DNA of 64,000 nucleotides from Anaerolineales bacterium (GTDB lineage Bacteria > Chloroflexota > Anaerolineae > Anaerolineales > E44-bin32). The notes beneath the pieces were generated by a model. That model saw nothing but the letters and a program-made list of their open reading frames with translations. It had not been told where the DNA came from and searched no databases. Position 1 is the first letter of the stretch. Every line of letters starts with the position of its first letter. The stretch spans positions 9,785 to 73,784 of the forward strand of contig DATEVL010000038.1 in the NCBI GenBank assembly GCA_035281845.1, read 5' to 3'. Below are positions 1 through 64,000 of the stretch, piece by piece. The position numbers were made by a program, and so were the translations under genes.

Positions 1-723
1 CAACCCGCCCGACTCGAGGCGCGCGCCCTCGGAGGCGCTCAGGTCAGCCTGGGCGGGCAGGAGGTCCGGCCCCTGAAGCCGCAGCTGCGTGAGATCCTGC
101 TGTACTTGATCGACCGCGGCTCGGCCTCGCGGGACGAATTAGGCGAAGTCTTTTGGCCCGCCTCCCCACCCGGGAAGCGCAACGCCAATATCCACATGGC
201 GATCCATTCCCTGCGCCGCTCCTTGGGCAGGGAGGTTGTGGAGTCGGACGGCGGGACGTATCAGATCACTCCGGCGTTGGAGGTGACCTACGATGTCGCC
301 AGCTTCCGCCGGGCGCGTGGAGTGGCCCTGTCGCTGCCTCGCGGCGACCCCCGTCGGTACTTCGCGCTCACCGAAGCGGTCAATTCCTACACCGGGGAGT
401 TCCTTCCCGAGGTTTCCAGCGAGTGGGCGACGGTTCGCCGCCGCGAACTCGAAATCCATTATCTGGAAGTCCTCTCCGGCTTCGGCGAAGAGGCCCTGAC
501 TCGCGACTTGCCGCAACGCGCCGTCGAACACATTCGCCGGGGCCTGGCGATCGACCCCTATCGCGACGACCTGAACGCCCAGTACATGGAGGCCTTGGGA
601 CGCCTGGGGCGACGAAGTGAGGTCGTCGCCCACTACCAACGCTACACCAACCTCCTGGATACGGAGCTCGGCCTGGATCCTCCTCGAGAGGTTCGCGAGC
701 TCTACGCCCGATTGATCCGCTAG
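1..723 (+). CDS. SARP/AfsR-family transcriptional activator with BTAD domain; 5' end lies outside the window
   Basis: Frame 1 is open from nt 1 (QPARLEARALGGAQVSLGGQEVRPLKPQLREILLYLIDRG...), so the ORF-track start at 106 (TTG) is internal. The C-terminal half has the BTAD-type layout (DPYRDDLNAQYMEALGRLGRRSEVVAHYQRYTNLLDTELGLDPPREVRELYARL). Stop TAG 721-723. Confidence 0.8.
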   Translation, partial: QPARLEARALGGAQVSLGGQEVRPLKPQLREILLYLIDRGSASRDELGEVFWPASPPGKRNANIHMAIHSLRRSLGREVVESDGGTYQITPALEVTYDVASFRRARGVALSLPRGDPRRYFALTEAVNSYTGEFLPEVSSEWATVRRRELEIHYLEVLSGFGEEALTRDLPQRAVEHIRRGLAIDPYRDDLNAQYMEALGRLGRRSEVVAHYQRYTNLLDTELGLDPPREVRELYARLIR

Positions 724-885
724 GCCGGAATTACCGATGAGGACCACGTGGCTGGAGGCACCTCCGGACCCGTCCCTTCCGAGGCAAGGTGGCCGCACGC
801 GTGAATCCAGGCTATTCTTCCTATTTAGTATAAAAGTATGAAGACCTATTCGAAATTCCCAATGTCGTCCTTCGGCTGCCTAAAG

Positions 886-918
886 GTTGAGAACCCGTTG
901 AGAACCCCTGTGTACTGT
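886..918 (+). promoter_or_regulatory. Exact tandem 11-mer GTTGAGAACCC x2 (886-896, 897-907) followed by -10-like TACTGT (913-918); candidate SARP-dependent promoter
   Basis: The repeats are read directly. The 11-nt periodicity and the ~8-nt gap from the last heptamer (TTGAGAA 898-904) to the -10-like hexamer match the published architecture of SARP-activated promoters, and the adjacent gene encodes a SARP. Function is not demonstrated. Confidence 0.35.
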
Positions 919-949
919 CAAGCCGATATTTGGAGAGGGAGGCGAGATC

Positions 950-979
950 ATGGCACGCGATCCAGTAGGTGGTCGGTAA
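950..979 (+). other. 9-codon mini-ORF (MARDPVGGR*) in the leader of the 1093 operon
   Basis: ATG 950 lies 7 nt after a strong SD-like GGAGAGGGAGG (932-942). Stop TAA 977-979. It sits about 40 nt upstream of a terminator hairpin. Confidence 0.3.
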
Positions 980-1017
980 GGCGTAATCTAAGCAGTTCAA
1001 TAGAAAGTCGGTTGCCA

Positions 1018-1052
1018 GGCAGCGAGGATTTCGCTTAGCTGCCTTTTGTTTT
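1018..1052 (+). terminator. Intrinsic terminator-like hairpin plus U-tract inside the leader (attenuator candidate)
   Basis: GGCAGC (1018-1023) pairs with GCTGCC (1038-1043), with additional inner pairs, and is followed by TTTTGTTTT (1044-1052). It lies 40 nt upstream of the SD AGGAGG (1082-1087) and ATG 1093. Confidence 0.55.
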
Positions 1053-1092
1053 ATACCGGCCTCATGCCGGACCAAGGACACAGGAGGAAACC

Positions 1093-1386
1093 ATGTCCAT
1101 GCAAGCGTTGAACCGTCTGGTGGCACGATCGATCGTCGACCCTTCCGTCCTTCAGGCTTTTGGCGCCGGGCAGATCGGCCAGGTCCTGGGCGAAATGGAC
1201 TTCTCGGCCGACGTGCGGCACACCCTGGTCGGCCTCGAGAGCGGCTCATGGGCCGAGTTCGCGATCCAGGCCTACCGGGTCGTGAAAGCGACTGAGAAGC
1301 CGGCTGTCCGCATCGAGCTGCCGTCCCCGCTCGAGGGTCTGATCGAAGCACAGCAGAAGCGCTCTGACGTCGGGCGAGTGGCGTGA
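1093..1386 (+). CDS. Hypothetical small protein (97 aa), helical N-terminal region
   Basis: Strong SD AGGAGG 6 nt upstream. Stop overlaps the next start (GTGA at 1383-1386), implying translational coupling. I recognise no family with confidence. Confidence 0.65.
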   Translation: MSMQALNRLVARSIVDPSVLQAFGAGQIGQVLGEMDFSADVRHTLVGLESGSWAEFAIQAYRVVKATEKPAVRIELPSPLEGLIEAQQKRSDVGRVA

Positions 1387-1880
1387 ACCCCGTCACTCGA
1401 GAAGAGCGCCGCTGGTTCCTGCACTGCCTGGCCCAGGGGCTCTTCGAGTACATGGGAGTGGCCGCGCCTCCGGTTCCGGTCGAGGGGCTGCTCCATCACC
1501 CGCCGGAAACGTACCGCGAGGACTTCGGCGTCGTCGATATGTACTCGACCCTGTGGGACGCCACCTTTGCCCGTCCGCCCAACGGCCGGGGAAGCGTCTT
1601 CGTCCGGATCGATCTCAGTCCGTCCGAACGCCGCTTCGCCCTGGCGCGGGAAGTGCTGAGCGCGCTGATTACCAGCCGCCACGGCCGGGCGATGGGCCTG
1701 GTGCAAATGCTCATGGCCGATCTCAAGGACTCCGCCGAGTATTTCGCCCGTTGCTTGCTTGTTCCCGAAGCCCTGCTGCAAGCTTTCCGCAGGCGGGGCG
1801 GGGACGTGGCGGATTTGGCGGAGCGCTTTGGCATCCCGTCCAGCGCAGCCGGATTGCGCTGGGAAGACTCGACCGCGTAG
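1383..1880 (+). CDS. ImmA/IrrE (M78, DUF955)-like protein with degenerate metal-binding motif
   Basis: RRFALAREVLSALITSRHG aligns by eye to the family motif (R)FtLAHELGHhllH, with both His replaced (H->R, H->S). The downstream AEYFARCLLVPEALL resembles the conserved E..AN.FAaeLLMP segment. Confidence 0.6.
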   Translation: MNPVTREERRWFLHCLAQGLFEYMGVAAPPVPVEGLLHHPPETYREDFGVVDMYSTLWDATFARPPNGRGSVFVRIDLSPSERRFALAREVLSALITSRHGRAMGLVQMLMADLKDSAEYFARCLLVPEALLQAFRRRGGDVADLAERFGIPSSAAGLRWEDSTA

Positions 1881-2074
1881 TTCACCCCCGACGCGGCGCG
1901 GGTCCGGACACGGGTGAGCGGCCTGGGCGAACGCCAGGTAACACCTTAGGTTGCGTCGGGCTCGGCCGCGCTTCCATCCAGCGCGCGCTGGCACTCAACT
2001 TGCACGGAGCACGGCTTGTTGGCGGCATGGGTATAATCCGCCGCCGGCCATGAGACGCGTGTGTCAGGTGCCCG

Positions 2075-3994
2075 GTGACATCCCCCGCCGGTAGTCCGCA
2101 ACCTCGGCCCCGGATCTCCTTTCGGGCCTGGGCTTTCCGACTGTTCGTTTTGCTGGCGGTCGTGCTGATTGCCCTCCTTGCACGGGCAGGGCTGGCCACC
2201 GGGGGGCCGCCTCCCACATCGCTCGACCCAACATTGCTCGCCCTGGCAACTCTGGTGGCCAATCCAGCAACACCCAGCGCCACCTCCGAGTCCTCCGGTG
2301 GGTCGATCCAGCCGCTTCCGACTCGCACAACCATTTCCGGGACCTTGGTGTACTCCGCGCGGGAGGCTGGCCGGTCCCACCTGTGGGCGATTTCCCAAGG
2401 CGACCCGGCGCCGACCCGTCTCACCACCGGGGATTTCAACGACCGCGAACCTGCCGCCAGCCCGGACGGTCGCTTCGTGGCCTTCGCCTCAGATCGCAAT
2501 GGGGGATGGGATCTGTATTTGCTTGACCTGGTCTCGGGCGAGGTCCGCCAATTGACTCAGACGACCTCCTTTGAAGGCCAGCCCACCTGGTCACCGGACG
2601 GCGTCTGGCTGGCGTATGAGTACTACGCCGGCGAGGACCTCGACATACGGATCCTCCCCGTCGATGGCAGCGAGAACCCGATCCAGCTCACCGACGCCCC
2701 TTCGATGGACTCGTCCCCCAGTTGGGATCCTGCCGGCAACCGGATTGCCTTCATTTCAGACCGGGACGGCCTCCCGGATGTCTATCTGGCCAACCTGCAA
2801 GACCCGAATGAGCGCTATCTGAACCTGACTCACTCGGCCTTGATCTCGGAAGCCGATCCCGCCTTTGCACCCGACGGCAAATCCCTCGCCTACTCCGGCC
2901 GAGGCAATGGTTTCGACTTCGTCTACGTAACGTCCCTGGAAAGCCAGAGTGGAGAAGCGAAGGAGATCGGCCTCGGACGCAACCCGGAGTGGTCGCCGGG
3001 CAGCGAGGCTTTGGGGGCGATACTCCCCTCCGCGCAGACCAGCCATTTCCTGGTTTACCCCGTCGTTTCGGCCGACCTCACCAGCGTCGGTTATCCATCG
3101 ATCCGAGGCATCGAGAGCCTGGCGTGGTCGGCGGGGGGCCTCCCGCCGGAAGTAACCGGGTGGTCGCCCGAAGTCGTCGAGGCCCACGCAGGTGTCGTCT
3201 CGATCAGCGCACCCACGGGAGCGCGGGTCGCCCTGACTCGGCTTGCGGGCGTGGACGCTCCCGCCCCGATGCTCTCGGATCTCGTTGACGATGCGTTCTC
3301 GGAGTTGCGCACCCGCGCAGCTCACGAAATTGGATGGGACGTCCTGGGAAGACTGGAGAATGCGTTCGTTGGAATCAACGCGCCGATGCCGCCTGGATTT
3401 TCCTACAACGATTGGCTGTACACCGGTCGGGCCTTTGCCCTAGACCCGGCCGCCCTGACTTCGGGACTCATCGAGGTCGTCCGGGAGGATTACGGCGCGG
3501 AGACGTACTGGCGGCTCTACCTGCGGGTGATCCCGCAAGACGGATCGCTGGGGGAGCCGATTCGTGTCCGACCATGGGATTTCAGCACTCGTTACACTGG
3601 CGACCCGACCACCTACGATCGAGGCGGCTCCCTGAAGGAGACTTTGCCGGATGGTTACTACGTGGACTTGACGAAGCTAGCCGCCGACTACGGATTCGAA
3701 CGTGTGCCGGCGATGTCCAACTGGCGGACGTACTTTCAGGCTGCCCGCTACAGCGAGTTCGCCCGCACCGACGGGCTGACATGGCTGAGCGCGATGCTGC
3801 AGATCTACCCACCGGAGGCGATCGTCACACCGACTCCGTATCGCACACCCACGGCGACGCCCACTCGCACGCTGGTGCCCACGCCGACTCCCTGGTACTG
3901 GCGCTGGATCCTCACCGCAACCGCGCTTGCGAAACCGAGCTCAACTTCGACTTCCACTTCACCTTCGATTTCGACCTTGACTCCGTCACCATGA
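2075..3994 (+). CDS. Membrane-anchored TolB-like PD40 beta-propeller protein with uncharacterised C-terminal domain and Thr/Pro-rich tail
   Basis: N-terminal hydrophobic anchor (FRLFVLLAVVLIALLA). Repeated PD40-type motifs (PAASPDGRFVAFASDRNGGWDLYLLDL, PTWSPDGVWLAYEY, PSWDPAGNRIAFISDRDG, PAFAPDGKSLAY). GTG start. Stop overlaps the next ATG (ATGA). Confidence 0.8.
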   Translation: MTSPAGSPQPRPRISFRAWAFRLFVLLAVVLIALLARAGLATGGPPPTSLDPTLLALATLVANPATPSATSESSGGSIQPLPTRTTISGTLVYSAREAGRSHLWAISQGDPAPTRLTTGDFNDREPAASPDGRFVAFASDRNGGWDLYLLDLVSGEVRQLTQTTSFEGQPTWSPDGVWLAYEYYAGEDLDIRILPVDGSENPIQLTDAPSMDSSPSWDPAGNRIAFISDRDGLPDVYLANLQDPNERYLNLTHSALISEADPAFAPDGKSLAYSGRGNGFDFVYVTSLESQSGEAKEIGLGRNPEWSPGSEALGAILPSAQTSHFLVYPVVSADLTSVGYPSIRGIESLAWSAGGLPPEVTGWSPEVVEAHAGVVSISAPTGARVALTRLAGVDAPAPMLSDLVDDAFSELRTRAAHEIGWDVLGRLENAFVGINAPMPPGFSYNDWLYTGRAFALDPAALTSGLIEVVREDYGAETYWRLYLRVIPQDGSLGEPIRVRPWDFSTRYTGDPTTYDRGGSLKETLPDGYYVDLTKLAADYGFERVPAMSNWRTYFQAARYSEFARTDGLTWLSAMLQIYPPEAIVTPTPYRTPTATPTRTLVPTPTPWYWRWILTATALAKPSSTSTSTSPSISTLTPSP

Positions 3995-5052
3995 GAACGA
4001 AACGTTTCGGCTTGATCCTGGCCATAGCGCTTCTGGTCGGCGCTTGCGCACCTGCCGCCGAAGTCCCCGGGCCCGGAACCCCTCTGCCGGAGACCACGCC
4101 AGAGGAGCCCAACTCACCTTCGGAGCCCGTGGCCACCATCGGCGCGGACGCCTCACGGTTGTCCGCCCCAGGGTTCGTCCAGGCTTCCACCGCATTCCCG
4201 GACGCCGTCGCCGGCTGGCGACCGCCACCCTACTCGGTCCCGTGGGCGCTCCGCCCCGAGGACCATTTCTACTTCTCTCGTCCGATCCCCTCGGGAGAGG
4301 TGAATTGGCCGCATCCCCGATTTCGGTATGGCGGTACCTTCTTCGGCGAGGAGAGCACGCACACCGGCGTCGACCTGGGAGCCAAACGCGACACACCTGT
4401 CCTGGCGGCCGGATCGGGTGAGGTTGTTTGGACCGGTTACGGCTTCTACCGCGGGATCCCCGACGAAGAAGATCCCTACGGCCTGGCCATAGCCATCCGG
4501 CATGACTTCGGCTACGAGGGTCAGCCGCTCTACACGGTTTACGCCCATCTCACAACGAGCGTCGTCTGGCGCGGGCAGCTGGTCGAAGGCGGCCAGGTGA
4601 TTGGCACCGTCGGGGATACCGGCCACGCCTCGGGCCCCCACCTGCATTTCGAGGTACGCCTGGGCGAGAACTACTATTTCTCGACCCGTAATCCGGAATT
4701 GTGGACGGCGCCGCCGGAGGGATGGGGGGTTCTTGCCGGCAGGGTCCTCGACACCTACGGGCGTCCCCTGGCCGAACAAGTCGTCAAAGTGACTTCGGTG
4801 GATACCAGTCAGGAATGGGAAGTGTGGACCTACGCTCTCGGCACCGTCGTCTCGGATGCGGTCTACAACGAAAACTTCGTCCTGGGCGATCTTCCGGCAG
4901 GGCCGTATCAGGTCGACATCGACTTCCAAGGCCTCATAAAAACGGCCTGGCTTTTCGTCCTCCCCGGGCAGACGACCTTTCTTGTCTTCCAGGGGACCAG
5001 CGGCTTTCGGATCGAACCAACCCCAACTCCCTCCGCCCTCGTTTCCCGCTGA
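3991..5052 (+). CDS. M23 family metallopeptidase, probable lipoprotein (353 aa)
   Basis: Signal/lipobox-like MRTKRFGLILAIALLVGAC. M23 motifs HTGVDL and GDTGHASGPHLHFEV. The longer ORF-track version (3334) is an out-of-frame overlap with the upstream gene. Confidence 0.85.
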   Translation: MRTKRFGLILAIALLVGACAPAAEVPGPGTPLPETTPEEPNSPSEPVATIGADASRLSAPGFVQASTAFPDAVAGWRPPPYSVPWALRPEDHFYFSRPIPSGEVNWPHPRFRYGGTFFGEESTHTGVDLGAKRDTPVLAAGSGEVVWTGYGFYRGIPDEEDPYGLAIAIRHDFGYEGQPLYTVYAHLTTSVVWRGQLVEGGQVIGTVGDTGHASGPHLHFEVRLGENYYFSTRNPELWTAPPEGWGVLAGRVLDTYGRPLAEQVVKVTSVDTSQEWEVWTYALGTVVSDAVYNENFVLGDLPAGPYQVDIDFQGLIKTAWLFVLPGQTTFLVFQGTSGFRIEPTPTPSALVSR

Positions 5053-5278
5053 AAGATCTAATCCCTCCTAGGCCACGGCCACCGAGGACCGGCGGGCCTT
5101 TCTTAGGGCGCGAATTGTGTGCGGAGTTGGTCGGCATCCTGAAGCGGTGGCGGGCGACCTGGGTCGGAGCGCCCCGAATCGGATGAGGCAGCATGACCCC
5201 CGCCCTTCCCGAACGGGACAAATTTCCGGACCGGCCAGGGCGGCCTGGTTGCAGGTCGACCAGTTATGTCAATAATGT

Positions 5279-5308
5279 TTGACTTGTCGCCGGTGAATGT
5301 GCTACTTT
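5279..5308 (+). promoter_or_regulatory. Sigma70-like promoter for the MBL gene (TTGACT-18-TGcTACTTT)
   Basis: TTGACT 5279-5284; TG-extended TACTTT 5303-5308; 24 nt upstream of ATG 5333. Confidence 0.4.
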
Positions 5309-5332
5309 CGGCGGCTGACCCGAGAGCCAATC

Positions 5333-6187
5333 ATGCGCGAACGAGTTGCCGACAACGTCTACGTCTTCACCAGCGAAATGTATGCCCAGGTCAACGCCGG
5401 GGTCATCGTGGGGCCCGGATGGTCGGTCGTGATCGACACGCTGGCCTATCCGGCGGAGACGCTTGAACTTCGCCAATTCGTCGAAAACGGCCTCGGCTCC
5501 CACGTCCGCTACTTGATCAACACCCACTACCACGCCGACCACACGTTGGGGACCTGGCTCTTCCCTGGTGCGGTCGTGATCGGGCACGCCGAGTGCCGGC
5601 GGCTGCTGGATACCCGCGGTCGCCAGGCACTGCAGCAAGCCCAGCAGAACAACCGCGACCTGCGTGAAATCGAGATCGTCTTGCCGGAAGTCGTCGTGCG
5701 CAATGAGCAGATCAGCCTGCGAATAGGCCGCAAGCGCCTGGAGCTGATTCCTCTGCCTGGGCACAGCCCGGATGGGCTCGGCGTCTTGTTGGTGGAGGAC
5801 CGGGTGCTGTTTGCCGGAGACGCCATGATGCCTCTTCCCTCGTTGATCGACGGAGAGATCGAGGCGATGGCCGGCAGCCTGCGACAGATTCCCCGAATGA
5901 AACTCGAGAACCTGGTGCAGGGCCACGGCGAGGTCATCTTGCGCGGGGAGATTCCCAATGCCGTTCGCAGCAACCTGGCTTACCTGAGCGCGCTCGACCG
6001 CTATGTGCGGCGGGCGCATCGGCGCCGCAGCGCGCCCACGGACCTCGATCAGGCGCCCGTCGAGGATTTCGGCAAGAGTCGGATCCTGATGAATGGCCTG
6101 GCCGGTGATCTGCACACGCGCAACTTGCAGGCGCTGTTGCATCGACAGGAAGGACGCAGCCGGCGATCCTCCGTCGGCAAGTTGTGA
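5333..6187 (+). CDS. MBL-fold metallo-hydrolase (284 aa)
   Basis: HxHxDH motif THYHADH. Typical beta-lactamase-fold N-terminus (VYVFTS...VNAGVIVGPGWSVVIDT). Start chosen at MRERVADN. Stop overlaps the next start. Confidence 0.85.
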   Translation: MRERVADNVYVFTSEMYAQVNAGVIVGPGWSVVIDTLAYPAETLELRQFVENGLGSHVRYLINTHYHADHTLGTWLFPGAVVIGHAECRRLLDTRGRQALQQAQQNNRDLREIEIVLPEVVVRNEQISLRIGRKRLELIPLPGHSPDGLGVLLVEDRVLFAGDAMMPLPSLIDGEIEAMAGSLRQIPRMKLENLVQGHGEVILRGEIPNAVRSNLAYLSALDRYVRRAHRRRSAPTDLDQAPVEDFGKSRILMNGLAGDLHTRNLQALLHRQEGRSRRSSVGKL

Positions 6188-6600
6188 AGTCGAAAGGGAG
6201 CGTTCGTCTCACCTTCGACGGCGGAAGCCGAGGAAACCCGGGGCCGGCCTACGGGTCCTTCCGCGTTCGGGGAACCGGCGCCGCCGCCGCCCTCCAGACG
6301 CTGCGCAGACTGCGCTTCCCCCAAGGGACCAGCAACGAGGCCGAGTACTGGAGTCTGCTGGAGGGGCTGCGCTGGACGATCAAAGAGGCCAGGGCCAAGC
6401 GGCTGTCCCCGGCGGAGTTGGACCTGAGCGTACATGGCGACAGCCTGCTCGTCATCCGTCAGTTGGAAGGGGAGTGGAAGGCACGCGACTCTCGCATGCG
6501 AAGGCTGAGAGACGAAGCCAACTCGTTGCTCGGCCGTTTCAAGCAGGTCCAATTGAGACATCGCCCGCGCGCGCAGTCCGTCGCCGAGTTCGGGCATTGA
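6184..6600 (+). CDS. RNase H type-1-like (RVT_3/RNase HI-like) protein
   Basis: FDGGSRGNPGPA, NEAEY and HGDSLLV motifs match the D-E-D catalytic segments. The last acidic motif is not obvious. GTG start overlaps the MBL stop (GTGA). Confidence 0.7.
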   Translation: MKSKGSVRLTFDGGSRGNPGPAYGSFRVRGTGAAAALQTLRRLRFPQGTSNEAEYWSLLEGLRWTIKEARAKRLSPAELDLSVHGDSLLVIRQLEGEWKARDSRMRRLRDEANSLLGRFKQVQLRHRPRAQSVAEFGH

Positions 6601-6625
6601 CCGCCGTCGCCGGGCGTGCCATAAT
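6597..6625 (+). promoter_or_regulatory. Promoter of the T-box leader (TTGACC-17-TGcCATAAT)
   Basis: TTGACC 6597-6602 (overlaps the RNase H-like stop codon), a 17-nt spacer, then TG-extended CATAAT 6620-6625. Confidence 0.55.
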
Positions 6626-6631
6626 CCACGC

Positions 6632-6937
6632 TCAATTCGATACGCAGGCGTTGAAGGAGACGAGTAGGCATCTCGAGCCTGTCAGCGAACCCGGAGTGGT
6701 GCGAGCGGGGCTGGCCAGGATGCCGAAAATCCCTCCGGAGCCGCAAGCTGAACGTCCCGGCTGGGACTAATAGGCGCGCCGGTCTCGCCCACCGTTAGCC
6801 GGGCGCAGGTAGAAGCCTCGCCGAAGGACGTCGTCGAGGTCGCACCTGGATGAGGGTCCGCCCGACGCGGAAACCAGGGTGGTAACGCGGGAACCATCAC
6901 GGCTCTCGTCCCTGAACGGACGGGAGCCGTTTCTGTT
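6632..6937 (+). promoter_or_regulatory. T-box riboswitch leader, probable Ile specifier (AUC)
   Basis: Stem I GA/AGUA-type elements (TTGAAGGAGACGAGTAGG 6651-6668). Distal AGCGA and GGTGCGA loops. GGCATC/GATGCC stem flanking a specifier-side loop GAAAAUCC with AUC at 6729-6731. T-box consensus AAACCAGGGTGGTAACGCGG (6871-6890). Terminator ACGGCTCTCGTCC/GGACGGGAGCCGT (6899-6930) plus TTCTGTT. Confidence 0.85.
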
Positions 6938-6967
6938 CCAACCGGGCGCTTCGGACGGAGGATCGGG

Positions 6968-7678
6968 ATGACCGTTGCACTGTATTACCAGGACGCATAT
7001 CTACGAGAGTTCGAGGCCGAGGTGGTTCGCCTTGACCGGGGCCGTGCTCAACTCGACCGGACGGCGTTCTACCCGGGCGGTGGAGGCCAGCCCGCGGACC
7101 GAGGCGTCCTGAAAACCGCAGCCGGCGACGCCCAGGTGGTCGATGTCAAGAAGGAGGCGGGCGAGATCTGGCATCATCTGGAGGGGGCCTTGCCATCGGT
7201 CGGAGAGGCCATCCGAGGAACCCTGGATTGGGAGAGGCGCCATCAGTTGATGCGCACCCACACGGCGATGCATATCCTGTGCGGCGTGATCTGGCGCGAC
7301 TATCGCGCCAGCGTAACCGGGGGTCAGATGTCCCCTCTGCAGGGGCGCATGGATTTCGAGTTCCCTACGATGCACCAGGACCTGGTCCGTTCGATCGAGC
7401 AGGCGATCAATGTCGAGGTCGACGCCGCGCGCGATGTCGGAAGCCGAATCCTGCCGCGCGTCGAGGCCTTTCAGATCCCGGACCTGATCCGAACGAAGAT
7501 CAACCTGCTGCCCGAAGGCATCACCGAGGTGAGAGTCGTAGAGATCGAGGGCCTCGATCTTCAGGCCGACGGTGGAACCCACGTCGCTAACACGCGCGAA
7601 GTGGGCCCGCTGCGCATCGTCGATTACAAGAGCAAAGGGGCCGCCAACAAGCGGCTCGTCGTGGCCCTGGAGGCCTGA
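6968..7678 (+). CDS. alaX: AlaX-type (Ala/Thr-tRNA synthetase editing domain, tRNA_SAD) trans-editing protein homolog
   Basis: N-terminus LYYQDAYLREFEAEV...RTAFYPGGGGQP and the HTAMH zinc motif. The second motif reads DGGTH instead of CGGTH. SD GGAGGA upstream. Confidence 0.75.
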   Translation: MTVALYYQDAYLREFEAEVVRLDRGRAQLDRTAFYPGGGGQPADRGVLKTAAGDAQVVDVKKEAGEIWHHLEGALPSVGEAIRGTLDWERRHQLMRTHTAMHILCGVIWRDYRASVTGGQMSPLQGRMDFEFPTMHQDLVRSIEQAINVEVDAARDVGSRILPRVEAFQIPDLIRTKINLLPEGITEVRVVEIEGLDLQADGGTHVANTREVGPLRIVDYKSKGAANKRLVVALEA

Positions 7679-7681
7679 GCC

Positions 7682-10600
7682 TTGATATTCAAGCCCGTGC
7701 CTTCTTCCATCGATTTCATCGCTCAGGAACACGAGGTGCTGAAGTTCTGGGAAGCGAGCGGCGCCTTCGAAAAGCTGCGAGCCCTGCGCGCCGGAGGGCC
7801 GCGCTGGTCCTTCGTCGATGGGCCGATCACGGCCAACAACCCGATGGGCGTGCACCACGGCTGGGGCCGAACCTACAAGGATCTCTTCCATCGCTTCGCC
7901 GCCATGCGCGGCTTCGACACCCGCTACCAGAACGGCTTCGACTGCCAGGGGCTGTGGGTCGAGGTCAACGTCGAACGCGATCTCGGTTTCAGCAGCAAGC
8001 GCGATATCGAGGCTCTCGGAATCGACAAGTTCGTCGTCCTCTGCAAACAGCGGGTGCTGAACTTCGCCGCCGTGCAGACGCAACAGAGCCTCCGCCTCGG
8101 CTATTGGATGGACTGGAATCGGCTTGAGGATTTGGCCCTGCTGAGCGAACGCCTGGGCCAGGATCCTCTGCAGCGATCGACTCTCCAAGGACCTCACGGC
8201 CCTGTCACCGACACCGTCGAGGCCCTGGTGGCGCGGCTGGGCGAGCCCGAGCTGGGTGGATCGTATTTCACCTTCTCCGACGAAAACAACTACACCATCT
8301 GGCATCTTCTCCAGCGCTGCCACGAACGAGGCTGGATCTACAAAGGCCACGACGTAATGCCCTGGTGCGGCCGCTGCGGCACCGGTCTGAGCCAGCACGA
8401 AATCGTCACCGAGGGCTACCAGGAGATGACGCATCCCAGCGTCACCCTTCGCTTTCCGCTGCGCGGACGACCGGGGGAGAACTTGCTGGTGTGGACGACG
8501 ACCCCCTGGACTCTTACCAGCAATGTGGCGGCCGCCGTCGGCCCCGATCTCGAATATGTGCAAGTTCGTCAGGGCGGCGAGTCCTTCTATCTCAGCCAGG
8601 GAACCCAGAGCATGCTGCGGGGCCGCTACGAAGTCGTCCGCAGTCTGCCGGGGAGGGAATTGGAGGGTTGGACATACGACGGTCCGTTCGATCACTTGCC
8701 GGCGGCTCGAGACAGCGGTGCGCCGTCGGTCCACAAGGTGATCCTGTGGGACGAAGTGGGCGAACAAGAAGGGACGGGCATCGTCCATATCGCGCCGGGT
8801 TGCGGCGCGGAAGACTTCGCGCTGGGCAAGCTCTACGGGCTGCCGGTGATCGCCCCGCTGGACGAGGCCGGCGTCTTTCTGCCGGGCTTCGACTGGCTGA
8901 GCGGAAAGGCCGTCGACGATGTCCGACCTGCCATCTTCGAGGATTTGAAAGCGCGCGGCCTGATGTATGCCGTGGCTGATTTCACGCACCGCTACCCGGT
9001 TTGTTGGCGCTGCAGCAGCCCGCTGGTGTTCCGTCTGGTGGACGAGTGGTTTATCTCGATGGGCGCACCGCTCGACCGGCCACTGTCGGAGGTCTCGGAA
9101 GACGAGAAGCGGCGGAACCTTCGCTACCAGATGATGGAGGTCGTCGAGCGTGAGACGCGCTGGCATCCTTCGTTCGGCCTGGAGCGCGAGCTCGACTGGT
9201 TGCGCAACATGCACGACTGGATGATTTCGAAGAAGCGCTACTGGGGATTGGCCTTGCCGATCTATGAGTGTGCCGCGTGCGGCCAGGTCGACGTCGTCGG
9301 CAGCAAGGAAGAGCTGCAACGGCGCGCCGTCCGTGGCTGGGAGGCCTTCGCCGGCCGCTCACCCCATCGGCCCTACGTGGATGAAGTCGTCATCGCCTGT
9401 TCTCGCTGTGGCGAGCCGGTGAGGCGAATCCCGGACGTCGGCAACCCCTGGCTCGACGCCGGGATCGTCGCCATGAGCACCTTGCGCTATCGAGAGGATC
9501 GCGCCTTTTGGGAGTCGTGGTTTCCGGCCGATTTCATCAGCGAGAGCTTCCCCGGGCAGTTTCGCAACTGGTTCTACAGCCTCATCGCCATGAGCACGAT
9601 CCTCGAACGGCGGGCTCCCTTCCGCGACGTCTTCACCTATGCCACCTTGCTCGCCGAGGACGGGCGCGCCATGCACAAGTCGGCGGGCAATATGGTTGAG
9701 TTCAACGAAGCCGCCGACCGGATGGGGGTCGACGTCATGCGCTGGCTCTACCTGGCGCAGCGGCCGGAGAAGGACATTCTCTTCGGCTATCACCGCGCCG
9801 ACGATACCCGGCGGCTCTTCCTGCTTCCGCTGTGGAACGTGTACAGCTTCTTCGTCACCTACGCCAACATCGATGGCTGGACGCCCGGCGCCGCGGCCCC
9901 AACCGGTGAGCCCGCCGTCCTCGATCGGTGGATCCGATCCCGGATGGAACGGGTCGTAGGGGAGGTGACCGCCCAGCTGCAAGCCTTCGAGCCACATGCG
10001 GCGGCAGACGCCCTTCAGCATTTCCTGGAGGATCTGAGCAACTGGTACCTGCGTCGGAGCCGGCGCCGGTTCTGGTCGCGCCGTGGTTCCAGCGCGCAGG
10101 GCGATGCAGATAAAGAGCGTGCTTACGCCACGCTCTATGAAGTTCTGGTGAAGCTCATCCAGCTTCTGGCGCCGTTCGTGCCTTTCGTAACCGAGGCGAT
10201 GTATCAGAACCTGGTCCGGTCGGTCGATGCCGAAGCGCCGGAAAGCGTCCATCATCAGGCCTGGCCGACGGCTCACCCGGAGGCGGTGGACGCCACGCTG
10301 ATCGAGGAGATGGCCCTCGTCCTTCGACTGGTCTCCCTTGGCCACGCCGCAAGGAATCTCGCCGGTCGGAAACTGCGCCAGCCGCTCCAAGAAGCCGCCT
10401 TCGCCCTGCGCCATCCGGACGAGGCCGACGTCTTGCAGCGTCACGCCGGGCTGATCGCCGACGAGTTGAACGTCAAGTCGGTTCGGCCCCTCGATGCAAC
10501 GGCGGAGGCTGTCGAGTTCCGTCTCAATCCGCTGCCGCGCCAGCTCGGGCAGAAGTACGGCGCCCGTTTCCCTCAGCTCCGCACGGCGCTCCTGGCGCTG

Positions 10601-11044
10601 GACCCGGAGCGGGCGGCAGGGAAGCTCGCCGAGGAAGGCCACCTTGAAATGCCACTCGGCGAAGACAGCGTCGTCGTCCTGGCCGAGGAAGTCGAAGTTC
10701 GGATCGAGCCTCGAGCCGGTTTCTCCGCGGCGGCCGACGGGGCCTATCTCGCCGCGCTGAGGACCGAACTGACCCCGGACCTGGTGGAGGAGGGTTTGGC
10801 GCGTGAAGTCGTCCGCCGAATTCAGGAACTGCGGCGACAGGCGGAGTACGACGTCGACCAGCGAATCCGGGTCGAGTACGAGGCTTCGCCGGCGTTGGCC
10901 GCTGCGCTGCTGTCGCATGGCGCATTCGTTTCGGCGGAGGTCCTGGCCGATGGCTTCGGGCCCGCCACCCTGGCCCATGACCCCTCGGCGCCGACCTTCG
11001 CTTTCGACGGTGAAGAACTGCGCGTGAGAATCGCCCCCAGTTAG
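7682..11044 (+). CDS. ileS: Isoleucine--tRNA ligase (long, 1120 aa)
   Basis: Class I aaRS N-terminus (GPITANNPMGVHHGWGRTYKD), KMSKS-like MHKSAGN, and CxxC zinc knuckles. Preceded by an AUC T-box and followed by lspA (classic ileS-lspA linkage). TTG start 4 nt after the alaX-like stop. Confidence 0.9.
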   Translation: MIFKPVPSSIDFIAQEHEVLKFWEASGAFEKLRALRAGGPRWSFVDGPITANNPMGVHHGWGRTYKDLFHRFAAMRGFDTRYQNGFDCQGLWVEVNVERDLGFSSKRDIEALGIDKFVVLCKQRVLNFAAVQTQQSLRLGYWMDWNRLEDLALLSERLGQDPLQRSTLQGPHGPVTDTVEALVARLGEPELGGSYFTFSDENNYTIWHLLQRCHERGWIYKGHDVMPWCGRCGTGLSQHEIVTEGYQEMTHPSVTLRFPLRGRPGENLLVWTTTPWTLTSNVAAAVGPDLEYVQVRQGGESFYLSQGTQSMLRGRYEVVRSLPGRELEGWTYDGPFDHLPAARDSGAPSVHKVILWDEVGEQEGTGIVHIAPGCGAEDFALGKLYGLPVIAPLDEAGVFLPGFDWLSGKAVDDVRPAIFEDLKARGLMYAVADFTHRYPVCWRCSSPLVFRLVDEWFISMGAPLDRPLSEVSEDEKRRNLRYQMMEVVERETRWHPSFGLERELDWLRNMHDWMISKKRYWGLALPIYECAACGQVDVVGSKEELQRRAVRGWEAFAGRSPHRPYVDEVVIACSRCGEPVRRIPDVGNPWLDAGIVAMSTLRYREDRAFWESWFPADFISESFPGQFRNWFYSLIAMSTILERRAPFRDVFTYATLLAEDGRAMHKSAGNMVEFNEAADRMGVDVMRWLYLAQRPEKDILFGYHRADDTRRLFLLPLWNVYSFFVTYANIDGWTPGAAAPTGEPAVLDRWIRSRMERVVGEVTAQLQAFEPHAAADALQHFLEDLSNWYLRRSRRRFWSRRGSSAQGDADKERAYATLYEVLVKLIQLLAPFVPFVTEAMYQNLVRSVDAEAPESVHHQAWPTAHPEAVDATLIEEMALVLRLVSLGHAARNLAGRKLRQPLQEAAFALRHPDEADVLQRHAGLIADELNVKSVRPLDATAEAVEFRLNPLPRQLGQKYGARFPQLRTALLALDPERAAGKLAEEGHLEMPLGEDSVVVLAEEVEVRIEPRAGFSAAADGAYLAALRTELTPDLVEEGLAREVVRRIQELRRQAEYDVDQRIRVEYEASPALAAALLSHGAFVSAEVLADGFGPATLAHDPSAPTFAFDGEELRVRIAPS

Positions 11045-11183
11045 GTTATGGGGCATGTGACTCACGCGCCTGGTCGACCATCGCAGCCGCGGGACGGGCT
11101 GCGTATGCCGGCAGGCGAGAAAAGACTCGCTTCCACGGGCGGGCCTCGCCTTTCGGCGGGTCTCCGGCAATCCTTCGGGTAGA

Positions 11184-11753
11184 ATGGCTTGGCCCGATCC
11201 GGCGACCAACGTGGAACGAAACCAACGTCTGCGCTCCTATCTCTTCCTGGCCGCCATTTCGGGGCTCGTGGTCGCCCTCGACCAATGGTCGAAGGTCTTG
11301 GTGCGCACTCGACTCGACGTCGGCGAGCTCTGGATGCCGGTGGGCTGGCTGGCGGCTTACGCCCGCCTGATCAACTGGAACAATACCGGCGCCGCCTTCG
11401 GTCTGCTTCCCAGCGCCGGATTGATCTTCTCGATCGTGGCGGTGGTCGTCTCGGTGGCGATTATCTACTATTTCCCGCGAGTCCCGGAATCCCAGGTCGC
11501 CGTGCGCGTCGCCCTGGCGCTGCAGCTCGGCGGCGCGATCGGGAATCTGATCGACCGCGTGCTACTGGGCACCGTCACCGATTTCATCTCGCTGGGGGCG
11601 TTCCCCGTTTTCAACGTCGCCGATGCCAGCATCACGATCGGAGTCGCCCTGTTGTTGGCCGCTATGTGGGTCCAGGGCCGAGCTCGCAAGGCAGAGGACG
11701 GCGCGGAAGGTGGAGCGCCCGAGCGGGGCGGCCCTGAGCCCGGAGAGGCATAG
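11184..11753 (+). CDS. lspA: Lipoprotein signal peptidase II
   Basis: LDQWSK, NTGAAFG, GGAIGNLIDR and FNVADASI motifs. Confidence 0.9.
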   Translation: MAWPDPATNVERNQRLRSYLFLAAISGLVVALDQWSKVLVRTRLDVGELWMPVGWLAAYARLINWNNTGAAFGLLPSAGLIFSIVAVVVSVAIIYYFPRVPESQVAVRVALALQLGGAIGNLIDRVLLGTVTDFISLGAFPVFNVADASITIGVALLLAAMWVQGRARKAEDGAEGGAPERGGPEPGEA

Positions 11754-11875
11754 TCACAGGGGAGACGGCCTGTCTCATCTCGGCGCGACTCAACCGGCTC
11801 TCGACCCTTTCGGAGACACGCCCGGGGCCCCGTCCGCTGCTCATCGATGACATCAAGCACGGGAGGCGAGTCGGG

Positions 11876-12826
11876 GTGATGGCGGGGGCGGAGCGGCAGA
11901 CACTCCGGGCGCCACCGACCGGGGGGAGGCTCGACCAAGTGCTGGTGGGTCTATTCCCGGAGGTCTCACGCTCGCGCCTTCAACAATGGATCCACGGAGG
12001 CCAGGTGTGGGTTTCCGGCGAGCTCGCCACGAAGTCCGGGCTGCGCCTGCGCGGAGGGGAGGCGATCCTCGTCGAGCTTCCGCCTCCGGTTTCGTCGGAC
12101 ATCCTCCCTGAACCCATTCCGCTCGATGTTGTGTTCGAAGACCGTGACCTTCTCGTCGTCAACAAGGCGCCCGGCATGGTTGTTCATCCCTCCGCCGGGC
12201 ACGACACCGGCACGCTGGTGAACGCGGTGCTGGCTCACGCCCCAGACTTGGCCGGTGTGGGCGGCGAGCTGCGGCCGGGGATTGTCCATCGGCTCGATCG
12301 TGACACCTCGGGGCTGATCGTCGTTGCTAAGAACGAGGGCGCTCTTCGCTGGCTTCAGGAACAATTCCAGTCGAAGTCTGTCGAGAAGGGTTACCTGGCG
12401 CTCGTCGACGGCCAGCCGCCGGCGCGCCAGGGCCGGATCGAAGCCGCCATCGGCCGCGATCCCCGCCATCGACAGCGGATGGCAGTCGTACCCGAGGCGA
12501 AAGGGCGGGAAGCGACGACCGAATACCGCATCCGAGAGGAGTTCCCCGCGCATGCACTGCTCGAGGCGCGCCCCAAGACCGGCCGGACACATCAGATTCG
12601 CATCCACTTGGCGTTTGTGGGTTGCCCGGTCGTAGGAGATCGCGTCTACGGATGGCGTCGACCCTCGTTGTATGCAGCCAGGCAGATGCTTCACGCCTGG
12701 CGCCTCGGTTTTCGGCTTCCCGGGGAGAAAGAGGTGGTGGAGTTCGAAGCACCGATTCCGGAGGACATGGAGCGGGTGATCGAGCAAGCCCGGGGGCACT
12801 CGACGGAATGGGGCGGGGAGGGGTGA
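11876..12826 (+). CDS. rluD: RluA/RluD-family 23S rRNA pseudouridine synthase
   Basis: S4-like N-terminus (RLDQVL...SRSRLQQWI) and catalytic [16 protein letters not shown]. Confidence 0.85.
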
Positions 12827-13872
12827 TGCCGGGCAACGTCGTCGATTTGCGATCGGACACGGTGACGCGGCCGACCCCGGCTATGCGAGAGGCGATGGCC
12901 CGTGCCGAAGTCGGTGACGATGTCTTCGGAGAGGACCCCACCGTCAATCGTCTTCAGGCGATGGCCGCCGATCGGTTGGGCAAGGAGGCAGCACTCCTCG
13001 TACCATCCGGGGCGATGGGGAATCTGGCGGCCGTGCTTTCTCACTGCGGCCGGGGCGATGAAGTCATTCTTGGGGACCAGTGCCACACCTACGTTTACGA
13101 GGCCGGAGGCGTTGCGGCTTTGGGCGGCGTTCACCCTCGAGCCCTCGCGACCCAACCCGATGGGACGATGGCCCTCGACGACATCCAAGCCGCGGTCCGC
13201 GCGGACGACGTGCACTTTCCCGTCACGCGGCTGATCTGCCTCGAAAACACTCACAATCGGTGCGGAGGAGCCCCGCTCTCCGGCGACTACACCCGGCGGG
13301 TGGGTGCGCTGGCTCGGGATCGTGGATTGCAGCTCCACATCGACGGCGCCCGAATCTTCAACGCGGCTGCGGCCACAGGCGAGTCCGCCAAGGAGCTGGC
13401 CGCGCCCGCCGACTCGGTCACCTTCTGCCTCTCGAAGGCTTTGTGCGCTCCGGTCGGCTCGGTCTTGTGCGGCGACGGCGAGTTCATCCGCAGAGCCCGC
13501 CGGGTTCGAAAACAGCTCGGAGGCGGGATGCGGCAGGCGGGCGTGCTGGCCGCGGCCGGGATCGTCGCGCTCGAGACCATGATTGATCGATTGGTGGAGG
13601 ATCACGCACGGGCGAGGCGCCTTGCCGCGGAACTGCGATCGCTCCCTGGCGCAACGCTGGATCTCGATCCACCGCCCACCAACATGGTCTACCTTCGCTT
13701 GTCGACCGCAGTGCCTTTCGACGCGCGAGGGATGGTGCAGACCCTGGCGAATGACAACATCCTCGCGCTCCCTGTGGGGCCTCGCCGGATTCGCTTGGTG
13801 CTCCACCACGACGTCGATGATGACGGGGTTGACCGCGCCGTCGCCGCGTTCCGGCGCGCTCTCGGCCGCTGA
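12826..13872 (+). CDS. ltaE: Low-specificity L-threonine aldolase (348 aa)
   Basis: [19 protein letters not shown]...[12 protein letters not shown]...[12 protein letters not shown] overlaps the rluD stop by 1 nt. The ORF-track 12622 start is an upstream extension inside rluD. Confidence 0.85.
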
Positions 13873-14078
13873 ATCTCTCAGGATCCGAAGCGTGGTTCTG
13901 CGAGTGCAGGGTAGGGAAGGCCGAAGATCTTGCTGCGCGGCCGCCCGGTTACTTGATGGAGGACTCGGCGGCCGTGCAGAGAGAGGGTAAGGCACCGAGG
14001 AAGGAATGGGCAACCTTTCCTGCTGCTGGCCGCGGATGATCCCGAGGCGTCGGCTTAGTCCTGTATCGATCCGCTTTC

Positions 14079-14108
14079 TTGACGCTGCGACTCTCGGCGT
14101 GGTAGACT
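14079..14108 (+). promoter_or_regulatory. Promoter for tRNA-Asp (TTGACG-18-TGgTAGACT)
   Basis: TTGACG 14079-14084 and TG-extended TAGACT 14103-14108. The tRNA begins 12 nt downstream. Confidence 0.5.
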
Positions 14109-14119
14109 TCTCGGCGTTG

Positions 14120-14193
14120 GGGGGTGTGGTGTAGCGGCCCAACACGCTGCCCTGTCAAGGCAGAGACCGCGGGTTCGAATCCCGTCATCCCCG
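14120..14193 (+). tRNA. tRNA-Asp (anticodon GUC), no encoded CCA
   Basis: Folded by hand. Acceptor GGGGGTG/CATCCCC, D stem GTGT/ACAC, anticodon stem CTGCC/GGCAG with loop CTGTCAA (GTC at 14154-14156), 5-nt variable loop, T arm GCGGG-TTCGAAT-CCCGT, discriminator G. Confidence 0.9.
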
Positions 14194-14196
14194 CTG

Positions 14197-14228
14197 AACC
14201 GCCTGGCCAACCCAGGCGGTTGATGTTT
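14197..14228 (+). terminator. Intrinsic terminator after tRNA-Asp
   Basis: AACCGCCTGG-CCAAC-CCAGGCGGTT hairpin followed by GATGTTT. Confidence 0.6.
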
Positions 14229-14271
14229 CACCCGAGGCCTCGGCAGCAACCAGCTCACGCGGGTCGGTCGC

Positions 14272-14301
14272 TTGACACGGAGAAAACCGACGTGGTAATC
14301 T
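14272..14301 (+). promoter_or_regulatory. Promoter for dprA operon (TTGACA-18-TGgTAATCT)
   Basis: TTGACA 14272-14277 and TG-extended TAATCT 14296-14301. Confidence 0.45.
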
Positions 14302-14344
14302 GTGCCGTCCTGCCGGCTGAGTCGACACGCTTCATGATGATGAG

Positions 14345-15463
14345 ATGATCGGGTCCCAGCGCAAATACTGGATCGGTTTCAGCCGCGCCGCAGGTATCGG
14401 CGCGGTTCGCCTGCGTGCACTGCTCGATCATTTTGGGGATATCGAAGCCGCCTGGTTCGCCGAGGAGCCGGTGTTGCGCCAGACCGGAATCGGCCCGCAT
14501 GCCGTCGGCGGATTGCTCGAGGCCCGCCGCAGCTTGGACCTGGACGGCGAGGTCGATCGTCTGGATCATGCCGGTTTCGATTTCCTGACGTGGGACGATG
14601 AGACCTTCCCGCCACCTCTGCTGGAGATCGCCTCTCCGCCGATCGTGCTCTATCGGTGGGGTGCGCTTCGGCCGGACGATCGATATGCGGTGGCCCTGGT
14701 GGGCACGCGTCGGCCGACGGCCTACGGCCAGGCTGTCGCCCGCGATGTGGCGACGGCGCTGGCGGTCCACGGCGTCACCGTGATCTCGGGCCTGGCGCGC
14801 GGCGTGGATTCCATCGCGCACCGGGCTGCGTTGGACGCCGGCGGTCGGACGCTGGCCGTCCTCGGATCCGGTCTCGACGAGATCTATCCACCCGAGCACC
14901 GATCGCTGGCTCAGGAGATCGCCGGGCAAGGAGCTCTCCTGACCGAGTATCCACTCGGTGTCCGCCCGGAGGCGGGGAACTTCCCCGTGCGGAATCGGAT
15001 CGTAGCGGGCCTGGCGCGGGCGGTGGTCGTGGTGGAGGCGGGTGAGGCGAGCGGCGCTCTGATCACGGCCGATTTTGCCGCCGACCAGGGACGCGACGTC
15101 TTCGCGGTTCCTGGCAGCATTTACAGCCGTGCCAGCCGAGGGACGAACCGTCTCTTGCTAACGGGTGCTACGCCGCTGACGTCCCCCGAAGACGTGCTTG
15201 AAGCCCTGCGGGTTCCGACCGCCCTCCCGTTGGAAGAGGAGAACCTAGTCTGGACGGGCGGCGAGCTGGAGATGCTGCTCGCCGGACTGCTGTCGGACGA
15301 TCCGATCCACGCCGACGATCTCGTCGCGCGAACTCGGCGAACCCCTTCGGAAGTGATGGCCGCCCTGGCCATGCTCGAGCTGCAAGGCCGGGCCGTCCAG
15401 GTGGGCGGAATGAATTACGTCAGCGTGCGGCGGCCGCGTCGGGTTGCCGAGGTCGGCGCGTGA
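14345..15463 (+). CDS. dprA: DNA-processing protein DprA (Smf)
   Basis: VALVGTRRPTAYGQAVA...ISGLARGVDSIAHRAAL...FPVRNRIVAGL motifs and a C-terminal winged-helix-like tail. Confidence 0.9.
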   Translation: MIGSQRKYWIGFSRAAGIGAVRLRALLDHFGDIEAAWFAEEPVLRQTGIGPHAVGGLLEARRSLDLDGEVDRLDHAGFDFLTWDDETFPPPLLEIASPPIVLYRWGALRPDDRYAVALVGTRRPTAYGQAVARDVATALAVHGVTVISGLARGVDSIAHRAALDAGGRTLAVLGSGLDEIYPPEHRSLAQEIAGQGALLTEYPLGVRPEAGNFPVRNRIVAGLARAVVVVEAGEASGALITADFAADQGRDVFAVPGSIYSRASRGTNRLLLTGATPLTSPEDVLEALRVPTALPLEEENLVWTGGELEMLLAGLLSDDPIHADDLVARTRRTPSEVMAALAMLELQGRAVQVGGMNYVSVRRPRRVAEVGA

Positions 15464-16557
15464 GCCACTTGGTCGCGGTCATCCTGGCTGGGGGTGGAGG
15501 GACACGCCTGTGGCCGGTCTCGCGGCGCAGCCACCCCAAGCAAGTCCTCCGGATTTCCGGCGACCGATCTCTGTTCACCGAGTCGATCGACCGGCTGACG
15601 CCATGGCTTCCCCTTCCGCAGATTCTGGTGGCCGCCTCCGGTGACCTGGTGGAGGCACTGCAACTCGAGGTCCCCGACCTCGGCCGCGAGAATTTCGTTC
15701 TCGAGCCGCAGCCCAAAGGGACGGCGGCGGTCCTTGGGCTGGCGGCGGTCATCCTGCGGCAGCAGGATCCTGAAGCGGTGATGGCCGTGTTGACATCGGA
15801 TCACGCGATACAACATCCAGATCGCCTGCGATCCTTACTATTGGCTGGCTCCGAGTTGGCTTTGTCGGGAAGGTTGGTCACCCTGGGAATCCCGCCGGAG
15901 GCGCCCGACACGGGCTATGGTTACATCCGACGCGGGGAATCCCTGGGCGTTGTCCTCGGCGAGAAGGTCTATGCCGCGCTCCAGTTCAAAGAGAAACCCG
16001 ACGCCGCCACGGCCCGTGAATACGTCGACAGCGGGGAGTATTACTGGAACTCCGGGATGTTCCTGTGGAGACCGGAGAGGCTGCTGGACGAGATCGAACA
16101 CTGGATGCCCGACCTTCACCGCGCTCTAAGCGATTTCGCCGCGCGGAAGAGCACCGCCGCCGACGAGGCGCTGACCAACGCGTGGCGGGCTCTTGCGCCA
16201 CAGACGATCGACTACGGAATCATGGAGCACGCCTCCGACGTCGCCGTGCTGGATGCCGCAGGTTTGGGTTGGTCCGACATCGGAAGTTGGGATCGTGTCT
16301 ACCAATTGCTTTCCAAGGACGCCTCCGGGAACGCCGCCTACGGCGGCCAAGCGGTGGTCCGGGAATCCTCGGGGAACCTGATTGTGGGAGACGCACAGGG
16401 CGGCGCCGCCCGGCTGTTTGTGCTACAAGGGGTGCGAGATCTCGTCTTGATCGATACGGGAGACGTCTTGCTGGTCTGCCGGCGAGATCAATCGGGTCTG
16501 GTGCGGGAGATCGTGGAGCAGCTCGACCGGAGCGGGTTGGAAAGATTCCTGGCATAG
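15460..16557 (+). CDS. Mannose-1-phosphate guanylyltransferase-like nucleotidyltransferase
   Basis: VILAGGGGTRLWPVSRRSHPKQ N-terminal NTP-transferase signature. Overlaps the dprA stop by 4 nt. Confidence 0.8.
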   Translation: MSHLVAVILAGGGGTRLWPVSRRSHPKQVLRISGDRSLFTESIDRLTPWLPLPQILVAASGDLVEALQLEVPDLGRENFVLEPQPKGTAAVLGLAAVILRQQDPEAVMAVLTSDHAIQHPDRLRSLLLAGSELALSGRLVTLGIPPEAPDTGYGYIRRGESLGVVLGEKVYAALQFKEKPDAATAREYVDSGEYYWNSGMFLWRPERLLDEIEHWMPDLHRALSDFAARKSTAADEALTNAWRALAPQTIDYGIMEHASDVAVLDAAGLGWSDIGSWDRVYQLLSKDASGNAAYGGQAVVRESSGNLIVGDAQGGAARLFVLQGVRDLVLIDTGDVLLVCRRDQSGLVREIVEQLDRSGLERFLA

Positions 16558-16566
16558 GAGCGCGGA

Positions 16567-18909
16567 TTGGAAGCGTATTGTGTGAAGTGCAAACAGAAGC
16601 GGCCCCTGGCAGAGGCTCAGCCGATCTTCACCAAATCGGGAACGCCGGCGACGGCGGGCAAGTGTCCGGTTTGCGGGACGCGGATGGTGCGCATGGGTCG
16701 GACCCCGGCTCACGAAGGGCTGGAGGCTCCCCCGCGCGACCCACAGACTAAATCCCGGGCGACGAAGGCGAGCCGGGCGAGGGGACGCCTGGTCATCGTC
16801 GAATCGCCGGCCAAGGCGAGAACCGTTGGCCGATTCTTGGGGAAGGGATACCGAGTGATGGCCTCGGTCGGCCACGTGCGCGACCTGCTCAAGTCGCGCC
16901 TCTCGGTGGACGTCGACAACGGCTTCGAGCCGGAATATCGCGTTCCGAAGGAGAAGCGCGAGGTGGTCCGCACCTTGAAAGCGGAGGCGGCCCGCTCGCA
17001 CGAGGTGTACCTGGCGACGGATCCGGATCGCGAGGGCGAGGCCATCGCCTGGCACCTGCTGGAAGCCGCCGCGATCACGCCGGAACAGGCGCGGCGCGTC
17101 GTCTTCCACGAGATCACCCAGCCGGCCGTCGAAGAGGCCTTCCGCCATCCGCGCACCATCGACATGCATCTGGTCGATGCCCAACAAGCCCGCCGTATCC
17201 TGGACCGATTGGTCGGGTACAGCCTCAGCCCGCTGCTGTGGGCGAAAGTGCGCAGCCGGCTCTCGGCCGGCCGGGTTCAGTCGGCGGCGCTGCGGATGAT
17301 CGTCGACCGCGAGCGCGAGATCGAGTCGTTTGTCCCGCGAGAGTATTGGACGATCGATGCGGAATTCCTCGCCCCTGAGAAGCCGCCGGCTTTCCGCGCT
17401 CGGTTGATGCGCATAGACGATCAGCCGCCGGAGTTGGCCGCTCGCGATCAGGTCGACCCTGTCGTCCAGGACCTGAAGGCCGCCGCGTATCGGGTGAGCA
17501 GTGCCAAGCGAGGTTCTCGCGTTCGCCGCCCCTCGGCACCCTTCACCACCAGCACGCTACAGCAGGAGGCCGCCCGACGTCTGGGATTCGTCGCCCGCCG
17601 AACGATGGCCGTCGCCCAGCAGCTCTACGAGGGTTTCGAGCTGGGAGAAGAGGCGGCCGTCGGACTGATTACCTATATGCGGACCGACTCGACCCAGGCG
17701 TCCGAGCAGGCGCAGCAGGAGGCGCGGCGATACGTGCGGGAACGATTCGGCGCGGACTATGTCCCCGCCGAGCCCCCGGTCTACCGGACGCGTGCCCGCG
17801 GCGCGCAGGAGGCGCATGAGGCGATCCGACCCACCTCGGTGTATCGGACGCCGGAACAGGTCGAAAGCTACTTGAGCGGGGAACAGGCCCGCCTCTACCG
17901 GCTGATCTGGAACCGCTTCGTTGCCTCGCAGATGGAGGCGGCGGAATACGACACCCTGACGATCGAAGTCACCGGAGACTCATCGGCTCATGCGTACCTG
18001 CTGCGCGTGTCTGCCTCCAGCCTACGCTTTTCCGGGTTCCTCGAAGTCTACGAAGACGTTCCGGCGGAGAACGGCGAAGCCGAGGCCGAAGACGGGGAGA
18101 CGGGCCTGGCCCAGCTTCCAGCGGTCGAGGAGGGGGACCAGGTGCGGTTGGAGGGGACCTTCCCCGAACAGCATTTCACTCAACCTCCACCGCGGTTCTC
18201 TGAGGCGAGCCTCGTCAAGGCTCTCGAAGACTACGGGATCGGCCGACCTTCGACCTACGCACCCATCCTGGGGACCTTGCAGGGTCGCGGCTACGTCCAC
18301 CGCTCGAAGAAGCGTTTGATTCCGACCGAAATTGGGCTCACGGTGAGCGACATGATCGTTGAGTTCTTCCCCGAGATCGTCGATCTGGGTTTCACCGCCC
18401 GCATGGAGGAAGAGCTCGACGAAGTCGCCGAGGGCGAACGCCCCTGGGCGGAAGTCATCCGGGAGTTCTACGGCCCGTTTCGGGAACAGGTCGAGCGGGC
18501 CACCGAGCACATGCCCGAAGTCCGTACCGAGCCGGAGCTGCTCGATCGATTGTGTCCCGAGTCGGGGCATCCGCTGATCGTGCGCTACGGGCGCTACGGC
18601 AAGTTCATCGGCTGCTCCGACTTCCCAACGTGTCGGTATACCGAGCCGTGGCTCGAAAAGATCGGCGTACGCTGCCCTCTGGATGGGGGAGACCTGGTGG
18701 AGCGACGGACGCGCCGCGGCCGGACCTTCTACGGCTGTGCCAACTATCCCGCCTGCGAATTCACTTCCTGGAAGAGACCTCTGCCCCAACCCTGTCCGGT
18801 CTGCAGCGGGACCCTGGTCGTCGATAATCGCACCCACGCCGTCTGCCTGAAGTGCGAGCGGCGCTTCGAGCTGACTTCCCTGCCTGCGCTTGAGAGCGAG
18901 GCGGCATAA
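16567..18909 (+). CDS. topA: DNA topoisomerase I with extra N-terminal C4 zinc ribbon
   Basis: Toprim LVIVESPAKA, the catalytic region, and three C-terminal CxxC..CxxC fingers. The N-terminal 45 aa (CVKCKQKRP...CPVCGTRM) resemble stand-alone DUF5679-type zinc ribbons. TTG start. Confidence 0.9.
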   Translation: MEAYCVKCKQKRPLAEAQPIFTKSGTPATAGKCPVCGTRMVRMGRTPAHEGLEAPPRDPQTKSRATKASRARGRLVIVESPAKARTVGRFLGKGYRVMASVGHVRDLLKSRLSVDVDNGFEPEYRVPKEKREVVRTLKAEAARSHEVYLATDPDREGEAIAWHLLEAAAITPEQARRVVFHEITQPAVEEAFRHPRTIDMHLVDAQQARRILDRLVGYSLSPLLWAKVRSRLSAGRVQSAALRMIVDREREIESFVPREYWTIDAEFLAPEKPPAFRARLMRIDDQPPELAARDQVDPVVQDLKAAAYRVSSAKRGSRVRRPSAPFTTSTLQQEAARRLGFVARRTMAVAQQLYEGFELGEEAAVGLITYMRTDSTQASEQAQQEARRYVRERFGADYVPAEPPVYRTRARGAQEAHEAIRPTSVYRTPEQVESYLSGEQARLYRLIWNRFVASQMEAAEYDTLTIEVTGDSSAHAYLLRVSASSLRFSGFLEVYEDVPAENGEAEAEDGETGLAQLPAVEEGDQVRLEGTFPEQHFTQPPPRFSEASLVKALEDYGIGRPSTYAPILGTLQGRGYVHRSKKRLIPTEIGLTVSDMIVEFFPEIVDLGFTARMEEELDEVAEGERPWAEVIREFYGPFREQVERATEHMPEVRTEPELLDRLCPESGHPLIVRYGRYGKFIGCSDFPTCRYTEPWLEKIGVRCPLDGGDLVERRTRRGRTFYGCANYPACEFTSWKRPLPQPCPVCSGTLVVDNRTHAVCLKCERRFELTSLPALESEAA

Positions 18910-18989
18910 GGCTTGCAACGGACGTTTGCGGCCGGAGCCGTAAACATCTAGAATTCGCCGCTGGCCAGACGCAGGAGGCGGTTTAGTCC

Positions 18990-20015
18990 ATGACGGTCCG
19001 CATCGGTTCTATCGTCATAGGGGGTACGGCGCTGGTGGCCGTGGCCGCAGTCTTGGGCCTCGCCCTGGGGTTGCTCTACGCCTGGGTAATCAACCCGGTA
19101 CAGTGGACGGATGCCACGCCGGATCTCCTGCGGGCAGACTACCAGACCGATTACTTGAAGGCAGCCATCGACTCGTATTCCGTCAACCGCGATGTCGATC
19201 TGGCGGTGTCCCGGTATCAGTCGCTCGGCGCGGCCGGGCCCACTACGCTGGCCGCGATCCAGGCTGATCCGGGCGAGGTCAGCCCGGCGGCGGTCGAGGA
19301 ATTCGCCGCAACGGTGACGCTGTACCCCACGACGCCCGGGGCGACGCCCTCCGCCACGGCGGCTCCGCCGACAACTTCGATCACTCAATACCTGCTTCCT
19401 GTGTGCGGCGTCACCCTTGTGCTCGGCCTGTTGCTGGGCGGGGTGCTCTTGATCCGTAGTCGCAGCGGACGCCGCGCGCCGCGGGAGGCGGAAAGATACG
19501 GCCTGCCGGAGCCTGGCGAAGACCGGGTGCCCTACGAAGTGTCGTCTCCGCCGTCCCGCCCGGCGGGCCTGGATCGCCCACCGCTGGCCACCTTCCGCAC
19601 GACCTACACGCTCGGGGATGATCTGTACGATGACTCCTTCAGCATCGAGAGCGCCACCGGCGATTTCCTCGGCGAGTGCGGAGTCGGAATCGGGGATCTC
19701 ATCGGCGTCGGCGAACCGAAGAAAGTCTCGGCCTTCGAAGTCTGGCTCTTCGACAAGAACGACATTCAGACGGTGACCAAGGTGCTGATGAGTCGCTACT
19801 CCCATCAGGACGACGCCAGCCGCAATCGCATGGCAGCCAAGGGCGACCCCATCCTGGCCGAGCCCGGCGCGGTGGTCACCTTGGAGACGGCCTCCTTGAT
19901 GGTGGAAGCCCGCATCGTGGATCTGACCTACGGCGGAGGCGCCTTGCCCGCGGACAGTTTCTTCGAGCGGATCACGATCGAATTGCGCGCGGCGTCGAAG
20001 CTGGGGGTGGATTGA
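18990..20015 (+). CDS. Hypothetical two-TM membrane protein with conserved-looking cytoplasmic C-terminal domain
   Basis: SD AGGAGG upstream. TM segments at about aa 8-32 and 131-153, a Thr/Pro/Ala linker, and a soluble 170-aa C-terminus. No family recognised. Confidence 0.7.
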   Translation: MTVRIGSIVIGGTALVAVAAVLGLALGLLYAWVINPVQWTDATPDLLRADYQTDYLKAAIDSYSVNRDVDLAVSRYQSLGAAGPTTLAAIQADPGEVSPAAVEEFAATVTLYPTTPGATPSATAAPPTTSITQYLLPVCGVTLVLGLLLGGVLLIRSRSGRRAPREAERYGLPEPGEDRVPYEVSSPPSRPAGLDRPPLATFRTTYTLGDDLYDDSFSIESATGDFLGECGVGIGDLIGVGEPKKVSAFEVWLFDKNDIQTVTKVLMSRYSHQDDASRNRMAAKGDPILAEPGAVVTLETASLMVEARIVDLTYGGGALPADSFFERITIELRAASKLGVD

Positions 20016-20020
20016 AAACC

Positions 20021-20081
20021 CACACCCCCACACCCCTCCTCCCGACCTTTCGGGTCGGGAGAGGGGGCATGGGGGTGAGGG
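20021..20081. repeat. GC-rich imperfect palindrome (CCCTCACCC/GGGTGAGGG family) filling the convergent intergenic gap; likely bidirectional terminator
   Basis: CCTCCCGACC-TTTCG-GGTCGGGAG(A)GG core, with flanks CACCCCCACACCCC / GGGGCATGGGGGTGAGGG. Confidence 0.6.
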
Positions 20082-20085
20082 AGTA

Positions 20086-20565
20086 CTAGCTCCCTCGCGG
20101 CCGAATCTCCAGGACGCGAAAGTGCAGGGCGCCGCCCGGCGTCTGGGCCACGGCCGTCTCTCCGACTCGTTTCCCCATCAGCGCCCGCCCAATCGGCGAT
20201 TCGTGCGAGATCTTTCCGTTGCGCGGGTCGGCTTCCTTAAGCCCGACGAGCTGAAAGGTCTCCGGCTCGCGGCCGTCTTCCGAAACCACCACCCGACACC
20301 CCAGGTCGACCCGATCGGGCGGGCCGTCGCCGTCGACGATGACGGCTTCCCGCAGGATCGTTTCCAGCTCGAGGATGCGTCCCTCGAGGAAGGCCTGATC
20401 TTCTTTGGCCGCGATGTAATCGGCATTCTCCGAGAGGTCGCCCTGCCGGATGGCGTGGTGCAGCCGCTCCGCCAAGGCTTGCCGGCGCGGACCGATGAGC
20501 TCCTTCAGCTCGGCGCGCAGCTTCTCGGCTCCTTCCGGCGTCAGGTAGAGTTGCTTGCCTTCCAT
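20086..20565 (-). CDS. greA: Transcription elongation factor GreA
   Basis: LTPEGAEKLRAELKEL...DLSENADYIAAKEDQAFLEGRILELE, typical GreA. Confidence 0.9.
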   Translation of the reverse strand: MEGKQLYLTPEGAEKLRAELKELIGPRRQALAERLHHAIRQGDLSENADYIAAKEDQAFLEGRILELETILREAVIVDGDGPPDRVDLGCRVVVSEDGREPETFQLVGLKEADPRNGKISHESPIGRALMGKRVGETAVAQTPGGALHFRVLEIRPRGS

Positions 20566-20578
20566 TCCACGTCCGTGG

Positions 20579-21757
20579 TCAGGGTTGGATTCCCGGATCG
20601 AACAGATTGGCGTGTTCCTGCAGTGCGAACCGGTCGGTCATGCCGGCGATGTAATCGCAGACCGCGCGGTAACCGTCGCCGCCCATATCCGGCGACGGCA
20701 CCGTCTCCGGCAGGATTTCCGGGTTGCGAGTATACGCGTTGAAAAGGTCCTCCAGGATCGAGTCGGCCTTGACTTGCATCCGCACGACCCGGTGGTGTTG
20801 ATACATGTTGCGGTACAGGAAATCTTTGAGCTGACGGTTGTGCCCGGCCATCGCTTCGGAGAAACCGGCCACGTTGTACGTCAGGCGCTGCAGGCCCTCG
20901 ACCGAGTCGACCCCACTGCGCTGGATCCGCTCGGCGGTGGCCTGGAGCAGGTCGTTGACTTCCAGGCCGATCAAACGCCGGATCAGGCGGTGGCGGGCAA
21001 GCTCGTCGATGTCGAGGGTGGTCCAGCCCAGGCTGCGGGAGAGCACCGCCCACAGTTCCAAGCCTTCCAGCTGGGAGGGGGCGATGATTCCCGACCGAAG
21101 GCCGTCGTCCAGGTCATGCGCGGTGTAGGCCAGTTCGTCGGCGACGTTGGCCAACTGGGCTTCCAGCGTTCCGCGCTTTTCCGGATCATAGCCCTCGGCA
21201 TCGGCAATGTCGTACTCGGTCTCATGCTTGACGATGCCTTCTCGCACTTCCCAGGTGAGATTAAGGCCGGGGAACTCGGGAAAACGGCGCTCCAGCCCGG
21301 TCACGATCCGTAACGACTGGCGGTTGTGATCGAATCCGCCGTGGTCCGTCATCAGGCGTGACAGGGCGGCTTCACCGGCGTGGCCGAAGGGCGGATGGCC
21401 GAGGTCGTGCGCCAGACAGACCGCCTCCACCAGGTCTTCATTCGCTCCGAGCGCCCGGGCGAGCGTGCGGCCGATCTGCGCCACCTCCAGTGTGTGGGTC
21501 AGGCGGGTGCGATAGTAGTCGCCCTCGTAGTTGACGAAAACCTGGGTTTTGTACTCGAGCCGGCGGAAGGCCGTCGTATGCAGGATGCGGTCGCGATCAC
21601 GCTGAAAGACGGTGCGTTCGGTGGGTTCGTCTTCCGGATACGCCCGACCGCGCGAATCACGGCTCCGCTTTCCGTACGGTGCCAGCGCATGATCTTCCAG
21701 CGCTTCCAGGCGCTGGCGCGTGTGGATCACGTCGGGGGCGGCGCTGCGAGGACTCAT
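20579..21757 (-). CDS. dgt: dGTPase-like HD-domain triphosphohydrolase
   Basis: RTRLTHTLEVAQIGRTLA...LAHDLGHPPFGHAGE. Confidence 0.85.
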   Translation of the reverse strand: MSPRSAAPDVIHTRQRLEALEDHALAPYGKRSRDSRGRAYPEDEPTERTVFQRDRDRILHTTAFRRLEYKTQVFVNYEGDYYRTRLTHTLEVAQIGRTLARALGANEDLVEAVCLAHDLGHPPFGHAGEAALSRLMTDHGGFDHNRQSLRIVTGLERRFPEFPGLNLTWEVREGIVKHETEYDIADAEGYDPEKRGTLEAQLANVADELAYTAHDLDDGLRSGIIAPSQLEGLELWAVLSRSLGWTTLDIDELARHRLIRRLIGLEVNDLLQATAERIQRSGVDSVEGLQRLTYNVAGFSEAMAGHNRQLKDFLYRNMYQHHRVVRMQVKADSILEDLFNAYTRNPEILPETVPSPDMGGDGYRAVCDYIAGMTDRFALQEHANLFDPGIQP

Positions 21758-21920
21758 GCGCGAAGTGGCCGTGGAGGCGATGTGATTGAGTCTACCGGAC
21801 CGGAGGGAGGTCTGTCAAATATGGACACGGGCCGTTAGAAAGGATCGAGTCGCCCCAGCCCCTCGCGTTGACGCGCGCAAGCCAAAGGTCGATAATCACC
21901 GGCTGTACGGAGGGGCCCGG

Positions 21921-22343
21921 ATGAATGCAGCCTTTCCCAGCCAGGCGTGGGTCGAAGCCCTGGTATCGGTTCTCAACGCGGATGAACGCTACGCGCAGAT
22001 CGCCAGGTACTGGGAAGGAGATCTTCTGTTCGTGGTGAAGCCGGACGGGTCCGGCGGACGATCCGAGAGCGAGCGGGCGTCCCATGTCTATTTGGATCTA
22101 TGGCACGGCAAGTGCCGGTCGGGCCGCTACGTGCCTCCGGAGGAACACGATCTTCCGAAACCTGCCTTCACATTGACCGCCGGGTTCGGTCAATTCCAAC
22201 AGATCCTTCAGGGCCAGCTCGATCCCATGCAAGCCATGCTCACGCGGAGGCTGCAAGTCGCCGGCAACATGGCTTATATCCTGCGCAACGTGCCGGTCGT
22301 GCTCGACTTCGTCCGCTGCTGTCGATTGGCCGGCGTGGAGTGA
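21921..22343 (+). CDS. SCP2 sterol-binding-domain protein (140 aa)
   Basis: C-terminal FQQILQGQLDPMQAMLTRRLQVAGNMAYILR pattern. SD GGAGGGG before ATG 21921. GATAAT box at 21889-21894. Confidence 0.65.
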   Translation: MNAAFPSQAWVEALVSVLNADERYAQIARYWEGDLLFVVKPDGSGGRSESERASHVYLDLWHGKCRSGRYVPPEEHDLPKPAFTLTAGFGQFQQILQGQLDPMQAMLTRRLQVAGNMAYILRNVPVVLDFVRCCRLAGVE

Positions 22344-22373
22344 GCCCATTCCCTCCCGCTGCATGGAGGAAAG

Positions 22374-22670
22374 ATGACGCGATACCTTCTAACTCACCAA
22401 GTCAAACGGATCTACCCGTCGCAGGACGACCTTGTCAACGACTGGAAGGGGTTGCGACGGCGCGGCACGACGGAGACTCGATGGCAGAGGAGTCTCTACT
22501 CCGCGGCAACCAAGCGACTCTATTGCGAATGGGAAGCGCCATCCCCCGAAGCGATTCGAGCCTGCTTCCTGCCAGAAGAGCTGGAGATGGCGCCGATCGA
22601 ACGGGTGGAGGAGGTCGTCTTTCTGGACCCCGCCTGGCTCGACGAGAGCGGCTCAGCAGAGGCACGATGA
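22374..22670 (+). CDS. Small DUF4242-like protein
   Basis: SD GGAGGA upstream. The LYCEWEAPSPEAIRACF...MAPIERVEEV pattern resembles DUF4242. The call is tentative. Confidence 0.5.
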   Translation: MTRYLLTHQVKRIYPSQDDLVNDWKGLRRRGTTETRWQRSLYSAATKRLYCEWEAPSPEAIRACFLPEELEMAPIERVEEVVFLDPAWLDESGSAEAR

Positions 22671-22739
22671 CACCCATTGGAGAAGGTGCCGCGAAGCGCT
22701 TCGAATGTTCCAGCGGGCGGGGTGGGTAGGGGCGAAGAA

Positions 22740-22978
22740 GACCTGCCCTCCTCGCCAGGACACCGCCCTCACCCTTCGGGCACCCCTTCGGGTGCACCCT
22801 GGGTGTGCGCCGCCCTCACCCTTCGGGCACCCCTTCGGGTGCACCCTGGGTGTGCGCCGCCCTCACCCCTTCGGGTGCGCCGAAGGGCGTGGCGCCCTGC
22901 ACCGCTTCCGGTGCGCCGCCCTTGGCGCCCTGTAGAGGGCGAAGGGCGTAGAGGGCGAAGGGCGTAGAGGGCGAGACG
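22740..22978. repeat. Mosaic GC-rich repeat block: 47-nt unit x2 (22764-22810, 22811-22857) plus a diverged third copy, then GTAGAGGGCGAAGGGC-type 16-mers (22932-22975)
   Basis: Read directly. Sub-units are self-complementary (GCACCCCTTCGGGTGC, GCACCGCTTCCGGTGC). Inverted copies of the same modules occur at 53195-53350. Confidence 0.85.
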
Positions 22979-23086
22979 GTGTCCTTTTCAGGACGCCGAA
23001 ACGGCGTGGCGGGCGGTGCCCTCGCCAGGGCGCCGAGACGGCGCCAGGGTGCTTCACCCCTACAAGGAATCCTCCCCCATCCTCCA

Positions 23087-24709
23087 GTGACCGACGAACA
23101 CTTCGACTTTGTCATTGTCGGATCGGGGTTCGGCGGGAGCGTATCGGCGTTTCGGTTGGTCGAAAAAGGCTACCGGGTGGTCGTGCTTGAAGAGGGCCGC
23201 CGCTTCGCCGATTCCGATTTCCCCAAGACCAACTGGCGATTCTGGGACTATCTGTGGCTGCCCACGCTGCGCCTGCGCGGCTTCATGCGCCTGACCTTTC
23301 TGAGGGAGGCGATGGTGCTGCACGGGTGCGGCGTCGGCGGGGGCAGCCTGGTGTACGCCAACGTATTGATGGAGCCCGACCCCGAATTCTTCGAGGAACC
23401 CGAGTGGAGGCGACTGGCAGACTGGCGTTCGATTCTCCGCCCCCACTACGAAACCGCCCGCAGAATGCTGGGCGTGGCAGTCGCCCCGAGGTTCGCCAGC
23501 GCCGATCTCGCCCTTCGGGAGGTGGCTGACTCCTACGGACTGGGAAGCACTTTCCGCGCGGCAGAAGTCGGGGTGTTCTTTGGTGAACCCGGGCTCGAGC
23601 AACCCGATCCTTACTTCGGTGGAGAGGGCCCGACCCGCGCCGGCTGTATCTTCTGTGGAGGATGCATGGTCGGCTGCCGCTACAACGCCAAGAACACGCT
23701 GGTGAAGAACTACCTGTACCTGGCCGAGAAAAGGGGAGCCGTCATTCGCTCTGAGGCCAGGGTCACGGCTATCCATGCCAACGAAACCCCGTCGCCGTCG
23801 AGGCGGTTCACGGTCGAGTACCAGCGTGCCGCGGGCTGGCGAGGTCTACCCTTGAGCGTGGCGGCGGATCACGTGGTGGTCGCGGCGGGAACGCTCGGCA
23901 CCCTGGAACTTCTATTGCGCTGCCGCGACGAGATCGGCTCGCTGCCCAGGCTGTCGCCGCGGCTCGGCGAGCAGGTCCGCACGAATTCCGAGGCGCTGCT
24001 CGGATCGGGGGCAAGGCACTCGGCGGTGGATTTTTCGGAAGGCCTCGCCATCTCGGCCGACGTCCTCGTCGATCCCATCACGCGTGTGCAGCCGGTTCGC
24101 TACCCGAAGGGCTCGTCCTTCATGCGACTGTTAGCCCTGCCGCTGATCGAGGGCCGCAACCAACCGTGGGGGAGGCGCTTCCTCAGGGTCGCCCTGGCGA
24201 TCCTGCGGCGCCCGCTCGACTTCCTCAACTCACTGTTGGGGCCGCGTTGGGCGGAACGGACGACGATTCTGTTGGTCATGCAGCGTCTCGAGAATCAGAT
24301 GACCCTGCGCTGGGGGCCACGCCGGCTGCCGTTCCTGGGGAATGGATTGCACGCGGCTCGGGATGCGTTGCGTCCCGCACCGGGCGAGATCGTTCAGGCC
24401 CATCGGGTCGTCCGGGATTTCGCCCGCCGGACCAACGGAGTCGCCATGGGAAACGTCGCCGAGACTCTCTTCGACATGGCCGCCACGGCCCACCTGATCG
24501 GAGGTTGCCCGATGGGCCTCTCGGCCGCCGACGGAGTCGTCGATCTCTCTTGCCGAGTCCACAACTATCCCGGGTTGTTCGTGATCGACGGCACGGTGCT
24601 GCCGGCCAATCCGGGAATCAATCCCAGCCTGACGATCGCCGCATTGGCGGAATACGCCGTCTCGCAGATTCCGCCCCGCGCGGCGCTGCCGGCACGTGGG
24701 ACGGGCTGA
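23087..24709 (+). CDS. GMC-family FAD oxidoreductase (cholesterol-oxidase-like)
   Basis: FDFVIVGSGFGGSV...VVVLEEG Rossmann motif. C-terminal HLIGGCPMG...NYPGLFVIDGTVLPANPGINPSLTIAALAE. GTG 23087 preferred, because the ORF-track ATG 22979 lies inside the repeat block. Confidence 0.8.
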   Translation: MTDEHFDFVIVGSGFGGSVSAFRLVEKGYRVVVLEEGRRFADSDFPKTNWRFWDYLWLPTLRLRGFMRLTFLREAMVLHGCGVGGGSLVYANVLMEPDPEFFEEPEWRRLADWRSILRPHYETARRMLGVAVAPRFASADLALREVADSYGLGSTFRAAEVGVFFGEPGLEQPDPYFGGEGPTRAGCIFCGGCMVGCRYNAKNTLVKNYLYLAEKRGAVIRSEARVTAIHANETPSPSRRFTVEYQRAAGWRGLPLSVAADHVVVAAGTLGTLELLLRCRDEIGSLPRLSPRLGEQVRTNSEALLGSGARHSAVDFSEGLAISADVLVDPITRVQPVRYPKGSSFMRLLALPLIEGRNQPWGRRFLRVALAILRRPLDFLNSLLGPRWAERTTILLVMQRLENQMTLRWGPRRLPFLGNGLHAARDALRPAPGEIVQAHRVVRDFARRTNGVAMGNVAETLFDMAATAHLIGGCPMGLSAADGVVDLSCRVHNYPGLFVIDGTVLPANPGINPSLTIAALAEYAVSQIPPRAALPARGTG

Positions 24710-24745
24710 GCCTGGAGGCGTCGCCGTTCGCCTCGCCGCTCCATC

Positions 24746-26596
24746 ATGAACCACCTCGCGTTTCGCCTCCTAGAGATCGATCTGTCCGGCGGTGCCTGGT
24801 CGGCAAAGACCATCCCGGCGGAGCACGTCCACGATTTTCTGGGCGGCGCCAGCCTGGCCGCACGCATTCTATTCCCTGAGCTGATCCCGTCGCTGGATCC
24901 GCTGAGCGCGGAAGTTCCTCTGCTCTTCCTTTCCGGCCCACTGACCGGAACGGCTGGACCGTCGGTCGGCCGCTTTGTCATCTGCGGCAAGTCGCCGGCG
25001 ACGGGTTTTTGGGCGGAGTCGAACGCCGGCGGCTTCTTTGGACCTGAGATGCGCGCCTCAGGATGGGATGGGGTCCTCCTCCGAGGGAAATCGCCGGAGC
25101 CGGTCTACGTTTGGATTCATGACGGGGCCGTCGAGCTACGACCGGCGAGCCACCTGTGGGGAAACGCCGACACGTACGAGACTCAGGCCCGCCTCAAGGA
25201 AGAGCTGGGGGATCCACTCGTCCGGATCGCCTGCATCGGCGCCGCCGGGGAGCAGCGGATTCCTTTCGCGTTAGTGCTGTGCGACCATGGGCGGGTGGCC
25301 GGGCGGACCGGCATGGGCGCGGTGATGGGCTCGAAGAACCTGAAGGCCGTCGCCGTCCGCGGACGCCAGGCACTGCCGCTCGCCGACGAGGCCGGGTTCC
25401 AGAGAGTACGCAGCCCGGCCAATCGCGCTCTTCGCGGCGACACCGTGACTTTGAGTTTGAGGACCTCGGGATCAGCCAGCGGCGCGGATTACTTCGACTA
25501 TCTGGGATCGATGCCGAAGCGGTATTTCACACGAGGGACGTTGCCTGGGTCGGCCAACGTCAGCGGCACGCACGTGGCCGAGACGATTCTGACCGGGGTA
25601 TCGACCTGCCATGGCTGCGTCATCGCCTGTGGCCGCCGGGTGCGGTTGGACGACGGAGAGACACGCAAAGGCGCCGAGTATGAGACGATGGTCGGGTTTG
25701 GGCCCAACCTCGAGATCGTCGATCTGGCAGCGATCACGCGCCTCGGCGAGCAGTGCGACCGCTATGGCCTGGATTCGATTTCGATGTCGAACATCATCGG
25801 GCTGGCGATCTTCCTGAGCCAAGACGGACACCTCTCTCCCTCCGACGCCGACGGGCTGAGGCTGGAGTGGGGAGATCCCGAGGTGGTCCGTGTGCTGATC
25901 GACCGAACCGTTCAACGACAGGGTCTGGGCGCGTGGCTCGCCGAGGGCAGCCGAGCCCTGGCTGCGCGCTGCGGAGTCCCGGAGGCGGCGGCGCAGGTCA
26001 AGGGTCTGGAGGTCGCCTTCCATGATCCGCGCGGACTGGACGGCATGTCGCTGGTCTATGCCACCTCGCCGCGCGGGGCCTGCCATAATCAGAGTGACTA
26101 CTACATGGTGGAGATCGGGCAAACTGTCGAAGAGGTCGGCGTCGGTCTGTTCGGCCGCCAGGCTGGCGCAGCCAAGGCGCGCAACGTGGCCCGCCATCAG
26201 GATTGGCGGACGATCGGAAACGCCCTGGTGCTATGCCAGTTCGCCAACGTCCCTCCGTCGACGGTGCTTGCGTTGACCAACCTTGCGATCGGAGCCGATT
26301 ACGATCTGGAGGGACTGATGGAGGCGGGAGAGCGAGGCTGGCAGCTGAAGCGTCTGATCAATCTTCGGCTTGGGCTTCGCCCTCAAGATGACCGGTTGCC
26401 GCGTCATCTGCTGGAGCCGTTGACGGACGGCGGCGCCGCAGGATACGTTCCTCCGCTGGATGAGATGCTGCAGCAGTACTACGCCGCCCGAGCTTGGGAT
26501 ACAACGAGTGGTTGGCCCTCCGAAAGCAAGCTCAGGGAGCTGGGATTGATGGATCTCGCTTCGTCGGCGAGGCCGACGATGCGGTCCACACAGTAA
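24746..26596 (+). CDS. Aldehyde:ferredoxin oxidoreductase (AOR) family tungsto/molybdopterin enzyme
   Basis: N-terminal LLEIDLSGG...FLGGASLAARILF, length and overall AOR pattern (CHGCVIAC, DSISMSN). Confidence 0.8.
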   Translation: MNHLAFRLLEIDLSGGAWSAKTIPAEHVHDFLGGASLAARILFPELIPSLDPLSAEVPLLFLSGPLTGTAGPSVGRFVICGKSPATGFWAESNAGGFFGPEMRASGWDGVLLRGKSPEPVYVWIHDGAVELRPASHLWGNADTYETQARLKEELGDPLVRIACIGAAGEQRIPFALVLCDHGRVAGRTGMGAVMGSKNLKAVAVRGRQALPLADEAGFQRVRSPANRALRGDTVTLSLRTSGSASGADYFDYLGSMPKRYFTRGTLPGSANVSGTHVAETILTGVSTCHGCVIACGRRVRLDDGETRKGAEYETMVGFGPNLEIVDLAAITRLGEQCDRYGLDSISMSNIIGLAIFLSQDGHLSPSDADGLRLEWGDPEVVRVLIDRTVQRQGLGAWLAEGSRALAARCGVPEAAAQVKGLEVAFHDPRGLDGMSLVYATSPRGACHNQSDYYMVEIGQTVEEVGVGLFGRQAGAAKARNVARHQDWRTIGNALVLCQFANVPPSTVLALTNLAIGADYDLEGLMEAGERGWQLKRLINLRLGLRPQDDRLPRHLLEPLTDGGAAGYVPPLDEMLQQYYAARAWDTTSGWPSESKLRELGLMDLASSARPTMRSTQ

Positions 26597-26641
26597 GCAG
26601 CCTCTCCTTCTGACGCGGGATCCGTTCCCGACGGAGGCTCG

Positions 26642-28276
26642 TTGGCCAAGATCGTGACGGTTGGACAGATGAAGCGGATCGAGCAGGCCGCTGACGCGGG
26701 CGGGTGGAGCTACGACAACATGATGCTGCGCGCCGGCCAGGCGGTGGCGGAAGCCGTGTTGTGGCGCCTCCCCGATCCGGGCGGGAAAGAGGCCCTCATC
26801 CTGGTGGGACCGGGGAACAACGGCGGAGACGGTCTGGTGGCCGGAGCCCGATTGGCCGAACAGGGGATGCGTGTCACCGCCTACTTGGTTCGGCCCAGGC
26901 CCGCCCCCGACCCTCACACCGCTAACCTGCGGGCGCTCGGCGGCCAGGTGCAAGGTCCGGACGACGATCGCCACGCCATGCTGGAGCGATTCGCCGGGAC
27001 GGCGGACGTCATCGTGGACGCCGTGCTGGGCACCGGTTTTACGCTTCCGATGCGGGCCGAACTTGCCGCGACGCTGCGCAGCGCGCAACAAGCCATAGAG
27101 CGCAGACGCCCGCGGCCGCTGCGAGTCGCGGTAGATTGTCCGTCGGGGTTGGACTGTGACAGTGGAGCCGTTGCCGACTCGGCTATCGCAGCCGACGTGA
27201 CGGTAACCCTGGCGGCAGCCAAGCCGGGTCTGTTACAGTTCCCCGGTGCCGGCCTGGTCGGGGAGATCGTCGTCGCCGACATCGGCCTGAAACCGGACAT
27301 GAGAGAGTTGACCGAGGTGCAAATGGAACTGGCTGAGCTGAAAACGGTCCGCGGCTGGTTGCCGCAACGTCCGCCCGATTCCCACAAAGGGACCTTCGGG
27401 ACAGCAGTCATCGCCGGTGGTTCCGTCAACTACCCGGGGTCGGCCGGCCTGGCAGCGGCCGGAGCCTACCGGGTGGGCGCCGGATTGGTGTGCCTGGCCG
27501 TGCCGGGGGCGATCCACGGCCTGCTGGTTTCGCTTATTCCGGAGGCGACGTGGCTGATCCTCCCCCAAGAGATGGGTGTCATTGCCGAAGCCGCGGCAGA
27601 TGTCCTGCGGGGTAGGGCGGCCGGGGTGGAAGTTCTGCTGGTGGGCCCCGGGATCGGCCGGGAGGAAACGACACGCAAGTTTCTAGCCCGATTGCTGCAG
27701 CCAGCCGAAGCGGGCGGCCGCGCCCGAATCGGCTTCATCCACTCGCAAGCCGAGGCGGCTCCCAGTATGGTCACTCTGCCTCAACTCATCGTCGACGCCG
27801 ACGGGCTGCGTCTGCTGGCTGAATTGGAGGGCTGGCCGGCCCTTCTTCCGGCGGGAACGATTCTCACCCCGCACCCGGGCGAGATGGAGGCCCTCACAGG
27901 CCTAGATACAGCCACGATCCAGTCCAACCGAGAAGGCGTGGCGAGGGACTGGGCCTTGCAGTGGGGCCACATCGTCGTGCTCAAAGGGGCGCACACGGTC
28001 GTTGCCTCGCCGGATGGACGGGCCTGGGTGCTTCCATACGCGACGGCGGCCCTGGCCAAAGCGGGGACGGGGGACGTCCTCGCCGGTGCCATCGCCGGGT
28101 TCTGCGCACAAGGCGTGTCTCCGGCCGAAGCGGCCGTCCTGGCCGGTACGCTCCACGGTCGCGCCGGGGTCTTGGCGGCGGGCGAAGCCGGTTCGACGGC
28201 AGGAGTCCTGGCCGGAGATGTGGCCCGTCATCTGCCTGCGGCGATCGCCGAATTGGAGTCGATGCCGGCAAGCTGA
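26642..28276 (+). CDS. nnr: Bifunctional NAD(P)H-hydrate epimerase/dehydratase
   Basis: The YjeF_N part (LVGPGNNGGDGLV) and the carbohydrate-kinase-like C-terminal part (HKGTFG..., GTGDVLAGAIAG). TTG start. Confidence 0.9.
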   Translation: MAKIVTVGQMKRIEQAADAGGWSYDNMMLRAGQAVAEAVLWRLPDPGGKEALILVGPGNNGGDGLVAGARLAEQGMRVTAYLVRPRPAPDPHTANLRALGGQVQGPDDDRHAMLERFAGTADVIVDAVLGTGFTLPMRAELAATLRSAQQAIERRRPRPLRVAVDCPSGLDCDSGAVADSAIAADVTVTLAAAKPGLLQFPGAGLVGEIVVADIGLKPDMRELTEVQMELAELKTVRGWLPQRPPDSHKGTFGTAVIAGGSVNYPGSAGLAAAGAYRVGAGLVCLAVPGAIHGLLVSLIPEATWLILPQEMGVIAEAAADVLRGRAAGVEVLLVGPGIGREETTRKFLARLLQPAEAGGRARIGFIHSQAEAAPSMVTLPQLIVDADGLRLLAELEGWPALLPAGTILTPHPGEMEALTGLDTATIQSNREGVARDWALQWGHIVVLKGAHTVVASPDGRAWVLPYATAALAKAGTGDVLAGAIAGFCAQGVSPAEAAVLAGTLHGRAGVLAAGEAGSTAGVLAGDVARHLPAAIAELESMPAS

Positions 28277-28321
28277 AGACCCCATCGCCGAGGTTGCGCA
28301 CCGACCGAGTTGGAGGTCACG

Positions 28322-28359
28322 AACAAAACCAGAGAGCGCGCCGACGGCGCGCTCTCTGG
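28322..28359 (-). terminator. Intrinsic terminator for the YtxH/DUF948 operon
   Basis: Perfect 14-bp stem CCAGAGAGCGCGCC-GAC-GGCGCGCTCTCTGG (28329-28359). The U-tract exists only on the minus strand (TTTTGTT). Confidence 0.7.
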
Positions 28360-28397
28360 GTAGCTCGAAATAGAGCTTGGTGCTGGGACAGGGGTGC

Positions 28398-28730
28398 TTA
28401 GCTGCGCTTCGTCTGCGGAGGTGCCTTGGCGGCCTCGACGGCCGCGTCGAGCCGCGCCTTCTGTTCCTCGAGCACGACCTGTCCCCGCCGCTGCAGGTCC
28501 TCGGCTTTGGACTTGGCATCGCGAGCCATCTCCTCGGCGCGCACCCTCGCCGCCGTCGCCGATTCGCCGACCTTATCGCGAATCTCGATGCCTTTTTCCT
28601 GGATCATCATCCGAGTCTCTTCCCCGGACTGCGGGGCGAAGAGCAGAGCGACAGCGGCGCCGACCGCTCCACCCACAACCAGCCCCAAGAAGAACGTGCC
28701 GAAATCGAGATCACTTCCGTTGTCCGACAT
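28398..28730 (-). CDS. YtxH domain protein
   Basis: FFLGLVVGGAVGAAVALLFAPQSGEETR signature followed by a charged helical tail. Confidence 0.75.
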   Translation of the reverse strand: MSDNGSDLDFGTFFLGLVVGGAVGAAVALLFAPQSGEETRMMIQEKGIEIRDKVGESATAARVRAEEMARDAKSKAEDLQRRGQVVLEEQKARLDAAVEAAKAPPQTKRS

Positions 28731-28757
28731 TGCCAGCCTCCCGTAGGGTCGCTAGGT

Positions 28758-29213
28758 TTACCGCAATCGGCCGAGCCCGATGAGCTCGATCGCCCGCCGC
28801 AGCGCGGCGGCCGCTCCGCCCAGACGAACGACCGGCCGCAACATGTTATCGCTCAGGAACTCGGTTGTGCCGCGCACGTGGCTGAGGGTCTCGTTGGTCG
28901 CCTCCAGCATCGGCCGGACTTCGTTCTGAAGCAGGGCCGTCAACCGCGCCACCTGGATGATGAGCAGGATGACCGCCACGCCCGTGATCAGCGACTCGAT
29001 GCCGATCAAGACGATGACCGTATCGCGCAGGGCCTCGGCCTTTAGGGGGTTTTGGACCAGCGTATTGACGAGGACAACAAGACCGCCGAGAAAGAGCAAC
29101 GACAGTCCAACGGCCAGCAGGATGATCAGCGTTCTGCGGTTGTCGGACGATCGGGAGGGCTCTTCCGCGGCGGCGATTTCGTCGTCGTCCGGTGCGGTCG
29201 AGCGGCCTTCCAC
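28758..29213 (-). CDS. DUF948-like membrane protein
   Basis: A single or double TM segment followed by a helical region. Adjacent to a YtxH gene, a common pairing. GTG start. Confidence 0.65.
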   Translation of the reverse strand: MEGRSTAPDDDEIAAAEEPSRSSDNRRTLIILLAVGLSLLFLGGLVVLVNTLVQNPLKAEALRDTVIVLIGIESLITGVAVILLIIQVARLTALLQNEVRPMLEATNETLSHVRGTTEFLSDNMLRPVVRLGGAAAALRRAIELIGLGRLR

Positions 29214-29221
29214 AGTCGAAG

Positions 29222-29253
29222 ATTATACCACTGGGTCGATCCGGAGGTCATCG
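29222..29253 (-). promoter_or_regulatory. Promoter TGACCT-17-TGgTATAAT, 8 nt upstream of GTG 29213 (leaderless-type)
   Basis: Minus-strand reading: TGACCTccggatcgacccagTGgTATAATcttcgactGTG. Confidence 0.5.
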
Positions 29254-29454
29254 GCGAAAGCGCCCGAGCGGGAGTGAAGTTCTTCTCCCACAGACCCACT
29301 CGGTCCCGTCGAGTCTCAGGGAACCTGGGGCCACGCGCGGTTACCCAATCCGCCTCGAGATTCAACTGTTGATCGCTTGAGGGAGATCCGGAGGGCTGGG
29401 CGGGGCCGCTTGGGAGGGGCCGCCGACCTTGCGCAATCCCCTAAGCCCATGGTC

Positions 29455-29742
29455 TTAGTCGGAACTGGAGGGGCGCGCCCCGCCTCCGCGCGGGCCGACC
29501 AGCAGGGAGGCGGCGGCCAGCCCTATGATCGTGGCGACGACCGCCGGCAGCAGGTTCAGGCTGCCGAGCCTGCCGGTTCCCCAGCCCATCAGGGACGCCA
29601 CCGCATGCCCGAGGAAGAAGGCGATCCAGGCCGTGACCATGTACAGAAGCAGTCGGCCCAGAGTCCCGCCGCGCACGACGTGGAAGGCAAAACCCAGAAG
29701 ACTTGCGATTAGGAAGCCAAGGTAGGCCGAGGGCAGGCTCAT
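29455..29742 (-). CDS. Small hydrophobic membrane protein (95 aa, about 3 TM)
   Basis: The ATG overlaps the mnmA stop (ATGA). The composition is uniformly hydrophobic. Confidence 0.6.
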   Translation of the reverse strand: MSLPSAYLGFLIASLLGFAFHVVRGGTLGRLLLYMVTAWIAFFLGHAVASLMGWGTGRLGSLNLLPAVVATIIGLAAASLLVGPRGGGARPSSSD

Positions 29743-30803
29743 GAAGCGATGATGCCGCCTCCCAGGCAGACCTCGCCGCGGAAGAAGACGGCGGACTGGC
29801 CCGGGGTCACATCGGGAAGGGGTCGGTCCAAATCCACCTCGGTGCCGCCGTCGGGTAGCAGCTTGACCTGGCAGCCGACCTGTCGAGCTCGGTAGCGCAC
29901 TTGAACCTCGGCCTTGGAGGAGTCTTGGAGAGGCTCCCCGGACACCCAGTTGACCGGCAGCGTGCGAAATGCGTTGCGGCCCAAGCTCTGGCGCGGCCCC
30001 ACCACAAGGGTGTTGGCCGTCACGTCTTTGGCCAGGACATACAACGGCTCGTTCGACGCCAAGCCGAGCCCGCGTCTCTGACCGATGGTGTAAGCCGCCA
30101 GACCGCTATGCTCGCCGACGGCGTTCCCGGCCGGATCGAGGATAGGGCCAGGAGAAAGTCCGTCGCCACCATTCCGCTGGAGAAAGGATCGGTAGTCCTC
30201 CCCGGCGAGGAAGCACAGGTCCTGGCTTTCCGGACGATCGGCGATCGCCAGGCCCCGCTGCCGAGCGTACGCGCGGACCTCGGGTTTTGTGAGTCCTCCC
30301 AACGGGAAGACGGCCCGAGCCAATTCGCTTTGGCCGAGTACGCTCAGGACGTAGGATTGATCCTTCTGAGGATCAATGCCGCGCAGGAGAGTGCGTTTAC
30401 CATCCCGTTCCACCACTTGTGCATAGTGGCCAGTCGCCAAGAAGCTGGCTCCGAGACTCATCGCGTCGGCGAGCAACCTCGTCCAACGGATGTAGCGATT
30501 GCATTCGATGCAGGGGTTGGGCGTTAACCCTTGCGCATAGCCATTAAGAAAGACCGCGACGACGTGCTCCTTGAACGCGGCTTTCATGTCGAGAACGTAG
30601 AAAGGTATGTCCAGGCTGGCCGCCACGCTTCTGGCACCGGCGACGTCGGCGGGGGAACAACAGCGGTTGACTCGCCCGTCTTCGACCCACAGGCGCATCA
30701 TCACGCCGAAAACATCCGCACCTTGATCGACCAACAGGGCTGCGGCAACAGAGCTGTCCACGCCGCCGCTCATCGCGACGGCGACCTTGCCTGGCAGGGT
30801 CAT
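29739..30803 (-). CDS. mnmA: tRNA 2-thiouridine(34) synthase
   Basis: PP-loop VAVAMSGGVDSSVAAALL and overall MnmA layout. Confidence 0.9.
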   Translation of the reverse strand: MTLPGKVAVAMSGGVDSSVAAALLVDQGADVFGVMMRLWVEDGRVNRCCSPADVAGARSVAASLDIPFYVLDMKAAFKEHVVAVFLNGYAQGLTPNPCIECNRYIRWTRLLADAMSLGASFLATGHYAQVVERDGKRTLLRGIDPQKDQSYVLSVLGQSELARAVFPLGGLTKPEVRAYARQRGLAIADRPESQDLCFLAGEDYRSFLQRNGGDGLSPGPILDPAGNAVGEHSGLAAYTIGQRRGLGLASNEPLYVLAKDVTANTLVVGPRQSLGRNAFRTLPVNWVSGEPLQDSSKAEVQVRYRARQVGCQVKLLPDGGTEVDLDRPLPDVTPGQSAVFFRGEVCLGGGIIAS

Positions 30804-31972
30804 CCGGCCGCCAGCGCGACTCGGCGTTGCGCTTCGACAAGACGAGGAAGCACATCGAGGAATTCGCCGATGTCGGCCTCCGTCGTAGGGCGGCCGACCG
30901 TGACGCGCAAAGATCCCAGCGCCAGGGAAGGGTCGAGACCGAGAGCGAGCAACACCGACGACGGTTCGGGATCGCCCGTCTTGCAGGCCGAGGCCGAGGA
31001 GCAGGCAAACCCGGCCAGATCGAGGGCGGCCAGCAATCGGTTGCCATCGACCCCGTCGAAGGCGAAGGACGCATGGTTGGGGAGGCGCGCTTCAGGGTGT
31101 CCGGTGAGGACCGCACCAGGGACGGAGGCCAGGATCGCCTCTATCAGGCGTCGACGCATCGAGAGAAATCGAGGTTCATGACGGCCACGTTCGGCGTCGG
31201 TGATCTCGAAGGCCGTGGCTAGGCCGACGATCAACGGGACGTTCTCTGTCCCTGCCCGTCGCCCGTCTTCCTGTCCGCCACCGGGCTGGATCGCGACCAG
31301 GTGGATGCCGGATCGGCAGAAGAGCGCGCCGACGCCCTTGGGCCCGTAGAACTTATGGGCGCCGATCGAAATCAAGTCGGCCCCGAGTTCGTCCGACCGT
31401 AGGTCCAGCTGGCTGGCGGCCTGGACCGCGTCGGTGTGGAGCGCGATTTCCCGCTCGCGGCAAATAGCGGCAATTTCACGGATCGGATTCACCGTGCCGA
31501 TCTCGTTGTTGCCATGGATCACCGAAACGAGCGCCGTCTCGCTCCGAAGGGCGCGCCGCACCGAGTCCGGATCGACGCGGCCGAAGCGGTCGACCGGAAG
31601 CAGCTCGATCTCGAAGGCGTGGTAGCGCTCCAGGTAGCGGCAGGCGTTGAGAATGGCCGGATGCTCGACCGGTGAGGTTAGAACGTGCCGCGCTCCGCGC
31701 TCGGCTTGCGCCGCCAGGGCCGCGCCGCGGACGGCGAGGTTGTCGCTCTCGGTCCCGCCGCTGGTGAAGATGATCTCCGAGGAGGCGCATCCGAGGACGG
31801 CACCGACGCGCGTCCTCGCCAGTTCGAGCGCGGCCTGGGCCTCCTGGCCGAAGCCGTGGATGCTGGAGGGGTTGCCGAACCCCGGGCGGAAGTGAGGCAG
31901 CATGGCCTGGATCACCCGCTCGTCGACAGGCGTGCTGGCGGCGTAATCCAGATAGACGCGGGCCGAGGCCAT
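30800..31972 (-). CDS. Cysteine desulfurase (NifS/IscS class V aminotransferase)
   Basis: YLDYAASTP...FTSGGTESDN...HKFYGPKG...SSASAC motifs. The stop overlaps the mnmA start. Confidence 0.9.
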   Translation of the reverse strand: MASARVYLDYAASTPVDERVIQAMLPHFRPGFGNPSSIHGFGQEAQAALELARTRVGAVLGCASSEIIFTSGGTESDNLAVRGAALAAQAERGARHVLTSPVEHPAILNACRYLERYHAFEIELLPVDRFGRVDPDSVRRALRSETALVSVIHGNNEIGTVNPIREIAAICREREIALHTDAVQAASQLDLRSDELGADLISIGAHKFYGPKGVGALFCRSGIHLVAIQPGGGQEDGRRAGTENVPLIVGLATAFEITDAERGRHEPRFLSMRRRLIEAILASVPGAVLTGHPEARLPNHASFAFDGVDGNRLLAALDLAGFACSSASACKTGDPEPSSVLLALGLDPSLALGSLRVTVGRPTTEADIGEFLDVLPRLVEAQRRVALAAG

Positions 31973-31978
31973 GACGCG

Positions 31979-31987
31979 ATTCTAACA
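31979..31987 (-). promoter_or_regulatory. Extended -10 TGtTAGAAT placed 6 nt upstream of ATG 31972 (leaderless-type)
   Basis: Minus-strand reading: TGtTAGAATcgcgtcATG. Confidence 0.5.
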
Positions 31988-32114
31988 TCAGGCTATCGTT
32001 GGCGTTCGAAGGCAACACGTCTGCTGTTTCGCGAGGGTATTTGGAGCTAGGACTGCGCGGCGCGGCGGAGGTGGCGTGTCGCGGGTCCTGGTTATAATCG
32101 GCTGGGTATTTGCC

Positions 32115-33419
32115 ATGACTACAACCATCAGTTCCGTTCACGCTCTTGAAGTGCTTGACTCTCGTGGAAACCCGACCGTGGAAGCCGAAGTTCGGCTGAG
32201 CGACGGCGCGACCGGCAGGGCGATCGTCCCTTCGGGCGCGTCGACAGGTTCGCACGAGGCCTTGGAGTTGCGAGACGGGGAGCCGTCGCGTTTCGGCGGC
32301 AAGGGAGTCCGCCGCGCAGTGGCAAACGTCAACGGGCCCATCGCGCAGCGGTTGGTCGGGCGCGAACCGCTCCAGCGAGAAATCGACCTGGCTCTGATCG
32401 AGCTCGACGGCGAGCCGAACAAGGGCCGGTTGGGAGCCAACGCCGTGCTGGCGACGAGCCTGGCCGTCGCCCGCGCCACCGCCGCCTCGAAGAAGATCCC
32501 TCTTTACCGCCACCTTGGCGGTGGGCAAGGCAGCCTGTTGCCCGTGCCAATGCTCAACATCCTCAACGGCGGCGTGCACACCGGTTGGCAGTCGACCGAC
32601 GCCCAGGAGTTCATGGTGATGCCGTTGGGAGCCGCCACCTTCGCCGAAGGTCTCCGCTGGGGAGTCGAGGTCTACCAGGCCTTGCGCGCCGCCCTCAAGA
32701 AACGCGGGTACTCAACGCTGGTCGGCGATGAAGGAGGCTACGCGCCCACACTGAAAGCCAACGCCGAAGCCGTCGAAGTCATCCTGGAGGCCATTCTGCA
32801 GGCCGGCCTCAGCGCGCCCGGGCAGATGGCCCTGGCCCTCGACCCGGCCGCGTCCGAGTTGTACGACGCCGAGAAACAGCAATACAACCTGCGACGTGAA
32901 GGTCGCGTTCTCGACGGGGAAGGGATGATCCGTTATTGGGCCGACTGGGTCCGCCAGTATCCCATCGTCTCGATCGAAGACGGCTTGGCCCAGGACGACT
33001 GGCCTTCGTGGCAGGCGTTCACCGCCGAGCTCGGAGACCGGATCCAGATCGTAGGCGACGACTTGTTGGTGACGAACCCGGTCCGTGTCCGGCGGGCGAT
33101 TGAGGAAAGATCGTGTAATGCCCTGTTGGTCAAAGTCAACCAGATCGGCACGCTGACGGAGGCCATCGAAGCGATCGAGCTCTGCCGCCAGGCGGGTTGG
33201 CGGGCAGTCGCCTCTCATCGCTCCGGAGAGACTGAGGATACGACGATTGCCGATCTCTCGGTGGCGCTGGAGTTGGGTCAGATCAAGACCGGGGCGCCGG
33301 CACGGACCGACCGCGTCGCCAAGTACAACCAACTACTGCGGATCGAGGAAGAGCTGGGTCCGCAGGCACGCTATGCGGGGTGGGGGGCGTTGGCCGTGCG
33401 GCCGAGCGAGAAGGGATAG
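32115..33419 (+). CDS. eno: Enolase (434 aa)
   Basis: [22 protein letters not shown]...SHRSGETED...[29 protein letters not shown] at 32093-32098. Confidence 0.92.
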
Positions 33420-33453
33420 CCGCCCCCCGCGCTCGTGAAGGATAGGAGAACGC

Positions 33454-33942
33454 TCAGGCCCCGGTCGGCAGCGCTTGCTCCGCCGGGGTTTCCGCTCGGA
33501 CAGGCTGCGCAGGCGTGCCGCAATACGGGCACAGGTTCCACGGGAGATCAAGCAGTCGCCCGCAGCGGACGCACGCCTTCCGCAGACGAGTATGGCAATG
33601 CGGGCAGATTTGCCACTCGCGGTCGGCCCGGCGACTGCAACCCGGGCACGTCGCTTGCTCCTCGATCCCGACCAGCAACGCCTCTTCCTCCAGCGCCCGC
33701 TCGTATTCCTCTTCGAGGGTCAGCCTCGGCCGTAGGACGAGGTAGACGATGACCCCCGGCAGACTGAGGAGCAGTACCAGCAAGGGGGCCAGGACGCGCA
33801 AGAAGCGGTCGTTCGAGCGGGCGCGGATGTCGCGCCAGGTCCAGAAGGCGAGGCTCAGCCACAGGGCGACCAGGAAGGCCCCGAAGGCGGCCGAAAAGTA
33901 GAGAAACAAACCTCCAAGGCTTTCCAAGCCGAGATTGGGCAT
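33454..33942 (-). CDS. Membrane protein with PLD_nuc_N-like TM hairpin and C-terminal double zinc ribbon (162 aa)
   Basis: WTWRDIRARS...LLSLPGVIVYLVLRP, followed by CPGC...CPHC...CVRC...CPYC. Start MPNLG with TGcTATAAT 10 nt upstream. Confidence 0.65.
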   Translation of the reverse strand: MPNLGLESLGGLFLYFSAAFGAFLVALWLSLAFWTWRDIRARSNDRFLRVLAPLLVLLLSLPGVIVYLVLRPRLTLEEEYERALEEEALLVGIEEQATCPGCSRRADREWQICPHCHTRLRKACVRCGRLLDLPWNLCPYCGTPAQPVRAETPAEQALPTGA

Positions 33943-33961
33943 AGCGGCCGGGATTATAGCA

Positions 33962-34320
33962 TCGCGCAGCTGAGCCCGCGCTGAGGGGGGATTCGGACTG
34001 ACCTCCTCCTTGAGCGGAGACCGCAGAGCCGAACAGTCTCTGGACATGGTTCAGGGCGGCCTCCGGTAAGGGAGGAGGTGGTAGGGGCGTCCGCTTCTTG
34101 CGCAGAGCGTACCTCCTCGCTGAGCGGAGGCTCCTGCGTGGCAGGAGCCGCAGTCGAAGCGCGCGGCGGAGAACGCCCTTCGACCCTACGGCTTCGCTCA
34201 GGGCAGGCCTCGGCCGCAGAAACGAACCAACTCCGGACAGGGCTCAAGGCGGCCTCCGCTCAGGGAGGATGTGAGGTGATCGTTCGCTCCTCTCGCGGGA
34301 AACCGCGATTGGCCCCCGTC
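33962..34320. repeat. Non-coding block of GC-rich short repeats and hairpins
   Basis: About 45-nt direct repeat at 34036-34080 and 34229-34273. The CTGAGCGGAGG motif occurs three times, once inverted. Hairpin GGCTCCTGC-GTGGC-AGGAGCC. Confidence 0.7.
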
Positions 34321-34399
34321 CTAGTTGACGCTAGGGCGGCCTGTTGTAGAGTCCCTGTACCTCTGCTTTGTGGCAGGGAGCTTGCATCCGGAGGGGGAA

Positions 34400-35101
34400 A
34401 TGCCAGAACGCCCGGCGCGTCACCGGATCGCCGACCTGCAACACTCCGATCGGCCCCGTGAGCGGCTGGCGAACCAGGGCGCGGCGGCTCTCGCCGACGC
34501 CGAGCTCGTCGCCATCCTGTTGCGCACGGGCACGCACGGCTGGAGTGCTCTGCGGCTGTCCGAGTCCCTTTTGCAGGACACGGGCGGCGTAGCCGGCCTG
34601 CAGCATGTACGCTTCGACGAGCTGCGCGCCCGTCACGGGATCGGATCGGCGAAGGCAGCGCAGCTGCTGGCGGCGATCGAGCTGGGGCGGCGATTCGCCC
34701 GAGCCGAACTTGCCGAGCGCCGAGCGATCCAGTCGCCGGAGGACGTCGCCGAACTCCTGCGCTATGAGATCGGTGGACGGGAACAGGAGCATCTGATCGT
34801 GGTCTTGCTCGATACGCGAAACCGCTTGCTGCGCATTGTCGAGGTGTACGTCGGATCGCTCAATACATCGGTCGTCCGCATCGGAGAGATCTTTCGCGAG
34901 GCGGTTCGGGCCAACGCCGCCGCGCTGATCGTCGCCCACAATCACCCCAGCGGCGATCCCAGCCCCAGCCCTGAAGACGTGGCCGTCACCCGGGCGATGG
35001 TCGAGGCCGGCCGCCTGCTCGACGTCGAAGTGCTCGATCATCTGATCATCGGCAAGGACCGGCATCTGTCGCTGCGACAGGCCGGCCTGGGATTTTCGTA
35101 G
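34400..35101 (+). CDS. radC: RadC-like JAB-domain protein (233 aa)
   Basis: RPRERL...LSDAELVAILLRTG and HNHPSGDPSPSPEDV motifs. SD GGAGGGGG before ATG 34400. Confidence 0.85.
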   Translation: MPERPARHRIADLQHSDRPRERLANQGAAALADAELVAILLRTGTHGWSALRLSESLLQDTGGVAGLQHVRFDELRARHGIGSAKAAQLLAAIELGRRFARAELAERRAIQSPEDVAELLRYEIGGREQEHLIVVLLDTRNRLLRIVEVYVGSLNTSVVRIGEIFREAVRANAAALIVAHNHPSGDPSPSPEDVAVTRAMVEAGRLLDVEVLDHLIIGKDRHLSLRQAGLGFS

Positions 35102-35108
35102 GTCGGCC

Positions 35109-36737
35109 ATGGCGCTCGACTTTCAGATCGTGTTGCTGCCGCGGACGGACTACTGGGTTTGGCTCGAGGCCTGCCGCAAGTATGTTCAGAAGTTCGGCGC
35201 CAACCTGACGCCCGACCCCGAAGTCGCCGCGCGTTACATGGCTCCGACTCAAGTCGTCACGCTGCCGGTGTTCGACGGGGCCTACCCCGACTTGGGAGAC
35301 CCCATCGATTGGTTCCGACGCAACCACGACGGGATTCGCCTCGACGTGATCGAGGCGGACAATCCGGAGAGGTTGGGGAAGGTCCTTCGTCGGCGCGCAA
35401 AAGACAACGACCGCTACGGGGCCAGCCGCCGTCCGTTCCACTTGATGTGGCCGACGGATTTTCCCGTGCTGACCCAGACCTTCGGAGCCAACCCGGCAGC
35501 TTATCGGCGTTATGGGATGCCGGGGCACGAAGGCGTCGATCTGCGTGCCCTGACGAACACCAACGTCTACGCTTGCGCCGATGGGGAAATCTACGAAGTT
35601 CATTACAACCCTAAGGACCACGCCTATGGTATCCACATCCGGATCCGACATGCCGACGGCTACAAGACGGTCTACGCCCACCTGGCCAAGGCGCTCGCCG
35701 GCAAGGGTGAATTGGTGCAGGCCGGCCAGTTGATCGGCCGCGCCGACTCGACGGGGAATTCGTCGGCCGCGCATCTGCACTTGACGCTGAAACGCGACGG
35801 CGCCACCGCTCGAAAGGAGACGATCTACCCCAAGGACATCATCGACCCGACTCCGTTCCTCGTTTGGCCGGCGCCGGTTTTCGGCAAGGGCCTCGAGGGA
35901 AGCCGGCGTGGCGCACACATAGGTTTGCATCTGGTTCGGACCGGCGGATTGGCGCCTCAGGAGCTGACGGCGGCCGCCACGGCCGGGTCGGAGGCGGTGA
36001 TGGTTTCCCACCTCGAGCCGAGGGAGACGATCGAGGCGCTTCGGGCAGCCCGTCCGTCGGTGCGCGTGTTCGCCCGCGTCACCGTGGCCCCGGCCAGCGA
36101 CGGAATGCAACCCGACCGCTTCGCGGCTAGGGTCGCCGGCGAAATTGGGCGCCTCTATCGCGTGGGGGTACGCGACTTCGAGGTCGTGTCGTGTCCGAAC
36201 GAGCACGGCGGCGGATTCGGCTGGCTGTGGAAAGACGGCGAGGCCTTTGGCGTCTGGTTCAGCGAAGTTGTGCGACGTCTCCGGGAGGTCTTTCCCGAAG
36301 GGCGCTTCGGATTCCCTACCCTGGCCAGCGGAGGCGACGTCACGGGCCGGCAGCAAAGCCCGCTGAGTTTTCTGCACCAGGCAGAAACCGCCGCTCACGA
36401 TGCGGATTGGCTCGGCATGGCTTGCGCGCCGGATCCACGAGATGCCGTTCTCGTGGGTTACCTGAACAACTATCCGAAGAAGCCAATCGTCATAACGGAG
36501 TTGGGCACGGAGGCGGAAGCGTCCTCGCCGGAGGCATTCGCCATTCGCTCCGTGGCGTTCGTCCGAGCCCTGCGTGAGACCCCCATCGAGGTCGTTCTCT
36601 TGAGAGGGCTGATCGCAGGCGCTCCGGCAGAAGAGTCGACGACATACTTCTGGGAAGCGCTGAAGATCCTGGCGGAGCCCTCACACCCAAACCCCCTCTC
36701 GCGTGCTGAAAGCTCGGCAGAGGGGGTTTGGGGGTGA
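35109..36737 (+). CDS. Signal-peptide-less fusion protein: N-terminal unknown domain + M23 peptidase + clan GH-A-like TIM-barrel domain
   Basis: M23 motifs HEGVDL and STGNSSAAHLHLTL. The C-terminal half has NEH...(acid/base-like CPNEHGG) and VITELG (nucleophile-like) motifs. The last about 20 codons and the stop lie in a palindromic repeat. Confidence 0.7.
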   Translation: MALDFQIVLLPRTDYWVWLEACRKYVQKFGANLTPDPEVAARYMAPTQVVTLPVFDGAYPDLGDPIDWFRRNHDGIRLDVIEADNPERLGKVLRRRAKDNDRYGASRRPFHLMWPTDFPVLTQTFGANPAAYRRYGMPGHEGVDLRALTNTNVYACADGEIYEVHYNPKDHAYGIHIRIRHADGYKTVYAHLAKALAGKGELVQAGQLIGRADSTGNSSAAHLHLTLKRDGATARKETIYPKDIIDPTPFLVWPAPVFGKGLEGSRRGAHIGLHLVRTGGLAPQELTAAATAGSEAVMVSHLEPRETIEALRAARPSVRVFARVTVAPASDGMQPDRFAARVAGEIGRLYRVGVRDFEVVSCPNEHGGGFGWLWKDGEAFGVWFSEVVRRLREVFPEGRFGFPTLASGGDVTGRQQSPLSFLHQAETAAHDADWLGMACAPDPRDAVLVGYLNNYPKKPIVITELGTEAEASSPEAFAIRSVAFVRALRETPIEVVLLRGLIAGAPAEESTTYFWEALKILAEPSHPNPLSRAESSAEGVWG

Positions 36738-36740
36738 GGG
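36678..36740. repeat. 22-nt-arm palindrome CCCTCACACCCAAACCCCCTCT ... AGAGGGGGTTTGGGGGTGAGGG between convergent genes
   Basis: Arms at 36678-36699 and 36719-36740. Same CCCTCAC/GTGAGGG family as 20021-20081 and 58240-58293. Confidence 0.8.
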
Positions 36741-36742
36741 GG

Positions 36743-37039
36743 CTACGCCGTCCGCTCTAACCTGAAATGCACGAATTCCCCTGTGGCCGTTTCCCACGCG
36801 ACATCCACTTGGTCGACGAGTGCAGCCCGAGGCCCCTGGCGAAGACGTAGCAACAGAGTCTCAAGTGAGGGGAGTGGACCCTCGGCGACGACTTCGACTC
36901 GCCCGTCGCGCAGGTTCCTCACCCATCCCGAGGCTCGTACGTCGTTGGCCGCGTCCTGGACGAAGTAGCGGAACCCAACGCCCTGCACCATGCCACTGAC
37001 GAAGGCGTGAAGTCTGGTAGACGAGTCGCTCATCGTCAA
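36743..37039 (-). CDS. acyP: Acylphosphatase
   Basis: [14 protein letters not shown]...[17 protein letters not shown]. Confidence 0.85.
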
Positions 37040-37046
37040 TGGCCGC

Positions 37047-37952
37047 CTACCGCAATAGGCTCAATATCGGTACGAGAGTCAGAGGGCTGAGCACCGTCGT
37101 GAGCAGAATCGCCCCGGACACGAATTCGGGCTCCACGTCATATTGAGCTGCCAGGATGGAGGTCAGGACGGCGCTGGGCATGGCCGCCTCCAGGATTCCC
37201 GCCTGCGCCGCCGCCGGTGGAAGGCGGAACCATTGGGCGAAGCCCCACGCCAACGCCGGAGAGACGACGAGGCGCAGGACGGCTGTCAGCCCCAGAAGGC
37301 CCGGGCGGGTTGGGCGACCGTTCCTCCCGAGCTGCATGCCCAGCAGAAGCAACATCGAAGGAATCGTCGCGGCCGCCAGCAGTCCCACCGGCGCCGCAAG
37401 CACAGGGGGCAGCGAGAGGTGTTGGGAGCGTAGGTACAGGGCGAGGGGGATGGCATAGACCGCCGGGACCTTGGCCAGGCCTGCAAGCGCTTCCCGGGCG
37501 TTCGTCCGCCCGACACCGGCGATCCAGGCCCCGGCGGAGTTGGCGGTAAGCGATGTAGTCGAGAAGAAGACCGTCGCCCAGGCCAGGGTTACCTCGCCGA
37601 AAGCCAGTTGCGTGATCGGAAGCCCCAGGTTTCCCGCGTTCATGAAGGTCACACACAAGACGAAGGCCGAGGTCATTGTCCGGCTCAGCCCGAGCGCCCT
37701 CGCCAAGCCCCATGAAATGAGAGCCAGGACGAGCAGGAGCAAGGCGACAAACGCTGCCATGCGAAACATCTCGCCCACTTCGAACGGAATCTTGATCAAT
37801 AGGCTGAAGACCAGGGCCGGGGAGAAGGCGTAGAAGACGACCTGCGAGAGCGGCCGCGGATCGATTCGAAGCAGCCTTTGGAGTAAGAGACCCACGCCGG
37901 CCAGCATCATGACCGGGAGCAAGTTCTCGAGGAAGATCGTGAGCAGACTCAA
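37047..37952 (-). CDS. AEC (auxin efflux carrier) family transporter
   Basis: About 10 TM segments, with the typical N-terminus [18 protein letters not shown]. Confidence 0.8.
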
Positions 37953-38893
37953 TCGCCTCGGTCCTGGGCGCGCAGACCTTCCTCCAACTGCCGGGTGCTG
38001 TCGACGAAGGCCAAGTGCTCGAGGGACTCCTCGGCAGCCGAGGCCAGCGACGGATCGGGAGCGGCGCGCAAGAATCGGCGCAGGCCGCGTTCCGCCGACT
38101 TGCCTCCGATCTGGCCGAGCGCCCAGATGGCACGCTCCTGCACGTCGGGGTGGGTGTCTTCCAGCAGCTCGAGCAGTTCCGGAACGCTCCTACGAAGCTC
38201 CAGCTCACCCGCGGCCTGCGCCGCCTCCCTGCGGATTTCGGGTGAAGCGTTCCGCATTTCGGCAAGGACCGCCTCCCGCCAGCGCCGGTCGCCGGAACGC
38301 CCCATGGCCAGGAGCGCCGTCCGCTTCGACGAATCTTCCTGCGTTTCATACGCCCCTTGGATCAACCCCGTGACTTCCGGCCGAGAAGAATACCCGAGCG
38401 ACTCGATGGATCGCAGCCGCAAGTCCCGCTCGGGCGAGTCGGCCGCGGCGAGAAGCTTGTCCTCCAGTGCGCGTTTCTCCTCGTCGGCGACGTTGGCCAC
38501 CTCGCAGCGGTAGACGAATCGGCCCAGCGCGGCGGCGGCCTCGGCCCGAACCCCAACGTCGGGATCCGCCTGAAGGAGCTCCACAAACCTGCCCTGCAGG
38601 GAAGGGTCCTCGCATTCCCAGAGGTTCGCCAGGGCGCGCCGACGGACGAGGGGGTCGGGATCCGACAGCCCCAATCGCGCAAGCTGGTCGAAATTGAGCT
38701 CGATGTGCTCGCGCGCTTGCTCGCCGAAGACCTGCATCGCTTCCTGGCGACGCAAGGGAGGCAGTTGTTCCCAGACCCGGCGAGTCTCTTCGATCCCTGC
38801 CGCATCCAGGTCCGACAGGCCGCGCATCGAAGATGGACGCAGGTCGTCGGCCGAGCTTAGCGCGTCGAGCGCCTGGTCGAGAGTCGGGCTCAT
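37949..38893 (-). CDS. HEAT-repeat protein
   Basis: Repeated DPxVRxxAAxALG-type units (DPLVRRRALANL, DPDVGVRAEAAAALGRF, SPEIRREAAQAAGEL, HPDVQERAIWALGQIG). Confidence 0.75.
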   Translation of the reverse strand: MSPTLDQALDALSSADDLRPSSMRGLSDLDAAGIEETRRVWEQLPPLRRQEAMQVFGEQAREHIELNFDQLARLGLSDPDPLVRRRALANLWECEDPSLQGRFVELLQADPDVGVRAEAAAALGRFVYRCEVANVADEEKRALEDKLLAAADSPERDLRLRSIESLGYSSRPEVTGLIQGAYETQEDSSKRTALLAMGRSGDRRWREAVLAEMRNASPEIRREAAQAAGELELRRSVPELLELLEDTHPDVQERAIWALGQIGGKSAERGLRRFLRAAPDPSLASAAEESLEHLAFVDSTRQLEEGLRAQDRGD

Positions 38894-38908
38894 GGGTGGG
38901 GGCGGTGT

Positions 38909-39958
38909 CTAACGCGGCAGGACGAGCGGGTTGGAGAAATCTTGAATGTTGACGTAGGCCATCAGGATCAGCAGCAGCACGAACCCGATCGCATGAGCCA
39001 GACCTTCATGACGGGGCGACAGGCGCCGATGAAAGACGGCTTCGAACGCGACGAAAGCCAGCCGTCCTCCGTCCAACGCCGGAATGGGCAGCAGGTTAGC
39101 CAGCGCCAACCCGATGCTGATCAGCCCGACCAGGTTCAACGTCAGGAACGGTCGCTGGGCATCGCGGTCGATTTCGCCCGCCCAGGCGAACATGTCGTAC
39201 ATGCCCTTCAATCCACTGACCCTGGCGTCCTCGGGAGCGACATCACCTTGCATCAGCCGGGAGGGGAACAGCACCATGTTTTCGAACTGCAAGAACGCAG
39301 CGTTGACCCCGTAGACGCTCGCCTCGGGCCACGACGTCTGCAAGGTGGGGTGGCCGATCGTGATTCCAATCGGGCCTTCGTCCGGCGGATGCTCCGAGCG
39401 CGGGGTGATAGGCACCTTGATCGTCTCACCCTGGCGCAGCACGGTCAGGGTGATCAGCGTGTCGAGGTTGGCCGCCGTCGCGTCGCGCAACGTTTCGAAG
39501 CTGTTGATCTCGATGTCGTTGAATCTGATGGTGAGGTCGCCGCGCTGCAATCCGGCCGCCTCCGCCGGCGAGCCGGCGGCGACCTGCGTGACGATCACCC
39601 GCGCCGGGTCCGGTGCGGCGAACTTGTAGGCCGCAGTGAAGGCCAGCACCCCCAGCAGGATGTTGGCGCCTGGGCCGGCCAGCAAGACGAGCGCCCGAGT
39701 GCGCTTGGGTGCGCCGGCCAGACCCCCCGGAACGGAGGGGTCGTCTTCGCCGGCCGGCCGGACGAAACCGCCGAGCGGGATAGCGTTAACAGTAAAACGG
39801 GTTCCACCGGCTTGGAACAGCGTCAGCAGGCGAGGCGGGAACCCGATGCCGAATTCGGTGACTTTCACGCCCTGCAAACGTGCCGCGACGAAATGGCCGA
39901 ACTCGTGGCCGAGGATCAGCAGCGCCAGGATTCCGACGAAAACAAGTACATCTCTCAT
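38909..39958 (-). CDS. rseP: RIP metalloprotease RseP (M50 site-2 protease, 349 aa)
   Basis: HEFGHFVAAR (HExxH), a PDZ-like middle region, and a C-terminal NLLPIPALDGG motif. SD GGAG before ATG 39958. The longer ORF-track N-terminus is Arg/Pro-rich junk. Confidence 0.85.
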   Translation of the reverse strand: MRDVLVFVGILALLILGHEFGHFVAARLQGVKVTEFGIGFPPRLLTLFQAGGTRFTVNAIPLGGFVRPAGEDDPSVPGGLAGAPKRTRALVLLAGPGANILLGVLAFTAAYKFAAPDPARVIVTQVAAGSPAEAAGLQRGDLTIRFNDIEINSFETLRDATAANLDTLITLTVLRQGETIKVPITPRSEHPPDEGPIGITIGHPTLQTSWPEASVYGVNAAFLQFENMVLFPSRLMQGDVAPEDARVSGLKGMYDMFAWAGEIDRDAQRPFLTLNLVGLISIGLALANLLPIPALDGGRLAFVAFEAVFHRRLSPRHEGLAHAIGFVLLLILMAYVNIQDFSNPLVLPR

Positions 39959-40022
39959 GAGAAAACTCCGATGAGGGGACGGTTGTAACGGAACGATCCC
40001 CGATCGGATTATTCCTGGCGGG

Positions 40023-40031
40023 ATTATAGCA
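40023..40031 (-). promoter_or_regulatory. Extended -10 TGcTATAAT for rseP, overlapping the mvaD stop codon
   Basis: Minus-strand reading TGcTATAATcccgcc. 64-nt leader with SD. Confidence 0.4.
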
Positions 40032-41058
40032 GGGCGAGGAGGGGATCCTGTGGATCGAGTAATCGGGCCGGCCCGCCGGGCGCGGCGGCGAGCACCCGCG
40101 ACACTCCTGGGATGCGCCGAAGGCGGTCGGCCATTTCGTCGGCCACGTCCGCCGGGCACAGGCAGTGGACGTTGGGGCCTGCGTCGAGGGTGTAGCAGAG
40201 ATTGTCGCCCTGCTCGCGCCAGGTCCGCACCGTCTGGATCACGGAGATGCTCGCCGGAGCCCAGTAGAGCAACGGGGGCGAGGAAGTCTGCATGACCGCG
40301 TGCATCAGGTGGCAGTCGCGCTCGACCACTTCGACCAGGGAGGCGAAATCTCGGTCGAGCAGGGCGCGGCGGCATGCCTCGAGTCGGCTCGGGGCCGACG
40401 CGACTCGTGCCTCTTGCAGCGGGCTAGTGGCGGCGAGCTGATGTCCCTCGGTCGAACCGACGGCTTTGGGAACCGTCTCAACCAGGGCAATGAGATCGAC
40501 CAGCGCCCAATGACCGGGGTCGGCGATCGGCTCGGCGAAGGAGGTGCCATCGTCCTCGCCGGCACGCCACTCGACGTACCCGCCGAAAACCGACCGGCAC
40601 GCCGAGCCGGAACCGCGGCGGGCGAGGCGTGAAAGGTCGGAGGCCGTCAGGTCGAGGCCAGCCGCGGCCGCCGCCGCCAGACTTAGGGCGGCGAAGGCCG
40701 AGGCCGAGGAAGCCAACCCTGCGCCAGAGGGAAAATCACTGGCGCTGACGACTTCTGCCGACGTGCCGACGCCCGCTCGCCCGCGGACAAGGTCGAGGTG
40801 CAGGACCACTCTCTGACGTTCGGCCGCCGTGGCCGGTCGTCGGTTGAGGGTGACCCGGTCCGTCGCCAATTCGGAGTCGAAGTGGACCCGCGTTACCGTG
40901 TGAAGCCCGGCCAGAGTCATCGAAATCGAGCCGTTCCGGGGAAGGCGAAGCGCGTCGTCGCGGTTGCCCCAATACTTGATGAGCGCCAGGTTGGGATGAG
41001 CGGCGGCTATCGCCGAGCCGGGTTTCATGAGAGACGTCTCGTGTGAAGAGCCGGTCAA
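40024..41058 (-). CDS. mvaD: Diphosphomevalonate-decarboxylase-family GHMP enzyme (could instead be a phosphomevalonate decarboxylase)
   Basis: NLALIKYWGNRD...PRNGSISMTL...SGAGLASSASAFAAL motifs. The start may be the internal MKPGS (41028). Confidence 0.8.
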   Translation of the reverse strand: MTGSSHETSLMKPGSAIAAAHPNLALIKYWGNRDDALRLPRNGSISMTLAGLHTVTRVHFDSELATDRVTLNRRPATAAERQRVVLHLDLVRGRAGVGTSAEVVSASDFPSGAGLASSASAFAALSLAAAAAAGLDLTASDLSRLARRGSGSACRSVFGGYVEWRAGEDDGTSFAEPIADPGHWALVDLIALVETVPKAVGSTEGHQLAATSPLQEARVASAPSRLEACRRALLDRDFASLVEVVERDCHLMHAVMQTSSPPLLYWAPASISVIQTVRTWREQGDNLCYTLDAGPNVHCLCPADVADEMADRLRRIPGVSRVLAAAPGGPARLLDPQDPLLALL

Positions 41059-41148
41059 GGGGCGCCTTCGCCCCTGGTGTCGCTTCTGCGGATGACTAAG
41101 ACGTCTGAGATGATTCGTTCCAGAGAAGGACCCACTTGTCCGTCGTCG

Positions 41149-41916
41149 CTACGGGCGCGTATCGGCAACCCACTTCTCGACGCGCTCCGCCAGATGGGTT
41201 TGGGCGATCGGATCGGTGGGGAAGTAGGAAGCCGTCTCATCTTCTTCCGGAGCCATCGGCGACCGCAACGGCCCGACCGCCAGGAGTGGAAGGCGTGCGG
41301 CGCGCATCGCCTGCAGCGCGGTGCGGTGGTGGTTCAAGCGCGGGTCGAAAGGCGAAAGCAGAACGCCCAACAGGTCGAGGTCGGCGTTCATTTCCTGGCG
41401 GATCTGCGCCAGGGTCGCCAAAAACAGCCACAGGCCGCGCACGTGAGTGACGTCGGGTTGGCTTGGGACCAACACCGCTTCGGCCGCTGTCAGCGCGTTC
41501 ACTGTGAGCAGGCTCAAAGTGGAAGGGCAATCGATCAAGGCGATGTCGAAGTTGGCGCCGACCGAGCCCAGAACTTTTCGGACGACCATCTCTCGTCCGA
41601 TGCGCGAGGCCATGCCGAGCTCGGTCGAGGCCATGGCCAAGTCGGCCGGCGCCAGAAACAAGTAGGTTCCCGGCACGACCTCGCGCAAGACATCCCACAT
41701 CGCCACCGGGCCGGGCAGCGCGCCGCCCAGAACTTCAGCCAGGCTGGCCCCCGCCGTCGACTCGATGCCACAAAAGGTGGTGAGGCTGGCTTGCGGATCC
41801 AGATCGACCAGCAGGACGCGCCAACCCCGTTCGGCCATGATCATGCCCAGGGCGTGCGTTGTGGCGGTCTTACCCGAGCCGGCGCGGGGGTTGGCGATGG
41901 CGATCGTGCGCATCAT
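41149..41916 (-). CDS. ParA/MinD-family P-loop ATPase, solitary (255 aa)
   Basis: MMRTIAIANPRAGSGKTATT...VLLVDLDPQASLT...ALIDCPSTLS. The ORF-track 5' extension runs into tRNA-His and is rejected. Confidence 0.8.
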   Translation of the reverse strand: MMRTIAIANPRAGSGKTATTHALGMIMAERGWRVLLVDLDPQASLTTFCGIESTAGASLAEVLGGALPGPVAMWDVLREVVPGTYLFLAPADLAMASTELGMASRIGREMVVRKVLGSVGANFDIALIDCPSTLSLLTVNALTAAEAVLVPSQPDVTHVRGLWLFLATLAQIRQEMNADLDLLGVLLSPFDPRLNHHRTALQAMRAARLPLLAVGPLRSPMAPEEDETASYFPTDPIAQTHLAERVEKWVADTRP

Positions 41917-42208
41917 GACGGTGAGCCGTCGGCTCGCCAAGTTTACACCAGCCGCGGTCAGAACCGTTTCTGACCCGTCCTTTGAGCGGCAGAGAGCGCA
42001 TGAAGCGGCTGACGGGCTTTTGTTTGAATCGCGGCCGACGGTCGAAGTGAAAAGAGATCCGGGGCCGCCGTCTTTTCGCCGGGCCCTACGTCCCCCGGGG
42101 GCGCGCCTTCGTCCAGACCCCTCCTGGGTATGCCCGAAGGGTGAGAGGGTGGCCGCCACGAAAGGGCACCATCGGGCGTCCCACGGGAAGGCGGCCACGA
42201 CGCTCATA

Positions 42209-42234
42209 GGAAAAGACGCCCCGGTGGGCGTCTT
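42209..42234 (-). terminator. Intrinsic terminator after tRNA-His
   Basis: Minus-strand AGACGCCC-ACCG-GGGCGTCT followed by TTTTCC. Confidence 0.7.
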
Positions 42235-42239
42235 GTTAG

Positions 42240-42312
42240 GGTGGGCGACGGGTTTCGAACCCGCAACCTTCCGGTCCACAGCCGGACGCTCTGCCATTGA
42301 GCTACGCCCACC
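42240..42312 (-). tRNA. tRNA-His (anticodon GUG) with encoded G-1, no encoded CCA
   Basis: Hand fold of the minus strand: G-1, acceptor GTGGGCG/CGCCCAC, D arm GCTC-AATGGC-AGAGC, anticodon stem TCCGG/CCGGA with loop CTGTGGA, T arm GCGGG-TTCGAAA-CCCGT, discriminator C. Confidence 0.9.
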
Positions 42313-42325
42313 ACGTTCGCGAGCA

Positions 42326-42334
42326 AGTATGCCA
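42326..42334 (-). promoter_or_regulatory. Extended -10 TGgCATACT 13 nt upstream of tRNA-His
   Basis: Minus-strand reading TGgCATACTtgctcgcgaacgtG(G-1). Confidence 0.4.
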
Positions 42335-42345
42335 CAAATGAAGAA

Positions 42346-42445
42346 GTGATCAGTGGTCAGTGGCCAGTGGTCGGTGGCGTAGCCGCAGCCTTTAGGCTGC
42401 GTCCGTGCCGCAGGCTAAGGCCTGCGGCTACCACTGGCTACTCAT
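42346..42445. repeat. Heptamer array (CAGTGGT-type x4, 42351-42378) plus nested palindromes (GCCGCAGGC-TAAG-GCCTGCGGC)
   Basis: Read directly. The right edge CTACCACTGG is complementary to the heptamers. Confidence 0.8.
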
Positions 42446-42462
42446 AACTGATGACGTGTCCT

Positions 42463-43737
42463 TCAAGAGTCCTTCGCGAGCAGAGCGCTAACGCGCGCCA
42501 GCAGCTCGTTCCGGGCGATCGACTCTTGCGAGCCGTCGCGCAGGTCCTTGAGGGCGAGCTCGCCGCGCTCGATCTCGCGGGAGCCGATGATCAGCGCCAG
42601 AGGGATGCCTTGTCGATCGGCGTACTTGAGCTGGCGAGGCAGACGGTCCGGGGCCGGATACCATTCCGCGGACCAACCGGCCCGGCGCAGATCGCTGGAG
42701 GCGCGTAGCGATTCGAGTCGGGCCGCTTCGTCGACCCAGCACACGAGGACCTGGGCCGGAGGCCGAGGTGTGCCGGGTGCGACGCCAACCTGTTCGATCA
42801 GCAAACCGATGGTGATGTCGCCCATCGCGAAGCCGGTGCCGGGCAGCCGATCGCCGCCGACGTCGGACACCAGGTTGTCGTAGCGGCCTCCGCCCAGGAT
42901 CGCGCGAAAGCGACCGTCGGGATCGCGGGCTTCGAACACCGTGCCGGTGTAGTAATCGAGCCCGCGGACGATGGTCGGGTCGAACCGCAGATACTCCGCG
43001 CAGCCGAGCGCCTCGGCCGCCTCGAAGAAGGTTCGCAGCTCGGGCGACTCCTTCCAGCCGTCGGGATCCTCCAGAAGGCGAGATAGCCCGGCGACCGAGG
43101 GGCGGGGTAGGCCCAGCTCTTCCCCGTAGGCCAGCCACTCGCTCGACGACATCTTATCCCGTCGATCGACCAACCGGAAAGCAGCCGGCAGTTGCTGGCG
43201 GCCGATCCCGAGGGAAAGATACTTCCCTTCCGCCAACCCCCGGTTGTTGACGAGCAGCCCGATCTTATCCGGCCCGAGACCGACGGCGCGAAATAACGCC
43301 ACGGCAATGGCGGCAATTTCGGCGTCGGCCTCGGCCGACTCGACGCCTAAGAGGTCGATATTCCATTGGAAGAACTCGCGCGAGCGGCCTTTCTGCGGCT
43401 TCTCATAGCGCCAGATCGGACCGAAGGACCACCAGCGGATCGGCCGCGGCAGGCTGTTGCTCCGGGCAGCGACCATGCGAGCCAGCGACGGGGTTAGCTC
43501 CGGGCGTAACGCGATCTCGTCCCCACCCTTGTCGCGGAAGACGTAGGCCTGTTCTTTCACGAGCTCGTCGCCGGACTTGGCCGCGTACAGCTCGAGCCGT
43601 TCCAGGAACGGCGCTTCGTATTCGCGGTAACCGAACGATTGTGAGATCTGCCGCACCTTGTCGTAGAGCCAGTTGCGGAAGGCCATCGCCTCCGGATAGA
43701 AGTCGCGGGTCCCTTTGACGGGCGGAATGGCGGGCAT
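42463..43737 (-). CDS. hisS: Histidine--tRNA ligase (424 aa)
   Basis: PVKGTRDFYPEAMAFRNWL...YREYEAPFLE...LRPELTPS...GGGRYDNL motifs. Start at MPAIPP (ATG 43737). Confidence 0.9.
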   Translation of the reverse strand: MPAIPPVKGTRDFYPEAMAFRNWLYDKVRQISQSFGYREYEAPFLERLELYAAKSGDELVKEQAYVFRDKGGDEIALRPELTPSLARMVAARSNSLPRPIRWWSFGPIWRYEKPQKGRSREFFQWNIDLLGVESAEADAEIAAIAVALFRAVGLGPDKIGLLVNNRGLAEGKYLSLGIGRQQLPAAFRLVDRRDKMSSSEWLAYGEELGLPRPSVAGLSRLLEDPDGWKESPELRTFFEAAEALGCAEYLRFDPTIVRGLDYYTGTVFEARDPDGRFRAILGGGRYDNLVSDVGGDRLPGTGFAMGDITIGLLIEQVGVAPGTPRPPAQVLVCWVDEAARLESLRASSDLRRAGWSAEWYPAPDRLPRQLKYADRQGIPLALIIGSREIERGELALKDLRDGSQESIARNELLARVSALLAKDS

Positions 43738-43755
43738 CTGTTCGACTCCAGGAAT

Positions 43756-43781
43756 GAAAAACGGCGGGGTGCCCCGCCGCC
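43756..43781 (-). terminator. Intrinsic terminator inside the hisS leader (attenuator candidate)
   Basis: Minus-strand GGCGGG-GCAC-CCCGCC followed by GTTTTTC, ending 19 nt before the hisS ATG. Confidence 0.55.
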
Positions 43782-43809
43782 GACTCAAATGCTCGGGCGC
43801 TCTGCGAGG

Positions 43810-43860
43810 CTACTCCCCGGGATCACCGGAAGACGCGTGATGGACGGATCCTTGCTTCAT
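43810..43860 (-). other. 16-codon leader mini-ORF MKQGSVHHASSGDPGE* with tandem His codons (CAT CAC)
   Basis: The ATG lies 9 nt downstream of the extended -10 TGcTATACT (43870-43878). His codons at 43840-43845. Stop TAG at 43810-43812. Confidence 0.3.
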
Positions 43861-43869
43861 TCCGTCCAG

Positions 43870-43878
43870 AGTATAGCA
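43870..43878 (-). promoter_or_regulatory. Extended -10 TGcTATACT for the hisS leader
   Basis: Minus-strand reading cgTGcTATACTctggacggaATG. Confidence 0.45.
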
Positions 43879-43948
43879 CGGGCCCCGACAGGAACCCCTG
43901 CCTCGCGGCTTGGGCCGGGGCCACGCCGCGCGGTCTCGGCCCGCGGGG

Positions 43949-45493
43949 CTAGGCCGAAGGCAGCCAATCGTCGCGGCGAATCAGCCGCACCAGCGACGCC
44001 AGGTGCGGAGTCAGGATGGTGTCGCCCTCGACCAACGGCACCTGCTCGCGGACTTGCGCCAGAATCGCCTTCACGCCGGCGCCGGGGGACCGCGCCGGCT
44101 CGGCGCGATGCCGAAGGTCGAGCGCCTGAGCCGCCGCCAACAACTCGATGGCGACGATCTGTTCGACGTGGCCGATGACTTGCCCGAGCTCTCTCGCAGC
44201 GCTGGTGGCGTTGGCGTTGTGATCCTCTTGGTCGGCCGACGTGGGAAGCGACCGGACGCTGGCCGGAGACGCCAGACCCTGGTTCTCCAGAACGAGTGAA
44301 GCCGCCGTGTACTGCAGCATCATCAGACCCGATTCCAGCCCGGCGCGCTGCGGCCTTGCCACCAACATCGGCGGCAGGCCGGCGTTGGTATGGCCGGAGA
44401 GCAGACGGAAGACACGGCGCTCGGAAAGCGCTCCGATCTCGGCGGCAGCGATCTTCAGGTAGTCATTGATCAGACCGACGGGCTCGCCGTGGAAGTTGCC
44501 TCCGGAAACGGGCGTGTCCCCGAAGAAGAGAGGGTTGTCGGTCGCCGAGTTCACTTCGCGCACCGCGACTTGTTCAGCGAAGCCCAGAATTTCCCATGCC
44601 GGCCCGATGACCTGCGGGATGCAGCGCAGGCTGTAGGCGTCCTGCACTTGATCGCCCGAATCCACCAGTCGGCTGCCAGCCGTGAGCTGTCGCAGCCGTA
44701 ATGCGACGCGCTGTTGCCCAGGGTGGGGGCGGGCAGCGTGCAGGCGCTCGTCGAGCGCGCCCGAGGCGCCGAGGAGAGCCTCGAACGACATCGCCGCGGC
44801 CGCTTCAGCAGCGGCCAACAGACGTTTCAGGTCGCCGCACGACAACGCCAACAGGCCCGCGGCGAAGGTCGCTCCATTCGTCAGCGCCAGGCCGTCCTTC
44901 GGACCGAGGCGGACCGGTGCGAGTCGAGCCCGACGGACGGCTTCCCTGAGGGGAAGCGAAGTGTCGCCGAGCCAGCCCTCCGGCTCGTCCGGCACAAGAT
45001 CCGGCGCCATGAGAGCCAGCGCCAGATGCGCCAACGGTGCCAAGTCCCCCGACGATCCGAGCGACCCTTGGGACGGTATCGGAGGCGTGACGCCGGCATT
45101 GAGCATTTCCAGAAGCGCCGCCACCGGCCCAAGGCCGACCCCCGAGAGCCCCAGCGCCAGAGTGTTGGCGCGCACCAGCATGGCCGCGCGCGTGACGTCG
45201 CGGGCGAATGGCGCGCCAAGACCGACGGCGTGGCTCAGAATCAAGTTGCGTGACAGGTCGGAGAGATCGGCGGCATCGACTCGTTGATTGGCGAAGATGC
45301 CGTATCCGGTGTTGACCCCATAAACGGGACCGTCGCCCTGCGCCAGACGGGCCACGACACGTGCCGACTCTTCGACGGCTTCTCGAGCGCTTGGCTGGAG
45401 CGACACCGTCGCGCCGCGACGGGCGACGGCCTCGATGGAACCAAGGCTAAGGGAGCGGCCGTCCAGTTCAACCGATTCGGTCTGCAGGGGCAT
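43949..45493 (-). CDS. hutH: Histidine ammonia-lyase-like aromatic amino acid lyase (MIO family)
   Basis: GVNTGYGIFA, NLILSHAVG, GSLGSSGDLAPLAH (Ser-Ser-Gly where HAL usually has Ala-Ser-Gly), QDAYSLRC, NFHGEP. Confidence 0.75.
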   Translation of the reverse strand: MPLQTESVELDGRSLSLGSIEAVARRGATVSLQPSAREAVEESARVVARLAQGDGPVYGVNTGYGIFANQRVDAADLSDLSRNLILSHAVGLGAPFARDVTRAAMLVRANTLALGLSGVGLGPVAALLEMLNAGVTPPIPSQGSLGSSGDLAPLAHLALALMAPDLVPDEPEGWLGDTSLPLREAVRRARLAPVRLGPKDGLALTNGATFAAGLLALSCGDLKRLLAAAEAAAAMSFEALLGASGALDERLHAARPHPGQQRVALRLRQLTAGSRLVDSGDQVQDAYSLRCIPQVIGPAWEILGFAEQVAVREVNSATDNPLFFGDTPVSGGNFHGEPVGLINDYLKIAAAEIGALSERRVFRLLSGHTNAGLPPMLVARPQRAGLESGLMMLQYTAASLVLENQGLASPASVRSLPTSADQEDHNANATSAARELGQVIGHVEQIVAIELLAAAQALDLRHRAEPARSPGAGVKAILAQVREQVPLVEGDTILTPHLASLVRLIRRDDWLPSA

Positions 45494-45547
45494 GAAGGAG
45501 CGTGGTCCGCACGGGGCGCGGGCGATTCCTGCGGATTATACCAACCA

Positions 45548-45648
45548 GTCACCGGTCATCAGTGACCAGCCATCAGTGACCAGTCATCAGTGATCAGTCA
45601 TCAGAAACTGGCCCCTGGCAACTGGCCACTGGCAACTGGCCACTGGTC
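45548..45648. repeat. Two opposed heptamer arrays: G[TC][CG]A[TC]CA x8 (45548-45603) and TGGC[AC]AC x4-5 (45616-45648)
   Basis: Read directly. The arrays are imperfect reverse complements of each other. They lie between the kinase stop and the hutH-like promoter. Confidence 0.85.
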
Positions 45649-47667
45649 TTATGGGCTTTGTTGGATGGGCAACCACAGACGGAGGCCAAGCTCTTCGATC
45701 TGGTTGGCCTCCAGGGATGAGCGCTCCTGAACGAGCTGCGTTCCCCACACGTCGGCGAGAAGGCGCAGCTCGTCGATCGTGTCGGCCGAGGCGATCTGCT
45801 TCGCCACCGAGAGCGAGTCCTCCGCCAACTGGATCGTCTCCGTGAGCTGGTCGACGAGCGAATGGAGGTTGGCCGCCCTGTCGTCGGAGAGTGCCGGGTT
45901 GGCCAGTTCGCTCTGCGCCAGCTCCTGCGCCAGTCTCAAGTACGCCAGCAGGCCATATCCGTCGCCTGGGTTGTCTGGCCGGCCATTCCCATCGTAGTCA
46001 CCGTACTCTGGCGAACCTTCTCCGGCAAGGACGTTGATACAGTGTTCAGCGTGCCCCTTGGCCCCCGCGATATCGTTCCCCGCAATGGATGTCAGCGAAA
46101 AGCCCAAATGCTTGTCATGGATGTCGGCTTGCGTCCGCAGGCCGTCCGCGATGCTGGCCGTGGTCGGGGCCCCTCGCGTGAAGTCGTCGAGGCGACGAAT
46201 CTCTAGAAGGATCGCCTCGGGCGCCTGGGAGAAGTACAGAGTGGGGTTGGGGACTTCCGGCGCCGGGTCTGGACTAGGCTCGCGGCTGATGGCGAATTGG
46301 TCATACAGCGCCAGAAGGTTCCGACCTTGCGGTTCGACGAAGGTAACCGATAGGCCGCCCTGGGAGAACTGGGCCTCGGCGGACTGGAAGGGCATGTCGG
46401 GGCCGATCAACCAGGCGGCATAGTGCTCATCGGCATCAGGAGGCGGCACCTCGGCGATGATGGCCTGTAAAGACGAATCCAAGTAGATCGCCCCGCCGGG
46501 AACGGTGGCCGCTTCAACCGGAGGGGCGGATGTTGCGATCGGCTCTGCGATGTTCGTGGCGGGAGTGGAAGTTCCGGCGACGATCTCGCTCGGCCGCGGT
46601 GTTGCGCTGCTGGGGCCCCCGCCGGAGAGCGCGCTCAAGCCGAGCGCGCCGAGCAGGACGACCACACCCGCGATGCCTGCGATCCCAAGCCACAGCGGTC
46701 GTATCCCTCGTCTCTGTTCCGCCGGAGGCGCCGGAGCGGATGTGGGGGCGGGTGAGGCGGAGGCAGGAGGACGGATGACCGTCGTGCTGGCCCCGGCGCG
46801 CGCCACCTGTCGGAAGGCCGACGCCAGGTCGCCTGCCTTCTGATAACGAGCGGACCGATCCTTCTGCAGCGCGCGGTCGACGATCGCCTGGACACTCGGG
46901 CTGGTATTGGCCATCGGGGGCGGCGTCACGTTGGCTTGCTTGTAGAGGACCGAGGCGGTCGTATCCACCTCGGGATCGAAGGGAAGGGCCCCTTCCAGCA
47001 TCTCATACAGCATGATGCCGAGGGAGTAGTTGTCGGATCTGGCATCCACCGTTTCGCCGCGCACCTGCTCGGGGCTCATGTACGCCGGCGTCCCGAGGAC
47101 GGTGCCGGTCAGCGTTTGGGTGGTCGCGCCCCGGATGCGGGCGATGCCGAAGTCGGTCAGCACCGGCTCGCAATCGGGGGGCAGGGGGATCGACGCGGAG
47201 AGCGGCGTGGCCCCCTGTCGCAGGATTACGTTCGCCGGCTTCACATCCCGATGAACGATCCCCTGGCTGTGGGCGAAGTCCAGCGCCGAGGCGAGTCCGT
47301 TGAGCAAACGGCTGACGGTCTCGAGCGGCAGGCTGTGGCCGAGCTGATGTAATTCTTTCAGGTAGGCCGACATCGACAAGCCGCTCAACAATTCCATAAT
47401 GATGTACGGTTGCCCGTCGACCAAGTCGAGGTCGTAGACCTGGACGATGTTGGCATGGCGCGACAACCCGGAGACCGCTTTGGCTTCTTCGCGGAAACGA
47501 CGCAGCAGGTCGTCATCTTCGGCAAGATGGCCCTGCAGGATCTTGACCGCTCGCTGGACGTTGAGGGTGGTGTGCACGCCGACGTAGACGTCGGCCATGC
47601 CGCCGCGTCCGATGAGCCGTTCGATCTTGACCTTCGAAAGAGTTCTTCCGATCCAGGGGTCGGTCAC
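45649..47667 (-). CDS. Ser/Thr protein kinase with TM segment and large extracytoplasmic C-terminal domain
   Basis: GRGGMADVYVG, HRDVKPANVIL, DFGIAR, GTPAYMSPEQ. TM at LWLGIAGIAGVVVLLGALGL. Confidence 0.85.
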   Translation of the reverse strand: MTDPWIGRTLSKVKIERLIGRGGMADVYVGVHTTLNVQRAVKILQGHLAEDDDLLRRFREEAKAVSGLSRHANIVQVYDLDLVDGQPYIIMELLSGLSMSAYLKELHQLGHSLPLETVSRLLNGLASALDFAHSQGIVHRDVKPANVILRQGATPLSASIPLPPDCEPVLTDFGIARIRGATTQTLTGTVLGTPAYMSPEQVRGETVDARSDNYSLGIMLYEMLEGALPFDPEVDTTASVLYKQANVTPPPMANTSPSVQAIVDRALQKDRSARYQKAGDLASAFRQVARAGASTTVIRPPASASPAPTSAPAPPAEQRRGIRPLWLGIAGIAGVVVLLGALGLSALSGGGPSSATPRPSEIVAGTSTPATNIAEPIATSAPPVEAATVPGGAIYLDSSLQAIIAEVPPPDADEHYAAWLIGPDMPFQSAEAQFSQGGLSVTFVEPQGRNLLALYDQFAISREPSPDPAPEVPNPTLYFSQAPEAILLEIRRLDDFTRGAPTTASIADGLRTQADIHDKHLGFSLTSIAGNDIAGAKGHAEHCINVLAGEGSPEYGDYDGNGRPDNPGDGYGLLAYLRLAQELAQSELANPALSDDRAANLHSLVDQLTETIQLAEDSLSVAKQIASADTIDELRLLADVWGTQLVQERSSLEANQIEELGLRLWLPIQQSP

Positions 47668-48140
47668 GGCCCAGGGCTCCTCAGGGGCGGGGCCACATCC
47701 TCCAAGGCCTCTAGGCGCACCGGCGACCCGACCGCCAGCGTTCCTCCCCGCTCGACCTGGGCAAGGACGCCGCGCTTGCCGGCGATTTCCTTTCGCAGGC
47801 CCTGGCGGAGGCCATCGATGTAGTCACACGGGGTGCAATCGCCGCTGATCAGCAGGACGACGTCGTCGATGTAGAGACGGGAACCGCGGCGAAGACCCTG
47901 GAGGTGGATACCTTCGAGGGTTACGTTCTCACGGACCGCACCGGGGGCTAGATCGAAGGCGCGCAGCGTATCTGCGTCGATAACCAGGACCTGTCGGCGG
48001 GCCGTGCCAAATGCGGCGTCCCCGCTAAGGCCCTTGCCCTCGACGGCGGTCACCTGTGGACGCGCCGCCATCGGGGACCCGTGGGCAGGCTTGATGAAGA
48101 GGTGAGTGACTCTCGGTTCCACGGTTCGACTGCCCACCAC
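47664..48140 (-). CDS. MOSC-domain protein
   Basis: GLSGDA...RQVLVID...ENVTLEGI...GDCTPCDYI pattern. GTG start. The stop overlaps the kinase start. Confidence 0.75.
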   Translation of the reverse strand: MVGSRTVEPRVTHLFIKPAHGSPMAARPQVTAVEGKGLSGDAAFGTARRQVLVIDADTLRAFDLAPGAVRENVTLEGIHLQGLRRGSRLYIDDVVLLISGDCTPCDYIDGLRQGLRKEIAGKRGVLAQVERGGTLAVGSPVRLEALEDVAPPLRSPGP

Positions 48141-48198
48141 CGCTTGCGGCCAGACGGCGCGAGTATAGCACGCCGTCCGTCGGGAAAGGACACGGGCG

Positions 48199-48207
48199 TG
48201 TTATCCT
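48199..48207 (+). promoter_or_regulatory. Extended -10 TGtTATCCT for the membrane-protein cluster
   Basis: Located 43 nt upstream of TTG 48251. The divergent MOSC promoter TGcTATACT is at 48162-48170 (minus). Confidence 0.35.
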
Positions 48208-48250
48208 AGACCGCCTCGGCGCCGTCGTTTCTCTCGCCGAGCGAGCCGGT

Positions 48251-49780
48251 TTGGCCGCAGTCCCGATCACCCTCCTCCTGTTGGGATCGCTTGTCCTCGG
48301 CCTGTGGCGGCCAGCGGACGCGCGGCAAGCCCGGCTGACGGAAGCCGGCTTCACTGGCGCAGCTCTGGTGACGTCACTATTCGTGCGTCGGTCGATCCCC
48401 TCGACAATCGGCTTCGCCTATCTGGCGCCTAGCCTCTCGTCGTCAGCCAGCGTCAAACTCGATCTTTCCCCTTGGAGCTGGAGTCTCCTTGTTGCAGCAC
48501 TCGGCTTCGCCTTCGCGCAGACCGTCCTGGCCGGACCGCGGGATGCTGAAGAAGGACGCGTGCGCTCTTCAGGCTGGCTCGCCTATGCTGCTGTCGTGGC
48601 CTTGTCGATCCTGGCGGCGAACACTCTTACATTGATTCTGGCTTGGGCCTTGGTGATCTCCGCACAGGCCTGGCTCGTGAAGGGCCGCGGAAGTCCGGAG
48701 ACATCCCCATGGGGCTTTCTTTCAAGTCTGGATCTGGCAGCCCTTGTCTGTTTGCTCGCGGCGCAGGGCCTTCTCCGGGGCGGTTCGTCCGAGCTGCCGG
48801 GACCTACCCTTGCCTATGCACTGCTTCTGGGGGCGGGATTGGTACGACTCGCTTCGGGCTTGGCGGCCGGGGAGAGGGCCGTGGGGAAACGAGACGCACT
48901 TCGTCTCGGCGGCCTCACCGCCGTGTCCGTACTGGCGATGCTCTCGCTGGATTTCGGAGCCAAAGGCGCGCAGGCCTTGGATGGCTGGCTCGTCGTGCTT
49001 GGCGCCGGTCTTCTTTTCTGGGCAGGCGCCTCTTGGTGGCTGGCGCCGCCGGGAGAACTGCGTTGGCCGGCTTGGGCCCTTGCGATGACCGGGGCCGCCA
49101 CGCTGACGGCCGGGGCTTCACAAGCAGACGCCCCGTCCGCGTTCGCGGCAGCCGGTGCGGTGTTGGTGCTGGCCCAAGGGATGGCATCCGCCGGAGCCAG
49201 CCGGACTTTCGCCGGCCGGATCGGATCGATCCTCGCAACGGCGACAACAGCCGGAATTCCTTTCTTGGTGGGCGCACTCCTCCTTGGTGTCCTTGCGGTG
49301 GCGGGTGAGCCTGGCGGGGCTGCGCCGATTCGATGGGTCGGCGTGCTCGGTGTGGGGGCATTGTCGTCCAGATTCTTGTATGAGGCGCTCTTCCCGATGC
49401 GGGGAGGACCGGCGGGCCAGCCGGCGTCGGTCGTGGGGTTCCTGGCGCTGGTCGTGACGGCGGTCCTCGCTGCGGCGCTGTTCGCCTACCTCCGGACGAT
49501 CAGCCCGCTACCCTCGACGTTGGCCGTTGTCGTCTGCTTGGCCGCCGCGGCCGGTGGAACGGCGGTTCTGCGTGTGGTGCCGATCGAAGGGCGATCGCGA
49601 CTGGTGCGCTCGCTACGATGGCCTAGTTCCCTCGACATCTCGCGCCTCGTTCGCGGCCTGGAAGTGCCGATGGGGGCGGCGGCGCGTGGAGTGCGCGATC
49701 TGCTGGAAGGTGACGCTTCCCTGTTGTGGGCTTTCGTGGTGTTGCTTATCGGGTTCCTTCTCTTGCGGGGCTCGACTTGA
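48251..49780 (+). CDS. Polytopic membrane protein (509 aa, about 14 TM), no recognisable motif
   Basis: Continuous Ala/Leu/Gly-rich hydrophobic segments, whereas alternative frames give Arg/Pro junk. TTG start. Confidence 0.65.
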   Translation: MAAVPITLLLLGSLVLGLWRPADARQARLTEAGFTGAALVTSLFVRRSIPSTIGFAYLAPSLSSSASVKLDLSPWSWSLLVAALGFAFAQTVLAGPRDAEEGRVRSSGWLAYAAVVALSILAANTLTLILAWALVISAQAWLVKGRGSPETSPWGFLSSLDLAALVCLLAAQGLLRGGSSELPGPTLAYALLLGAGLVRLASGLAAGERAVGKRDALRLGGLTAVSVLAMLSLDFGAKGAQALDGWLVVLGAGLLFWAGASWWLAPPGELRWPAWALAMTGAATLTAGASQADAPSAFAAAGAVLVLAQGMASAGASRTFAGRIGSILATATTAGIPFLVGALLLGVLAVAGEPGGAAPIRWVGVLGVGALSSRFLYEALFPMRGGPAGQPASVVGFLALVVTAVLAAALFAYLRTISPLPSTLAVVVCLAAAAGGTAVLRVVPIEGRSRLVRSLRWPSSLDISRLVRGLEVPMGAAARGVRDLLEGDASLLWAFVVLLIGFLLLRGST

Positions 49781-49782
49781 CC

Positions 49783-50397
49783 ATGCCAGATGCGTGGGCG
49801 TATATCGCCGGGCTGTTTCTGGCGCCGATCTGCGCGGCAGGCTTGGTTCTGACCAACGGAAGATGGGTGGCGCTGGGAATGCTTCTAGGGGCCTTCGCCG
49901 GAGCGGCTCTCGTTCTGGGTGGATCTGGGCAGCCCGGGATTGGTGCAGCCTTGTTTCTGACGGGGGCGTTGTGCTGCATGGTCCTTGCCGTCGGATTTCG
50001 TCGTTCCGAGTGGAGTCCAAGCGCTCTCCGAGAGGGCTCGATCCCTGGTGGGCAGGGCTTCCGGCTGGCGGCCGTTCTGCTCGTTGGAACAGCCGCGTGG
50101 GGGCTCAGCACGCCGGCCGCGGCGGCATCGATTCAGGTTCCCCCGGCGCGTCTCACAGCGGCGGCGATTACCTTCGCCATGGGGCTGTTGCATCTCGGCC
50201 TCAGCCAGGAGCAAGGAGCCGTGACCCTGGGATTGCTAACGGCCCTTGTCGGTTTTGAGATGTTCTACGTCCTGCTGGAGCCGTCGTTGGCATTGCGGGC
50301 CGTCCTCGCGGCGATCATGCTCGGCACCGCTCTTGTGACGAGCGTGCTTCTTGAGACTCCCCCGGATGCGGCGGCCAGCGACCGGAGGCTGCGTTGA
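49783..50397 (+). CDS. Polytopic membrane protein (204 aa, about 6 TM)
   Basis: ATG 2 nt after the upstream stop. The stop overlaps the next start. Hydrophobic throughout. Confidence 0.6.
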   Translation: MPDAWAYIAGLFLAPICAAGLVLTNGRWVALGMLLGAFAGAALVLGGSGQPGIGAALFLTGALCCMVLAVGFRRSEWSPSALREGSIPGGQGFRLAAVLLVGTAAWGLSTPAAAASIQVPPARLTAAAITFAMGLLHLGLSQEQGAVTLGLLTALVGFEMFYVLLEPSLALRAVLAAIMLGTALVTSVLLETPPDAAASDRRLR

Positions 50398-51788
50398 ACG
50401 CCCCTTTTCTGATTCTGGTGCTGGGAGGGATTCTCGCCCTGGCCGGATTCATCCTGCGAGGTCGTGCCGCGCCGGCCTCGTGGATCGCAGGCATCGGCGC
50501 GGTCCTGCTGGGTGCGGTCGCCCTCGGCGTCGTCTTGGGCGAGCCTTTTCAGGTCCTGGGGTTCGGAGTGAAACTGGAACCGGCGTGGTCGGTCTTGGGC
50601 AGGTCGCTGGTCCTCAGTCCAGCCAATCGCGTAGCGATCGGGTTCGTCTTCATCACGGGGGCTCTGCCCTTGGCCGGGAGCTATGCGGCCGATGCTCCGC
50701 GCCGTCTGGGGTCGATCGGCCTGTTGATTCTCGTGCTGCTGGCGGCGGCGCTGATGGTGGAGCCCTTTGTCTTTTCTCCCACGCTCATTGCTGCGGCGGC
50801 GATCCTCGGCTGCCTGGTGGTCGTCCGGCCGGATGGGCGGCCGGGGCGCGCCGCGCCGCGTCTGCTCGTGGCCTACGTCCTGGGAATGATGGCCATCCTC
50901 TCCGCCGGCTGGCTGATCGAGGTGGGCGGGGTGACCGCTTCGACTGAATCCCCGGCGCGCACCGCGTCGCTGCTGCTCGGCCTGGGGATCGCCATCATCG
51001 TCGTCACCCCTCCATTCCATACTTGGCTTACGGCGTCGGCCAACGAGTCCCATCCGATGGCGCTGGTTTTCATGGCGACCGCGCTACAAAGCGCCGGCTT
51101 GTTCCTGTTGCTGAATTCGCTGGCGTCCTATTCCTGGATGCGGTCCGAGCCGTTGGTCTTCTCGTTCCTGCGCGGTGCGGGGCTGCTGATGATTGCGCTG
51201 GGAGGGGTCTGGTGCCTGGCGGAGCGACGCGGGCCGCGCATCGTCGCCTATGCTTTGCTCATCGACTTCGGGGTCTCACTGCTCGCGGTGGCCTCGGCGA
51301 CGCCCGAGGGATACGCCATCGCGCTGGGGATGGCCGGGGCGAGGGCGGTCGGCGCAGTCGTCTGGGGGATCGGCTTCTCGAATCTCTCGGTGGCGACGGG
51401 GTCAGAACCAGATCCGGCGCAGGCGATTCCAGCGATCCACCCGATGGCGGCGGCGGCCGCCCTGGCCGGGGCGCTCAGCCTGGCGGGATTGCCGCTGACG
51501 GCGGGGTTTGCCGGAAGGTGGATGTCCCTGGCGACGGTTCAAGGCGACCGGGTGGCGTCGCTGGCGATCGCCTTCGGCGTGGTCGCTGTTTCCTACTCGG
51601 TGGTGCGATGGGCGCGCGGTTTGGGACCTCCCGCCGAGGTTCCTTCGCTGCCACGTGGACGAAGGGTACTACTGATCGGCGGCACGGCCTCGATCCTCAT
51701 TCTCGGTGTGCTGCCAGGTTGGTTGTACGCCTGGGCCCTTTCGGCCGGTGCCGGACTTGGGGGCATCCTTCCGCCAACGCCTCCATAG
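50394..51788 (+). CDS. Degenerate NuoN/NuoM/MrpD-like (Proton_antipo_M-like) membrane protein
   Basis: PPFHTWL (compare PFHxWLPDA) and ALSLAGLPLTAGFAGRW (compare LSLAGxPPLxGFxxK) in the expected order. About 14 TM. Confidence 0.65.
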   Translation: MNAPFLILVLGGILALAGFILRGRAAPASWIAGIGAVLLGAVALGVVLGEPFQVLGFGVKLEPAWSVLGRSLVLSPANRVAIGFVFITGALPLAGSYAADAPRRLGSIGLLILVLLAAALMVEPFVFSPTLIAAAAILGCLVVVRPDGRPGRAAPRLLVAYVLGMMAILSAGWLIEVGGVTASTESPARTASLLLGLGIAIIVVTPPFHTWLTASANESHPMALVFMATALQSAGLFLLLNSLASYSWMRSEPLVFSFLRGAGLLMIALGGVWCLAERRGPRIVAYALLIDFGVSLLAVASATPEGYAIALGMAGARAVGAVVWGIGFSNLSVATGSEPDPAQAIPAIHPMAAAAALAGALSLAGLPLTAGFAGRWMSLATVQGDRVASLAIAFGVVAVSYSVVRWARGLGPPAEVPSLPRGRRVLLIGGTASILILGVLPGWLYAWALSAGAGLGGILPPTPP

Positions 51789-51795
51789 AACCGGA

Positions 51796-51804
51796 TGCTA
51801 TAAT
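51796..51804 (+). promoter_or_regulatory. Extended -10 TGcTATAAT 6 nt upstream of GTG 51811 (leaderless-type)
   Basis: gaTGcTATAATccggacGTG. Confidence 0.5.
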
Positions 51805-51810
51805 CCGGAC

Positions 51811-53007
51811 GTGCCCCCGGTGGAACAGACGAAGTCAGATTCGCTCGACAAGCGTCTCTCCTGGCTGGACGATCAGCGGAGAAAGGACGCCGACCTCCTC
51901 CGCAAACTCAGTTCCCAATTGAAGGCATCCGAAGACCTGATCGGCAAGCACACCCGTCAACTGCAGGACTTATCCGGGGAGCTTGCTCGACTGGCGGCGC
52001 TGGCGGCGCGGATCCAGTCGGTCGACGAGACTCTGACGAAACACCGCCAGGAAGTCTCGCGCCAACTGGAAGCGTCCGAAGCCCGCCGAACCGAAAAGGA
52101 AAAGGCCCTCGAGCAGGCGCGCCGGAAGGACCATGACGATGTCGCCCGGGGCGTCGCCGATCTTCGCCAGGAGATGCGGGCACTGACCGACCTGCGCCGG
52201 GAGTTCGAGTCGCGCAGGGAAGAAGACCTGCGAACGGCACGAACCGTGGCGACGCTATCCGATCAACTGGGAGCCGTCGTCTCGGCGCAGGGGGAGCAAG
52301 CGCGAACGCTCGCCGATCATGAAGATGTCCACAAGCAAGAGGGCCGCTGGTCGACCGATGCCCAAGGCATACTGGCCGACCTGCGGCTGCGCGTGGATGG
52401 ATTGCGCGGTTCCCTTGAAGGGGTCGAGGATCGCAGCCGCCAACTGGAGATCCGTTCGGCCGAGCTCGAGGCCGGCGAGGTCGAAAGGCGTGAGACGACC
52501 ACCAGCTGGATGGAAAGTGTAAACCTGCGAATGGCCGACCTGGAGCGCGTTTGGGGCGATTACGCCCGCCGCTTCGAAGCCTTCGAGAAGCGCGCGGCGG
52601 AGATCGACGAGCGCGTTCATGCCTACGATGAGACGCACCGGGCGATGCGCCAATTACAACTCGAGCTGGAGAGAACGCTCGAACGACTGGAGCGAAGGAT
52701 CTCAGAAGTCAGCGAAATGCAGCGCCTGGGCGAGGAACGGCACAAGCAGGAGTGGTCGACCTTCATCGCCGAAGACCATCGGCGGTGGAGTTCTTTCAAG
52801 CTCGGTGCGGACGAGCAGAGTCAGGAGCACAGCCGTTTGCATCAACGGATATCGGACGAGGTTGGGCGCCTCGAAGACACCACGATGCAGGCGCTTACGG
52901 GGGCGATCACGCTCGAAGACTCGACTCAGCGGCGGCTGTCCGAGCTGTTGGCGCTGCTGCGTGAGTGGGCCGGCGAGGCCGAGCGGCGACCCACTCGGGT
53001 GCGCTGA
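51811..53007 (+). CDS. Highly charged coiled-coil protein (398 aa), no TM
   Basis: Long heptad-like Arg/Glu/Leu-rich sequence throughout. GTG start chosen because the upstream ATG 51706 lies inside the preceding gene. Confidence 0.65.
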   Translation: MPPVEQTKSDSLDKRLSWLDDQRRKDADLLRKLSSQLKASEDLIGKHTRQLQDLSGELARLAALAARIQSVDETLTKHRQEVSRQLEASEARRTEKEKALEQARRKDHDDVARGVADLRQEMRALTDLRREFESRREEDLRTARTVATLSDQLGAVVSAQGEQARTLADHEDVHKQEGRWSTDAQGILADLRLRVDGLRGSLEGVEDRSRQLEIRSAELEAGEVERRETTTSWMESVNLRMADLERVWGDYARRFEAFEKRAAEIDERVHAYDETHRAMRQLQLELERTLERLERRISEVSEMQRLGEERHKQEWSTFIAEDHRRWSSFKLGADEQSQEHSRLHQRISDEVGRLEDTTMQALTGAITLEDSTQRRLSELLALLREWAGEAERRPTRVR

Positions 53008-53194
53008 GTCTCGGCCTGATTCCCGTAGTTCGTCAAGACTTCCTCTCGCATGAACACCCCGCGCGATTGTCACACGGGGAGGGGGGGCCAGACCGATGAG
53101 ATATCCGGCGAGGTTTCCCCCGACCTCATCCCACGAGCCTTGCGTTGATCTCTGCGATACGAAACCACGCCAGCCCAGGGCGAGCCTTTCCCTG

Positions 53195-53350
53195 CCCTCG
53201 CTCTCTACGCCCCTTCGGCCACTACGCCCTTCGGCGCACCGGAAGCGGTGCAGGCCGCCAAGGGCGGGCGCCCCCAGGGGGCAGGGCGCCAAGGGCGGCG
53301 CACACCCAGGGTGCACCCGAAGGGGCGAGGGCGGGGTGCACGCCAGGTAG
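53195..53350. repeat. Mosaic GC-rich repeat block, inverted relative to 22740-22978
   Basis: 53292-53323 is the exact reverse complement of 22785-22816 (32 nt). 53231-53252 is the reverse complement of 22895-22916 (22 nt). 53282-53299 is the reverse complement of 22914-22931 (18 nt). Confidence 0.85.
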
Positions 53351-53405
53351 GGGTGGGGATGGGTAGCTTTGCTCCTTTCTCGACGGCCTCCTTAGGCTCG
53401 CTTCG

Positions 53406-55316
53406 ATGATCCGTGTCTTGGGCACAGCCGGTCACGTCGACCACGGCAAGTCGGCGCTGGTCGAAGCGCTCACTGGAGTTCACCCCGATCGCCTGCGCGA
53501 AGAACGCGAACGGGAGATGACGATCGACCTGGGCTTCGCCTGGACGACCCTACCTGACGGGACGGAGGTCGGGATCATCGACGTGCCCGGCCACCGCGAC
53601 TTCATCGACAACATGCTGGCCGGCGTTGGTGGTTTCGATGCGGTGATGCTGGTGGTCGCGGCGGACGAAGGAGTGATGCCGCAGACGAGCGAGCATCTTG
53701 CGATCCTCGATCTGTTGGAGATTCCCCGCGGCCTCGTCGTCTTGAGTAAGATCGATCTGGTGGCGGATGAGGAGTGGGCCAGGCTCGTGGAGGACGAAGT
53801 GCGGCAGGTTTTGGCGCCGACGGCCCTTGCCGGGGCCCCGGTCCTACGCGCCTCCGCCAAGACCGGCCAGGGCCTGGATGAACTGAGACGGGGGCTGGCG
53901 GAGGTCTTGCACGACACCGACCCCCGCCGGGACATCGGCAGCCCTCGACTGCCGATCGACCGCGCCTTTGTCATGACCGGATTCGGAACGGTTGTGACCG
54001 GCACGTTGATCGATGGCACCCTATCGATCGGGGACGAAGTGGTCATCTTGCCGGGTGAATCGCGGGGCCGGATTCGCGGACTGCAGACCCACCGCAAGCC
54101 GGTCGACCAGGCCCTGCCGGGGAGCCGGGTGGCCGTCAACATTACCGGCGTCGATGTGCAGGATGTCCGCCGTGGCCTCGTGCTCTGCCTGCCTGGGCGG
54201 TATTCGGCGACGACTCGCATCGACGTGCGCGTTCGGGTGCTCCCCGACGCGGCAGTCGGTGTCAAACACGGTCAATCGCTGAAGCTCCACCTGGGGGCGG
54301 CCGACGTGCTGGCTCGGGTGCGGGTGTTGGAGCGAGACGAGGTGCTTCCTGCGGAAGAGGGTTGGGTGCAGCTGCTGCTGTCCGAGCCCGTGATCGCCGC
54401 CTCGGGCGACCGTTTCATCCTGCGCCGGCCGGCGCCTGCGGCGACGCTGGGTGGGGGAACCGTCGTCGTGCCGCATCCGGCGCGGCTCCACCGGCGACGA
54501 GATTCGCGGGTGGTGGATGCGTTGGAGCGGGCCCGCAGTGGAACCGGCGAGGAGCGAACCTTGCTCGAGGTGATCGCCGAAGGGCCTGTGACTGGAACCA
54601 GCGTCGCCGCCTCGGGGGCGGACGGACCGGAGATGGCGGCCGCCCTCGAAGGGCTGATCCTCAGTGGGCGTATTCGTGCCATTCCTGGAGGCTCGTCCGC
54701 AAGCGGAGCACAGGTCATCTACGTCGAGTCGGCAACGTGGGAAGACTTGCGGCGGCGGGTGCGTACGATCCTCGAGGCCTACCAGGCGAAGTACCCGTTG
54801 CGTGTCGGGATCCCGCGCGAAGAGCTACGCAGTCGCTTGGGGATCGAAGCCCGGCGCATGGACCTGGTCGTGGCGGCTCTGGAGAATACCGGCGACGTCG
54901 CTACCCACGGCGCGCGCATCGCTCGCGTCGGATTCGAACCGCGCCTGACCACGGAGGACGAGGGCAAGGTAGCCGGCCTTCGAGACCAGTTCGAGTCATC
55001 GCCCGCGTCACCACCCTCGGTCCACGATTGTCAACTTGCGCTCGGGGACGAGTTGTGGGCACTGCTGGTCGCCCGCGGCGAATTCGTTGAGGTTTCAAGC
55101 GATATTGCATTCGACTCGGCGTCCTATCGACGGATGGTGGCGGAGATCACAAGCAGCCTTGGTCAGGGGGGAACGGTGACGGTGGCCCAAGTTCGCGATC
55201 GATACGGGACGAGCCGGAAGTACGCCTTGGCGCTGCTCGAACACCTCGACGCCGTCGGCGTAACCGTGCGAGTGGGGGACGAGCGTAAGCTGGGGGGCAG
55301 GGCTGCCAGGGAGTAA
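53406..55316 (+). CDS. selB: Selenocysteine-specific elongation factor
   Basis: GTAGHVDHGKSALVEALTG, DVPGH and SKID G-motifs, followed by a long winged-helix C-terminal extension typical of bacterial SelB (636 aa). Confidence 0.88.
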   Translation: MIRVLGTAGHVDHGKSALVEALTGVHPDRLREEREREMTIDLGFAWTTLPDGTEVGIIDVPGHRDFIDNMLAGVGGFDAVMLVVAADEGVMPQTSEHLAILDLLEIPRGLVVLSKIDLVADEEWARLVEDEVRQVLAPTALAGAPVLRASAKTGQGLDELRRGLAEVLHDTDPRRDIGSPRLPIDRAFVMTGFGTVVTGTLIDGTLSIGDEVVILPGESRGRIRGLQTHRKPVDQALPGSRVAVNITGVDVQDVRRGLVLCLPGRYSATTRIDVRVRVLPDAAVGVKHGQSLKLHLGAADVLARVRVLERDEVLPAEEGWVQLLLSEPVIAASGDRFILRRPAPAATLGGGTVVVPHPARLHRRRDSRVVDALERARSGTGEERTLLEVIAEGPVTGTSVAASGADGPEMAAALEGLILSGRIRAIPGGSSASGAQVIYVESATWEDLRRRVRTILEAYQAKYPLRVGIPREELRSRLGIEARRMDLVVAALENTGDVATHGARIARVGFEPRLTTEDEGKVAGLRDQFESSPASPPSVHDCQLALGDELWALLVARGEFVEVSSDIAFDSASYRRMVAEITSSLGQGGTVTVAQVRDRYGTSRKYALALLEHLDAVGVTVRVGDERKLGGRAARE

Positions 55317-55356
55317 TAGACCCATTGCCTGTCGGCAAGAGTTGATGCATCGATGC

Positions 55357-56982
55357 CTAGGCGCTCAGGTGCACCAGTTCGTCGCCAAGGAAGACCCACT
55401 TCCCGGAGACCATCGTCCCGGATGGGAGAAGGGAAGCCAAGTCCTCGAAGGATGTTTCGTAGAGATCTTGATCCAGGATGATCAGGTCGGCGGCGCAACC
55501 CGGATCGAGCCGGCCGATACGCCTTTCGAGGCCGGCGACTTCGGCCGGGCCCGAAGTGAATCCGCGTAGGGCGTCCTCCAAGGGAAGTCGCTCCTCCGGT
55601 ATCCAACCGTCCGGCGAGGGGGAACCGTCACGACGACGACGCGTGACGGCGGCGTGCAGTCCGAGAAACGGATTGGGGGATTCGACCGGGGCGTCCGACC
55701 CGAAGGCGAGGCGGGCTCCGTGCTTCCGTTGACTGCGCCAGGCGTAGGCGAACCGGTTTCGTTCCCCCCAATAACGCTCGGCCATCGACATGTCGGAAGT
55801 GGCGTGGATCGGCTGCATCGAGGCGACCAATCCTAGCTCGGCGAGGCGAGGGACGTCCTCCGGGTGGAGGAGCTGGACGTGCTCAATCCGATGTCGCAGC
55901 TCCGGCAAGCCGCGCCCGCGCTCGTAGCGACGGAGCGATGCCAGGCCCTCGATCACTTCATGGTTGGCTCGATCACCGATGGCGTGAATCGCCAACGGCA
56001 GGCCGCTGCGGGAGGCGGCGATCCCCGCCTCAAGGATCCCCTCGCGATCGATGAGTAACATGCCGAGGTTTTCGGGCTCTCCGTCATAAGCCCGCAGCAT
56101 GGCGGCGGTGCGCGGGCCCAGCGCTCCGTCGGCGAAGATCTTGATGTGGCCGATGCGGATCCAGTCATCGCCGAATCCGGATTGCAGCCCCAAGGCGACG
56201 ACCTGCTCGAGGAGCTCGACCGGGATACTCTTCAACACGTGCAGCTGCAACGCCGCCTGCGAGTGCAGGATCTGGAGGGCTTGCAGGCAACGTGCGCCGT
56301 CGAAATCGTGGACGGCCGTGATCCCGACGCGCCACAGCGCCGTCTGCGCCTGACGTATCTGCTCGGCGGCGGTCATCGCGGTGGCCTCGGGAATGCGATC
56401 GGCCACAAGGGCCATGGCGGCTTCGAGCAGGATGCCCGTCGGATCACCGCCATCGCCGCGCACGATGAGACCGCCGTGTGGATCGGGGGTCGCTGAGTCG
56501 ATGGCGGCCAGCTGCAAGGCGGCATGGTTGACCCAGGCTGCGTGAAGAGACTTGGCGGTGAGGTAGGCCGGGTGGTTAGGGGCCGCGCGATCGAGGTCGA
56601 CGGCGGAGCCGTGGCCGCCCCAGGTGTTCTGGTTCCAGCCGTGGCCGAGGATCCAGTCCCCGGGCTCTGCCGTCAATGCCCTACGGCGTACACGCTCGAG
56701 GCAATCCTGGCGCGTCGGGGTTTCGCAATCGATCATTCCGACGGTGCGGGCATACTTCTCGAGGTGGAGGTGAGCATCGCAAAGACCCGGGAAGACGGAG
56801 CGCCCCTCGAGGTCGGTCACCTGTTGTCGGCCGGACCAAAGCGACCGCAGATCCGCCTCGCGGCCGGCGGCGAGGACGCGTCCCTCCACGATCAGAATGG
56901 CATCCACGGTGGATCGGTCGTCCGCGTGAAGATGGATCCTTCCCCGAGTTAGCAGCTGGGCAGGCGGGAGCGAGGCAGGCAT
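55357..56982 (-). CDS. Amidohydrolase-3 (YtcJ-like) family metal-dependent hydrolase
   Basis: FPGLCDAHLHL and IHAIGDRAN motifs, with the typical length. Confidence 0.8.
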   Translation of the reverse strand: MPASLPPAQLLTRGRIHLHADDRSTVDAILIVEGRVLAAGREADLRSLWSGRQQVTDLEGRSVFPGLCDAHLHLEKYARTVGMIDCETPTRQDCLERVRRRALTAEPGDWILGHGWNQNTWGGHGSAVDLDRAAPNHPAYLTAKSLHAAWVNHAALQLAAIDSATPDPHGGLIVRGDGGDPTGILLEAAMALVADRIPEATAMTAAEQIRQAQTALWRVGITAVHDFDGARCLQALQILHSQAALQLHVLKSIPVELLEQVVALGLQSGFGDDWIRIGHIKIFADGALGPRTAAMLRAYDGEPENLGMLLIDREGILEAGIAASRSGLPLAIHAIGDRANHEVIEGLASLRRYERGRGLPELRHRIEHVQLLHPEDVPRLAELGLVASMQPIHATSDMSMAERYWGERNRFAYAWRSQRKHGARLAFGSDAPVESPNPFLGLHAAVTRRRRDGSPSPDGWIPEERLPLEDALRGFTSGPAEVAGLERRIGRLDPGCAADLIILDQDLYETSFEDLASLLPSGTMVSGKWVFLGDELVHLSA

Positions 56983-56986
56983 CGCG

Positions 56987-58228
56987 TCAACCGAGGCCCG
57001 CGGCGGGCCGCAGGTCCTCCAGCCCTAAGGACGCCGCCAGAATTTCCACCGGATGGCGGGAGGGGACTTGGGTGTGATGCTCGATCCACCAACGGCAAGT
57101 CTCCGAGTCCGTCAAGATCAGGTCCGGCGACGTCCGACGGGCCTGTGCGAAAAGGTCCGCACCGACGTTGACGGCGACATCGTAGAGTTCACTCTTCAAC
57201 CCATACGTCCCGGCCACCCCGCAGCACTCGGCGTCCGTGACGACGATCTCCAGGCCCGGTATCCGCCGCAGGATTCGGAGGGCGGGAGTGCCGATTCGAT
57301 GGGAGCGAAGCTGACATGGCGGGTGGTACAGCAAACGCAGAGCAAGGGGTCGCAAGTCGAGGGCCCCGATCTGATCCGCGAGGACCTGATCCAGGTACTC
57401 GAAGAAGTCGTACGTGCTTTCGCTGACGGTCTCGACTTCGGGCCCTACCAGGCCGAGCACGGCCCGGTATTCATGCTTGAGTGCAAGGGTGCAGGAAGTC
57501 GAGGTGCCGACGATCGGGATACCGCGCTCCGCCCACGGGTGAAGGCCGACCAAGTTTTCTCGAGCGTAACGGCGAGCGGCGGCAAAGTTGCGGTTGGATT
57601 GCAGCGGGAGTCCGCAGCAGCCCTGCGGAGGGATTTCCACCTCGACGCCCAATCGCTCGAGGACACGGATGGTCGTTTCCCCGAGCCACGGTTCATATCC
57701 GTCGGTACTGCAACCGTGAAAGAAGGCGACGCGCGGTCTGGCGGCGCCGCCTGGCTGCGCCGGTTGTTGGCGGGCAAGATCGGCACGCCGATGACGAAGG
57801 GACTCGGCTGCGACCTGAGGCAGAGGACCGCCGCGGGCGAGGCCGATGGTGCGATCGGCCGCGGTCCGCAGAAACCCTGAACGAAGCGCGGCGTTGACGA
57901 ATGGCCGGAGGGGCCGGCTCCAACGGGCAACCACCGCCGGCCGCGCAAGTCCCCAGTCGCGAAGGCGTTGCCGCCACCCGGTCCGGATTGCGGCCTTCGA
58001 GATGATATTCATCTCGGCGACAGGGACACCATGGGGACAGACCCGACTACACACGCCGCAGCCGGAACACCAGGCCACACTGGGATCGATGGAGGGGGAG
58101 CGGGGGTGGAGGAAGCGCGCCATCTGGGGTCCGACGGCCTTGGGGCCGGGAAAGCGATCCGTGACGGCAGCCACCGGGCAGGCTGCCGTGCAAATGTTGC
58201 ACTTCACGCAAAGGTCACTGTCGAACAT
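56987..58228 (-). CDS. glpC: Anaerobic glycerol-3-phosphate dehydrogenase subunit C (413 aa)
   Basis: Two ferredoxin-type clusters (CVKCNICTAACP, CSGCGVCSRVCP) plus CCG domains (CCGLPLQ, CCGVAG). Start at MFDSD. The upstream ORF extension is encoded by a palindromic repeat. Confidence 0.85.
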   Translation of the reverse strand: MFDSDLCVKCNICTAACPVAAVTDRFPGPKAVGPQMARFLHPRSPSIDPSVAWCSGCGVCSRVCPHGVPVAEMNIISKAAIRTGWRQRLRDWGLARPAVVARWSRPLRPFVNAALRSGFLRTAADRTIGLARGGPLPQVAAESLRHRRADLARQQPAQPGGAARPRVAFFHGCSTDGYEPWLGETTIRVLERLGVEVEIPPQGCCGLPLQSNRNFAAARRYARENLVGLHPWAERGIPIVGTSTSCTLALKHEYRAVLGLVGPEVETVSESTYDFFEYLDQVLADQIGALDLRPLALRLLYHPPCQLRSHRIGTPALRILRRIPGLEIVVTDAECCGVAGTYGLKSELYDVAVNVGADLFAQARRTSPDLILTDSETCRWWIEHHTQVPSRHPVEILAASLGLEDLRPAAGLG

Positions 58229-58239
58229 GGCCAGACTGG

Positions 58240-58293
58240 CCCTCACCCCTGCACCCCTCTCCCGCCCCGCGGGAGAGGGGCCTGGGGTGAGGG
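58240..58293. repeat. Palindrome CCCTCACCCCTGCACCCCTCTCCCGC ... GCGGGAGAGGGGCCTGGGGTGAGGG between glpB and glpC
   Basis: Read directly. Same family as 20021-20081 and 36678-36740. Confidence 0.8.
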
Positions 58294-58356
58294 TGACATT
58301 CGGCCGCGGGGTCACCCCGCGGCTTTCTGCGAAGGACCCTAAGGTAGGCCGCGGGG

Positions 58357-59580
58357 TCATGCCAACGCCGCTTCCACCGCAGCGTAGGCGCTCGCCAGAT
58401 CGATTCCCTGGCGGCAGCCTTCTGTGCTGCGGTCGGCGCCGCCGAGGATCCCGCCGGCGGCGTACAGATTCTCGAAGTAAGGTCGGCCGCGACGATCACA
58501 GGGCCTGCGCCGAGAATCAAGCCGGAGGCCGAAACGCGAGAAGGGTTGGCTTTCGAACAGGGACGGAGCCGTCCAGTCCTCGCGGTCCTCCGGGGCTTCG
58601 AGTGGGAGTCCGAAGACCGAGTCTTGCACTTCCCCATTGGCAAAGCTCATCCACCCGCCGTGCAGGGCGCCGCCGGTCGCCAGCAGGACGGCTTGCGAAC
58701 GGAAGACGCGGGGCCCGCCGGCGGTCGTGGCGACCACTCCCGAGACTCGCCTGCCGGCGCTGCGACCGTCCACTTCACCCCGCACGGATGGCCCCTCGAT
58801 CACTTCCACTCCGCTGGCGACGGCCAACCGTCGCAGGGCTCTCTCAAGGCGTAGGCCAGGAAGGCTGGGAGGCAAGGTCGGGATCTCGAAAAGGGACACG
58901 CCTAAACGCTGCTCCATCGCCGTGAAGACTTCGAGCGAGTGATCTCCTCCCAGAATCGCAGGCAATCCGAGCCGCGTCACTCCTTTCATGTGAGGCGTCC
59001 AATCCCGGTACAAGGACTCGCGATAGCCGGGATCTTCCAGAAGCCTCGCAAGATCATGGGCGTAGAGATCGCGGGCTCGCGCGGGAACCGGCAGATCGAT
59101 CGTCCCGGCGACGTTGACGCCGCGCGCCCGAAACGCCGAGGTCGCCAGATCCGCCGAAAAATCTCGCAATCCGCCAATTCGGCCAAGATGGAACGGGGTA
59201 GGATCGTCGAGAGACCCTGCGGCGAGGCTGTACGGTGCTGCGGCCGTCACGTGGACGGATCCCAGGGCGGTCGGCAGGCGGAGAACGCGGTCGGGCGCGG
59301 CGACGTAGGGAAGACGAGCCTCCTGCGCCAATTGCAGAAACTCGGACAGGGCCTCGGCGCGCACCTCGCGCGGCAGTTCAGAGAGCGGGTGGCCTCGCCC
59401 GAGGGATCTACGCGCAAAGCGAATGTCGCCGTTGCGCCAGATGTCGACGCAACCATGGGAAAGAGAAAGCCCGCCGCGCCCTTCGGCGATCAAGCGCACG
59501 GTGGCGCCTCTTCGAGCCGCCAACACGGCTGAGAATAACCCCGTCAGCCCCTGGCCGACGATCAGCAAGGTGGGGCTCAT
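58357..59580 (-). CDS. glpB: Anaerobic glycerol-3-phosphate dehydrogenase subunit B (407 aa)
   Basis: LLIVGQGLTGLFSAVLAARRG dinucleotide-binding start. The ATG overlaps the glpA stop (ATGA). The long ORF-track extension lies inside glpA. Confidence 0.85.
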   Translation of the reverse strand: MSPTLLIVGQGLTGLFSAVLAARRGATVRLIAEGRGGLSLSHGCVDIWRNGDIRFARRSLGRGHPLSELPREVRAEALSEFLQLAQEARLPYVAAPDRVLRLPTALGSVHVTAAAPYSLAAGSLDDPTPFHLGRIGGLRDFSADLATSAFRARGVNVAGTIDLPVPARARDLYAHDLARLLEDPGYRESLYRDWTPHMKGVTRLGLPAILGGDHSLEVFTAMEQRLGVSLFEIPTLPPSLPGLRLERALRRLAVASGVEVIEGPSVRGEVDGRSAGRRVSGVVATTAGGPRVFRSQAVLLATGGALHGGWMSFANGEVQDSVFGLPLEAPEDREDWTAPSLFESQPFSRFGLRLDSRRRPCDRRGRPYFENLYAAGGILGGADRSTEGCRQGIDLASAYAAVEAALA

Positions 59581-61133
59581 CCTGGCGTCGTTTCGGCTTG
59601 TTCGGCGCCAAGCAGTTCGAGCTGCACCCGGCGAAGCATTTCGAGCTGACGGAGACCGCGCCCCCAGGCGAGAGGGCGAAGTCCGCGCCAGCGTTCTTGA
59701 ACGAAGTCGGCGAATCCACCGTCGGGGGGTGGGTCGCCGAGAAGAGTGCTGGCCAGTCCTGCCGCGCGATAGGCGCAGAAGGCTCCCTGGCATGGCCCCA
59801 TCCCGAGGCGCAGGTCGCGGCGGATGTCGTCGAGGTCGGTGGATACGGCGTCTTGGAGCGCCTGGGCCAGATCCCGACGAGCGATGGCCTCGCATTCGCA
59901 CAAGACCGCCTCCTCGTCCGAGCGCCCACTCGCCGGATGCAACTTCGGAAGACGGTCGCCTACGGCGTAGTGGCGGCGAGAAGCGGCCGGCAGCGGAGTC
60001 GACTCGGTGCGGCATTCCCGGACAGCGGGCGTCCGCGCTGAGAACGTGTCGACGGTGTCCTGCGCCATCTTGCGGAACGTCGTGAGCTTGCCCCCCAGGA
60101 TCGTGAGGAACCCGGGGAGGCCGTCCGAGGACTCGTGGTCGAGAACGGCGTGGGCGCGAGGCAACTCGCGGTTGGCGACGGCTCGATCCGCGGGCTGGTA
60201 CAGCGCTCGGATGCCGGCCCAAGCGCGAAGAGCGCGATGCCGGCGCAAGGAAGGGATCATCACCTGACCCTCGGCCATCAGCAAATCGATTTCCCAGGCT
60301 TCCATCGTCAGGTCAGTCGGACCGCGAACCGGGATATCGGTTGTGCCAAGCACACAGACCGTGCCGACGGGGACGATGATGTCCCCATCGTGGGGCGGCT
60401 TGCAGCGGTTGAGCACGGTGTGGGTCAGACGGGAGCCCATGGCGATCATCGTCCCCTTGCCCAGCGCCAGAGGAATGTGGATGCCGGTCATAGCGGCCAC
60501 GACGCCGGCGTACGGACCGGCGGCGTTGACGACGGTCTGCGCCTCGATTTGAAACGTGCTCTGATCGGCGAGGGAAACGATGCGGGCCAGCATCCCGTGA
60601 CCGTGGGACACCAAACCGGTGACGCGGTGGCGAGTGAGCAAGACCCCACCGGCCTGGTGCACCCCTTCGGCGAGGGCATGCAGGAGCTCGAAAGAGTCGA
60701 GAGCGGCGTCACGCACTTCGAAGGCCCGCGACAGGTGTGGTGTGAGTAGGGGTTCACGACGGAGGGCGGACCCCGGCGGGATCTCTTCGACCGGCACGCC
60801 GATTTCCCGGCAGGCGGCCAGCCAGCGATCTGCGTATTCCGCGGGATCGTGGTCCGTGCTCAGGAAGAATCCGCCCGTTGCCTCAATCGTGTGGGGGACG
60901 ATCCGGCGCAGGACTTCGTTTTCTCGCCAGCAGTCTCCGGCCGACCCGGGGTCACTCAGGACGTATCGGGCGCCACTATGGAGCAAGCCGTGATAACGGC
61001 CGGAGGTCCCTTGGCCAAGGTCACCCTGTTCGACGACGGTCACGCTGTAGCCGCGCAGGCAGGCGTCCCAGGCAACGCCCAGGCCGGTGGCCCCGGCGCC
61101 AATGATCAGGATTTCGGAAGATCGTGTCGTCAT
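59577..61133 (-). CDS. glpA: Anaerobic glycerol-3-phosphate dehydrogenase subunit A
   Basis: ILIIGAGATGLGVAWDACLRG...GTSGRYHGLLHSGARY, and a C-terminal BFD-like CECE...CQGAFC. Confidence 0.9.
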   Translation of the reverse strand: MTTRSSEILIIGAGATGLGVAWDACLRGYSVTVVEQGDLGQGTSGRYHGLLHSGARYVLSDPGSAGDCWRENEVLRRIVPHTIEATGGFFLSTDHDPAEYADRWLAACREIGVPVEEIPPGSALRREPLLTPHLSRAFEVRDAALDSFELLHALAEGVHQAGGVLLTRHRVTGLVSHGHGMLARIVSLADQSTFQIEAQTVVNAAGPYAGVVAAMTGIHIPLALGKGTMIAMGSRLTHTVLNRCKPPHDGDIIVPVGTVCVLGTTDIPVRGPTDLTMEAWEIDLLMAEGQVMIPSLRRHRALRAWAGIRALYQPADRAVANRELPRAHAVLDHESSDGLPGFLTILGGKLTTFRKMAQDTVDTFSARTPAVRECRTESTPLPAASRRHYAVGDRLPKLHPASGRSDEEAVLCECEAIARRDLAQALQDAVSTDLDDIRRDLRLGMGPCQGAFCAYRAAGLASTLLGDPPPDGGFADFVQERWRGLRPLAWGRGLRQLEMLRRVQLELLGAEQAETTPG

Positions 61134-61242
61134 GATGAGTGGTCAGTGGTCAGTGGTGAGTGGTCAGTGAATGCGATTGGTTGCAAAGTATCGGTTCCTG
61201 GTCGCCGTCAAGGCTGACCACTGACCACCGACCACTGACCAC
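61134..61242. repeat. Inverted heptamer arrays: GGTCAGT-type x5 (61134-61168) and TGACCAC x4 (61215-61242) around a 45-46-nt spacer
   Basis: Read directly. The arms can pair over about 28 bp with about 2 mismatches. The element fills the GNAT-glpA intergenic region. Confidence 0.9.
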
Positions 61243-61247
61243 TCTCT

Positions 61248-61742
61248 TTAGGATGACCTCGGCAAGTCACCCATCGGTTGGGTGGGCCGGTCGGCCTTGC
61301 GCATGGCCTCCAGGTCGCGGACGAATTCCAGGGTGGTGGCCGAGATCTCGTAACCGAGAGCGGTAAAGAACGCGTGGGCATCGGTTCGAATGACATCGGT
61401 TCGCAGCAGTAGGCGCGCCCGGCCGGACTCGAGCGCCCAGGTCTCGGCGGCGGCGATCAGATGGCGTCCGACCCCTCGACGCCGATACGATCGGGCGACA
61501 AGGAGGGCAACAACCTCGGCGGTCTCTTCTGAAGTGAGGTCGCGTGCGACGCGCAGATGCGCAAAACCGGCGACGTGCTCGCCGTCCAGCCCCAGAAGGA
61601 GACGATCTTCCTTCGGGAGACTTTCCAGTCGTCGGCGGAATTCTTCCGGGCCGAAGCGGACTCCGGCGTCGCTCAGCATCGCATGGAGCTGGACCAGATG
61701 GGGCTCGGGAGGGTGGCGGGTGCGGATGATTTGGAGGTTCAT
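61248..61742 (-). CDS. GNAT family N-acetyltransferase (164 aa)
   Basis: The VARSYRRRGVGRHLIAAAETWA motif A (Q/RxxGxG/A). Confidence 0.8.
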   Translation of the reverse strand: MNLQIIRTRHPPEPHLVQLHAMLSDAGVRFGPEEFRRRLESLPKEDRLLLGLDGEHVAGFAHLRVARDLTSEETAEVVALLVARSYRRRGVGRHLIAAAETWALESGRARLLLRTDVIRTDAHAFFTALGYEISATTLEFVRDLEAMRKADRPTQPMGDLPRSS

Positions 61743-61749
61743 GCGGGCC

Positions 61750-63276
61750 TCACGCGTTCGCCTCGGGGGCGGCCCAGTCCCGAGCGCGGCGTACCGCCTC
61801 TTGCCAGCGAATATAGCGCTGATCACGTTCGTCCTGTGACATGGCAGGGACGAATTCCCGGTCCAGTGTCCAGACGCGTTCCAGGTCTGCCACCGATGAC
61901 CAGACGCCAGCCGATAGTCCGGCGAGCATCGCCGCGCCCAAGGCGGTCGTCTCGCTCTGGGTCGGCCGCTGGACGGGCGTCCCCAGAAGATCGGCTTGGA
62001 GCTGAAGCAGGAGGTCGTTGCGGGCGGCGCCTCCGTCGACGCGCAGGGCATGAAGAGCAAGTCCGGCGTCGCGCTGCATGGCTTCCAACACGTCTCGCGT
62101 TTGAAAGGCGATGGCCTCGAGCGTGGCCCGGGCCAGGTGCGCGCGGGTCGAGCCGCGCGTCAACCCGACGATCGTCCCGCGTGCATACGGATCCCAGTAC
62201 GGCGCTCCCAACCCGACCAGGGCCGGCACAAAGACGACGCCGCCGCTGTCGGGAACGGAGGCGGCCAGCGATTCGACCTCACTCGATTCGCGGATGATGC
62301 GCAATCCGTCGCGCAGCCACTGGACGGCGGCGCCGGCGATGAAGATGCTGCCCTCCAGAGCAAACGCCGCCGCCTCTGGACTCCCCGTGGAACGGTCGCG
62401 CAATTGCCATGCAGCCGTTGTCAACAATCCGCTGGTGGACGGGACGGGCTGCATTCCCGTATGGAGCAGCAGAAAGCAGCCGGTCCCGTAGGTGTTCTTC
62501 GCCATGCCGGGTTGGAAACAGGATTGCCCAAAGAGGGCCGCCTGTTGATCCCCGGCGATCCCCGCTATAGGAATCCGGCCGCCCAGCGCCTCGGCGGTGG
62601 TCTCGCCGAGCATCTGGCTGGACGAGACAACTTGCGGAAGGATGCCCTCGGGGATGCGAAGCTCCTGGAGGAGGAACGGATCCCAGGTGAGGGTCGACAG
62701 GTTGAAGAGCATCGTGCGCGAGGCATTCGAAACGTCGGTGGCGTGGATCGCGCCATCGGTTAGGCGCCACAGCAAGAACGAGTCAATCGTCCCGAAGGCC
62801 AACCGCCTGTCCTCGGCAAGCCGGCGTGCGCCGTCCACATGGTCCAACAGCCAGGCCACTTTGGTTCCGGAGAAGTAGGCGTCGATCACCAGGCCCGTTC
62901 GCCGGCGCACTTCATCCTCGAGGCCACGCGCCTTGAGCTGTTGGCACATCGATGCGGTGCGGCGGCACTGCCAAACGATGGCGTTGTGGATGGGTTTTCC
63001 CGTCGCCCGGTCCCAGAGGACCGTCGTCTCGCGCTGATTCGTGATGCCTACAGCGGCGACTTCCTGCGGCCGGACGCCCGCCTGGGCTAGCACCTGGCGC
63101 GCCGTTTCGAGCTGGCTCGACCAGATGATCTCGGGGTCATGCTCGACCCAACCCGGATGCGGATAGATCTGGGCGAAATCCTTCTGCGCCGAAGCGACGG
63201 CGCGGCCGCCCTCATCGAACAGTATGCTCCTCGAGGAGGTCGTACCTTGATCGAGGGCAAGCACGAAGCCGGGCAC
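61750..63276 (-). CDS. glpK: Glycerol kinase
   Basis: [26 protein letters not shown] and GGAARN motifs. Confidence 0.92.
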
Positions 63277-63291
63277 GCTGCCTCGAGGGAC

Positions 63292-63948
63292 TCAGGCGCT
63301 CCGCAGGAAGACGCGATCGTAGAAGATGGCCGCCAATCCGCCACCGAGCAGGGGTCCGATGAAGTAGACGTACAGGTCGGTGAAATTGCCCATGGCCAAC
63401 GCCGGTCCGAAGGAGCGCGCCGGGTTCATGGAAGCTCCGGTCAGCGGGCCGCCCATCAGGATGTCCATGCTAAGGACCAGGCCGATGGCGACGGCAGCGG
63501 CGTTGCCGCCACGCCCAGCGACCGCAGAGCCGAAGACTGCGGTCACCAGGAAGAAGGTCAGGACCGCCTCGATGACGATCGCCTGCCAGATGGAGACAGA
63601 GGCTGCGGGGAGGGTCATGCCTATGTTCCCCTGCGTGCCGATCAAGGCGCGAAGGAGGAAGGCGGCAACGGCGGCCCCCAACAGCTGGACGATCCAGTAC
63701 CGGACCGCACGCGGCCAAGGGAACCGGCCGGTGATCGCAAGACCGAAAGTAACCGCGGGGTTGACATGACCGCCCGAGATCGCTCCCCATGCGTAGATGA
63801 TGATCATGAGGGCCAGCCCATGAGCGAGGGCGACGCCGACCAGCCCGCCGCTCGAAGTTCCGGCTACAGCCAGCGCCTGGGCACCGGCGCCAATAAACAC
63901 CAACGTGAACGTCCCAACGAATTCGGCGAGCTCAGCTCGGATGTTCAT
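63292..63948 (-). CDS. glpF: MIP-family glycerol uptake facilitator / aquaporin
   Basis: Two NPA boxes (HVNPAVTF, SMNPARSF) and six hydrophobic segments. Confidence 0.9.
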   Translation of the reverse strand: MNIRAELAEFVGTFTLVFIGAGAQALAVAGTSSGGLVGVALAHGLALMIIIYAWGAISGGHVNPAVTFGLAITGRFPWPRAVRYWIVQLLGAAVAAFLLRALIGTQGNIGMTLPAASVSIWQAIVIEAVLTFFLVTAVFGSAVAGRGGNAAAVAIGLVLSMDILMGGPLTGASMNPARSFGPALAMGNFTDLYVYFIGPLLGGGLAAIFYDRVFLRSA

Positions 63949-64000
63949 TCATCCCTCCGAATCAGGATTGACCCGGCCGCATGACCCCATGGCTTGCCGG

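Follow-up and report, generated by a model that had tools for sequence, protein, structure and literature searches.

What controls the transcription of a small operon that lies, throughout an order of Chloroflexota, beside the gene of a large ATPase-TPR regulator? The question is raised by a 64,000-nt stretch of DNA (hereafter the window, to whose plus strand all coordinates refer unless otherwise indicated) from an Anaerolineales bacterium (Chloroflexota), a host known solely from metagenome-assembled genomes. The intergenic region at issue, which extends from the end of the regulator gene at 723 to the first ATG of the operon at 1093, has a GC content of 53% versus 65.6% for the window, and 150-nt intervals with a GC content below 50% are found, in all 64 kb, only within 771-979. 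This bears out the first-pass annotation of this DNA, which had singled the region out as the sole clearly AT-richer segment. The direct repeats, -10 hexamer, Shine-Dalgarno (SD) sequence, mini-ORF, hairpin, T-run and downstream SD and ATG listed in that annotation were likewise each found in place.

Conservation of the locus

The 22-bp box formed by the repeats, the -10, the SD, the mini-ORF and the hairpin occur in the same order 5' of the orthologous 97-aa gene in 67 species-level genomes and 22 metagenome contigs, and the succession of regulator gene, intergenic region (~330-400 nt in most loci), 97-aa gene and M78-like gene is syntenic across the order. The idea that the 11-mers and the mini-ORF should recur at orthologous loci, put forward on the basis of the window alone, was confirmed by alignment, since both are present at ~70-90 related loci. 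This conservation is the decisive evidence that the listed leader features are not due to chance. As far as sequence can tell, the region is thus a real and hitherto undescribed two-layer control region, in which an activator-type promoter is followed by a leader with a terminator.

The leader had been described as belonging to no recognized riboswitch class, in agreement with which a scan of 1-3000 with the Rfam 15 covariance models (E <=10) returned no match except a chance lncRNA fragment at 2040-2076, and ARAGORN detected no tRNA or tmRNA. A simple consensus scanner called no sigma-70 consensus promoter and no terminator within 600-2200, a silence that tells little where a promoter lacks a -35 and a hairpin contains an internal loop/bulge. 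The folding stability of the leader as a whole is no better than that of shuffled sequences (z = -0.17).

The downstream operon

The first gene of the operon (1093-1386), preceded by the SD AGGAGG (1082-1087), encodes a conserved helical protein of 97 aa with 111 homologues, every one of which, where the source organism is named, comes from Anaerolineales. This protein has no match in Pfam, NCBIfam, PADLOC or PHROGs, no helix-turn-helix domain was detected in it (Pfam, NCBIfam), and its structural model (pLDDT 82.6) matches no fold in the PDB. The second gene (1383-1880), which overlaps the first by GTGA, encodes a 165-aa M78/ImmA-IrrE-like protein (Pfam Peptidase_M78, E = 9.7e-8). The pair resembles ImmA/IrrE (M78) plus repressor modules in that the gene of the M78 family is overlapped by a small gene upstream of it. 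Unlike in these modules, however, the 97-aa partner has no detectable helix-turn-helix and the HExxH zinc-binding motif that defines M78 metalloproteases is replaced in all orthologues: RExxS is found in the window and RExx[S/C/T/R] in 70/70 orthologues in which the motif was located. We therefore propose that the 165-aa protein is probably non-catalytic. No MccB-type enzyme was found among the operon proteins (Pfam, NCBIfam) or in the lists of neighbouring genes for six loci (L001-L006).

The regulator and a proposed target promoter

Work on SARP-type activation has been confined almost entirely to actinomycetes, where it acts as a switch of antibiotic synthesis, and no paper linking SARP or BTAD regulators with Chloroflexi was found in the literature. 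The 3' end of the regulator gene (1-723) nevertheless encodes a C-terminal winged-helix DNA-binding domain and a BTAD, which together make up a SARP module. The full-length protein, whose architecture could be read from identical contigs, has 1052 aa, with an AAA/NOD domain (residues 27-145), TPR (~384-640) and the BTAD (910-1050). Several results identify the module: the BTAD is recognized by Pfam (E = 1.6e-21), the NCBIfam AfsR model is covered at positions 29-267, the last 240 aa align end to end with the SARP domain of AfsR (PDB 8hvr residues 49-283, E = 1.5e-12), and an OmpR-type DNA-binding domain is followed by a BTA domain as in the SARP family. The adjacent 'SARP gene' of the first-pass annotation therefore does hold a true SARP module, but it is not a classical SARP since the module sits at the C-terminus of a 1052-aa ATPase/TPR protein. 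Like AfsR, the regulator unites a SARP module, a nucleotide-binding oligomerization domain and TPRs in one protein, and its putative target is an adjacent small gene. Unlike in AfsR, an actinomycetotal protein in which an N-terminal SARP module precedes NOD and TPR, the order is reversed (ATPase, TPR, SARP) and the host belongs to Chloroflexota.

The candidate binding site of this regulator consists of two exact tandem copies of GTTGAGAACCC (886-907), which were independently returned by a repeat search and for which we calculate a chance expectation of ~0.015 per 64 kb. The upstream copy (DRup, 886-896, ~-39 to -29) would be bound by one SARP protomer and the downstream copy (DRdown, 897-907, ~-28 to -18), which replaces the -35, by a second. 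The -10 hexamer TACTGT (913-918), its TAnnnT being conserved in position, starts 9 nt past the heptamer GTTGAGA and 8 nt past the conserved 8-mer GTTGAGAA, so that the spacing of about 8 nt after the second heptamer reported earlier holds for the 8-mer and is 9 nt for the heptamer itself. Taken by itself, the position of this -10 would place the transcription start near 925 (923-927).

The same arrangement of two 11-bp direct repeats beside the regulator gene is seen at 73 loci. The family consensus of DRup is GTT[G/A/T]AGAA[T/C]CC, while DRdown reads GTTGAGAGnnn, i.e. its first 8 bp are kept and the last three are free, in the style of an afs box. Exactly 5 nt past the 22-bp box, which is 8 bp past the conserved 8-mer of the second repeat, TAnnnT is present in 70/73 loci, with unconstrained inner positions and, in 57 of these 70, a preceding G. 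In the afs box as published (PMC10936776), protein contacts are limited to the first 8 bp of each of the two 11-bp repeats, and 8 bp separate the 3' repeat from the -10. The two hallmarks of a SARP-dependent promoter, namely repeats with an 11-bp (or 22-bp) period that overlap the -35 or take its place and a distance of 8 bp between the 3' repeat and the -10, are thus both found here. The likeness to the afs box of the afsS promoter of Streptomyces coelicolor extends to the position of the repeats (~-40 to -19, replacing the -35), the conservation of the first 8 bp of each and the weak TAnnnT-type -10. What differs is the sequence of the repeat (GTTGAGAA here) and the fact that a translated micro-ORF and a terminator precede the target genes on the transcript. 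The earlier reading of the region as a SARP-driven promoter would therefore seem well supported, by the box at 73 loci, the fixed offset of TAnnnT in 70/73, the afs-box geometry and the alignment with AfsR. If it is correct, the reach of the SARP mechanism extends beyond actinomycetes, with afs-box geometry kept base for base in Chloroflexota, a regulator of reversed domain order, a conserved chromosomal operon that is non-biosynthetic and a clean candidate binding site.

Other promoter candidates were rejected. Several other clades have TTGAnn 16-18 nt 5' of a TAGAAT-like sequence that falls within the first repeat, which could suggest a main promoter with its -10 within the box, but TAnnnT follows the box at a constant distance in nearly every locus. 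For GGTTGCCAGGCAGC, a sigma-54 promoter was discarded on account of its wrong spacing. A relaxed search of the window gave a sole other match to the box (11789-11805, minus strand), which is followed by ATGAGA instead of TAnnnT and is attributed to chance. In other clades, an inverted repeat that is absent from the window's clade surrounds the predicted start site.

The mini-ORF

The SD GGAGAGGGAGG (932-942), which precedes the mini-ORF in nearly all loci, is followed by nine sense codons and a TAA that encode MARDPVGGR (950-979; ATG at 950, TAA at 977-979), i.e. the SD-led short ORF 5' of the first structural gene that is typical of a leader-peptide attenuator. Within the window's clade, the peptide conforms to M-[A/P]-x-D-P-[V/I/L]-G-G-[R/G], and codons 4-9 display three-base periodicity, with 2, 1 and 5 variable sites at codon positions 1, 2 and 3, respectively. 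Across all loci, 78 related ORFs encode 70 distinct peptides of 6-19 aa with glycine-rich tails (30% Gly, with up to five consecutive Gly near the end) and recurring R-(C/S)-P-(R/K)-D-G-G or D-P-V-G-G-R themes, in which Arg is encoded by AGA, CGT and CGG; MPHVDD is among the peptides. TGA is never used as a stop in these 78 ORFs. In one locus (L065) the ORF is present twice in tandem, both copies being preceded by an SD of their own and differing by synonymous changes only. The mini-ORF is therefore, judged by these substitution patterns, conserved at the level of the peptide, which the first-pass annotation had not foreseen, and the peptide itself, beyond the act of translation, may be the point.

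A precedent comes from mccA-mccB (PMC4231749), where an intrinsic terminator separates a tiny SD-led ORF (7 codons there, 6-19 in the present loci) from the genes downstream, and where sequences of the upstream ORF and its ribosome-binding site oppose the terminator. A microcin C-type RiPP was rejected as an explanation for want of MccB. Unlike in microcin C, there is no MccB-like enzyme, no C-terminal Asn (only one of the 70 peptides, that of L028, ends in Asn and the window's ends in Arg) and there are no immunity or export genes; moreover, the behaviour of the leader is here a prediction. Quorum sensing of the RRNPP type was also rejected, because a signal peptide is absent.

The terminator-type hairpin and the invariant block

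The terminator-type hairpin (1018-1043) consists of a 5' arm GGCAGC(GA), a loop and a 3' arm (TCGC TTA) GCTGCC, in which GGCAGC (1018-1023) pairs with GCTGCC (1038-1043), and it is followed by the T-run TTTTGTTTT (1044-1052). A T-rich tract is found 3' of the hairpin in most clades, while two clades have GATTTCGCGT in its place, a poor U-tract. The 5' arm GGCAGCGAG is almost invariant, and at every locus that has it the predicted folding energy of the hairpin is -15 to -25 kcal/mol. In the outer stem, 98.3% of the cells are paired, and in L087-L091 GGCAG/CTGCC becomes AGCAG/CTGCT. Between the hairpin and the 97-aa gene or its SD, no TAnnnT is found in 60/77 loci. With no promoter after the hairpin, the 97-aa gene must be transcribed through it, and the arrangement, as read from sequence, is that of an attenuator, with a terminator-type hairpin lying past the leader ORF and ahead of the first gene. 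A second small hairpin, CCGGC CTCAT GCCGG (1056-1070), lies between the T-run and the next SD, and its stem covaries within the clade (CCGGC/GCCGG, CCCGG/CCGGG, CCCTGG/CCAGGG).

The 5' arm is part of an invariant 21-nt block, AAGTCGGTTGCCAGGCAGCGA (1005-1025), which also holds a segment CGGTTGCC (1009-1016). Of the 21 positions of the block, 19 are identical throughout the 15 sequences of the window's clade and the remaining two are >90% conserved; the core formed by CGGTTGCC and GCAGCGAG is identical in 24/24 sequences including sister clades, despite diverging flanks. The motif of the 5' arm was considered as a multi-copy cause of contig breaks, which was rejected because no further copies of it turned up in the window or at distances of up to 5 kb from the loci, the only extra matches being the complement in the mini-ORF and hits in coding sequences.

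Alternative pairings of the leader

How could translation of the mini-ORF affect the hairpin? In most clades, the first codons of the ORF are the exact complement of the terminator 5' arm (9 bp, z = -2.5 to -5.7 versus shuffles), whereas this complement is absent in the window's own clade (z >= 0.6), which is also a difference from mccA-mccB. In the loci with an RCP-class peptide, 78.8% of the cells of the resulting antiterminator are paired, compared to 25-52% when the partner is slid, and folding with the initiation footprint masked predicts a shift from antiterminator to terminator. This would be the behaviour of mcc, in which ribosome binding restores termination. In the window's clade, an RNAalifold consensus instead contains a helix, P1, between GGTGGTCG (968-975), which encodes Gly-Gly-Arg, and its predicted partner at 1009-1016; 89.6% of the cells are paired and the changes are one-sided only. 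A small hairpin between the second segment and the 5' arm, GUUGC(CAG)GCAGC, is always possible, although its 5 bp make it much less stable than the terminator. In L017 and L086, GGTTGCC is kept without a complementary ORF end.

Covariation, which had been suggested as a check, gives a mixed answer. There is some compensation in RCP-class loci (one clean G:C to A:U change in L039 and a three-way change in L064), but the covariation statistics of the antiterminator are no higher than those of shuffles; P1, the small hairpin just described (2:3) and the stem of the terminator are all invariant in the window's clade, which leaves them without covariation support. For a hairpin that would join the 3' end of the ORF to the spacer, the alignment across clades is too heterogeneous. 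The attenuator of the first-pass annotation accordingly stands in part: the SD, mini-ORF and hairpin are conserved, a TAnnnT past the hairpin is lacking in 60/77 loci and the complement of the ORF start exists in most clades, but not in the window's own.

A two-layer model and its rivals

We lean, with guarded confidence, towards a model in which this operon, conserved in Anaerolineales, is under two-layer control, by an activator-dependent promoter and a ribosome-coupled terminator. In the first layer, two SARP modules of the NLR-like ATPase-TPR regulator would bind the repeats at 886-907 side by side in the place of the -35 and recruit RNA polymerase to TACTGT (913-918), with a start near 925. 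In the second layer, the transcript would begin with the strong ribosome-binding site and the translated 9-codon ORF, most transcripts would end at the hairpin and U-tract (1018-1052) as an RNA of ~128 nt, and the operon, since no promoter follows the hairpin, would be reached by read-through alone. Occupancy of the mini-ORF by ribosomes would select the RNA pairing. Across most of the family, both terminator arms find pairing partners in ORF codons 2-5 and the SD, from which it follows that an unoccupied leader would be read through and a ribosome-bound leader would terminate, the ribosome-switch logic that has been shown experimentally for mccA-mccB (PMC4231749). In the window's clade, four segments might act as in trp, the ORF end (1) pairing with CGGUUGCC (2), segment 2 with the terminator 5' arm (3) and segment 3 with the 3' arm (4). 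Attenuators of the trp, his, leu and pheA type indeed share a short translated leader, a terminator, pairings 1:2, 2:3 and 3:4, and a terminal codon run (Gly here). Unlike in these, there is no evident link to glycine metabolism, the 2:3 helix is limited to 5 bp, conservation of the peptide goes further than the codon run and the stop is never TGA. More generally, no match was found between the regulatory codons and the controlled pathway, the tail being glycine-rich and the operon made up of an uncharacterized 97-aa protein and a pseudo-M78. The function of the operon offers no hint of a signal for a glycine-rich leader, an observation that speaks against the model. The same can be said of the missing ORF-start complement and the invariant helices in the window's clade, the weak 2:3 hairpin, the unpaired GGTTGCC of L017 and L086, the shuffle-level covariation of the antiterminator, the unremarkable stability of the entire leader and the poor U-tract in two clades. 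Should the peptide or its termination step be the sensor, this stacking of activator control on a ribosome-coupled terminator with a peptide-conserved, never-TGA mini-ORF would represent a new kind of attenuation input.

Selection at the peptide level, including the use of alternative Arg codon families, lends itself to another explanation, which we regard as possible but tentative: the mini-ORF would itself be a micropeptide gene, with a SARP-box promoter that chiefly yields an abundant short mRNA for the 9-aa peptide, a hairpin that sets the ratio of peptide to downstream mRNA as in mccA, and a peptide that acts in trans, no environmental signal being read by the leader. The 97-aa and pseudo-M78 proteins might take the peptide as a partner or substrate, or the TPR of the regulator might bind it as a ligand, as could be imagined by analogy with AfsR and afsS, the canonical AfsR target being an adjacent small gene. 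Tandem copies with their own SDs, as in L065, are commonly seen with peptide genes and seldom with leader peptides, mcc operons use a tiny ORF and a terminator for a product peptide, and the window's clade has no convincing antiterminator, all of which would suit such a gene. Set against this are the wide variation in length (6-19 aa) and sequence, MPHVDD included, the absence of a modifying enzyme, exporter or signal sequence, and an M78-like protein without a catalytic motif; RNA pairing also accounts for the RCP codons, and the invariant 21-nt block is left unexplained. With comparable reserve, one may speculate that the main output of the regulator is a family of micropeptides (6-19 aa; x-D-P-V-G-G-R in the window's clade, R-C-P-R-D-G-G in others; Gly-rich tails and RF1-readable stops only) made from an mccA-like, ribosome-controlled short transcript and acting as a nascent chain or as a free peptide. 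As a nascent chain, its dwell time at the Gly/stop end would set read-through and thereby sense glycyl-tRNA or termination; as a free peptide, it would work with the 97-aa and pseudo-M78 proteins or feed back on the TPR domain of the regulator. Such a circuit, centred on a peptide and conserved throughout an order of Chloroflexota, would be hitherto undescribed.

The invariance of the block, in contrast, invites the idea that an RNA-binding protein rather than ribosomes controls the hairpin via AAGUCGGUUGCCAGGCAGCGA. Such a protein might be an operon product acting in feedback, its binding either promoting or preventing termination. A terminator needs pairing only, yet the sequence itself is invariant in the 19-21-nt block as well as in the 5' arm GGCAGCGAG; the block is conserved even in L017 and L086, whose ORF ends are unable to pair with it; and an uncharacterized 97-aa protein is always co-located. 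We nevertheless consider this improbable, as no RNA-binding domain was detected in the neighbouring proteins (Pfam, NCBIfam, PADLOC, PHROGs), the 97-aa model has no known fold match, overlapping alternative pairings would freeze the sequence equally and the conserved translated ORF would be left unexplained. Finally, that the hairpin is merely a terminator or insulator of the upstream regulator gene, the 97-aa operon having its own promoter and the mini-ORF being incidental, is very unlikely, for although it is the first terminator-like structure past the regulator stop codon and transcripts of that gene would end there, TAnnnT is missing between hairpin and SD in 60/77 loci versus a fixed TAnnnT after the box in 70/73, the mini-ORF, SD and peptide are conserved order-wide, and the ORF start is complementary to a terminator arm.

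Use of the aligned loci

With ~90 aligned loci at hand, the motif can be used for annotating these genomes, and the pair of 97-aa and pseudo-M78 proteins is opened to experiment. The alignment also brought out an additional element upstream of the promoter, ATTTAGTATAAAA (824-836), a local variant of TTTACATAAG, which in the window's clade lies ~62 nt 5' of the box and in 11 related loci is found at -62/-63 relative to the first repeat.

The leader and its probable promoter

The best-supported account of this leader, towards which we lean only modestly, is control in two layers. The C-terminal SARP module of an NLR-like regulator, whose gene ends at position 723, would activate a promoter without a -35 element via two repeats; the transcript would then encode a conserved micro-peptide and reach a ribosome-coupled intrinsic terminator, the operon for the 97-aa and pseudo-M78 proteins being reached by read-through only. 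The promoter layer is highly probable, and for a regulated, ribosome-dependent terminator we consider the case evenly balanced.

Sequence inspection recovered every leader element listed in the first-pass annotation, all on the + strand: two exact copies of the tandem 11-mer GTTGAGAACCC (886-907, also found by an independent repeat search), a -10-like TACTGT (913-918), the Shine-Dalgarno (SD) sequence GGAGAGGGAGG (932-942), a mini-ORF encoding MARDPVGGR (ATG at 950, TAA at 977-979), a GGCAGC : GCTGCC hairpin (1018-1023 : 1038-1043) with the T-run TTTTGTTTT directly 3' of it (1044-1052), and the AGGAGG (1082-1087) of the 97-aa gene, whose ATG is at 1093. The intergenic region has a GC content of 53% versus 65.6% for the window, and is the only part of the 64 kb in which 150-nt windows fall below 50%. 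Within the leader region, an Rfam scan returned no family match, a tRNA/tmRNA search found none and a simple consensus scanner called neither a promoter nor a terminator, while the whole leader folded no more stably than shuffled sequence.

The first-pass reading of a SARP-type promoter, to which the adjacent regulator would bind, passed a strong comparative test. Upstream regions of related loci (67 from a scan of species-representative genomes and 22 from JGI metagenomes; L numbers below) were lined up on whichever pair of GTTGAGA-like words, set 11 nt apart, matched best. The resulting box is present in 73 loci, with GTT[G/A/T]AGAA[T/C]CC as consensus of the upstream repeat and GTTGAGAGnnn of the downstream one. 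Exactly 5 nt 3' of this 22-bp box, 70 of the 73 loci have TAnnnT, whose inner positions are close to random and which is preceded by G in 57 of the 70. Three invariant bases (T, A and T) whose distance does not vary are what marks a -10 hexamer. SARP promoters have 8 bp between the 3' repeat and the -10, and in the afs box two 11-bp repeats occupy -40 to -19, contacts being limited to the first 8 bp (PMC10936776). As in the afs box, TAnnnT here comes 8 bp after the second repeat's conserved 8-mer, and the box would fall at about -39 to -18 of a predicted start near 925. The sequence-level features of an afs-box promoter are thus present, and it is box conservation, the fixed offset and the published spacing together that argue for a SARP-type promoter.

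Several clades have further elements around the box. In L067, L068, L070 and L071 a second copy, GTTGAGAGCGCGTTGAGA, lies just 5' of the regulator gene (at 1347, 1351, 1375 and 1384, respectively), which suggests autoregulation of the regulator in this clade; these loci also have an extra BTAD-like paralogue further upstream. The window's clade has TTTACATAAG at a fixed ~-62 from the first repeat (L007, L008, L075, L076, L078, L080, L082, L084, L088, L089 and L091; the window variant is ATTTAGTATAAAA, 824-836), and other clades a palindrome, GAGTACTAGTAC, ~25-36 nt 5' of the box; a second factor may bind these elements. A short inverted repeat that bridges the 3' edge of the -10 and the predicted start, to about +12, occurs in L012, L019, L043, L055 and their relatives, the window's clade showing no clear counterpart. 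Its arms co-vary between clades (GATTTC..GAAATC, AGTTTC..GAAACT, GTAATCC TGAG GGATTAC, GGTACTT..AAGTACC) around a loop kept as ACCAGAGTGG or ATGAGGGA; the element may serve as an operator or fold as an RNA hairpin at the 5' end. Just 5' of the first repeat, five of six near-identical contigs have a cluster of four polymorphisms (C876A, T877A, G878T and A882C) that generates GGAATCC.

The mini-ORF and its peptide

An SD-led ORF lies between promoter and hairpin in nearly all loci, the 78 mini-ORFs encoding 70 different peptides; these are 6-19 aa long, and glycine makes up 30% of their residues and clusters at the C-terminus. The 15 sequences of the window's clade share the peptide pattern M-[A/P]-x-D-P-[V/I/L]-G-G-[R/G], and variable sites in codons 4-9 are distributed 2/1/5 over codon positions 1/2/3. 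The theme in other clades is R-(C/S)-P-(R/K)-D-G-G with a glycine-rich tail after it (e.g. MVSSRCPRDGGLVGG, MGRSPRDGGLSTG and MARCPMVGGGGT), and its P-R-D arginine is encoded by AGA, CGT or CGG, which points to selection on the amino acid. The unusually long leader of L065 (~600 nt), which lacks the usual hairpin motif, has a tandem mini-ORF pair at 4590-4745 (MKSPRDQGVGSM), each with its own SD and the two differing by synonymous changes only. Stop codons are TAG in 47 mini-ORFs, TAA in 31 and TGA in none; among long ORFs the share of TGA is ~50% for these loci and 62% for the window. RF1 reads TAG and TAA, so all 78 stops are of the RF1-readable kind. Alongside this conservation should be set the possibility, to which we give a minor though appreciable weight, that what the locus really makes is the peptide, the terminator doing no more than setting stoichiometry, as for mccA or for AfsR and afsS.

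The hairpin and its possible alternative pairings

Every locus examined has a hairpin of -15 to -25 kcal/mol that opens with GGCAGCGAG, followed in most by a T-rich tract and in two clades by GATTTCGCGT instead. Between clades the 3' arm and inner stem vary and the 5' arm barely changes; in L087-L091 the outer pair has gone from G:C to A:U, both sides being altered. The block AAGTCGGTTGCCAGGCAGCGA (1005-1025) has 19 of its 21 nt identical in all 15 sequences of the window's clade and the other two more than 90% conserved, and its core is identical in 24 of 24 once sister clades are added; that a protein binds it is an improbable reading. A second small hairpin 3' of the T-run (1056-1070) shows covariation within the window's clade.

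In 60 of 77 loci no TAnnnT lies anywhere in the stretch from the hairpin to the 97-aa gene's SD; transcription of this gene must therefore pass the hairpin, which would thus be an attenuator or a partial terminator rather than an operon boundary. This absence, like the conserved mini-ORF and peptide, opposes the very improbable view that the hairpin is the regulator gene's own terminator and nothing more.

The attenuator proposed in the first-pass annotation held up in part: its SD, mini-ORF and hairpin are conserved and a complement to the 5' arm is found in the RCP class (loci with R-C-P peptides), but this complement of ORF start and 5' arm is absent in the window's clade. In ~30 RCP-class loci ORF codons 2-5 (GCUCGCUGCC) are exactly complementary to the 5' arm, the duplex reaching -16 to -22 kcal/mol (z = -2.5 to -5.7 versus shuffled leaders), and the best partner of the arm is always ORF nt +1 to +19. 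Paired cells make up 78.8% of a 20-sequence alignment, and 25-52% once the partner is slid. Compensation is seen as one clean G:C to A:U change in L039, and in L064 both arms and the ORF are altered together; overall antiterminator covariation in this alignment is not above that of shuffles because there is little variation. The RCP-class 3' arm (GCCUCCUG) is complementary to the mini-ORF SD, and the predicted folds are a long-range antiterminator for the free leader and, with the initiation footprint masked, the terminator. In mccA-mccB, upstream sequences were shown experimentally to attenuate the terminator, and a ribosome on the 7-codon ORF to restore termination (PMC4231749); RCP-class leaders would switch likewise between free and ribosome-bound states, here by predicted folds only.

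In the window's clade RNAalifold pairs the last ORF codons, GGYGGYCG (968-975), with CGGUUGCC (1009-1016), a helix abutting the terminator, and GUUGC can pair with GCAGC of the 5' arm over a 3-4-nt loop. Together with the terminator stem these make, by pairing potential, a 1:2, 2:3, 3:4 layout like that of the trp attenuator, its helices being paired at 89.6%, 100% and 98.3%, respectively; the 2:3 helix is weak, and none shows covariation because all are nearly invariant. In L017 and L086 GGTTGCC is retained and the ORF end does not match it. Across clades, which are too heterogeneous for a test on a joint alignment, the glycine-rich end of the ORF tends towards pairing with the spacer, the stop codon lying in or near a loop. 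Of four features of a classical amino-acid attenuator the leader has two, and it differs in that its codon run has no pathway link. An imperfect 15-nt direct repeat (73% identical; CAGTAGGTGGTCGGT at 963-977, CAATAGAAAGTCGGT at 998-1012) links the ORF end to the stretch immediately 5' of segment 2 (1009-1016).

The regulator, the operon and their neighbours

The regulator gene is truncated at the window edge; its full product of 1052 aa has an AAA/NOD ATPase (residues 27-145), TPRs (residues ~384-640) and a C-terminal winged-helix and BTAD module. The last 240 aa cover the entire SARP domain of AfsR (8hvr residues 49-283, E = 1.5e-12), and by this alignment the C-terminus is a genuine SARP DNA-binding module. 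The regulator thus has the SARP domain but not the canonical SARP architecture, since its domain order is reversed compared with AfsR and its host belongs to the Chloroflexota. A literature search found no paper linking SARP or BTAD regulators to Chloroflexi. Notable here are the phylum, a regulator with its domains in reverse order, a very small ORF that is conserved as a peptide, and the avoidance of TGA stops.

Gene order is conserved: a 140-aa gene and the regulator come first, and then, across an intergenic region that in most loci measures roughly 330-400 nt, the genes for the 97-aa, M78-like and PD40 proteins. The 97-aa product, which also occurs on near-identical contigs as long as 125 kb, has 111 homologues, of which those with an organism name are all from Anaerolineales; its predicted structure is a helical bundle (pLDDT 82.6) without a match among PDB folds. 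The 165-aa M78/ImmA-like gene (1383-1880, + strand) starts inside the end of the 97-aa gene, sharing GTGA. Its HExxH motif has become RExxS in the window and RExx[S/C/T/R] in each of the 70 orthologues where the motif could be placed, and the surrounding stretch, ARExLSALITS[R/K]HGR, is strongly conserved in the window and orthologues, so that the protein looks like a conserved pseudo-protease.

A PD40/Tricorn-like beta-propeller protein (639 aa, 2075-3994) and an M23 peptidase lie 3' of the operon in nearly all loci and may form one functional unit with it. Gly-Gly bonds are a common target of M23 enzymes, and such a peptidase beside a gene for a glycine-tailed peptide is a notable adjacency, any link being speculation.

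Contig ends at the locus

Just 5' of the 97-aa gene contig ends are strongly enriched: of 67 genome contigs, 17 stop within 500 nt of its ATG (L016, L020, L027, L030, L031, L035-L037, L041, L044, L045, L056, L059, L063, L066, L069 and L073), and further ends occur in L081, L086, L087, L092 and L093. The rate drops with distance (10/50 in the next 1 kb, 8/40 in the next 3.5 kb). Several contigs end right at the hairpin motif, L044 and L045 beginning with ACCAGGCAGCGAGG and L035 with CAGCGAGG. Since this motif is not multi-copy locally and the intergenic region is, within one species, 4-6x more polymorphic than its flanks, strain heterogeneity or hairpin-related loss of coverage is a plausible cause.

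Follow-up and report, generated by a model that had tools for sequence, protein, structure and literature searches.

Organization of the hisS locus

The window, by which we mean the whole 64-kb stretch of DNA that was analyzed, comes from a bacterium of the Anaerolineae (Chloroflexota) and carries on its minus strand a histidyl-tRNA synthetase (HisRS) gene preceded by a compact putative leader and followed by a histidine tRNA gene. The features of the locus are:

43870..43878, minus strand: extended −10 promoter TGcTATACT, with the hexamer TATACT at 43875-43870 (from sequence)
43842..43867, minus strand: 5′ hairpin GGACGG (43867-43862), 14-nt loop, CCGTCC (43847-43842) (from sequence and the minimum free energy (MFE) fold)
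43860-43810, minus strand: leader mini-ORF of 16 codons plus TAG, MKQGSVHHASSGDPGE (from sequence; conserved in close relatives)
43837..43842, minus strand: putative regulatory codons His7 CAT (43842-43840) and His8 CAC (43839-43837) (from His8 conservation and His enrichment in the family)
43815..43827, minus strand: region 1, GGUGAUCCCGGGG (codons 12-15), predicted partner of region 2 in the terminating fold (from MFE and centroid folds)
43796..43810, minus strand: region 2, the candidate antiterminator 5′ strand, GCCUCGC (43810-43804), AGAG, CGCC (43799-43796) (from duplex energy and fold)
43781-43760, minus strand: intrinsic terminator stem GGCGGCGGG/GCAC/CCCGCCGTT, 9 pairs, 7 of them G-C (from terminator scans)
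43781-43772 and 43768-43760, minus strand: terminator region 3, GGCGGCGGG(G), and region 4, CCCGCCGUU, separated by the loop GCAC
43761-43757, minus strand: terminator T-run (T5)
42463..43737, minus strand: hisS, histidine--tRNA ligase, 424 aa, ATG at 43737 (from Pfam and NCBIfam)
42334-42326, minus strand: possible separate tRNA-His promoter, TGGCATACT
42239..42311, minus strand: tRNA-His (GTG), 151 nt past hisS (from ARAGORN and Rfam)
42234-42211, minus strand: terminator behind tRNA-His

The promoter, its 9-nt spacing from the leader ATG (43869-43861 on the minus strand), the mini-ORF, the 5′ hairpin and the terminator had all been part of the original prediction, and each was confirmed base for base. 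The leader AUG lies in the loop of the 5′ hairpin, and the 3′ arm extends as far as the first base of His7. Between the leader stop and the terminator stem lie 28 nt. The hisS product matches NCBIfam model TIGR00442 with 346.7 bits (cut-off 286.75) and has the Pfam domains tRNA-synt_His and HGTP_anticodon. Its ATG, preceded by a Shine-Dalgarno sequence GGAG at 43749-43746, follows the T-run by 19 nt. Because this distance is too short for a promoter, hisS depends on read-through of the terminator. Downstream, nearly all of the 44 relatives checked also have a tRNA-His gene behind hisS, sometimes at a distance of 15-40 nt. It is possible that the two genes form one transcription unit; we put it no higher because the candidate promoter TGGCATACT sits before tRNA-His.

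A scan for two-hexamer promoters made no call at the leader site, since the −35 element is absent, and the promoter assignment rests on the extended −10 motif and its conservation. TGnTATACT is invariant in all nine close-clade sequences (defined below). Within the window, TGCTATA[AC]T occurs 5 times against about 0.2 expected by an arithmetic estimate, and the extended −10 motif also precedes tRNA-Asp (by 11 nt) and two long ORFs (by 6-10 nt). Transcription would start at about 43863-43861, that is, 0-3 nt 5′ of the leader ATG. In 36 distinct leaders from the wider family the ATG lies 6-10 nt past the extended −10, a spacing consistent with a 0-3 nt 5′ leader. Together with the two window genes that show the same spacing, these leaders favor the leaderless start that was initially proposed. 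Leaderless genes and canonical terminators are also present elsewhere in the 64-kb window.

Taken by itself, the window offers modest evidence for a leader. By an arithmetic estimate from the 65.6% GC content, a 16-codon ORF would contain two adjacent His codons by chance with a probability of about 0.01. Terminator-like sites number 3 in the surrounding 4 kb, with 2.2 expected. Under a stricter scan, the 64 kb has only three strong terminators consisting of a hairpin and T-run, counting both strands. The fold of the whole leader is no more stable than that of shuffled sequences (z = +0.56). It is the conservation of the whole arrangement in relatives that makes it non-random.

Conservation of the leader in Anaerolineae

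We defined the close clade as the window together with loci L161, L163, L164, L165, L166, L167, L168 and L081, whose HisRS proteins are 74-95% identical. Of the nine closest hisS loci fetched from relatives, eight retain the promoter, the 16-codon length and the terminator. Seven of the eight close relatives have the −10 separated from the ATG by 8-9 nt, a 16-codon ORF and no indel between ATG and stop; in L166 the 16-codon frame is found only from a GTG start 40 nt past the −10. Throughout the close clade a C[CU][CU]CGC-like box comes after the stop, and about 20 nt separate the terminator from hisS. Six core pairs of the terminator are invariant. Within the leader peptide, Met1 and His8 alone are invariant and the other codons differ almost everywhere. 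His8 itself is encoded by CAC in five sequences and by CAT in four. The upstream alignment proposed with the original prediction bore out the mini-ORF, one of the two His codons and the terminator in 8 of the 9 closest relatives; His7 turned out not to be invariant. The window leader has only two His codons, and those of L163 and L166 have one each.

The most direct comparison is with L161 (95% HisRS identity). By eye, the two leaders show five differences, none of them in the His codons, in either the GCCUCGC or the CGCC box or in the terminator 5′ arm; one (GAT to GGT) lies inside an extended region 1. L161 has exactly the same 5′ hairpin. The 5′ hairpins of other relatives differ, for example GAUGGA:UCCAUC in L164 and L165.

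Among more distant Anaerolineae, about 60 of 160 hisS loci have a terminator and a His-containing mini-ORF in the same layout. Their leaders, exemplified by MKTNVAVHARHHHHHHHDGFFGLG and MKTITGAPIHHHHHTHHLMS, contain up to nine His codons, with runs up to HHHHHHH. His codons per leader number 1-2 in the window subclade, 2-4 in its sister subclade and up to nine elsewhere. We also collected leader ORFs by a definition blind to composition ('TGnTAnnnT + 4-12 nt + ATG'). In the 36 distinct ORFs obtained, His makes up 17.7% of residues, and the other amino acids with two codons 1-3.4% each. Moreover, a covariance model made from sequences outside the window's clade had its top full-length match in the window at 43824-43753 (17.2 bits, E 0.003), and the same model also matched members of the window clade and other subgroups. 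In the loci examined, the unit of promoter, ORF and terminator is always directly upstream of hisS. The leader is absent from L162 (86% HisRS identity), from L001 and from cultured Anaerolinea (L032, L070); judging by these sequences, it is dispensable.

In an alignment of 25 sequences, 81.6% of cells pair in the terminator and 6 pairs change on both sides, a covariation score reached by none of 500 shuffles.

A candidate antiterminator adjacent to the leader stop

The original prediction had reported no convincing antiterminator. We found a candidate: GCCUCGC and CGCC of region 2, which begins at the G of the leader UAG, can pair with GGCG-GCGGGGC of the terminator 5′ arm (7 + 4 bp). In the window, this duplex has an estimated energy of −19.8 kcal/mol (z = −2.1 vs shuffles), and pairing of regions 2 and 3 is the MFE structure of a transcript cut before the terminator 3′ arm. 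A small hairpin spanning the stop codon is the sole non-terminator helix in the consensus fold of the close clade.

The MAFFT alignment of the close clade mis-registers the GGC-repeat arm of the terminator, and for this reason the antiterminator was read sequence by sequence. A single compensatory change, C-G to U-A, distinguishes the two subclades of the window's clade (CCUCGC:GCGGGG vs CUCCGC:GCGGAG). In the 25-sequence alignment, 81% of antiterminator cells pair, compared with 32-45% when the partner is slid along. Covariation of the antiterminator in the same alignment (2 pairs changing on both sides, scored for a structure that came from one of the aligned sequences) was not above shuffles. 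Across the family, the z-score of the duplex between regions 2 and 3 is also modest (mean −0.94), because promiscuous pairing is common among GC-rich strands. More is learned from where the box lies with respect to the stop: in 73% of 55 leaders the best partner of the terminator 5′ arm starts at an offset of 0-3 nt, as against 29% in shuffles. A by-eye search of the 'GLG*' subgroup gave no convincing antiterminator. A conserved UUUGGGCUGA box overlaps the stop codon in that subgroup.

We then computed alternative folds, as the original prediction had suggested, with the ribosome at different positions. For the window leader, the predicted probability of the terminator is 0.82 for free RNA; a ribosome placed at the stop gives 0.88-0.90. 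When His8 occupies the A site, the probability falls to 0.62 for a footprint of +10 nt, 0.25 for +12 and 0.06 for +14. The predicted effect of stalling varies with the assumed footprint because the His codons are about 12 nt upstream of region 1. Before the 3′ arm of the terminator exists, its 5′ arm in the window is about 100% paired unless the ribosome is on codons 14 to stop. The expected shift is predicted for the window at footprints of +12 to +14 nt and is not reproduced across the family at equilibrium. Equilibrium folding across the family did not distinguish ribosomes stalled at His from ribosomes at the stop by terminator probability (Wilcoxon p = 0.14), with the terminator dominating almost everywhere. 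Likewise, pairing of the 5′ arm before synthesis of the 3′ arm did not separate the two states in the family (p = 0.27) and was clean only in the window and L161. Neither of these two family-wide analyses of ribosome position was counted as family-level evidence. Because equilibrium folding fails to separate His-stalled from stop-codon ribosomes, the mechanism would have to be kinetic.

Proposed mechanism and alternative explanations

Taken together, the conservation in relatives and the enrichment of His argue for the earlier proposal of a His-codon-dependent attenuator on hisS. We consider it probable that the hisS leader is a near-leaderless, ribosome-mediated transcription attenuator that uses a leader peptide to sense charged tRNA-His. 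Translation of the leader ORF, stalling of the ribosome and His-dependent read-through are all inferred from the arrangement of the sequence. In the proposed mechanism, transcription would begin a few bases past TGcTATACT, so that no more than about 3 nt would precede the AUG in the mRNA, and translation of the 16-codon leader would need no Shine-Dalgarno sequence. With ample His-tRNA-His, the ribosome would reach UAG and its footprint would extend over region 2 (GCCUCGC...CGCC). With region 2 covered, terminator regions 3 and 4 would pair ahead of the U-run and RNA polymerase would halt 19 nt before hisS. When His-tRNA-His is scarce, the ribosome would stall with His7 or His8 in its decoding site, 27-30 nt upstream of the stop, with its leading edge at the base of the competing stem formed by regions 1 and 2. 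This would leave region 2 free to form the antiterminator (7 + 4 bp) with the terminator 5′ arm, and the polymerase would enter hisS and possibly the tRNA-His gene beyond. Most likely, then, leaders of this family raise synthetase expression when charged histidine tRNA is low.

One alternative to this reading is an attenuator that has decayed or become non-specific: with just two His codons, both upstream of region 1, it would have lost a useful response to His and would act as a constitutive partial terminator or a general sensor of leader translation. We regard it as unlikely. The low His counts of the window subclade next to those of its sister and of the remaining leaders would fit such decay, as would the loss of the leader in L162 and L001 and the predicted folds, in which a stall at His7 leaves the terminator favored and a stall at His8 is borderline. 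Decay is harder to reconcile with the retention of the 16-codon length and the stop-adjacent box, and with His8 itself: since it is invariant in nine otherwise divergent sequences that use both synonymous codons, selection on codon meaning is hard to avoid. It is much less probable that the leader is an independent small gene, giving a transcript of about 105 nt that acts as a small RNA or encodes a 16-residue peptide, with hisS expressed by incidental read-through. The unit is indeed complete from promoter to terminator and has a 5′ hairpin as well as several other predicted helices; yet hisS lacks promoter space of its own in the 19 nt before it, the unit never strays from its position directly upstream of hisS, the peptide is unconserved apart from His, and the fold neither exceeds shuffles in stability nor matches Rfam.

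A riboregulator working independently of the ribosome would read CAY as a specifier for tRNA-His, in the manner of a T-box, or would bind HisRS, recalling the autoregulation of the E. coli synthetase gene thrS, and thereby toggle between terminator and antiterminator. The alternation of CAC and CAU suits pairing with a GUG anticodon equally well, and T-boxes are common on hisS in Firmicutes (PMC2965389). Against this stand the lack of any T-box match at E ≤ 10 here and of any in 12 relatives, the failure of a by-eye search to find a UGGG acceptor-binding bulge, and the shortness of the leader (about 105 nt). Translation, not a specifier loop, is indicated by in-frame stretches of as many as seven His codons, the conserved ATG and stop, the fixed ORF length and the coupling of the ATG to the −10, and we find this explanation highly improbable. 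Least credible of all is that a promoter-like word, a short ORF and a hairpin came to lie together by chance. GC-rich DNA abounds in hairpins and short ORFs, and neither the local terminator count nor the fold (z = +0.56) rises above shuffles, but the full arrangement recurs in dozens of divergent genomes, and the comparative data effectively refute chance.

Beyond the attenuator itself, we put forward a broader claim, that this is an undescribed family of near-leaderless His-leader attenuators, widespread in uncultured Anaerolineae (about one third of sampled hisS loci, none in cultured Anaerolinea), which controls canonical HisRS and possibly tRNA-His, with the window clade using the single invariant His8 in a fixed 16-codon frame. 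Taken jointly, these points seem to us evenly poised between holding and failing.

Relationship to known regulatory systems

A search of the whole window with Rfam at the gathering threshold returned tRNAs, and neither a T-box nor any family at the leader. At E ≤ 10, the hisS spacer and two His-rich relatives gave chance-level matches and, in L046, a sub-threshold His_leader match. For His_leader (RF00514), the window had no match at E ≤ 10 and L046 reached 15.2 bits (E 3.6; gathering threshold 49). The T-box (RF00230) was matched neither at the gathering threshold nor at E ≤ 10, and in none of 12 relatives, which agrees with the initial view that the leader contains no T-box. Full-text literature searches found no description for Chloroflexi, although one may already exist. 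The initial suggestion that such a leader is undescribed was too broad, since a His leader had already been predicted in the Bacillus cereus group and mycobacterial leaderless attenuator ORFs are known.

No concept is overturned by the hisS leader. Rather, it would widen the range of leader-peptide attenuation, best known in Proteobacteria and Actinobacteria, to include Chloroflexota and a canonical synthetase gene. The leader also provides sequence-level evidence for extended −10 promoters, leaderless translation, coupling of transcription and translation, and intrinsic terminators in these bacteria, most of which are uncultured. It may represent a compact natural sensor of His-tRNA, and its variants with one or two codons bear on the minimum number of regulatory codons. 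Annotation would also improve, as Rfam and gene callers at present miss these leader mini-ORFs and terminators.

The hisL leader has seven His codons in a row. The window leader has two, and its start is apparently leaderless rather than led by a Shine-Dalgarno sequence. In the his operon, a peptide rich in His codons, alternative hairpins and stalling when His-tRNA-His is low constitute the control (PMC9413887). The present leader shares with hisL of Salmonella and E. coli (RF00514) the His-codon leader peptide and, by prediction, the alternative terminator and antiterminator hairpins, but its target is a synthetase, not a biosynthetic operon, and its phylum is Chloroflexota. An aminoacyl-tRNA synthetase operon under leader-peptide attenuation is exemplified by E. 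coli pheST, whose leader, pheM, is led by a Shine-Dalgarno sequence. As in pheST, a synthetase gene would be controlled through codons of its cognate amino acid; the amino acid, phylum and sequence differ, homology having been examined through the general Rfam search.

A T-box needs no ribosome: it senses uncharged tRNA directly, and its 200-300 nt comprise Stem I, a specifier loop and the T-box sequence. The hisS leader would have the gene, the tRNA-His charging signal and the terminator/antiterminator output in common with T-box-controlled hisS of Firmicutes (RF00230), whereas Stem I, the specifier loop and the T-box sequence are absent from it. Closer in design are the His leaders predicted in the Bacillus cereus group on hisZ and a hisS paralog (Naville & Gautheret 2010, PMC2965389; PMC9413887), where a short ORF with His codons and a premature terminator also precede a gene of the hisS family. 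In contrast to the paralog and regulatory subunit of Firmicutes, the gene considered here encodes canonical HisRS (TIGR00442), and a leaderless start is not a feature of those leaders. The word 'Chloroflex' does not occur in PMC2965389.

With respect to the leaderless start, the nearest counterparts are the leaderless polycysteine short ORFs of mycobacteria (Canestrari et al., bioRxiv 10.1101/834739) and the leaderless leader peptides of Corynebacterium (PMC3890552). These systems, like the one proposed here, place a sensing ORF at the transcript 5′ end, where stalling at codons of one amino acid controls downstream genes. The mycobacterial system is reported to be translational and to act by unmasking of a sequestered ribosome-binding site, whereas the hisS leader has a terminator with a U-run and the GGAG of hisS lies outside the hairpin. 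The hisS leader also differs from the mycobacterial and Corynebacterium leaders in the amino acid sensed, the gene regulated and the phylum.

The hisS leader and its gene setting

The 210-nt minus-strand spacer between hutH and hisS carries a promoter word, a mini-ORF and a terminator, in that order. The features, all read from the minus strand, are as follows:

45493-43949: hutH (histidine ammonia-lyase), upstream gene; Pfam Lyase_aromatic and NCBIfam NF006871 above cut-off
43878-43870: extended -10 promoter word TGcTATACT, 9 nt before the ATG
43860 (ATG) to 43812-43810 (TAG): leader ORF of 16 codons, MKQGSVHHASSGDPGE
43781-43760: terminator hairpin GGCGGCGGG/GCAC/CCCGCCGUU followed by UUUUU, 28 nt beyond the leader stop
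43737: hisS start ATG, 19 nt past the T-run, with GGAG eight bases upstream
43737-42463: hisS, TIGR00442 match above cut-off

The original prediction is confirmed in every detail of the promoter word, the ORF, its His codons (His7, CAT 43842-43840; His8, CAC 43839-43837), the terminator and the distances. This includes the hairpin GGACGG-N14-CCGTCC, whose 3′ end is the first base of His7. A terminator scan assigned the terminator stem nine pairs, seven of them G-C. Neither the Rfam gathering threshold nor a relaxed E <= 10 gave a match in the spacer, bearing out the absence of a T-box, also predicted.

The neighborhood with hutH directly upstream is kept in the closest relatives (L081, L164-L168 and L001; L numbers denote related Anaerolineae hisS loci). 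The resulting cluster comprises hutH (histidine breakdown), the His leader, hisS and tRNA-His. hutH has its own TGGTATAAT at 45543, and between hutH and the leader promoter we found no U-run terminator, just a GC-rich palindrome near 43906-43928. The tRNA-His (GTG) gene at 42239-42311 (-) lies 151 nt behind hisS and is followed by a clean terminator at 42234-42211. The 151-nt gap holds a pair of GC hairpins and what may be a separate promoter, TGGCATACT (42334-42326). Of the 44 related Anaerolineae loci examined, nearly all have tRNA-His (GTG) behind hisS, whether or not they carry a leader. In some of these the gap is only 15-40 nt, and tRNA-Arg is often next.

Promoter words and putatively leaderless genes

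Within the window alone, the case for non-randomness of the leader is only suggestive. Terminator-like sites near the leader are as numerous as in shuffled sequences, the leader fold is no more stable than its shuffled versions (z = +0.56), and by our own arithmetic the probability of two adjacent His codons within an ORF of 16 codons at 65.6% GC is roughly 1%. The case gains from a stricter scan of both strands, which found just three strong hairpin-plus-T-run terminators in 64 kb: 1017-1044 (+), 28359-28329 (-) and that of the hisS leader, which sits between promoter word and start codon. By these strict criteria, canonical intrinsic terminators seem rare in this genome, as judged from the 64-kb window.

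The case gains further from the promoter word TGCTATA[AC]T, of which the window has five exact copies against about 0.2 expected (own arithmetic). Similar words precede tRNA-Asp by 11 nt and, on the minus strand, the start codons of two long ORFs (ATG at 31972 and 33942) by 6-10 nt. This excess and spacing suggest extended -10 promoters and leaderless mRNAs in this organism, in keeping with the leaderless translation originally proposed. The two ORFs, ordinary genes, look leaderless: that at 31972 (390 aa, 30800-31972) has TGTTAGAAT, 6 nt and ATG; that at 33942, a hydrophobic membrane protein by the look of its sequence, has TGCTATAAT, 10 nt and ATG. Exact words at 48170 (-), 51796 (+) and 40031 (-) have no ATG within about 60 nt and may head long 5′ leaders or non-coding RNAs; a Ser/Thr kinase gene lies about 500 nt downstream of the first.

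Conservation of the leader in close relatives

Searches with HisRS in genome and metagenome collections yielded Chloroflexota of class Anaerolineae and nothing else, with top identities of 68% and 75%; closer relatives (74-95% identity) were obtained by protein search followed by contig look-ups. Alignment of the hisS upstream regions, the check first suggested for the prediction, showed the mini-ORF, His8 and the terminator kept at 8 of the 9 closest loci. TGnTATACT is invariant, the -10-to-ATG spacing is 8-9 nt (except in L166, which has an in-frame GTG start 40 nt downstream), the ORF has exactly 16 codons, CCUCGC or CUCCGC follows the stop, and the terminator lies about 20 nt upstream of hisS.

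Leader peptides of the close clade
Window: MKQGSVHHASSGDPGE
L161: MKQGSVHHAFSGGPGE
L163: MELRFSVHTLTGKPVP
L168: MKYTTDLHVHFLRPRS
L167: MGSRADSHHAHEHLRV
L164: MDRRSDLHPTDHALRV
L165: MDRRSDLHPTDHRLRV
L081: MDQRSDLHPLHHPLRV
L166: MTDSQGDHPVPDPERV

The eight ATG-started sequences run from start to stop without an indel, and indels are present in the spacer behind the ORF. Only Met1 and His8 are invariant over the nine peptides, and His8 is encoded by CAC in five and CAT in four. This points to selection on codon meaning, frame and length rather than on the peptide, the signature of a sensing leader ORF.

A wider family in Anaerolineae

A terminator precedes hisS in about 60 of 160 more distant loci, nearly all of these with a His-containing mini-ORF. 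Defining ORFs solely by "TGnTAnnnT, 4-12 nt, ATG", so that His content played no part in the choice, we obtained 36 distinct ORFs at terminator-bearing loci, with a spacing of 6-10 nt. His makes up 17.7% of their residues, compared with 1-3.4% for Asn, Asp, Gln, Tyr, Cys, Lys, Glu and Phe. Examples are MKTNVAVHARHHHHHHHDGFFGLG (L046), MNFTLFHAHHHHHHHDGHFRLG (L025), MKTITGAPIHHHHHTHHLMS (L040) and MKAGSTHHTRDASAHHLVGIMRA (L014). In a few family members the start codon is more distant from the promoter, and at least one of these (L099) has AGGAG before the ATG. The leader is absent from cultured Anaerolinea (L032, L070), L001 and L162, where hisS lies close behind a promoter; it is thus specific to certain lineages and can be lost.

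Upstream of hisS, L003 and L004 (HisRS 61% identical) retain the promoter TGCTATA[AC]T together with a GC hairpin but show no recognizable ATG-started His ORF; L004 has no U-run either. These may be degenerate leaders or another leader type. In the His-richest subgroup (L023, L025, L030, L046), long species-specific palindromes resembling inserted REP-like repeats fill the 50-115 nt that separate the terminator from hisS. One example, L046 3905-3945, is scored by Rfam as a microRNA-like hairpin in both orientations.

Candidate antiterminator and proposed mechanism

No convincing antiterminator had accompanied the original prediction. Folding the transcript cut just before the terminator 3′ arm yielded a candidate with two pairings to the 5′ arm (minus strand):

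43810-43804 with 43777-43771: GCCUCGC:GCGGGGC, the first base being the G of UAG
43799-43796 with 43781-43778: CGCC:GGCG

This predicted structure (7 + 4 bp) has -19.8 kcal/mol and z = -2.1 against shuffles. The two subclades differ in CCUCGC:GCGGGG versus CUCCGC:GCGGAG, including a single compensatory replacement of C-G by U-A. Across the family, the strongest partner of the terminator 5′ arm has its start within 0-3 nt of the stop codon's first base in 73% of 55 leaders (29% when shuffled), a position that a terminating ribosome would cover.

In a 25-sequence alignment that left out the window's clade, 81.6% of terminator cells were paired, six pairs changed on both sides, and the covariation score was reached by 0 of 500 shuffles. 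The antiterminator, whose tested structure came from one of the 25 sequences, had 81.3% of cells paired versus 32-45% with slid partners and almost no covariation; what argues for it is conserved complementarity. The best full-length window match of a covariance model from this alignment was the leader (43824-43753, 17.2 bits, E 0.003), a score tied by a bare hairpin elsewhere in the window. The model also matches close-clade members and other subgroups. Together these hits argue, modestly, for homology over convergence within the family.

Termination would go with a fold in which region 1 (GGUGAUCCCGGGG, codons 12-15) and region 2 (CCUCGCAGAGCGCC) form a stem spanning the stop codon and the terminator arms (3 and 4) pair with each other. 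A ribosome at the stop would cover regions 1 and 2, letting the terminator form (predicted probability 0.88-0.90). With His8 in the A site and 12-14 nt downstream masked, the base of the 1:2 stem would open, favoring the antiterminator (2:3) plus 1:4; the predicted terminator probability is 0.62 with a 10-nt mask and 0.25-0.06 with 12-14 nt. With His7 in the A site the terminator is still favored, and codons 8-10 are the most antiterminator-prone positions. Until the 3′ arm has been made, the 5′ arm is predicted to be essentially always sequestered, except with a ribosome on codons 14 to stop.

The sister subclade has additional His codons at 9-13, within the sensitive zone and directly upstream of region 1, and in VGI-type and GLG-type subgroups, as we read the sequences, region 1 adjoins or lies in the His run. 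Classical trp/his geometry is thus evident for much of the family and marginal for the window, whose copy is a minimal version; L163 and L166, with a single His each, are more minimal still. The alternative folds proposed as a check gave a divided answer: the window is predicted to switch upon a His8 stall (12-14 nt mask), but the same equilibrium calculations across the family do not separate ribosome positions, because the terminator wins thermodynamically. This would be expected if the decision is kinetic, and it means that we infer the mechanism rather than demonstrate it.

Alternative explanations

Taken with the comparative evidence, the His-codon-dependent attenuator originally proposed for hisS is plausible, and we consider it likely despite the marginal geometry of the window copy. 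The main alternative, an attenuator that has decayed and is no longer His-specific, is improbable given the invariance of His8 in the close clade. Chance juxtaposition of the elements is excluded by conservation of the arrangement in relatives.

An independent small RNA or peptide gene is unlikely: hisS lacks its own promoter, the unit is always linked to hisS, and conservation of the peptide is lacking. Also unlikely, in view of the translation signatures in the leader and the negative Rfam results, is a switch of T-box-like or HisRS-binding type. Membership in RF00514 was likewise rejected on Rfam searches, as was T-box family membership for the window and 12 relatives.

Comparison with known systems

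Full-text literature searches, which did not reach some relevant subscription papers, found no description of hisS leaders in Chloroflexi. The leaders probably form an undescribed family of an already known attenuator type. The novelty originally claimed goes too far: in the Bacillus cereus group, control by a His leader has been predicted for hisZ as well as for a hisS paralog (PMC2965389; also PMC9413887), and leaderless sensing ORFs have been described in Corynebacterium (PMC3890552) and, as acting on translation, in mycobacteria (bioRxiv 10.1101/834739). The hisS leader is of interest mainly as a naturally occurring minimal attenuator and for what it reveals about how a little-studied phylum expresses its genes. 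As proposed, it would work like the leaders of the enterobacterial his operon and pheST.
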